A stretch of DNA of 24,000 nucleotides, taken from an uncultured Desulfuromusa sp. Lineage in GTDB: Bacteria; Desulfobacterota; Desulfuromonadia; Desulfuromonadales; Geopsychrobacteraceae. Each line of letters opens with the position of its first letter. The stretch's first letter is position 1. Of the stretch, positions 1 to 24,000 are shown piece by piece. The position numbers were made by a program, and so were the translations under genes. The stretch covers positions 1,167,746 to 1,191,745 of the forward strand of contig NZ_CAXXLH010000001.1 in the NCBI RefSeq assembly GCF_963675815.2. The letters are read 5' to 3'. The notes beneath the pieces were generated by a model, which saw only the letters and a list, made by a program, of their open reading frames with translations, ran no database searches and was not told where the DNA came from.

Positions 1-3000
1 TGTCCTCCCTGGAATGCCAAATATTTCATGTCTCCGGGGATGGCTGCTGTGCCACCTGATGTTTGTAGCTCAATATCCCGCAACGTTGCTGTGGCAACGG
101 CATTGAATCTAAACCGATGTCGCCCGCTGGTCAGTGTTGGCGTCACAAACTCTTGATACATCTCTGTCAACCATTTAAATGCAACCATAGTTGTCGAGTT
201 ATTCGTGCTGCCAGGTGTATAGGGTTGATTAATCAAATTAGCAAAACCGGTCGGTGCCGCTGTGTTTGTGACGTTATCGTCGTCAAGAAATCCAGCAGCA
301 ATGATCAGCGCACCTTCTGTTTGAGCTGTAATTTCAGGGGAATTTGGCATGCCGCTGCTACCGGCTGCAAAAACCGATATCGCATCCAACGTATCAGCAT
401 GGACGCCGCGCAGAGTGACGGCAATAAATGTTGAGTTTTGGTCTGGCAGTCCGCCGTCGTCAACAAAAGAATATGTTGTCGGCGATGTTGCACCGACGCG
501 TTGATAAACGCAGACAGCACACATATTTTGTGATGTTGAGTTTAAAACTGTTGTCCATCCGGCGGGAACGTTATGTGCATCTTGCCGGTCTTTTGTCAGA
601 AAAACGAAAATGACATCATCCTCGGCAGACGATGGCAAGGTATAGCTTGCTGAGCCGTCTCCGTCATAGTCGGATGTCGAATCAACAATGGTGATATCGG
701 ACCCGTCTGCCGGTTTGATTGCCAATGTTGCCGATCGCCAATCATCAGATCCTGACCCACTAAAAGCTGCGGGGTTGATATATCCAGGGTCGCTTGTTTT
801 TGTCCCTAGCAGGGTTTCAGACCCCCATGCTGACCCTGTCCATGATGAGTAATAAACACCGACATTCCCAGCCCCGGATAAACGACAAATCATTTTTATG
901 ACGTCATCAACTGAGCGATCCGTGGTTGAATCATAATAAGTATCGCCAACTGCGAGCGCTGTGTTTTTTGTCAATTCGATGGCCGTTGCCCCGGAAAATT
1001 GCAGCTCACCGGTCGGCATAAACCCTTCCCGCGTGATCATTTCTGCTTTTAAAACCAGCTTTTGATCATCAGATTGTAGAGCTGATGCGTACAACGTGTT
1101 GTCATCTAAAAACAGAAAAACCCGGATATCATCTGTTGTGAAATCATATTCAAAATCCTGGTAGACCCCGCTGGACGCGATACCATCTTCCATGCGACTG
1201 ACGGAATCGACAAGAACCCCGCCAATTGAGAATCTGACCCCGTTGCTACCAATCTCCGCATAATCGCCATTTTCCAGTGTTGACCGGATACCGCCGGATG
1301 TGAGTTCGATAAGTGATTGCAGGGCGGTTGCTGTTGCATCTGCATTGTCTACAGGCTTAGTCCCTCCGTCATCGGTTATATCAGACCAATCAGTGGATTG
1401 GTTGCTCTGGACACCAACGGAGAAGCTCTCTTCGTCACTCCATGCGCTTGCAAAACCGTCTTTAGATAAAGCTCGGCATTGAACACTATAGGCAAGAGAT
1501 GGAGTTAAACCCGTTATAATTGCTGGATTTCCAACGACAATAGACCACCCGTCATTACTGCCAATAGATTGGTAGCGAACCTCGTATTTATGTGCAGGAA
1601 CACGCCCACCGATTGGTGATAGGGACACTAGGATTGAATAAGACATGCTCCCATCCGCTGTCAGTGTTGCGGACTCTGTGCTTATTGACGTAATAGATGG
1701 GATATCCGGTATCGTTATAGCTGAATCCACAGGAACGCTTATGCCTGGATCGTAGTCTGGTATCGTTGATAAATCCGCGGCCCACACTTCAGGGGCCGCA
1801 TCGACATAGTAAATTCGTGCCGTTAAATCTTCAGACTTTTCAATGTGGTGGATTATTTTCAAACTTGTTTCTTGGTCTGACTCACCAAACATTGCCAGAT
1901 CTTCAATTTCAGGAGCGTCAGCGATGGCTATTGATGTTTCAAAAACTAAAGTATTTGTCTCACCAACATCAAGAGTAACAGCGCGGTAAATATCACCACC
2001 GGAGGATAATCTAAACCTAAGTGCGTATGTTTTGCCTGTTTCCATTGTGACAGTTTCATCGAGAGTCACAGCAATAGCGTCGCCCGTGGTCGCGTGGTAA
2101 AAAACCTCTTTTACCCGCCCACTGTACAGCCCGTGCATGGCAACATCATCAGTGACGCGGATAAGATCCCCGCGGGTACAGACAAGATGTTCAACATCGA
2201 CCATGCGACTGTGCATCTCTGGTCGTAACTGCGCCACGGCGAGGTAATACCGGCCTTGCTTATAGGCTTGAGAATGCTCAGTTATCCCTAGCGTTTCGAT
2301 TTTATCGATGCGGGTCGCTGTGGCTTCGGTGTAACCGTCATTCGGGACAAATATCTGTTCCTGCCGGTATCCTGCGGAGGCGTCGATATAGTTGACGTAG
2401 ACTCCGTGGATCTCATCGAAAGACTTTGACCCGTCAACGTCCCAACTGTTTCTTGGGGTCAGCCATTGCTTAACCCCGCGCTCTTCAATAACTGCGGTGT
2501 CTCTGACAACTGAGTGGAGCCCGTCTTTGTTGGCATAGCTTGCCCGTCCAATGGCAGCTATATTGCGGACCATCTCAAACGGAGACGTTCTCGCTGTTTG
2601 CACGGCATTATAAAAGTACCCGTAGAGGTCTGTTTCTTCCGCCCATTCTTGCAATTCCGTCAAGTCAAGCCGACTGTCAGCAAGGGGCGATTTCATCGGG
2701 CTACCCTGGAATACGTGCCGATATAACGCGGCTGGCTGACTGGTAGGCTGTTCAACCCACTCTGTCCCCGTCCATGCGGGGCAAATACTTTTAGCGACAC
2801 AGTTGTATTGGTCGATAATGTTTTGGAGCTGGTCTGTCGCCTTAATTCTGAGCGCAACTTTGGCAACGCCAGAAACAGCTATAGGATCGCTGTTTTCAAT
2901 AGAGCGCAATGTTGACCATGTTGCTGTGTCGTAAATGGTTTGCGTTTCAAGAGGATCGGCAGTGACCCTCCTGACTCTAATATCGTATTGACCATTTGCA

Positions 3001-4379
3001 ACGGGGATAACAACACCAAACCGAACCGCTGAAGCAGCCTTTCCAGTTGCTGATGACAATTCAGATGAACTGGTAAAACTCCCTGCAGCTATTGAAATTG
3101 TGTCAGAGTTCAAAAGGGTCGCAACGTAATTGTCAACGCTGGTTTCTTTTAACTCATCTGGTCTGACATCGGTAAAGTTTGAAATTGTTTTTGAATATCC
3201 TGTCTGAGTAAATGAACATATGGGGTAGCTGCTTGATGGAACGCTAAACCCATCCCCAAGCCGACCCGTCGTTTTACTGACATAGATATAATTGGTTCTC
3301 GTTACCGGCGCGTAGACAGGTTGAGATCCACTATCACCACCGTCATATGACACGACCTCCAAACCAGGACCGTTAGGAACATCATAGAGATGATCGCTTG
3401 TTACAATTGTTGGGATTGCCGATGTCCATGTATTTAAACCTGTTGGGCTGTATTCAACCTCAAAGCTAACAGTCCTCTCCTGCTTCTCACCATGGGAGTC
3501 AAATTGAACAAGTCCTGACGCAAACGTTATTTCAACATTCAGTTCATCAATACCAGCGGCGCTTGTTTGTTCAACCCAACCGGTAGATTCATTCAAAGTG
3601 ACCCCGACCGTGGTTTCCACGACTGATCCAGGGTAAAGAGACACAGCCCCGTCGTCCGCGTACCCATGCTTCACTTCGATCTCAACGTCATCGTAGTCAA
3701 ACAGGTCAGTTTCGCCTATCTTGTGTTTGGAGATATCAAGAGGTCCATAACCAACCACAAACAGCAACCTGAGATACTGATCCTGCCCGACAAGTTCTGT
3801 GTATGGTGGAGCGCCGTAATATGGCGTAACAAGGTGCTCACCCAAGATAGCTGGGATGGGCTGATAGAGTGCTGCGGTATTTCTTGCCCCTGCAATTGAT
3901 AGTGTTGGTTTGTCAGAGCCTACAGATGATAGGACATTTTGTTTTGGAGGTGGAACAATGGCGTTAATTGCCAAAGATCCTGCAATTCCGATAACAGCAG
4001 AACCTACAGCACCCCATCCTGAACCGGTTCCGGCAAAACCAAGCCCACGTCCTATCGCACCCCCAAGGGGGCCACCGTATACAGTTGCAACAATCATAAC
4101 AACAACAGCGAGGATCGTTGCTAACGGGTTTTTATCATCACCGCCCTGGGGAATAATGCGGATGGTAACAGACTGCCCTGGGGCTGGAATAAGGGTGTCC
4201 CAATAACGCTCATCAATATAACGATCATCAACATAGATATGCGCGTATCTGGCCAGAATAGGATCGGGTTGGACATCCAGCAGGATCTCGGCCAGGGTTT
4301 TACCGGCCACGCTGGTGACAATGGCTCCACTGCGGAAGGGATTAGGACAAGCAATAACGGGGACAAGATCAGATTGCAT
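1..4379 (-). CDS. Tail-tip host-specificity protein, lambda J-like, fused to a gpI-like N-terminal module (3' end lies beyond the window start)
   Basis: It is absent from the ORF track because it has no stop inside the window. I translated this minus frame by hand from ATG 4379 to position 1 and found no stop (>1459 codons). The N-terminus reads MQSDLVPVIACPNPFRSGAIVTSVAGKTLAEIL. It is followed by a Gly-rich hydrophobic segment, GGPLGGAIGRGLGFAGTGSGWGAVGSAVIGIAGSLAINAI (gpI-like). J-family motifs then follow: PTLSIAGARNTAALYQPIPAILGEH, DQYLRLLFVVGYGPLDI and ANGQYDIRVRRVTAD. An FN3-like segment is also present (HKYEVRYQSIG...YSVQCRALSKDGFASAWS). The gene follows the M/L/K-like genes. Confidence 0.85.
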   Translation of the reverse strand, partial: MQSDLVPVIACPNPFRSGAIVTSVAGKTLAEILLDVQPDPILARYAHIYVDDRYIDERYWDTLIPAPGQSVTIRIIPQGGDDKNPLATILAVVVMIVATVYGGPLGGAIGRGLGFAGTGSGWGAVGSAVIGIAGSLAINAIVPPPKQNVLSSVGSDKPTLSIAGARNTAALYQPIPAILGEHLVTPYYGAPPYTELVGQDQYLRLLFVVGYGPLDISKHKIGETDLFDYDDVEIEVKHGYADDGAVSLYPGSVVETTVGVTLNESTGWVEQTSAAGIDELNVEITFASGLVQFDSHGEKQERTVSFEVEYSPTGLNTWTSAIPTIVTSDHLYDVPNGPGLEVVSYDGGDSGSQPVYAPVTRTNYIYVSKTTGRLGDGFSVPSSSYPICSFTQTGYSKTISNFTDVRPDELKETSVDNYVATLLNSDTISIAAGSFTSSSELSSATGKAASAVRFGVVIPVANGQYDIRVRRVTADPLETQTIYDTATWSTLRSIENSDPIAVSGVAKVALRIKATDQLQNIIDQYNCVAKSICPAWTGTEWVEQPTSQPAALYRHVFQGSPMKSPLADSRLDLTELQEWAEETDLYGYFYNAVQTARTSPFEMVRNIAAIGRASYANKDGLHSVVRDTAVIEERGVKQWLTPRNSWDVDGSKSFDEIHGVYVNYIDASAGYRQEQIFVPNDGYTEATATRIDKIETLGITEHSQAYKQGRYYLAVAQLRPEMHSRMVDVEHLVCTRGDLIRVTDDVAMHGLYSGRVKEVFYHATTGDAIAVTLDETVTMETGKTYALRFRLSSGGDIYRAVTLDVGETNTLVFETSIAIADAPEIEDLAMFGESDQETSLKIIHHIEKSEDLTARIYYVDAAPEVWAADLSTIPDYDPGISVPVDSAITIPDIPSITSISTESATLTADGSMSYSILVSLSPIGGRVPAHKYEVRYQSIGSNDGWSIVVGNPAIITGLTPSLAYSVQCRALSKDGFASAWSDEESFSVGVQSNQSTDWSDITDDGGTKPVDNADATATALQSLIELTSGGIRSTLENGDYAEIGSNGVRFSIGGVLVDSVSRMEDGIASSGVYQDFEYDFTTDDIRVFLFLDDNTLYASALQSDDQKLVLKAEMITREGFMPTGELQFSGATAIELTKNTALAVGDTYYDSTTDRSVDDVIKMICRLSGAGNVGVYYSSWTGSAWGSETLLGTKTSDPGYINPAAFSGSGSDDWRSATLAIKPADGSDITIVDSTSDYDGDGSASYTLPSSAEDDVIFVFLTKDRQDAHNVPAGWTTVLNSTSQNMCAVCVYQRVGATSPTTYSFVDDGGLPDQNSTFIAVTLRGVHADTLDAISVFAAGSSGMPNSPEITAQTEGALIIAAGFLDDDNVTNTAAPTGFANLINQPYTPGSTNNSTTMVAFKWLTEMYQEFVTPTLTSGRHRFRFNAVATATLRDIELQTSGGTAAIPGDMKYLAFQGG

Positions 4380-4773
4380 AACGCCATGCCTCCCGAATGC
4401 GTGGCCGCAAGTGCGGACGGGTAAAGTCTTCGACGACTGCCATTTTGCCATGCTCGCTGTGGATAATACGGCGGTGATCGATGACGATACCTAAGTGACA
4501 ATCAAAACCGGCCTGGCGGATGACCAGCACATCAAATGCTTGTAATTCCGTGAGACCAACGGGGATAAAACCAATTAACGTTGGCTGTGTGTGAATCATA
4601 CTGTTCATTGTTGCGTGATCGCGGGTGCTCTCATATCCCTGCAATGCAGGCAGCTCGATGCCGCGTTCATGTCGATAAATCAACCGTAACAGCCCATAAC
4701 AGTCAACACCTGACCAGCTGCGGCCTTTGCTGACAAAATCGATCCCGACGTATTTTTCCCACCAATTCATCAT
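4369..4773 (-). CDS. NlpC/P60-family tail-tip protein (lambda K C-terminal-like)
   Basis: 134 aa. A Cys/His peptidase signature is present: SGVDCYGLLRLIY ... FDCHLGIVIDHRRIIHSEHG. The start overlaps the upstream gene stop as ATGA. Its position between the L-like and J-like genes fits. Confidence 0.85.
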   Translation of the reverse strand: MMNWWEKYVGIDFVSKGRSWSGVDCYGLLRLIYRHERGIELPALQGYESTRDHATMNSMIHTQPTLIGFIPVGLTELQAFDVLVIRQAGFDCHLGIVIDHRRIIHSEHGKMAVVEDFTRPHLRPRIREAWRYAI

Positions 4774-5252
4774 GCTTTAAATAACCCCGGTGTTGTGATC
4801 GGTGTAAAATCATGAGCAGGCCAACGAGTGTTCAATATTGGCTCATACTCAAGACTTCCAGAGACAATTATGGCGTTCCACTTTGCCGTGCAGAAGTCAA
4901 ACTCATATGGGCCAGCTATAATGTCGTCAATATCACTGGCCAAACAGACCTCAAGAACAACAGTGCATGGTGTTGACAGTTGCCGAAGCGTCTGCACGAT
5001 GACCCGATCAACGTTGTCAATGGCTAAAGTGACTTGTGGCATTTCATCTTCGTTTTCATCCGGAAGGGTTATGGAAAAGGGGCACCCGATCCATTCTTGA
5101 CTCCCGGCGTCCGTGTGAGAAACACGGTCATTAATAAAATGGAAGTCACTGGCCCAACTCGTATGGCTGATCTTCAACTTACACAGATAAACTTCAGCGG
5201 TCTGCTGTGCGAAAAGTGACGACCTCGCCTGAATGGAAACATCACGGCTCAT
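4770..5252 (-). CDS. Minor tail protein, DUF1833 / lambda L-like
   Basis: 160 aa. Motifs typical of DUF1833 as I recall it: EVYLCKLKISH, CPFSITLPDENEDEMPQVTLAIDNVDR and a C-terminal FTPITTPGLF. It has an ATGA overlap with both neighbours. Confidence 0.8.
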   Translation of the reverse strand: MSRDVSIQARSSLFAQQTAEVYLCKLKISHTSWASDFHFINDRVSHTDAGSQEWIGCPFSITLPDENEDEMPQVTLAIDNVDRVIVQTLRQLSTPCTVVLEVCLASDIDDIIAGPYEFDFCTAKWNAIIVSGSLEYEPILNTRWPAHDFTPITTPGLFKA

Positions 5253-5599
5253 GGAAGCACCTCAATCTGCATAGATACGGCATATCTCAGTGGACCGCGA
5301 TAGCGGCGTGTTGGCACCCCGATAATGCGGCAAACAACAGCAACACCGGTTTCCGGATGAATCCAATCAAACGGCAACGCACCTCGTGCGATCGTCTCCC
5401 GGAAAAACGTTTGAAAGGTCGTATGCTCGTCTATGGTCATCACAAAAACACAGGTGAGGAGTTCCGGCACAGCTGTATATCGCCGCCGAACCTTTTCCGG
5501 GCCAGCATCCATGGATGTGCGAATTGTCGCTTCCACGTCAGCAGCGGAATAATCAGATTGGCGAGGTTTCTGCGGGATTGTTGCTGGCCACTGTGCCAC
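5249..5599 (-). CDS. Minor tail protein, lambda M-like
   Basis: 116 aa with a GTG start at 5599. AGGAGG lies 6 nt upstream, inside the tape-measure 3' end. Size, position directly after the tape measure, and the pattern ...TFQTFFRETIARGALPFDWIHPETG... resemble lambda M. Similarity is weak and judged by eye only. Confidence 0.6.
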   Translation of the reverse strand: MAQWPATIPQKPRQSDYSAADVEATIRTSMDAGPEKVRRRYTAVPELLTCVFVMTIDEHTTFQTFFRETIARGALPFDWIHPETGVAVVCRIIGVPTRRYRGPLRYAVSMQIEVLP

Positions 5600-7654
5600 C
5601 TAACGACCTCCTATCCGGCTGACACCAAGCATAGATTCTATGGATCTGCCAAGCTTTCCACGTCGTGAAAGAATCCTTGAGGCCAGTTCTTTTTCAAGAG
5701 TCACAATAATGTCGGTGCCACCCTGGCTGTTTTGTTGCTGGCTGACGCTGGCGTTGGTAGCATCACCATAATTATTGATGATGACATTGCTTGCCCCGCC
5801 AGTTCTGCCCTCCAAGGCTGCTGCAATCGCGTCAAATTTTCGGGTGTGCTCGCGATCAAGAACAGTTTCACCCTTTAGTAAGATCGCTGGAATTTCATCG
5901 TTTGCCAGACCGCCGGAATGGAAACGGGGAACAACTTTTCCGCCGTTATGGAGAGCGGGACCGAACGCAGCGGAGGGTTGAGATCCCATCGTGTAAGTCG
6001 TGCCGCTAAGCAGCCCACTTAAACCCGCATTCAATGCACTGGCCAGTGGCCCGGTGATATTCTGTTGAATTGCTAAGCGCATAATGTCACTTAAGATCGA
6101 GTTGATCATGTCTTTAAAGCTGGTCTTACCTGTCAAGGCAAACTCAACCATTGCATCTTCCATCGATCCAAACGCATTAAAAACAGTCCCGGTCAGTCGA
6201 TCACCAAAGGTTTCATCGTAGTAGTCGGCAAGTTCATCGAGACTATTCATGAGGGAGGTTTGCCAGCTTTTATCCAAAGCAATCATGGCTTCTGTTGAAC
6301 GGGATAGAACTTCAAACTTGTCTTCGGCCTGGATCTGCCAGAAGTCCTTGCTGGCTTCCCAGGAGATCTTACTGAGCTCTGCGGCTTCCTTTTCCATCTG
6401 GATCTGGACATCGAGTGAGCGGGACTGGATTTCGTTCCTGTCGTTGTACATTTGCTGCCAGGAGTCGGTGATGTCTTTACCGAGTTTGGTGTAGGCATCG
6501 AGTTCTTTTTTTGTCCAGGATGTTTTTGCAGGGTCAGAGCTTCCCGTCGGCCGGAAAGTATTTTGCGACAATGCTAAATCCAACTCACGCTTGTTAGATC
6601 TATCGCGAAAAGTATCTGCTCCTTCAATTTTGATTTTTTCTCCGGAGCGATCGCGATTTTGATACTTCTCAAGAGCGACAAGCAGACCATTAATAGTCAT
6701 CGTCATGGTTGATGCGTTAGCGATTGAGTTTTTGAATATCCCTGCGAGGTTATCCCCGATATCAGTGTCATCGAGAAAAGAATCGAGATCCTTGAGACCC
6801 TGATGCAATGTCCGCACGAATCCTGTCAGATCTCTGGTCAATTCTGCAGCAGTCTCCATCCCCGCACCGTCTGCCAGATCAACTTGCAGCTCAAACCATT
6901 CGGTACTCAAGCGATTCAATTCTGCACGAAGCTTTGTTGTTGCTTCGGGCAGCTGTTCACCGAATTCCTTACGTAGCTGCCGACCAAACTTAGGCAGAAA
7001 ATCATCTGATAAGACTTGGCCTTGTTCGAGCATCTTATTGAGTTCTTGCGTTGTGACACCCATCGCCCTGGCAGCAATCTGGAATGCTCCAGGAATTCGC
7101 TCTCCAAGCTGACCCCGAAGTTCTTCAGCCTGGACGTTGCCTTTACTCATGATCTGTTCAACAGCACGCATTGCTCCGGCCTGGTCAGCCGCCGACAGTC
7201 TTAAAACGGTACCGGCTTCTACAATTCCAAGCCAAGTTTCTCTAACTTCTTTTTGGGTTATGTTTGTGCCCCGTGATGCGGCATTAAGCTTTGCATATCC
7301 TCCTGCCACTGTTTCAAGATCAAGACCGAGTCGGTTAGCCTGCTGCCGGGTAAATTCCATTTCAATCGATGATTGCTGTTGACTGACCGTTGCCGCATCC
7401 ATGATGCCGTCAAGAGCTTCCCACTTCATCCCGGCTTCGAGAATATCTTTACCCAGCTTAACTAAAACAACAGCCGTTGCACCCGCCGCTGCTGCAAGGC
7501 CAGCTGGCCCGATAGCAGCGCTTAGACTCCTGGCTCCACTGGTTGCTGTTTTTGCAGAAGAATCAACCTGGTCAACCCCGCCCTTAACCTTCTTCAGGTC
7601 AGGGCTGGCCTTGTCAATTGCTTCCAGTATCAGTTTGAGTTTCAGATCATTCAT
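5600..7654 (-). CDS. Tail tape measure protein
   Basis: About 684 aa. The protein is long, helical and rich in Ala/Gln/Glu/Leu. The C-terminal motif HNGGKVVPRFHSGGLANDEIPAILLKGETVLD is common in tape measures. The gene lies immediately downstream of the frameshifting chaperone. The ORF track starts at TTG 7657. I prefer ATG 7654, which has GAGGTG 4 nt upstream. Confidence 0.9.
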   Translation of the reverse strand: MNDLKLKLILEAIDKASPDLKKVKGGVDQVDSSAKTATSGARSLSAAIGPAGLAAAAGATAVVLVKLGKDILEAGMKWEALDGIMDAATVSQQQSSIEMEFTRQQANRLGLDLETVAGGYAKLNAASRGTNITQKEVRETWLGIVEAGTVLRLSAADQAGAMRAVEQIMSKGNVQAEELRGQLGERIPGAFQIAARAMGVTTQELNKMLEQGQVLSDDFLPKFGRQLRKEFGEQLPEATTKLRAELNRLSTEWFELQVDLADGAGMETAAELTRDLTGFVRTLHQGLKDLDSFLDDTDIGDNLAGIFKNSIANASTMTMTINGLLVALEKYQNRDRSGEKIKIEGADTFRDRSNKRELDLALSQNTFRPTGSSDPAKTSWTKKELDAYTKLGKDITDSWQQMYNDRNEIQSRSLDVQIQMEKEAAELSKISWEASKDFWQIQAEDKFEVLSRSTEAMIALDKSWQTSLMNSLDELADYYDETFGDRLTGTVFNAFGSMEDAMVEFALTGKTSFKDMINSILSDIMRLAIQQNITGPLASALNAGLSGLLSGTTYTMGSQPSAAFGPALHNGGKVVPRFHSGGLANDEIPAILLKGETVLDREHTRKFDAIAAALEGRTGGASNVIINNYGDATNASVSQQQNSQGGTDIIVTLEKELASRILSRRGKLGRSIESMLGVSRIGGR

Positions 7655-8006
7655 CAATCACCTCGATCATATTCCGATCGCATTCTTTGCAGTCTTCTTC
7701 TGTCCATCCATCCAGCTGCTTACAGGCTTTACAATATTCATCTTCTGGTGTTGCTTTTTCTCCAGCGCCCAGAAGCTGAATCACCGCTTCACGGAACAGG
7801 GTTTCCCGGCTGCGGTACTTCAGCCAGGGCAGCGCTTCTGCCGGGGTTAATCCCCAGAGGATTTGGTCTCGCTTGGTCCAGTCTCCTCCACAGAGCTGGA
7901 TGACGCATTGCTCGATCCAGTCGCCTGGCTCACTGTTTGCGTTATCTTCTGAGTCACCCCGACCACCAGGTCCAAAATCAAATGGATCGGGTTGCAGTCG
8001 AAAAAA
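7647..8006 (-). CDS. -1 frame extension of the tail assembly chaperone (lambda GT analogue; fusion product 8296..8000 joined to 8000..7647, about 216 aa)
   Basis: After T TTT TTC the -1 frame stays open for 117 codons (RLQPDPFDFGPGG...LWGLTPAEALPWLKYRSRETLFREAV...EYCKACKQLDGWTEEDCKECDRNMIEVIDE). It stops at TGA 7647-7649, overlapping the tape-measure start. The 189-nt gap 7658-7846 has no independent start codon or SD. Confidence 0.7.
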   Translation of the reverse strand, partial: FFRLQPDPFDFGPGGRGDSEDNANSEPGDWIEQCVIQLCGGDWTKRDQILWGLTPAEALPWLKYRSRETLFREAVIQLLGAGEKATPEDEYCKACKQLDGWTEEDCKECDRNMIEVIDE

Positions 8007-8296
8007 TCGGTCACCACTTCGGCCACCTTCTCCGGACTCATGGCAAAAGCCAGCTGTTTAGCGAGTTCGGGAAGATCCTTCTCCCATGGCTTGATATCTT
8101 TTTCCGTCAGGACCACAGCCAAGATCTGATCCAGCCGATCAGCAAAAGCTGCCGTCAGGGCGTATGGGGTCAACTGCGCGGGGATCTCGAGTCCATCAAT
8201 AATCCGGTTGAGTTGCTGCCATTGACCAAATGACAACTCCTCCTGGACGTAGGTTTTGCCGTCAATTTCATAGGTTTTAATTGTTGTTTGAGACAT
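7847..8296 (-). CDS. Tail assembly chaperone (lambda G analogue, 0-frame product)
   Basis: 149 aa, acidic, located between the tail tube and tape-measure genes. It contains an in-frame slippery heptamer (see 8000-8006). Confidence 0.75.
   Translation of the reverse strand: MSQTTIKTYEIDGKTYVQEELSFGQWQQLNRIIDGLEIPAQLTPYALTAAFADRLDQILAVVLTEKDIKPWEKDLPELAKQLAFAMSPEKVAEVVTDFFDCNPIHLILDLVVGVTQKITQTVSQATGSSNASSSSVEETGPSETKSSGD
8000..8006 (-). other. Programmed -1 ribosomal frameshift slippery heptamer T TTT TTC
   Basis: The plus strand reads gaaaaaa at 8000-8006. On the minus strand this is T_TTT_TTC, aligned as X_XXY_YYZ with chaperone codons F98-F99 (codon 98 starts at 8005). Confidence 0.7.
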
Positions 8297-8321
8297 GTTT
8301 AAAGTTCCTTTAAAATCATCT

Positions 8322-8357
8322 AAAAGTCTGGGACAGCCCCCGTGCGGGGACAGTCCC
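8322..8357 (-). terminator. GC-rich stem-loop plus short T-tract after the tail tube gene (attenuator or partial terminator)
   Basis: GGGACTGTCCCC-GCAC-GGGGGCTGTCCC spans 8330-8357. The stem is about 11 bp with one mismatch and one G.U pair. It is followed on the minus strand by AGACTTTTA. The T-tract is short and offset, so termination would be partial at most. Confidence 0.45.
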
Positions 8358-8361
8358 GGTT

Positions 8362-9324
8362 TTAGATGGTGGGCTGTGCGTTCTTCAGGGTAATCTGCAG
8401 CACGCTGGCTTCGGCACTATCATCGTAATAGGCGACAAACGGTAGTTCGACCAGGACTCCTTTGGGACCGCTGATCGCCGGGGAATTTGGTGCGTAGGTC
8501 AACTCAGAAAGCAGGAACTCAATCGATTCATTTCCGGCGCTGCCCAGGCCATCTCCTTTGCTGTAAACGATTTTCAGGCTTGATTCGGTATCATTAACCG
8601 CCTTGTTGTAGAGAGTCAGATTTTCAAATCTGGCCTTGACAGTTCCGGTGACTGAGACCAACCCTGACGGAATATCATCACGTTCACCTTCGCCACCGAC
8701 ACTGTATTGATCTGTATCCGGATCATTGTTAATCGTCAGATTGTCGATGCCCAGGACATTAGCGATCGCCACGCCCCCCTCCTCAATCGTGGCGATGGAA
8801 AAACCGTCAAAGCTATGCTTGCCGAGATCTGTTGGGGTGGCATCGAAGGATGTTCCGGAGGGTGTTTCTTTTGCGCCGACAAAATTGAAAGTCACAGGTT
8901 GAGCGCCTGCCGGGGTCACCGAGAAGGACATGGATCCAACCTTGTTGCCGTTGTATTTGAAATACTGGCCAACATCGGTGAAGCCTTTTTCAACCAACAG
9001 ACTGGGCAGCTCATCTCCCACCTTGAAGGTATGGGTGTATGGCCCGGTTCCGGTGGTTGTTACAGATCCCATGGTTGCTTTAAATAACAAGCCGATATAC
9101 GCCTGCAGTTCAACCGCAAGGGGTCCGGAGACATCGGTATTAAGGCGCAGCGGTTTGGTTGGGTTGCGATCCCCACTGATGGATGGCGATGCTTCCTGAC
9201 CACGGTTTTGTTTTAATCCGCAACTGATAAAGGTGATCTTCTGCGCGTCCGGAGTTGGATCCGTTTTGAAGGCAGTCTCTTCCTGGATAAGGATTTGTCC
9301 TTTTGCTCCTTTGGCTTGTGCCAT
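8362..9324 (-). CDS. Major tail tube protein (siphovirus type)
   Basis: 320 aa. A strong SD (AAGGAGG) lies 8 nt upstream of the ATG. The gene sits between the head-tail connector genes and the frameshifting chaperone. The composition is beta-rich with a high Thr/Gly/Ser content. The family assignment rests on position. Confidence 0.7.
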   Translation of the reverse strand: MAQAKGAKGQILIQEETAFKTDPTPDAQKITFISCGLKQNRGQEASPSISGDRNPTKPLRLNTDVSGPLAVELQAYIGLLFKATMGSVTTTGTGPYTHTFKVGDELPSLLVEKGFTDVGQYFKYNGNKVGSMSFSVTPAGAQPVTFNFVGAKETPSGTSFDATPTDLGKHSFDGFSIATIEEGGVAIANVLGIDNLTINNDPDTDQYSVGGEGERDDIPSGLVSVTGTVKARFENLTLYNKAVNDTESSLKIVYSKGDGLGSAGNESIEFLLSELTYAPNSPAISGPKGVLVELPFVAYYDDSAEASVLQITLKNAQPTI

Positions 9325-9327
9325 AGA

Positions 9328-9564
9328 TTATGCCTCCTTCTTTTTCGGTTGCTTGGCTTTCGCTTCAGCAGCCTCGAGAGCTTTACCGCGCTTCAGTGCT
9401 TCGGCAGGGACTTTGCCGTCTTCATAAAACCGCAGCACTTTCTTTTTCAGCAGCTTGTCAGCCAACTTGTCGTCGGCAACGTCTTTCGGTTCGCCACGTT
9501 TGAACGTACCAGCGGCACCCATCTTGACCTTGAGAGGGCCTTCCATATAAACCAGCTTTTTCAT
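9328..9564 (-). CDS. Small Lys-rich hypothetical protein
   Basis: 78 aa. An ATGA overlap with the upstream gene indicates translational coupling. It has a very basic C-terminal tail (AEAKAKQPKKKEA). I recognise no family. Confidence 0.5.
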   Translation of the reverse strand: MKKLVYMEGPLKVKMGAAGTFKRGEPKDVADDKLADKLLKKKVLRFYEDGKVPAEALKRGKALEAAEAKAKQPKKKEA

Positions 9565-9980
9565 GAATCCTCCGTTTCTGTTTCGATCATGTATGTACAG
9601 GCGTAGGCCATTTTCCCTTTGGCGTTGTAAAAGAGATCTTCGCTATTTGGCCAGAGCCAGGCGTCGCCGACATCGAAGCCGATCAGTTTATCCCTGACGG
9701 CCTGAATCAGCTCGTAACATCCGACGGCAGCGGCGTCCATTCCGCGTAAGTTTTTATCGATAACAACAATCGTCCAGGTATCGGCATGTGCGGCGTTATT
9801 GTCACCAATGTTTTCTTTGGGGCCGAATCTGGCACCGGAGTAAACAACAAACAACCCCGGCAGCTTTGCGGCCTGTTTGATCAGATCATCGATCTCGCCG
9901 CCCCAATCGTCGATGGTTTTCGGGCCGTCAATTTCTTTGAGGCGTTTCAGGATGGTTTCGCTGGTTTCGATGATGGTCAT
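9561..9980 (-). CDS. Mu gp37-like head-tail protein (DUF1834-like)
   Basis: 139 aa. The pattern LPGLFVVYSGARF...TWTIVVIDKNLRG...CYELIQAVRDKLIGF and the position after the gp36-like gene match my recollection of Mu gp37 homologues. Confidence 0.7.
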   Translation of the reverse strand: MTIIETSETILKRLKEIDGPKTIDDWGGEIDDLIKQAAKLPGLFVVYSGARFGPKENIGDNNAAHADTWTIVVIDKNLRGMDAAAVGCYELIQAVRDKLIGFDVGDAWLWPNSEDLFYNAKGKMAYACTYMIETETEDS

Positions 9981-10411
9981 AAGAGCCCCGACATCTTGCT
10001 GCGGCCTGTGAGACGGTCATTGGCGCTAAAACTGGCACCGCTGCCGCTGGTTGTATCGCCGCTACTCGATAGTCCAAGATCAAGATCTCCGCGCTGGATC
10101 TGCTTGAGCAGGGCTAACGCATCACGGCGACCGGCAATAATAGATTCCGGAGTTTCAACATGCGGCTGACGCTGATACAGGGAGTACGCGCACAGGTCGA
10201 TGGCAATCCCGGCAATGAAACCAGGAACACTGGCCAGGGGTAGGTCGTAGCGCTGCCGCAGATACCCGTCGATCAACTCATCCGCTTCACTGATAACGCT
10301 GGCAACTACGGCAGCATCAACGCCGCCGAGATCGTTGTCGTCAGTCAACTGGATCAGGTCATCCTCGGGAATCCTGCGTTTGATAATGTCGTCCTGAGTT
10401 GTGTAAGCCAT
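9977..10411 (-). CDS. Mu gp36-like head-tail connector (DUF1320-like)
   Basis: 144 aa. The opening MAYTTQDDIIKRRIPEDDLIQLTDD...ADELIDGYLRQRYDLPL is typical of gp36/DUF1320 proteins. AAGGAG lies upstream of the ATG. Confidence 0.8.
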   Translation of the reverse strand: MAYTTQDDIIKRRIPEDDLIQLTDDNDLGGVDAAVVASVISEADELIDGYLRQRYDLPLASVPGFIAGIAIDLCAYSLYQRQPHVETPESIIAGRRDALALLKQIQRGDLDLGLSSSGDTTSGSGASFSANDRLTGRSKMSGLL

Positions 10412-10424
10412 ACCTGTTCTCCTT

Positions 10425-10456
10425 AAAAACCGGACGGGCTATACCGCCCGGTTTTT
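10425..10456 (-). terminator. Rho-independent terminator (bidirectional architecture) inside the head operon
   Basis: AAAAA-CCGGGCGG-TATAGC-CCGTCCGG-TTTTT. The stem is 8 bp including one G.U pair. It is flanked by A5 and T5 and lies between the gp35-like stop and the gp36-like SD. Confidence 0.7.
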
Positions 10457-10480
10457 GATATTTTCTTGATTGCTATCTGT

Positions 10481-10801
10481 TTATTCTCCAGCGGGGGCTT
10501 GACTAAGCTCTTCTTTGCGTTTTTCGACCGCTGTCTTGACGCCTTTGCGTTCATCGTCGTTGAATAACTCAAGCTCTTCCAGGTTGCTGGTCGCTTCGAC
10601 CTGTTTGACGGTGTCGGCCACATTCGGCCGTTGTGGTTCTTTTGGTTCGTCGGTAACAACCTCAACCGCCAGCATCGGCTCAGCCTTTAGAGCCTTCAGA
10701 TCTTTGGCACTAAACCGGTCGTCCGGATATTCGGTCGGCTCTTTGCTGTGAACTATTCCGCCCCGGCGAAAACCGTCTTTTTTTGATGTGATGACAATCA
10801 T
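10481..10801 (-). CDS. Mu gp35 / HI1506-like small head-associated protein
   Basis: 106 aa. The N-terminus MIVITSKKDGFRRGGIVHSKEPTEYPDDRFSAKDLKALKAEPMLAVEVV matches the FluMu gp35 N-terminal pattern as I recall it. The gene directly follows the major capsid gene. Confidence 0.65.
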   Translation of the reverse strand: MIVITSKKDGFRRGGIVHSKEPTEYPDDRFSAKDLKALKAEPMLAVEVVTDEPKEPQRPNVADTVKQVEATSNLEELELFNDDERKGVKTAVEKRKEELSQAPAGE

Positions 10802-10818
10802 GCGTTTATCCTCCGTTA

Positions 10819-10843
10819 AGGGGGCGAGATATCCCCGCCCCCT
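10819..10843 (-). other. GC-rich stem-loop directly after the major capsid stop codon
   Basis: AGGGGGCG / CGCCCCCT forms an 8-bp stem with a 9-nt loop. No U-tract follows, only TT before the next SD. It is more likely an mRNA 3'-end stabiliser or processing element than a terminator. Confidence 0.4.
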
Positions 10844-10856
10844 GGTTTATGGTTGA

Positions 10857-11909
10857 TTAGCCAAGCCCGGTCGAACCGTAGCAAAGCTGCCAGAAACCGT
10901 ATCCAGCACAGCCGCGGGCTTCACAGCCGAAGTTAAATTCGCCGCGCTTAAAGACATCATCACTGGCCATATCAGTCTGGCTGACAAAGACCGGAGTCTT
11001 CCGCTCTTGGAAGATAAATGGTTTGACCGGTTTGGTCGTATCAAGCAGGAACCAGGCAGTTGCAGACGTCAGGCGGGCATCCTCAACAACTTCAGCGACA
11101 CCCTTATAGGGGTTCGGTTTGCCATCTTCGAGCTTGTCATTGGTCATCAAAGCGCGGGCGGTATCGCCAAGATCAACCGGAACCAACAACACGTTCGGCG
11201 TGATATTGAGCGGCCGACCTTCGCCGTCTTTAAATTTACGCATAGCTGCGCGAACAGCACCGAAGCTGGCTGTAGCAGCCGCAAGAGTAGCGATCGACAG
11301 GACAGCGGTACTTTTATTGCTGACGCTTTCTTCTTCCCCGGTTGCAGGATTAACTACCGGATGGTCGGTATCGACAAAATACTGGCCGTCATAACATTCC
11401 GTGTCGAACGCACCATTCGCCACTTCCATAATCAGTTCGTCCGGCCATTGCTTGGCAGAGAACCCGGCACCGTTTGCCTGGACACCAACGAATCCAAGGT
11501 TGTCATCTTCGATATCGTTACGCTTGACGCTGATAGTGGCCTCAAAGTCCTCGTTGACAAGAACGTACTTACCAGCCTTGAGAGATTTGATAACCTTTTC
11601 TCCGACCCAGCGCCGCATCTTCGGGAAGTTTTCTAACCAGGCATAGTCGTTTTGAGCACTGCCACTCGGAATCTTCATCCCAATTTTTTGCCAGACACCT
11701 GGAGTGGCATCAAAGACCTTATTGAAAGTCGTTTTGATGTTGGTGAAGATATTGGAAAGTGTCGACCCGTTGACGATTAACGCCAACCCGCCACTACCGA
11801 GCAACCAGTTCCAGCTAATCGGTTCAGCCAGAGCCGGATTGGCAAAAGCGACCGAGCAGACGGTCAGCACGGCCATCATCAGGCCGAAGAGAATGAGCAT
11901 TTTTTTCAT
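10857..11909 (-). CDS. Major capsid protein, Mu gpT family, with an atypical hydrophobic N-terminal extension
   Basis: 350 aa. From about residue 44 it aligns by eye with Mu T: LIVNGSTLSNIFTNIKTTFNKVF, YAWLENFPKMRRWVGEK, FEATISVKRNDIEDDNLG and ECYDGQYFVDTDHP. ATG 11909 has GGAGGA 7 nt upstream. Confidence 0.9.
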   Translation of the reverse strand: MKKMLILFGLMMAVLTVCSVAFANPALAEPISWNWLLGSGGLALIVNGSTLSNIFTNIKTTFNKVFDATPGVWQKIGMKIPSGSAQNDYAWLENFPKMRRWVGEKVIKSLKAGKYVLVNEDFEATISVKRNDIEDDNLGFVGVQANGAGFSAKQWPDELIMEVANGAFDTECYDGQYFVDTDHPVVNPATGEEESVSNKSTAVLSIATLAAATASFGAVRAAMRKFKDGEGRPLNITPNVLLVPVDLGDTARALMTNDKLEDGKPNPYKGVAEVVEDARLTSATAWFLLDTTKPVKPFIFQERKTPVFVSQTDMASDDVFKRGEFNFGCEARGCAGYGFWQLCYGSTGLG

Positions 11910-11946
11910 TGTTTAATCCTCCGTTAAAGGGTTGTTAAATAGCGGG

Positions 11947-12459
11947 TTAAGCGTTGGCCATGATTCCGGCGGCTTTGAGCTTGGCAATCAGCGCGTTCAG
12001 ATCGGTGACAGCACCGGCGACATCGTTCGCGGTTGAGGCGGCTTGCGCTGCAACCTGCGGTATAGGCGGCATTTCGATCCAGACGCCATCACTGGCGACT
12101 TCGATGCAGACCCCAGCAATGACACCGTTGGTGCCGACGACATCGGCCACGGTTTCGTCGTCTTCGACAAAGACATAATTCCCTTGGTCAGCAATGTCGA
12201 CGGCGTTTGTCGTGGAGTTTTTCATCTTGAAAAGCTGGTTGCGCTTGACCAGACAGGTCAGGTCGCCGTTGCTGCCGGTTGAGTTATCAACGGTTTCATC
12301 AGCGACACCGGCGATCGAGACACCAGAGGCGTCGCTGGCCTCAACCAGATAACCGGAGGCATTAAACGCGACCATTTTCCCGGCCTCGATTGTGGTGGAA
12401 GCTGAGACTAATACGCCTATCAGCTTTCCATCCTTAGAGAAGGTGTTTCTTTCAGACAT
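11947..12459 (-). CDS. Putative capsid decoration/cement protein (DUF2190-like)
   Basis: 170 aa, located between the protease/scaffold and major capsid genes. The beta-rich pattern is GKMVAFNASGYLVEA...IAGVADETVDNSTGSNGDLTCLVKRNQLFKMKN...GNYVFVEDD. AAGGAGAG lies upstream of the ATG. The family call is tentative. Confidence 0.5.
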   Translation of the reverse strand: MSERNTFSKDGKLIGVLVSASTTIEAGKMVAFNASGYLVEASDASGVSIAGVADETVDNSTGSNGDLTCLVKRNQLFKMKNSTTNAVDIADQGNYVFVEDDETVADVVGTNGVIAGVCIEVASDGVWIEMPPIPQVAAQAASTANDVAGAVTDLNALIAKLKAAGIMANA

Positions 12460-12495
12460 AATGACTCTCCTTTTACAAAGGGGTTAATGGCGGGT

Positions 12496-12987
12496 TTAAG
12501 CGCCGTACTTTTTCAGATCGTCTTCGCTGTTACCAAACATGGCGGCAATCTGCTTTTGTTCGGCATTGAGGGCTTTTCCCTCTGGCAAATCTTTACCGTC
12601 CAGGTTGCTGGGATCAGCAATAACCGGAGCCGACTCGAGGAACTTCTTGAACTGGGTTAGACCGTCGTCAGTCCGGCACATGGCGGTGTAAAAGTCTTTA
12701 CTGGCCGGGGCGATTTTCCCCGCCTTGAGAGCTGCGTCGACTTCGCTATTGATTGATTCTTCAAGCTGCTCTTTTGCAGCGTCGGCCAATTTCTTTTCAG
12801 AATTGGAGGCACGCTCAAGCACCTGATCGTAATCAGCGCGAGGGACAAACTTTTGCAGATCGGGTGTGCTCTCGCGGTTCATGGCGGTTTTCAGGTCGCC
12901 CTGAAGTTTCTGGATAGCGTTCATAGCCGCTTCCTGGGTTGCGTCCTCGGACAACCCGAGGAGTTTTAGCAATGCTTTTAAATCCAT
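12496..12987 (-). CDS. Nested in-frame scaffold protein (Mu gpZ analogue) from an internal start
   Basis: The internal ATG at 12987 (MDLKALLKLLGLSEDATQEA...) is preceded by AAGGAG (12994-12999) with a 6-nt spacer. The downstream 163 aa are coiled-coil-like. Mu produces Z from within I in the same way. Confidence 0.6.
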   Translation of the reverse strand: MDLKALLKLLGLSEDATQEAAMNAIQKLQGDLKTAMNRESTPDLQKFVPRADYDQVLERASNSEKKLADAAKEQLEESINSEVDAALKAGKIAPASKDFYTAMCRTDDGLTQFKKFLESAPVIADPSNLDGKDLPEGKALNAEQKQIAAMFGNSEDDLKKYGA

Positions 12988-13539
12988 AATGTTCTCCTTT
13001 TGTTGATGGTTTAAAGCTGGGACAAACAGGTTTGGTCTATTGGTCAGCCCGACGCTGCTGATCCCGACGATCTGCATCGTGTCTTTTTCATAAAGGATGA
13101 CCGGGCTGATATAGCGGTATGATTTTTCAGATACTAACTTTTCCCCCTCCGGAGTCCAGGAATTGACAGCAGCGGTCACAGCACCGTTTTCATCCAGAGC
13201 AAAGTCACTCAACCAAGCGGCAGCTGGAGCTTGCTCTCCTGCTGGGGCTTTTATTTCTGTTGAATGTTCAAAATCAAGGACCAGATCTCTATTTGCAGCG
13301 GCAAGATAATCAATTATTTTTTGCGGATTGTCGTTTTTCCAGCAGCGCCCGTCGCGACCTTCGATGATGGCTCCTGCGGGAATCAATACGATCCGTTTCG
13401 GTAACACACCAGCTTCACCTGCCAATTCAACGTTTAGAGCTATACATTCACAGTTTTCAGGCACAGCTGAATTGAGAGCCTTTACCAGAGATTCAAGATG
13501 CTCTTTTCTATGTCCGATGATTCCAATCTTTACTTTCAT
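12496..13539 (-). CDS. Prohead protease, Mu gpI family (full-length product)
   Basis: 347 aa. The motif IVLIPAGAIIEGRDGRCWKNDNPQKIIDYL...VLDFEHST is typical of Mu-like I proteases. The C-terminal half is a helical, charged, scaffold-like region. Confidence 0.85.
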   Translation of the reverse strand: MKVKIGIIGHRKEHLESLVKALNSAVPENCECIALNVELAGEAGVLPKRIVLIPAGAIIEGRDGRCWKNDNPQKIIDYLAAANRDLVLDFEHSTEIKAPAGEQAPAAAWLSDFALDENGAVTAAVNSWTPEGEKLVSEKSYRYISPVILYEKDTMQIVGISSVGLTNRPNLFVPALNHQQKENIMDLKALLKLLGLSEDATQEAAMNAIQKLQGDLKTAMNRESTPDLQKFVPRADYDQVLERASNSEKKLADAAKEQLEESINSEVDAALKAGKIAPASKDFYTAMCRTDDGLTQFKKFLESAPVIADPSNLDGKDLPEGKALNAEQKQIAAMFGNSEDDLKKYGA

Positions 13540-13636
13540 GCTTAACCCTTTCTCAAAACCATGTTTAAACCCTTTTAAAATCGCCTGTATTTGACAAACT
13601 CTTTTTTTAGCTACCTTTGCCCGTTTGATGTTGAGA

Positions 13637-14161
13637 TCATTCCTTCAGGGCGGTTTCCAGGTGGTTGCGTAATTCTGCTAAAATCTCCTGCCGGTCTCCT
13701 GGACCGATCCCCAGAAACGGACGAGCTGGAATGGTTACTTTTTTCCCTCTCCCTGCCTTGCCTCCAAACTGATGGAGTGCTGCGTAGACCTTGCCGCTGC
13801 CAATGGCCACCGATGTGCGGGACGCGCTGTAGTGGATCGAGTTGCGCAGCTCGTGGCTGTCGGTCAGTATCTTGCGACCCGCCAGATACTTGGAAAATGC
13901 TGCTGTCAACGATCCGGACTTTGTGTGGGTGGCCTTTTTCTTGCCGATCGAATAGCCCAGGTGATAGCTGAGCACCTTGAGCGGCTTCCAGGGAGTCCCG
14001 TCCGGTTCATGCTCGCCCCGGAAATTCTCCTCGGTGCTGCGCAACAGGTGTTCGCCGATGGCTTTCATCGCCGGAGTCAGATCGCCGGTGGCTTTTAAGG
14101 CGCGGTTCAGCGCCTGTTGCACCTGATCATCTTCGATTCTGACGCTGAAACTTTCGGCCAC
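13637..14161 (-). CDS. Virion morphogenesis protein, Mu gpG family
   Basis: 174 aa with a GTG start at 14161 and GGAG 10 nt upstream. The motifs LTPAMKAIGEHLLRSTEENF, DGTPWKPL, LHQFGG and IPARPFLGI match gpG / phage virion morphogenesis family proteins. Confidence 0.85.
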   Translation of the reverse strand: MAESFSVRIEDDQVQQALNRALKATGDLTPAMKAIGEHLLRSTEENFRGEHEPDGTPWKPLKVLSYHLGYSIGKKKATHTKSGSLTAAFSKYLAGRKILTDSHELRNSIHYSASRTSVAIGSGKVYAALHQFGGKAGRGKKVTIPARPFLGIGPGDRQEILAELRNHLETALKE

Positions 14162-14189
14162 TTGATTAAATCTCCTGTTTTGCTATAAT
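14162..14189 (+). promoter_or_regulatory. Near-consensus sigma70 promoter with extended -10, on the plus strand
   Basis: TTGATT (14162-14167), a 16-nt spacer, then TGcTATAAT (14181-14189). It overlaps the SD/GTG region of gene G on the opposite strand. Confidence 0.55.
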
Positions 14190-14194
14190 GACAG

Positions 14195-14314
14195 TGCAGG
14201 CGCTGGTTGAGCCGAAGCCTCTTTAACCAGTTAGCCGAGCGACGCAGGCTGCACGGAGCCTGTAGTCTCGTTTATTCCCTCCCAAAGACCAGACGGCCTT
14301 TGCGGAGGTTTTTT
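14195..14314 (+). ncRNA. Candidate ~120-nt plus-strand small/antisense RNA (no family recognised)
   Basis: The unit is bounded by the promoter above and the terminator at 14278-14314. Internal stem-loops lie at 14203-14230 and 14245-14262, and an A/U-rich linker precedes the terminator. It has no ATG and no SD. It is antisense to the MuF 3' end and the MuF-G spacer. The 5' end is inferred from the -10 position only. Confidence 0.45.
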
Positions 14315-15465
14315 AATGCTGTTTTGCTGCCTCGGAAAAATGTCATCCCAACCCAGTAACCCCCTTGAATATCGGCCACCAAGCCAATAGACTGGGTCTT
14401 GTCCAGCTTGATCAACTTGACATAGCGTCTCCGCAAAGCCACCCGACCAGAGACTTCACTACGTGCAAAGTTGATCCAAATTTCAGCCGGGTTTTCTATC
14501 AGCTCCGGTATCAGCGGGAAAAACTCCTCGCGTTTATCAAAGCGCCCACCCTCAACCATGTGATCAACCAGAGCCTGGGTGATGCGCACTTTTTCACCGG
14601 CGGGATCCGTCAGGTTGACAGCATCTCCCCCGACGGAGTCACGTAAAGCTTGCCGTAGGGCTGCTTCGTCACCAACGGGGACGGGTCTGATCCGTTCCGC
14701 TTGTGCGGCATCGATCGGCACAGCACCCCGACCATATTTCTCCGGCCCCCAGGGAATCAGATCTGTCCACGGGCCTTGATCTTCCATCAACCGTAATTGG
14801 TGGCTCCGTCCCCAGGCGGCCTGGCCAACGTTGTAATCCCACCCTTTGTCAATTCCCACAGGTGCGCCGGTTTTGGAATCGATCTCAATAGCTGGCGCTT
14901 TGTCCGGCCCGGTCTTGCCCATGCGTTCCAGATCCCGCTCACTCACTGAGAACACTTTGCACTTGCAGCCCCAGCCGTTCGGGGTGTAGTGGGTCTGCCA
15001 CCAGGGATCGTCAGCGGGGAGAATCGTTCCATCCCACGCCAGATGAGGCAAGCGCGGATGCAGACTGTCGCCGTGGCGGTATTCCAGGTACGGTCTCAAT
15101 TTCAACAGCTCGGGATCGGTCAGTTGCTTCCAGCGACCGGCCATGTAAGCGGTGCGGATGTTGGTGCTGTAAATGACGTTGCTGCGCCAATTGCGGCCAC
15201 CGTTGTAGCTCCAGCCGTGTTTAGCGACGATAATGTCGAAGTCTTTGCGGAACGTTTCCAGCGTGGTGCCTTCGCTGATCGCTTTATCAACCGCAGATCG
15301 AAAGTCGGTCAGAAGATCGTCGCGCATGGCCCCGGCAACCATGAACCCCCGTGCGTGCTGGTCTTTCCAGAGGTCGGCCCATGTCGATGTGGGGACATTA
15401 ACCTTGCCCCGAAAAAACTCGACCGCCTCGGTAAAAGGCTGTTTAAATGCCAGTTCAGCCGCCAT
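14272..15465 (-). CDS. Head morphogenesis protein, MuF / gp30 (SPP1 gp7) family, with a C-terminal extension domain
   Basis: 397 aa. MuF core motifs: NIRTAYMAGRWKQL, YLEYRHGDSLHPRLPHLAWDGTILPADDPWWQTHYTPNGWGCKCKV. Residues from about 216 to 397 form an additional domain (see findings). Confidence 0.9.
   Translation of the reverse strand: MAAELAFKQPFTEAVEFFRGKVNVPTSTWADLWKDQHARGFMVAGAMRDDLLTDFRSAVDKAISEGTTLETFRKDFDIIVAKHGWSYNGGRNWRSNVIYSTNIRTAYMAGRWKQLTDPELLKLRPYLEYRHGDSLHPRLPHLAWDGTILPADDPWWQTHYTPNGWGCKCKVFSVSERDLERMGKTGPDKAPAIEIDSKTGAPVGIDKGWDYNVGQAAWGRSHQLRLMEDQGPWTDLIPWGPEKYGRGAVPIDAAQAERIRPVPVGDEAALRQALRDSVGGDAVNLTDPAGEKVRITQALVDHMVEGGRFDKREEFFPLIPELIENPAEIWINFARSEVSGRVALRRRYVKLIKLDKTQSIGLVADIQGGYWVGMTFFRGSKTALKNLRKGRLVFGRE
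14278..14314 (+). terminator. Rho-independent terminator on the plus strand (embedded antisense in the MuF 3' coding end)
   Basis: CCTCC-CAAAG-a-CC (AGAC loop) GG-c-CTTTG-c-GGAGG gives 12 bp with one bulge and one mismatch (14278-14308). TTTTTT follows at 14309-14314. On the minus strand the same hairpin has no following T-tract. Confidence 0.6.
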
Positions 15466-17056
15466 TCACACCCTCCTGTCTGGCTTCATCGCGTCCGGCC
15501 AGATCGCCGAGCAGTAAGGCTTTGGCGATCAGATCTCCAAGCTGTGCCGGGTCCAGATCTGCATTGAGATCGATCAGCTGATCGCGGAAATCCTCCAGGC
15601 TAGCGGACTCGCCGAGCAACGTGCGGATCTGCGCAATCATGTCATCGACTGTCGGCTGTGCTCCCTGGCTGAGCTTTGCGGCAATAATATCGGCAGTGTC
15701 GGGCTGCGGCTGCTGTTCGGCGTTAAGCGCTCGCTGCTGATTTGTCGCCGCAGCCGGAACGGCGGAATCTGCAATTTCAGATTTCTGATTTGATATCTTC
15801 CCCGCAGGGACAGTCAGCAGATCTTCCGGCTTGGCGTCTTCGGCGGGTTCAGCAATGCCGATTTTGTCGCGTACCACGGACTGCTCAACCCGCAAACCCA
15901 ACGGCACCAGAGTTCCCAAAGCTTCCACCAGGGCGGCAATATCTTCGGCATCGGCCTGGGCGATGGATACAGTGGGATATTCTTCTTGCGGGCCCCAATT
16001 GAGATCGATGTAGACTTTGACCAAATCACGATTGATCGTGTCACTAAGCTGTTCGGCATCGTCATCGCGGATATCGTCACGCACTTCGCCTTGCAGCTCT
16101 TCGTTGCCGAGCTTTCCGGGAGTGCCGGAGCTGGATGCGGTTTGTCCGAGAATCCCCTTGCTGACCTGATCGTCCAGGTAGTTGGCCAGGGTGACAAAAA
16201 AGTCGGCACTGCTGCCTTTGTTTCCGGCTTCGACAAGTTCGATCTGCATACTCTCAGGGAAGACAGCGGCGGCATCGATCCCCAGGTTGGCGACGGCCAT
16301 CTTCAGGATAGCGATATCGTCTTTACTGGCGTTGCTGCCGTATTTCCCCATACGCAGGGGCATGCCAAAGACTTCGGCAAAGGCCAGCCAGTCTTTGACG
16401 GTGTAGCCTTTGCACATGTAGGCCCAGGCAGCGAGTCGGGCCAGACCACCACGGATCGGGATGCCGCTTTTGATTTTTGGCACATGGGTGATGAACTTGA
16501 ATGGAGCGAGAGCTAATCCATCGAAGCTGTCGGCTTCATCACGTAGCCGGATTTCAGTTCTGGCGATCCGCTCGAACTGGAAAAAGTGCGGATCGCGCCA
16601 GCGATATTCTTTGGGTTTCCACTGGCTTCCGGAACGATCCCACATGATTTCTGCGACGGAGTAACCTTTACCAAGTCCATCGAGCAGGTCTTTAAGCAGC
16701 ATGCGGAAACCTGGCTTGCGGACAAGTTTGCTGACTTCATCAGCCAGCTTTTTGTCATGGTCGCTGTCGGTCGCAGATTCGACGTTGATGGGCAGACGGC
16801 TGACGGCCAGCTTGCGCTTGGAGAGTTCGCTGCCATAATGGAGATCGCGCTCTTCCATCTCTTCAGCCAGGGTCAAAAAGGCATCGTGATCGCCCTGGGC
16901 GGCATCCATAAGCAGACCCGCCAGACCGACGGGCGTGAGACCGCTGGCCACGCTGCTGTCCCATAAGGTGCGGATTCCGGCCAGAGTTGGTGCGGCGATT
17001 TCTTTGGTCAGTTCGCCGGTTTTGATCGGACGTCCATATTGATCAACAAGTGCCAT
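15455..17056 (-). CDS. Portal protein, Mu gp29 family (DUF935-like)
   Basis: 533 aa, immediately downstream of the large terminase. The motifs FQFERIARTEIRLRDE, GGLARLAAWAYMCKGYTVKDWLAFAEVFGMPLRMGKY and an acidic C-terminus are consistent with Mu-type portals. Confidence 0.9.
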   Translation of the reverse strand: MALVDQYGRPIKTGELTKEIAAPTLAGIRTLWDSSVASGLTPVGLAGLLMDAAQGDHDAFLTLAEEMEERDLHYGSELSKRKLAVSRLPINVESATDSDHDKKLADEVSKLVRKPGFRMLLKDLLDGLGKGYSVAEIMWDRSGSQWKPKEYRWRDPHFFQFERIARTEIRLRDEADSFDGLALAPFKFITHVPKIKSGIPIRGGLARLAAWAYMCKGYTVKDWLAFAEVFGMPLRMGKYGSNASKDDIAILKMAVANLGIDAAAVFPESMQIELVEAGNKGSSADFFVTLANYLDDQVSKGILGQTASSSGTPGKLGNEELQGEVRDDIRDDDAEQLSDTINRDLVKVYIDLNWGPQEEYPTVSIAQADAEDIAALVEALGTLVPLGLRVEQSVVRDKIGIAEPAEDAKPEDLLTVPAGKISNQKSEIADSAVPAAATNQQRALNAEQQPQPDTADIIAAKLSQGAQPTVDDMIAQIRTLLGESASLEDFRDQLIDLNADLDPAQLGDLIAKALLLGDLAGRDEARQEGVNGG

Positions 17057-18715
17057 TTACCAGAGTCCCTTTCCTGCGCCGAGTCCGGCGGTGACCCGCA
17101 CCGGGCGAGTTGTGTTGTCATTGTTTTTGGTGCGACGGCCGAGACCTTCGTAGGCGTATTCGGCCGGATCCTGTTTACTGGCAAACCACATCAGAGCAAG
17201 GGCGATGGCGCTGTCGCCGTGGCGCTTGAGCTTGGAGTCCTTGGTATCGACCTCTTTGTATTTCGGCAACTTGATAATGCCGTCAATCCGCTCCAGGGCG
17301 CGGACGTCGTTGAGAACGTCTTTGTCGCTGGGGACATCGAGTAAGCGATCGCGCCAAGCGTCTTCGAAGCTGCCCATGTTGTCTCGGTACCAAGCATCGT
17401 TGAGAGAAACCTGGTGAATAACGTTGTGTCCATAGCGATCGGCGGTGTACTCGGCGATGGTCTGGCCGTTACCGGTGGCGTCCATGGCTCCACAGCGGAA
17501 GCGCGGCAGGCAGTCGATCATGCGCCAGAGAATCTGTTCTTGCTGCCGGGTCGGGACGTTGTGCATCTCGATCAGAAACGGCACCTTACGGATTAGGGCC
17601 TGCTGGATGAAGCCAGGCGCGGCGACGGCAAAGTCGACATGCCGAGCGTAGTCACTGCCGAAGACATGCTCATAGTCCGGATCGAGGGTATCGAGCAGCC
17701 AGTTGAGATTCTGACGAATCCAGTCTTCGGCCCAGTGACGGCGCACGTGATCGGGCTGCAGGACGAACTCTTTTTCGAGCGCCAGGCGCAGGATCTGCCG
17801 GGGCTCATGCATGCACTGCTCAACATAGATACTGGGAATGGCGACGCCGCTGCCTTCACGCGGGATAGCGTCGAGTTCTTCCTTCATAGCAGCTTTGTTT
17901 GTGCCGTAGCTGCTCCTGATCTTGTCGTACCAGGCTTGCTTGGCTTCTGGAGACGGGGTCCAGCCACGCACAAGGCAAACCCGCTCATAAAGGCCATTAT
18001 TGACGGCGTCATCAAAGGTGATACGCATGATGTTGAACGGCTGCAGTCCGGCCCGGCTGTCTTTGATCAGCTGGTTAAAGGGGCTTCTATCGGTATTGTG
18101 GGTGCTGATAATGCGGATCTTGCCGCCCCAGATCAGCAGCGCCAAGGCCGAATCGATAACCGCCTGGACGTTCTTGTGAAACGCAGCCTCATCGATATTG
18201 ACGATACCCTGCAGTCCGCGAATGTTGGCCGGGTTGCTCGACAATGCAACCACCTGAAAGCTGGAGGCAAAGCGGATGCGATAGGCGGTGATATCGCGGG
18301 TGGTCACTTCGTTACCGACGGCGTCATAAACCTGGTCTTTAAACATAAAGACCTCTATGCCGTTCCAGTTCTCTGCCATGGCGCAAGCCATAACCCTGGC
18401 GAAGTGGGCGCAGTAGCCAACAAATTCAAGACCCTTATCCTTGGTGTCTCCGACATAGTAAATGTCATCGCCACCGGCTTCCTTGGAGCTGGAGACAGTG
18501 ATGGTGTCATCCAGGGCGGTGGCGTAGGTGATGCCTGTTCGGCGACCCTTCTCGGCAGCACACAGGTCATGCTCATGGATCAACTTGCACCAGTCGACCT
18601 GGTGCTGCATCAACACGCCCTCACTGAGCGGATTGATATCAGCCGGAAGAGAGCGAACACTGTCTGGCAACTCTTCGTCGCTGATTATGCGGATGACATC
18701 TCCGGGTTGACTCAT
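17057..18715 (-). CDS. Terminase large subunit, Mu gp28 family
   Basis: 552 aa. The N-terminal ATPase region is LMQHQVDWCKLIHEHDLCAAEKGRRTGITYATALDD. The Walker-B-like motif is IVNIDEAAF. A C-terminal nuclease-like region is present. It has an ATGA overlap with the gp27-like gene. Confidence 0.9.
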   Translation of the reverse strand: MSQPGDVIRIISDEELPDSVRSLPADINPLSEGVLMQHQVDWCKLIHEHDLCAAEKGRRTGITYATALDDTITVSSSKEAGGDDIYYVGDTKDKGLEFVGYCAHFARVMACAMAENWNGIEVFMFKDQVYDAVGNEVTTRDITAYRIRFASSFQVVALSSNPANIRGLQGIVNIDEAAFHKNVQAVIDSALALLIWGGKIRIISTHNTDRSPFNQLIKDSRAGLQPFNIMRITFDDAVNNGLYERVCLVRGWTPSPEAKQAWYDKIRSSYGTNKAAMKEELDAIPREGSGVAIPSIYVEQCMHEPRQILRLALEKEFVLQPDHVRRHWAEDWIRQNLNWLLDTLDPDYEHVFGSDYARHVDFAVAAPGFIQQALIRKVPFLIEMHNVPTRQQEQILWRMIDCLPRFRCGAMDATGNGQTIAEYTADRYGHNVIHQVSLNDAWYRDNMGSFEDAWRDRLLDVPSDKDVLNDVRALERIDGIIKLPKYKEVDTKDSKLKRHGDSAIALALMWFASKQDPAEYAYEGLGRRTKNNDNTTRPVRVTAGLGAGKGLW

Positions 18716-19281
18716 TTGATCCCCAATACCTGCTCACGCCAGAATTGTGCGTCTTCTTTGGTTAAGCCACGCTGGATGGCTGTATCTGCTACTGTTTCGG
18801 CGGCATCCTGCAACGCCTGCTGCCGGATCTCCCGTTCTCGCTCAACATTCAGATTCGCGGCTTTTTCCAACCGCATGGTAGTGAGAGCCAAGTCTTTGAG
18901 CATCCCGGCCACGGCGGGCATATTCTCAACATCTTCCAGATCCAGATCGGAGGCTTTTAACGACAGATCAAAGCTAAGGCTACGCAGGATCTCGTTCACC
19001 AGGTTGCCTATTTTCCCTTGTGGAGCTGCCCCGAGCTTGTTGATCCACATGTCTGCCACTTCACGGGACTGCTGCAGTTTTGCTCCAACTTCGCGCATTT
19101 TCATGTCGTAACGATTGACGGCTGATTTACTCAGTCGTTCCGGGTGGTCCATCTCTTCCAGGATCTGGTTGATCCGGAGCACGGCATCCTTTTGCGTCAC
19201 CTTGCGGTCACGCAGTAACTCATTGAGCTGGTCGCGCACTTCGTCCGGAAGCAGATCAATGCTGGATTGCTGATGACCCAT
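18712..19281 (-). CDS. Mu gp27-like protein (DUF3486-like), putative small terminase / pac-recognition subunit
   Basis: 189 aa. The opening is IDLLPDEVRDQLNELLRDRKVTQKDAVLRINQIL, followed by a coiled-coil C-terminus. It lies directly upstream of the large terminase. GAGGTGG lies 8 nt upstream of the ATG. Confidence 0.75.
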   Translation of the reverse strand: MGHQQSSIDLLPDEVRDQLNELLRDRKVTQKDAVLRINQILEEMDHPERLSKSAVNRYDMKMREVGAKLQQSREVADMWINKLGAAPQGKIGNLVNEILRSLSFDLSLKASDLDLEDVENMPAVAGMLKDLALTTMRLEKAANLNVEREREIRQQALQDAAETVADTAIQRGLTKEDAQFWREQVLGIK

Positions 19282-19361
19282 CAGTTAACCACCTCAATAA
19301 AATTGACAAAAAGAGCGCATAAAAAGATGCCGAACGCATATCCATAACTCAATTTATTCAT
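19281..19361 (-). CDS. Possible 26-aa hydrophobic micro-protein (unlisted ORF)
   Basis: ATG 19361 to TGA 19281-19283 encodes MNKLSYGYAFGIFLCALFVNFIEVVN. The ATG lies 3 nt after the gp26-like stop, and the stop overlaps the gp27-like ATG (TGATG). It fills an otherwise empty 83-bp gap in a tightly packed operon. The only SD candidate is a weak AGGGG. Confidence 0.3.
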   Translation of the reverse strand: MNKLSYGYAFGIFLCALFVNFIEVVN

Positions 19362-19364
19362 CCG

Positions 19365-19661
19365 CTAGCCCCTGGGCGCTGGGCGCTTTACGCCGGGAAC
19401 GGTGGCTCTACCTGCGGCAACATCGGCACCACGACCGGTCAATTTAGCGACCATGTAATCACCGACGGTTTCGACATTGACCAGGTCCTGCTCGGCCAGC
19501 CAGCTGATCAGGTTGCGCACCTGGTCACGGCTGATGGTGTGACCGAAGGCAGCTAAAATGCTCTGCAGCACGCTTTCGTTGTGGCTGTAACCGGCATCTT
19601 CAGACAGTGCGCGGAGCACAACCAGGCGACGGTCTTCGGCGAGTAATGCGCTGATACTCAT
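19365..19661 (-). CDS. Mu gp26-like winged-helix protein
   Basis: 98 aa. The pattern LAEDRRLVVLRALSEDAGYSHNESVLQSILAAFGHTISRDQVRNLISWLAEQDLV...GRGADVAAGRATVPGVKRP is recurrent upstream of gp27 in Mu-like prophages, as I recall. Confidence 0.6.
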   Translation of the reverse strand: MSISALLAEDRRLVVLRALSEDAGYSHNESVLQSILAAFGHTISRDQVRNLISWLAEQDLVNVETVGDYMVAKLTGRGADVAAGRATVPGVKRPAPRG

Positions 19662-20044
19662 TTATTTTCTCTCCTTAAAAGTTCTTGCAGCACCAGATCC
19701 ATTTGATTCCTTGTTGCGCTCATTTCTCCCGCCAGATTTTCAACTTTGGCGACCGCTGAATCCATCCGGGCATGAACGCGGCCAATATCGCTCAGGCTCG
19801 GCAACGATTTAAACTCGGCCTCAATGGTTGCTATTCTTGTGGTTGTTGGGCAGGCCGGGACATGTTCTTTGATCAACTCTTTGGCCTTGATTTCGTCAAT
19901 TTTCTTGGCATTTGACTCTTCTAAGTCACCGACCCGTTTATTGTTCGCCTGATTTTTTCGACTCACAGCCATCCAGATCACAACGATGATGTTAAAAACA
20001 CCCTGCCCAACTGCCAGCCAAAATCCTGCTGCGCGATAATCCAT
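19658..20044 (-). CDS. DUF2730-like (Mu gp25-like) membrane-anchored coiled-coil protein
   Basis: 128 aa. It has an N-terminal TM helix (FWLAVGQGVFNIIVVIWMAV) followed by a charged helical domain. It overlaps both neighbours (TAATG/ATGA). Confidence 0.65.
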   Translation of the reverse strand: MDYRAAGFWLAVGQGVFNIIVVIWMAVSRKNQANNKRVGDLEESNAKKIDEIKAKELIKEHVPACPTTTRIATIEAEFKSLPSLSDIGRVHARMDSAVAKVENLAGEMSATRNQMDLVLQELLRRENK

Positions 20045-20280
20045 TAAATTGTTCTCCAGTGGCTGAGGAGTTCTTTTTGCTCTTGTTCTTGTTCCTGCTG
20101 GCAGCTCACGCAGAGCTTGCAGCCCTTCTGAGCTTTACGTCTCCCTTCCGGGATCGGCTCTTCGCAGTTCTCGCAAAACCTGTTTGAGATCCCGGTCGAA
20201 TTGTTTTGTTGCGCCTGGGCCAACATGTCAGCTTGAAACTGATCATTGATAACCTGGGCGCGGTCTGCATCATCGGCCAT
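20044..20280 (-). CDS. TraR/DksA-family C4 zinc-finger protein
   Basis: 78 aa. It carries CENCEEPIPEGRRKAQKGCKLCVSC (CxxC-x17-CxxC) preceded by a helical N-terminus, the canonical phage TraR layout. Confidence 0.85.
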   Translation of the reverse strand: MADDADRAQVINDQFQADMLAQAQQNNSTGISNRFCENCEEPIPEGRRKAQKGCKLCVSCQQEQEQEQKELLSHWRTI

Positions 20281-20729
20281 TACCTGCCTGCCACCCCCAA
20301 CCGGGCAGCGGCTGAAGCCCGGACGATTTCAATCACCTGGCGCACAACAACCAGACGTTGAGCTCCATCACTGATCCCTTCGGCTTGCAACTGTCTGACA
20401 ATTTGCGCCCGGACCAGGGCGACCAGATCAAAAAATGATTGACGCTCAGCGGGGAGCAGGTCCAACTTGTCGACTTCTGCTGCCACCGCCCCATCCAAAC
20501 CAGAGAGCAAAACAGAGTTGTTGTCGATGCGGGAGAGGATGGCAGTAGAGACGGCATAGGCTGGGGTGACAGCTTCCGGCCTCATGGTCATAGCAACACC
20601 AACGGCGGACTGAATCAGCGCCGCTTCGACCTGATCGACATTGCCGTCGATCTTGATCAGGGCGTTGGGGCCGGTGCAGCCAGCCAGAGCAATAGCGGCA
20701 AAAAGCAGAAACACGATAAAAAGCTTCAT
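20280..20729 (-). CDS. Lipoprotein (lysis-cassette associated; possible spanin component or exclusion factor)
   Basis: 149 aa. It has a signal peptide with a lipobox: MKLFIVFLLFAAIALAG|C, with Thr at +2. AAGGAG lies 8 nt upstream of the ATG. The mature part is Ala/Val-rich and helical. Confidence 0.7.
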   Translation of the reverse strand: MKLFIVFLLFAAIALAGCTGPNALIKIDGNVDQVEAALIQSAVGVAMTMRPEAVTPAYAVSTAILSRIDNNSVLLSGLDGAVAAEVDKLDLLPAERQSFFDLVALVRAQIVRQLQAEGISDGAQRLVVVRQVIEIVRASAAARLGVAGR

Positions 20730-20902
20730 TATTTTTTCTCCTTTCCCTGGGCCGGTTGACGCGCGAGAATTCGCAGCACTTTTCCGGATCCTTTGATAAA
20801 TTTGCTGTTTTTCAGTTTTGGGTGTCTGGTCACAACAACGGTGCCGATTGTCAGGACTGCACCCGAAATCAGATAAATTGCTGTGCTGAGATCAATTTCC
20901 AT
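20729..20902 (-). CDS. Unlisted 57-aa single-TM protein, holin candidate
   Basis: It falls below the ORF-track length cutoff. My hand translation is MEIDLSTAIYLISGAVLTIGTVVVTRHPKLKNSKFIKGSGKVLRILARQPAQGKEKK. GGAGG lies 4 nt upstream of ATG 20902. The stop overlaps the lipoprotein ATG (TAATG). The protein has one TM helix and a highly basic C-terminal tail. Confidence 0.5.
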   Translation of the reverse strand: MEIDLSTAIYLISGAVLTIGTVVVTRHPKLKNSKFIKGSGKVLRILARQPAQGKEKK

Positions 20903-20910
20903 GTGGCCTC

Positions 20911-21297
20911 CTAGTAATCGCTGCCAACGCCGAACATGGCGCCAATCCGCACCCCGGAAAAGCCCTTAACCTGCTCCCATTTGGTGCCACCCTTGCCAAC
21001 ATCGACGCGGAAACGTTTATCCGCAAAGGCGCGTTGTTCTTTAGAGGTTGCCTTTTCACAGCGCCAGTCATGGCGACAGGTTGCAATTGGGTGTTTCCAC
21101 TTGGGGAAATTGAGAATCAAAACTTTTGCAAAGATTCCGCTGCTGGCCCCGTTCCAGCGGAAACCAACCGGAATCATGCCGTTGCCGCAGGGCAGCGGTT
21201 GTGTCAGTTCCAGGACATCGAGCTTACCGGGAACCGAGCGCATATAAATGCGGCCATCCCAGCCGGTTTCGATATCATCAATAAAAAAATTGGTCAT
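20911..21297 (-). CDS. DUF1353-family protein
   Basis: I prefer ATG 21297 (MTNFFIDD...), which overlaps the amidase stop as ATGA, over the track start at 21312. The motif IPVGFRWNGASSGIFAK...PIATCRHDW resembles the DUF1353 core (xPxGFxxDGASxP ... HD). Confidence 0.65.
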   Translation of the reverse strand: MTNFFIDDIETGWDGRIYMRSVPGKLDVLELTQPLPCGNGMIPVGFRWNGASSGIFAKVLILNFPKWKHPIATCRHDWRCEKATSKEQRAFADKRFRVDVGKGGTKWEQVKGFSGVRIGAMFGVGSDY

Positions 21298-21863
21298 AGC
21301 GTTTCCTTCCAAGCCAGTAAGCCGCTCGTCAGTGCCAGGGAGATCATGAGCGGGGTTGATTCCTGCAGCAGCCAGGCGCGTTCTTCGTCGTTGCTGAGGA
21401 AGCCCATCTCAACCAATGCGGCGGCGCAATCAGTCTCTGTTAAAACGTAAAAATGAGCCTCTTTGTCGGGGTCGTCATCGCTAAAGTCAGTCCGAAAAAC
21501 AGAATCGGGAAAACTGAACTTGAGGCTGTCAATCAGGCAGGTTGCAGCAAAGTCAGATTCTGTTTGACCGGGTGAGGTAAAGACCTCGATCCCGTTTGCT
21601 CCAGGTGAAGATGCCGAATTGCAATGCAAACTCAAAAACAGATCTGGCCGGATATCGTCGGAGATCTGGACGCGGGTGGCCAGTGAGACGCTTTGATCAA
21701 AATAGCGTGTGTAGTGGACGTCGAAACGCTCAGAAAAAAGCATCGGACCAAGCTGCTGGGCGACACGCAAATTGATTGAGGCTTCGGTGTGCCCGGCAGC
21801 AACAGCACCGGGGTCGGTACCGCCGTGACCTGGATCGATTAAAATGAGTGGTCGCTTTTTCAT
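21294..21863 (-). CDS. N-acetylmuramoyl-L-alanine amidase (Amidase_3 family) endolysin
   Basis: 189 aa. Motifs: LIDPGHGGTDPGA, E in HTEASINL, LFLSLHCNS, GIEVF and ALVEMGFLSNDEE. It has no signal peptide or SAR segment. It is the first gene after the late regulatory spacer. Confidence 0.9.
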   Translation of the reverse strand: MKKRPLILIDPGHGGTDPGAVAAGHTEASINLRVAQQLGPMLFSERFDVHYTRYFDQSVSLATRVQISDDIRPDLFLSLHCNSASSPGANGIEVFTSPGQTESDFAATCLIDSLKFSFPDSVFRTDFSDDDPDKEAHFYVLTETDCAAALVEMGFLSNDEERAWLLQESTPLMISLALTSGLLAWKETL

Positions 21864-21881
21864 AGTTCCCCTGTGCCTTTG

Positions 21882-21909
21882 CCCGCCGGAAAAGTTTTAT
21901 TCCGGCGGG
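21882..21909 (-). promoter_or_regulatory. Perfect 10-bp inverted repeat / 5'-UTR hairpin just upstream of the endolysin SD
   Basis: CCCGCCGGAA (8-nt spacer) TTCCGGCGGG. It ends 18 nt upstream of ATG 21863, just before the SD (AGGGGA). Neither strand has a following U-tract, so it is not a canonical terminator. Confidence 0.5.
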
Positions 21910-21998
21910 GTAGGCTTACGCGTCAAATGTCGCGGATTTATTGTGGTGTCGGGGGTGATGATATGATCTGGAAGGGATTATTGCTTTTGAAGGATTTC

Positions 21999-22036
21999 AA
22001 AAAGAAAAGCCCCGTCTACTGGGATGCGGACAGGGC
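21999..22036 (-). terminator. Rho-independent terminator downstream of mor
   Basis: The minus strand reads GCCCTGTC-(12-nt loop)-GACGGGGC, an 8-bp stem with one G.U pair. TTTTCTTTTT follows. It lies about 60 nt after the mor stop. Confidence 0.5.
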
Positions 22037-22094
22037 GTCGGGCTGATAGAATTAACAGTACAGGGCTATCACAAAACGTGACTCTTGTAAATGA

Positions 22095-22433
22095 TCAACT
22101 AAACAACCCCAGCTGATTCCGCTCAAATTCTTCTTGTCTGATACGTGCGACGATATTGTATATCTGCCGTTCCGTCATGTCGTATTTTTTCGCCAAGGCT
22201 GCATGATTAGTGCCGTTGTACTCTCGGTAAATCTGTCGATCGCGCTGGCTGACCAGGTGGCGGCGGGGGAAGTAGGCTTGCTGCCCGGCCAGTTCGGTAT
22301 TGACCAGAATAGCTGTATCCCAGCCGAGCTTCTTTGATTCTGCAATGCCATTTTTTTCAAACAACTCGGTAAACTTGGCAGCAAGGTCTACGATAACTTC
22401 TGGATATTTGTTTTCTGCTAAATTATCCATCAT
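22095..22433 (-). CDS. mor: Mor/C-family transcriptional activator of middle/late genes
   Basis: The C-terminal half (AGQQAYFPRRHLVSQRDRQIYREYNGTNHAALAKKYDMTERQIYNIVARIR) aligns by eye with Mu Mor (GGGQVYIPRG...RDLRIWNDFNGRNVSELTTRYGVTFNTVYKAIRR). I prefer ATG 22433, which forms an ATGA overlap with the upstream stop, over the track start at 22454. GGAGGA abuts it. Confidence 0.85.
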   Translation of the reverse strand: MMDNLAENKYPEVIVDLAAKFTELFEKNGIAESKKLGWDTAILVNTELAGQQAYFPRRHLVSQRDRQIYREYNGTNHAALAKKYDMTERQIYNIVARIRQEEFERNQLGLFS

Positions 22434-22843
22434 TCCTCCGGCCCCATCGTCCACACGGTAATGTTCTGTTTGTCAGCAACCAGTTTGAGTCGATCCAGAT
22501 ACCGGCTGTCCGATTCCTTCTCCAGGATCAACACCACCCCTGGTTTACTATCGGTCATATAGCCGTAATACAGTGCCTGACCAATGCTTTCGGCCCACTT
22601 GCTGGCAAAGTCAAATTCAACGGCATATTCATCCAGGAGACAATCAACCCGGGTTGCATCCGGCAGGCGATATTCTGTGATTCCTCTGGCCGCATCACAC
22701 CAGATCTGCTGGTAATGTTTTTCGTGGTACAAATGAGCTGCACGGGCAGGTAAGACCATGGTCAGAATCAGGATAAAAACGCCGACGAGGAACGCAACGG
22801 TATAGGCGATTGATTGTACTTTTTCGATTAGCTTATCTTTCAT
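22430..22843 (-). CDS. Exported or membrane-anchored small protein with a PD-(D/E)XK-like core (tentative)
   Basis: I prefer ATG 22843 (MKDKLIEKVQSIAYTVAFLVGVFILILTMVLPARA|AHLY...), giving 137 aa. The N-terminus is a signal peptide or signal anchor with an AxA site. The mature ~100 aa contain two Cys and the motif TRVDCLLDEYAVEFDFASKWAESIGQALYYG...PGVVLIL. Confidence 0.55.
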   Translation of the reverse strand: MKDKLIEKVQSIAYTVAFLVGVFILILTMVLPARAAHLYHEKHYQQIWCDAARGITEYRLPDATRVDCLLDEYAVEFDFASKWAESIGQALYYGYMTDSKPGVVLILEKESDSRYLDRLKLVADKQNITVWTMGPEE

Positions 22844-23609
22844 AACTTTTCCCCATCGTTTTAAAAAATTCTTTGCCTTTTTGAATATCGTCGACCGGTG
22901 GCGGCTGGTCCAGCTTTTTCCGCTCTGGCCTGCGGGGCAGGCGAACAAGCAAGTCTTTTGGTTCCGGCCACTTTTCAAAACGATTTAATAGCTCTTTAAA
23001 CCCGATTCGAATACGCTTTACATCGGTGTCCTGGACGTTCATTCCGGCTTCTATCAACATGGTTTCCCAGAGGCTGGCAGTTATGGTGATAGTATCGGCT
23101 CCGGGTGCGCCATCTCGTCCGAGTCCAATCATGGCGATAAGACCATCAGCGATTGAGTTTCGCAACCAGTCATCACCGGCCCACTGTACTAAGGATGCCA
23201 TACCCTGGGCACGTTTCCCGCGTGGCTGTGGTGTTTGTTGTTGGTCCAGTACCGGGGCGATCGGATTGACCGCCACAGTTTCCAGCACCCGCTTGAGGTA
23301 GTTATGATTTTTCAGCGGACGGATTTCTCCGGCCTGTTGCTTTGCTCGCATCGATTCGACAGTTTCTGTCAATGCGATGGCCAGCTGACCATGATCAGCG
23401 TTGAGTGCGAGCAGTTGATTGACCAACTTGACGCTGCGGCTGTAGCTGAGATCGCGCTGAGCTGGGCGAAAAAGACCAAGGTAATGGACAAGCGGTTGCA
23501 TCAATGGGCCTGTGCTGACAAGTAATCTCAGCAGCTGATGACCAGCTTCATCAGAAACATACGCTTCAAGGCTGTTAGATGTGTGGCATACGGGGCAACG
23601 GAGTTTCAT
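22833..23609 (-). CDS. Hypothetical protein with an N-terminal CPVCH zinc-knuckle-like motif
   Basis: I prefer ATG 23609 (MKLRCPVCHTSNSLEAYV...), which overlaps the gemA-like stop as ATGA, giving 258 aa. A Gln/Pro-rich linker separates it from a C-terminal helical domain ending in WPEPKDLLVRLPRRPE. I cannot assign a family with confidence. Confidence 0.6.
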   Translation of the reverse strand: MKLRCPVCHTSNSLEAYVSDEAGHQLLRLLVSTGPLMQPLVHYLGLFRPAQRDLSYSRSVKLVNQLLALNADHGQLAIALTETVESMRAKQQAGEIRPLKNHNYLKRVLETVAVNPIAPVLDQQQTPQPRGKRAQGMASLVQWAGDDWLRNSIADGLIAMIGLGRDGAPGADTITITASLWETMLIEAGMNVQDTDVKRIRIGFKELLNRFEKWPEPKDLLVRLPRRPERKKLDQPPPVDDIQKGKEFFKTMGKSYER

Positions 23610-24000
23610 TCGTTTAGATCCCATCCTTCTTTTTTTGCCTGTTTTCGCAACGCTGTGATAATTTTATAGAGATCAGCATCTTCCACCCAGGTGAGCTTAT
23701 CAACCTTGCAGATTCTTTTTGCCATGGCGTCACCATATGCCCACGGTTTTCTGCCGATGGTGAGCAGTGCCTCGATTTTTTCCAACTGGCGTACCCGGCT
23801 GCTGTTGCCGTCCATATTGTTTGGTCGTCCTGGGTAGCTCTTCTTTGGCCCTTCTGCGAGTGACTTCATGTGATCAAGCACCTGGTAGCGCTGCCGCGCA
23901 GTGAGATCCCCGGCGGATGATTTGCCGGTAACGACATGCAGCATGGTGCGGTATTCGTCATCATTCATGCCGAGGTCTTTCTTGGCAATGTGGATACGCG
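23606..24000 (-). CDS. gemA: GemA / Mu gp16-like protein (DUF1018-like), 5' end outside the window
   Basis: The frame stays open upstream of the listed Met to the window edge (...RIHIAKKDLGMNDDEYRTMLHVVTGKSSAGDLTARQ...). This matches the GemA pattern IHxAkkxLGxdDdxYRxxL, so the true start lies beyond 24000. Confidence 0.8.
   Translation of the reverse strand, partial: RIHIAKKDLGMNDDEYRTMLHVVTGKSSAGDLTARQRYQVLDHMKSLAEGPKKSYPGRPNNMDGNSSRVRQLEKIEALLTIGRKPWAYGDAMAKRICKVDKLTWVEDADLYKIITALRKQAKKEGWDLNE

What the first reader, a model, noticed from the sequence alone, without database searches (positions are those of the whole stretch)
14162..14314. Orphan plus-strand transcription unit (candidate ~120-nt sRNA/antisense RNA) in the MuF-G spacer
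Every credible gene in the window is on the minus strand. Even so, the 110-bp MuF-G spacer carries a near-consensus sigma70 promoter on the plus strand: TTGATT (14162-14167), a 16-nt spacer, and an extended -10, TGcTATAAT (14181-14189). About 90 nt downstream on the same strand lies a strong intrinsic terminator, a 12-bp GC-rich stem (14278-14308) followed by T6 (14309-14314). The predicted transcript has two further stem-loops (14203-14230 and 14245-14262). An A/U-rich single-stranded linker (UAGUCUCGUUUAUUC) sits just before the terminator. There is no ATG and no SD. This is the textbook layout of an Hfq-type sRNA. The RNA would be perfectly antisense to the last ~43 nt of the MuF ORF and to the spacer upstream of G. 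Its promoter overlaps the SD/GTG of G, so it would fire head-on into late transcription. That architecture is reminiscent of lambda OOP RNA opposite cII. A consensus sigma70 promoter inside an otherwise activator-dependent late operon should be active in the lysogen. It also occupies the position where MuF-toxin loci usually carry an immunity gene. An RNA antitoxin or regulator of the MuF C-terminal domain is therefore a speculative possibility.
Basis: partly seen in the sequence, partly recalled or inferred. Interest (0 to 1): 0.78.

Follow-up and report, generated by a model that had tools for sequence, protein, structure and literature searches.

The report
Conserved antisense RNA gene behind MuF
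The 110-bp gap between two head genes of this Mu-like prophage holds a backwards-facing gene, with its own promoter, for a small folded RNA; dozens of distantly related phages keep it directly behind a nuclease-like protein tail, which suggests an RNA regulator or antidote of a kind not yet catalogued.

Summary
The window is a Mu-like prophage of an uncultured Desulfuromusa, with its late genes on the minus strand.

Relatives whose MuF is only 30-75% identical keep a spacer right after the MuF stop codon. That spacer holds a ~72-nt two-domain RNA structure:
- 26 of 28 base pairs show compensatory changes.
- A 6-bp loop-loop (kissing) interaction covaries.

Two independent tests place the RNA on the window's plus strand:
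- In gene-strand orientation, A·C mismatches outnumber G·U 87 to 25.
- A TTGACn-17-TAnnnT promoter sits 6-10 nt from the structure in 77% of 47 copies, against 4% in controls.

No Rfam family matches.

The RNA was found only behind MuF proteins that carry a PBECR2 (RNase-fold) tail: 33 of 53 such loci, against 0 of 26 without that tail. It was absent from all 7 tails that lack the predicted catalytic His. Tail-less MuF genes have no spacer. Other tail types carry other antisense RNAs in the same slot.

The function is inferred: an RNA regulator or antidote coupled to the nuclease tail.

The parts
14162..14167 (+). -35 hexamer TTGATT. It abuts and overlaps the GTG start of G (14159-14161 on the minus strand).
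   Evidence: The homologous position has TTGnnn (mostly TTGACn) in 36 of 47 distinct copies.
14181..14189 (+). Extended -10, TGcTATAAT. The hexamer itself is 14184-14189.
   Evidence: TAnnnT is kept with a 16-18 nt spacer (17 nt in 25 of 36), and it ends 6-10 nt from the base of the structure in most copies.
14195..14197 (+). Predicted transcription start. This is inferred from the position of the -10; it has not been observed.
   Evidence: Inference. The first paired bases of the conserved structure start here.
14196..14240 (+). 5' domain of the RNA. The outer pairs are 14196-14197 with 14239-14240, then 14199-14201 with 14234-14236. The P2 helix is 14204-14208 with 14225-14229. The P3 hairpin is 14209-14221, with its loop at about 14211-14217.
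   Evidence: CM hit window 14176-14273(-), 77-86 bits, E 3e-15 to 1e-23. Pair covariation. Fold.
14241..14267 (+). 3' domain of the RNA: an extended P1 hairpin. Pairs are 14241-14243 with 14265-14267 and 14245-14250 with 14257-14262. The loop GCACGG at 14251-14256 is complementary to the P3 loop in relatives. In the window the match is only 3+2 bp.
   Evidence: The loop-loop covariation is listed.
14268..14277 (+). U-rich tail UCGUUUAUUC after the P1 hairpin. This is a possible proximal 3' end. It contains the reverse complement of the MuF stop codon (14272-14274).
   Evidence: The terminator scan flags 14244-14263 plus this tail. Across the family, T content here is only modestly raised: 3.4 of 9 against 2.3 of 9.
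14278..14314 (+). Distal terminator-like hairpin plus T6, lying inside the last 13 codons of MuF. It is specific to the window and a minority of relatives.
   Evidence: structure. Searches show it is not conserved: the T-run equals the AAA-AAC Lys-Asn codons, and the test for AAA over AAG at that Lys gives p = 0.046 with n = 7, which is weak.
14284..14646 (-). PBECR2 (Barnase/EndoU/ColE5-D/RelE-fold) C-terminal domain of MuF, residues 274-394. The predicted catalytic His302 lies in VDHMVE.
   Evidence: Pfam PF18810, E 3.8e-24. His is nearly invariant in 54 relatives. The domain is described in PMC5512222.
14272..15465 (-). MuF (gp30-like minor head / DNA pilot protein), 397 aa.
13637..14161 (-). 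G (Phage_tail_S virion morphogenesis protein). Its SD, CTCCT on the plus strand at 14172-14176, lies inside the promoter spacer.

Best explanation
The spacer is a gene for a small, compactly folded RNA. The conserved core is about 72 nt, at 14196-14267.

What the comparison shows: the RNA is transcribed from the plus strand by its own sigma-70-type promoter, convergent with the late operon. It belongs to an uncatalogued RNA family found in Mu-like (pro)phages of several bacterial phyla. In every case found it starts at the ribosome-binding region of the next gene and ends at the stop codon of a MuF protein that carries a PBECR2 RNase-fold tail.

What is inferred: the RNA and the nuclease tail form one functional cassette. 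The RNA is made constitutively from the prophage, while the activator-dependent late operon is off. It keeps the nuclease tail in check in one of two ways. Either it pairs with any late mRNA that crosses the MuF-G junction, causing duplex cleavage while its head-on promoter interferes with read-through. Or it binds the PBECR2 domain as an RNA antidote or pseudo-substrate.

I put the existence of the plus-strand RNA gene at about 0.85. I put its functional coupling to the nuclease tail at about 0.55. The choice between the base-pairing and protein-binding modes is open, at roughly even odds.
For: 1. Spacer conservation. Loci whose MuF is 63-75% identical keep a 105-110 bp spacer.

2. Structure. 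On 50 distinct copies, 87.5% of cells are paired and 26 of 28 pairs have double-sided changes (251 cells). The covariation score is 0.461 against 0.139 for shuffles (0 of 500 as high) and at most 0.073 for slid partners. The loop-loop pairs were not part of the covariance model, yet they covary: CCGTGC/GCACGG, CCGTAC/GTACGG, ACGCAC/GTGCGT, CCGCCC/GGGCGG, CCATGC/GCATGG, GTGCGC/GCGCAC, CCGATC/GATCGG and others.

3. Strand. In gene-strand orientation there are 87 A·C against 25 G·U (77 against 23 among 45 representatives below 80% identity).

4. Promoter. On the antisense strand, at least 8/12 matches with A2 and T6 occur in 77% of 47 copies, against 4% on the sense strand and 3.9% in random windows. 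At least 9/12 occurs in 55% against 0% and 0.7%. The commonest -35 is TTGACT, the spacer is 17 nt in 25 of 36, and the -10 ends 6-10 nt from the structure. Each copy of the L268 tandem pair carries its own promoter (9/12 each); L227's two copies score 8/12 and 7/12, and L199's proximal copy has none (4/12). Copies in L003 and L146, where the next gene is not G, also carry one.

5. Terminators. Some members have a canonical terminator in the antisense direction right after P1: L200, L255, L263 and Thermus phage Riverbug.

6. Linkage. All 47 hits start within -6 to +52 nt of a PBECR2-type MuF end. The RNA is found in 33 of 53 PBECR2-type loci and 0 of 26 loci lacking that tail. Twelve tail-less MuF genes have gaps of at most 25 nt, and L001 and L002 (G 85% and 67% identical) have no tail and no spacer.

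7. Catalytic His. The RNA is found behind 41 of 68 His-bearing tails and 0 of 7 tails lacking the predicted catalytic His.

8. Other tails. Other tail families are followed by different structured antisense RNAs with the same promoter layout.

9. Literature. PBECR domains are predicted RNases or RNA binders that are injected with the DNA (PMC5512222). [quoted passage not shown]
Against: - No transcript data exist for any member.
- The 3' end is undefined. The tail after P1 is only weakly U-rich across the family, and the window's distal terminator is not conserved.
- The link between tail and RNA is confounded by physical adjacency and by phylogeny, because cassettes recombine as units.
- The RNA is not obligatory. 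At least L197 and L257 have a His-bearing PBECR2 tail with no spacer. JBD25, the Ralstonia prophages and Lsp-JY19 gave no hit.
- The RNA does not overlap the G ribosome-binding site, and its conserved core barely overlaps the MuF ORF. That weakens a simple antisense translation block.
- A conserved intramolecular loop-loop fold would bury the loops that antisense RNAs normally use to find their targets.
- The window's own copy has a degenerate P3 loop, with 3+2 bp of loop-loop pairing in place of 6.
Confidence: 0.55

Rival explanations
1. It is a generic cis-antisense or transcription-interference device for the late operon, with no special relation to the PBECR2 tail. The constitutive head-on promoter and the resulting duplex with late mRNA insulate the genes downstream of MuF from leaky transcription in the lysogen, in the manner of lambda OOP or P22 sar. 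The association with the tail would then be only shared ancestry and adjacency.
For: The promoter is convergent and overlaps the start and SD of the next gene in nearly all copies. The window has a second plus-strand promoter-like site, TTGAGA-17-TAAAAT, whose -35 abuts another start codon and which is followed by a hairpin plus T-run at 8288-8365. Some PBECR2 tails lack the RNA.
Against: This model gives no reason for a conserved tertiary fold with a covarying loop-loop interaction, or for conserved unpaired nucleotides, at 30-40% MuF identity. The transcript core does not cover the ribosome-binding site. Tail-less MuF genes in otherwise close relatives (G 85% identical) have no spacer at all. 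Different tails come with different RNAs.
Confidence: 0.25
2. The functional molecule is the sense (minus-strand) late mRNA. On this view the structure is a cis-acting element between MuF and G that acts as a processing site, a stabiliser or a translational coupler. The plus-strand promoter would be incidental.
For: Most pairs are Watson-Crick, so both strands can fold. In the window, the sense strand shows a C(UUCG)G tetraloop in P3. The element always begins at the MuF stop codon.
Against: The A·C to G·U asymmetry of 87 to 25 points to the other strand. The antisense promoter is conserved at a fixed distance, while the sense strand has no promoter signal and no U-tract. Some members have terminators in the antisense direction only.
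Confidence: 0.06
3. It is a self-assembling or virion-associated RNA. The complementary loops pair between molecules, hand in hand as in phi29 pRNA. The RNA would work with the portal and MuF proteins, or be packaged with the RNA-binding MuF tail.
For: The loop-loop complementarity covaries but cannot be assigned as intra- or intermolecular. Tandem copies carry different loop pairs (L199, L227, L268). The gene lies beside the portal and MuF genes, and the Mu MuF-C domain is predicted to bind RNA.
Against: A constitutive convergent promoter fits prophage expression better than morphogenesis. Nothing else points to packaging, and many Mu-like phages lack the RNA.
Confidence: 0.05
4. It is a chance promoter-like and hairpin-rich spacer with no function.
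For: In the window alone, promoter-like and terminator-like counts do not exceed the shuffled expectation.
Against: Structure, promoter and position are conserved across 47 distinct copies from several phyla, with strong controls.
Confidence: 0.02

Closest known systems
Lambda OOP RNA (antisense to the 3' end of cII) and P22 sar RNA
   Same: It is a short phage-encoded RNA from its own sigma-70 promoter. It is convergent with and complementary to a phage mRNA, and it is predicted to be made in the lysogen.
   Different: There is no sequence or Rfam relationship. This RNA has a conserved two-domain fold with a covarying loop-loop interaction. It sits in the late morphogenesis operon. Its conserved core covers an intergenic spacer rather than a coding 3' end. 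It co-occurs with one type of protein tail.
Type I toxin-antitoxin pairs with 3'-overlapping antitoxin RNAs on B. subtilis prophage-like elements (txpA/RatA, bsrG/SR4). This comparison is recalled from established literature.
   Same: The antitoxin RNA gene is convergent at the 3' end of the gene it controls, has a constitutive promoter and lies on a prophage.
   Different: The type I toxins are small hydrophobic peptides. Here the partner is a 397-aa virion protein with an RNase-fold tail. Overlap with the ORF is minimal or uncertain.
Type III toxin-antitoxin systems (ToxI/ToxN, CptIN, TenpIN)
   Same: The RNA is pseudoknotted or tertiary-folded and lies next to a (predicted) endoribonuclease. 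A few loci have tandem copies.
   Different: Type III antitoxin repeats lie upstream of the toxin on the same strand and are processed from the same transcript. Here the RNA is downstream, on the opposite strand, has its own promoter and is usually single-copy. The protein fold (BECR) differs from ToxN. Binding has not been tested.
MuF polymorphic toxins with downstream immunity proteins (Jamet et al. 2017, PMC5576092; Iyer et al. 2017, PMC5512222)
   Same: A variable C-terminal effector domain is fused to MuF. A small cognate genetic element lies immediately downstream, and it changes when the tail changes.
   Different: The downstream element here is a non-coding RNA gene on the opposite strand, not an immunity ORF. 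Toxicity of the PBECR2 tail has not been shown.
phi29 pRNA
   Same: It is a phage RNA with two loops whose complementarity covaries, and it is encoded by a tailed phage near the head and portal functions.
   Different: There is no sequence or secondary-structure similarity. The genomic position and promoter logic differ. Oligomerisation and portal binding have not been tested.

Membership tests
Any Rfam 15 family | A covariance-model match at the gathering score, or at least a suggestive E-value | tested here: not met
   There were no hits in the window at gathering score. Nothing relevant appeared at E<=10 in 13900-14600. There were no hits on eight relatives that carry better-conserved copies, nor on loci with the other RNA types.
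Hfq-dependent trans-acting sRNA (enterobacterial type) | A Rho-independent terminator with a U-tail at the 3' end | tested here: inconclusive
   The window has a terminator-like hairpin plus T6 at 14278-14314. It lies inside the MuF codons and is not conserved: about 12 of 45 relatives have T5 or more. The proximal tail after P1 is only weakly U-rich.
Hfq-dependent trans-acting sRNA (enterobacterial type) | A conserved single-stranded seed, and Hfq binding | not testable with these tools
   The conserved parts of the family are helices and loop-loop partners, not an exposed seed. Neither Hfq binding nor the presence of Hfq in the host can be assessed.
Phage cis-antisense RNA (OOP / sar type) | Its own promoter, convergent with the target transcript | tested here: met
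   The antisense promoter is conserved in 77% of copies, against 4% in controls.
Phage cis-antisense RNA (OOP / sar type) | The transcript overlaps the target coding region or its ribosome-binding site | tested here: inconclusive
   The conserved core (14196-14267) lies between the G SD (14172-14176) and the MuF stop (14272-14274). It overlaps MuF only if transcription continues to 14314.
Type I toxin-antitoxin (3'-overlap class) | The toxin is a small hydrophobic membrane peptide | tested here: not met
   The partner ORF is the 397-aa MuF with Phage_Mu_F and PBECR2 domains.
Type III toxin-antitoxin | An antitoxin RNA repeat array upstream of the toxin gene and on the same strand | tested here: not met
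   The RNA is downstream, on the opposite strand, and has its own promoter. Two tandem copies occur only in L199, L227 and L268.
Type III toxin-antitoxin | A folded (pseudoknot) RNA that binds and inhibits an endoribonuclease | not testable with these tools
   The tertiary loop-loop pairing is supported by covariation. The neighbouring domain is a predicted RNase fold. Binding and inhibition need experiments.
MuF polymorphic toxin / immunity cassette | A variable C-terminal effector on MuF, with a cognate element immediately downstream that changes with the tail | tested here: met
   PBECR2 tails go with the type-1 RNA. PBECR1/3-like tails go with a type-2 RNA. Two further tail types go with two further RNAs. 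With no tail there is no spacer.
MuF polymorphic toxin / immunity cassette | The downstream element is an immunity protein ORF, and the tail is toxic | tested here: not met
   The spacer has no conserved ORF. Its conservation pattern is RNA-type compensatory change. Toxicity has not been tested.
phi29 pRNA-like packaging RNA | Intermolecular loop-loop pairing that forms a ring on the portal | not testable with these tools
   The loop complementarity covaries, but pairing within one molecule cannot be told from pairing between molecules in silico.

The most novel reading that the evidence does not exclude
The RNA is an 'immunity RNA'. It would be a folded decoy or inhibitor that binds the PBECR2 RNase tail of MuF, both the prophage's own and that of a superinfecting relative which injects MuF with its DNA. 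Mu-like phages would then carry polymorphic cassettes, in which each family of injected nuclease tail is paired with its own convergently transcribed structured RNA. At least four RNA types were seen here. This would be a new class of RNA-protein antidote system, like type III toxin-antitoxin systems in logic but not in layout, embedded in the head-gene operon.
Probability: 0.28. Interest if true: 0.92.

Novelty: new variant of a known kind. Interest (0 to 1): 0.8.

Why it matters
The work turns a single-sequence hunch into a defined, widespread RNA family absent from Rfam. The family has a covariation-supported tertiary fold, a conserved promoter and a strict genomic partner. It occurs in Mu-like (pro)phages of Desulfuromonadia, Bacteriovoracaceae, Nitrospirota and Thermus.

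It gives the first concrete lead on what the enigmatic PBECR/MuF-C RNase-fold tails of phage DNA-pilot proteins interact with. It also suggests that immunity or regulation for phage-delivered effectors can be supplied by RNA rather than protein.

One member lies in a cultured phage of T. thermophilus HB8 (Riverbug). The promoter, the transcript, the loop-loop pairing and any effect on the nuclease tail can therefore be tested directly.

Tried and rejected
- Near-identity searches of 13600-15500 against the phage and E. coli collections found nothing.
- Rfam scans found nothing: the window at gathering score and at E<=10, eight relatives, and eight loci with the other RNA types.
- The first comparison used G-based neighbours (L001, L002, L081, L082) and looked unconserved. 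This was because those phages have a different MuF tail or none. Fetching loci by MuF homologues resolved it.
- A sense-strand element was rejected on the wobble asymmetry and the promoter strand.
- A small ORF or immunity peptide in the spacer was rejected. There is no ATG or SD, the 50-aa plus-strand ORF has no Pfam hit, and the conservation is compensatory.
- Read-through of the MuF stop codon was considered. The frame stays open by chance-level lengths and ends at different places in relatives (by eye), so this was not pursued.
- The distal terminator as a conserved 3' end was rejected. The Lys-codon bias test is weak: 6 AAA to 1 AAG, p = 0.046.
- A resemblance of ...CCCCGAUAACCGG to type I-E CRISPR repeat handles, and of the type-2 RNA's UGAUGAG to the hammerhead core, were noted from memory only. 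Neither is supported by Rfam.
- A strong gyrase site as in Mu was considered. From memory, that site lies between G and I, and a DNA-binding site would not show stem covariation.
- Literature searches found no description of an RNA at this position.
- A viral-contig scan with the L081 tail returned only itself.

Full report
**Context.** The window is the late (morphogenesis) region of a Mu-like prophage. All credible genes are on the minus strand: Gp27-like small terminase, portal (Portal_Mu), MuF, G (Phage_tail_S), protease I, major head gpT, tail tube and tape measure. An identical MuF fragment is annotated from an uncultured Desulfuromusa sp. on a 3.0-Mb contig. MuF (14272-15465, minus) has an N-terminal Phage_Mu_F domain and a C-terminal PBECR2 domain (E 3.8e-24). 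G starts at 14161, which leaves a 110-bp spacer.

**Observation.**
- TTGATT lies at 14162-14167, then a 16-nt spacer, then TGcTATAAT at 14181-14189.
- There are two stem-loops and a U-rich linker.
- A hairpin at 14278-14308 is followed by T6.
- The plus-strand RNA folds better than all 200 shuffles (z = -3.6).

In the window alone the counts of promoter-like and terminator-like sites do not exceed chance. The case therefore had to be made by comparison.

**Relatives.** Near-identity searches found nothing. Neighbours chosen by G similarity were misleading. L001 and L002 have a short MuF with no tail and no spacer. L081 and L082 have a different tail and a different spacer. Loci chosen by MuF similarity (63-75% identity) all keep a 105-110-bp spacer whose sequence aligns and shows compensatory changes. 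I built a covariance model from seven spacers and then rebuilt it from 33. It found 51 copies, 47-50 of them distinct depending on the flank needed. They occur in metagenome, viral and genome contigs and in one cultured phage, Thermus phage Riverbug. Hosts named in the records include Desulfuromonadales, Bacteriovoracaceae and Nitrospirota.

**Structure.** The description here uses gene-strand orientation.
- The element is an extended hairpin P1 (3+6 bp) followed by a second arm (2+3+5+3 bp; P2ext, P2, P3).
- On alignment A6, 87.5% of cells pair.
- 26 of 28 pairs have changes on both sides (251 cells).
- The covariation score is 0.461, against 0.139±0.008 in shuffles (0 of 500 as high) and at most 0.073 when partners are slid by 1-3 columns.
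- The P1 loop and the P3 loop are complementary over about 6 nt, and they change together in more than a dozen different ways. These pairs were not in the model used to make the alignment, so the alignment cannot have favoured them.
- The window's copy keeps all helices, but its P3 loop is degenerate and retains only 3+2 loop-loop pairs.

**Which strand.** Two independent lines agree on the window's plus strand.
- *Wobble asymmetry.* Non-Watson-Crick cells are lopsided. In gene-strand orientation there are 87 A·C/C·A against 25 G·U (77 against 23 after thinning to representatives below 80% identity). The kissing loop taken alone shows 15 against 3. An A·C on one strand is a G·U on the other.
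- *Promoter.* On the antisense strand a sigma-70-type promoter precedes the structure. A match of at least 8/12 with the key A2 and T6 occurs in 77% of 47 copies, against 4% on the sense strand and 3.9% in 1,880 random windows from the same loci. At least 9/12 occurs in 55% against 0% and 0.7%. TTGACn is the usual -35, a 17-nt spacer occurs in 25 of 36, and the -10 ends 6-10 nt from the first paired base.

The promoter goes with the RNA, not with a particular downstream gene. It is present in L003 and L146, where the next gene is not G. Both tandem copies of L268 have one; L227's two copies score lower (8/12 and 7/12), and L199's proximal copy has none. Thermus phage Riverbug has TTGCAC-17-TGcTAGAAT, then the structure, then GUUUUAUU.

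**The 3' end.** The conserved core ends at the MuF stop codon. All hits start within -6 to +52 nt of the end of the MuF alignment, and most lie within ±10 nt. After P1 the sequence is only modestly T-enriched. A few members (L200, L255, L263, Riverbug) have a clear intrinsic terminator there in the antisense direction. The window's distal hairpin plus T6 (14278-14314) lies in the last 13 MuF codons. Its T-run is the Lys-Asn codons, and most relatives lack it. A bias toward AAA at that Lys is suggestive at best. The transcript is therefore 72-80 nt if it ends after P1, and about 120 nt if it reaches T6.

**Known families.** No Rfam 15 model matches the window or better-conserved relatives. Literature searches found no RNA described at this position.

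**Link to the nuclease tail.** I took eighty MuF loci from metagenomes without regard to the RNA.
- The RNA follows 33 of 53 genes with a PBECR2-type tail and 0 of 26 without one.
- Several of the 20 'negatives' show diverged copies by eye, with matching loop pairs and an antisense promoter.
- Twelve MuF genes with no tail at all overlap or abut the next gene.
- MuF genes with other tails often have a 120-140-bp spacer. It encodes, again on the antisense strand behind a TTGnnn-17-TAnnnT promoter, a different structured RNA closed by a long stem and a U-run.
  - Type 2 follows PBECR1/3-like tails (L081, L217, L284, L285, L287). It has invariant GCCTTCGG...TGATGAG and covarying stems.
  - Two further types follow two further tails.
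- Within PBECR2 tails, the predicted catalytic His (window H302) is present in all RNA-bearing loci. The RNA is found behind 41 of 68 His-bearing tails and 0 of 7 tails lacking the His, which include the Ralstonia prophage (L277) and the gut-metagenome contig L280; Pseudomonas phage JBD25, seen only, also lacks both the His and the RNA. My one-sided hypergeometric estimate is about 0.003, not corrected for relatedness.
- Iyer et al. describe PBECR domains as predicted RNases injected with the phage DNA. They call the Mu gp30 version inactive and probably RNA-binding (PMC5512222). [quoted passage not shown]

**Interpretation.**
- *Shown by comparison:* a conserved, independently promoted, plus-strand gene for a compactly folded RNA, tied in position to the 3' end of PBECR2-type MuF genes.
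- *Inferred:* expression in the lysogen, from the promoter type. Also inferred is a function coupled to the nuclease tail, from presence and absence, from tail-specific RNA types and from the His correlation.
- *Open:* the mode of action.
  - Pairing with late mRNA plus head-on interference fits the geometry. It does not explain the conserved tertiary fold, and the RNA misses the G ribosome-binding site.
  - Direct binding to the RNase-fold tail explains the fold, the conserved unpaired bases and the tail specificity. It has no direct evidence.
- *Caveats:* adjacency and shared ancestry could produce much of the association, and some His-bearing tails lack the RNA (L197, L257).

**Verdict.** The finding is real and not ordinary. 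Three details do not hold: the Hfq-type layout, the conserved strong terminator and the 120-nt length.

Noticed in passing
L081 3845-3968 (-), with L082, L217, L284, L285/L286 and L287/L288: This is a second, unrelated structured antisense RNA ('type 2'). It occupies the same slot behind MuF or stand-alone proteins with a PBECR1/3-like tail. It has invariant GCCTTCGG...CCGT...TGATGAG, a long covarying closing stem, a U-run, and an antisense TTGnnn-17-TAnnnT promoter. It has no Rfam match.
   Followed up: partly
L233/L235 (spacer 2655-2774) and L225/L234 (spacers 1804-1936 and 1816-1955): Two further MuF tail families are each followed by their own ~120-140-bp spacer. On the antisense strand, each spacer folds into a closed multi-branch RNA ending in a stem plus U-run. 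L233/L235 have TTGACT-17-GATATT.
   Followed up: partly
window 8288-8365 (+): This is a second plus-strand promoter-like site, TTGAGA-17-TAAAAT (10/12). Its -35 abuts the start codon (8294-8296) of ORF 7847-8296(-). It is followed by a GC-rich hairpin (8331-8358) and GTTTTAG, in the gap after the tail-tube gene. It could be another antisense mini-unit or just a bidirectional terminator.
   Followed up: no
L199 2709-2798 and 2809-2906; L227 2705-2800 and 2864-2957; L268 2705-2800 and 2931-3017: These loci carry tandem pairs of the RNA element. The two copies of a pair carry different loop-loop sequences. In L199 only the distal copy has a promoter, so the pair would be co-transcribed.
   Followed up: partly
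window 13540-13636: The G-I spacer is 97 bp and AT-rich. From memory, this is the position where phage Mu has its P_I late promoter and the strong gyrase site.
   Followed up: no
L230 1081-1167 (+): A weak model hit (E about 0.001) lies upstream of MuF, inside the portal region, with no antisense promoter. It is probably a false positive.
   Followed up: no
L248 3929-4002 (-): A tRNA gene (Rfam, 68 bits) lies about 1.1 kb downstream of the RNA element in this metagenomic Mu-like locus.
   Followed up: no
window 17057-18715 (-): The 552-aa ORF in the large-terminase position has no Pfam hit at E<1e-3. The 490-aa plus-strand ORF opposite it (17639-19111) also has none and is probably a shadow ORF.
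   Followed up: no
L002 3374-4528 (+): The MuF core and G read as one 384-aa ORF in this MAG. This is either a fusion or an assembly frameshift.
   Followed up: no
L197 around 2682, L257 around 2712: These are PBECR2 tails that keep the predicted catalytic His but have no spacer and no RNA. They are exceptions to the tail-RNA pairing and worth checking for a protein immunity gene.
   Followed up: no
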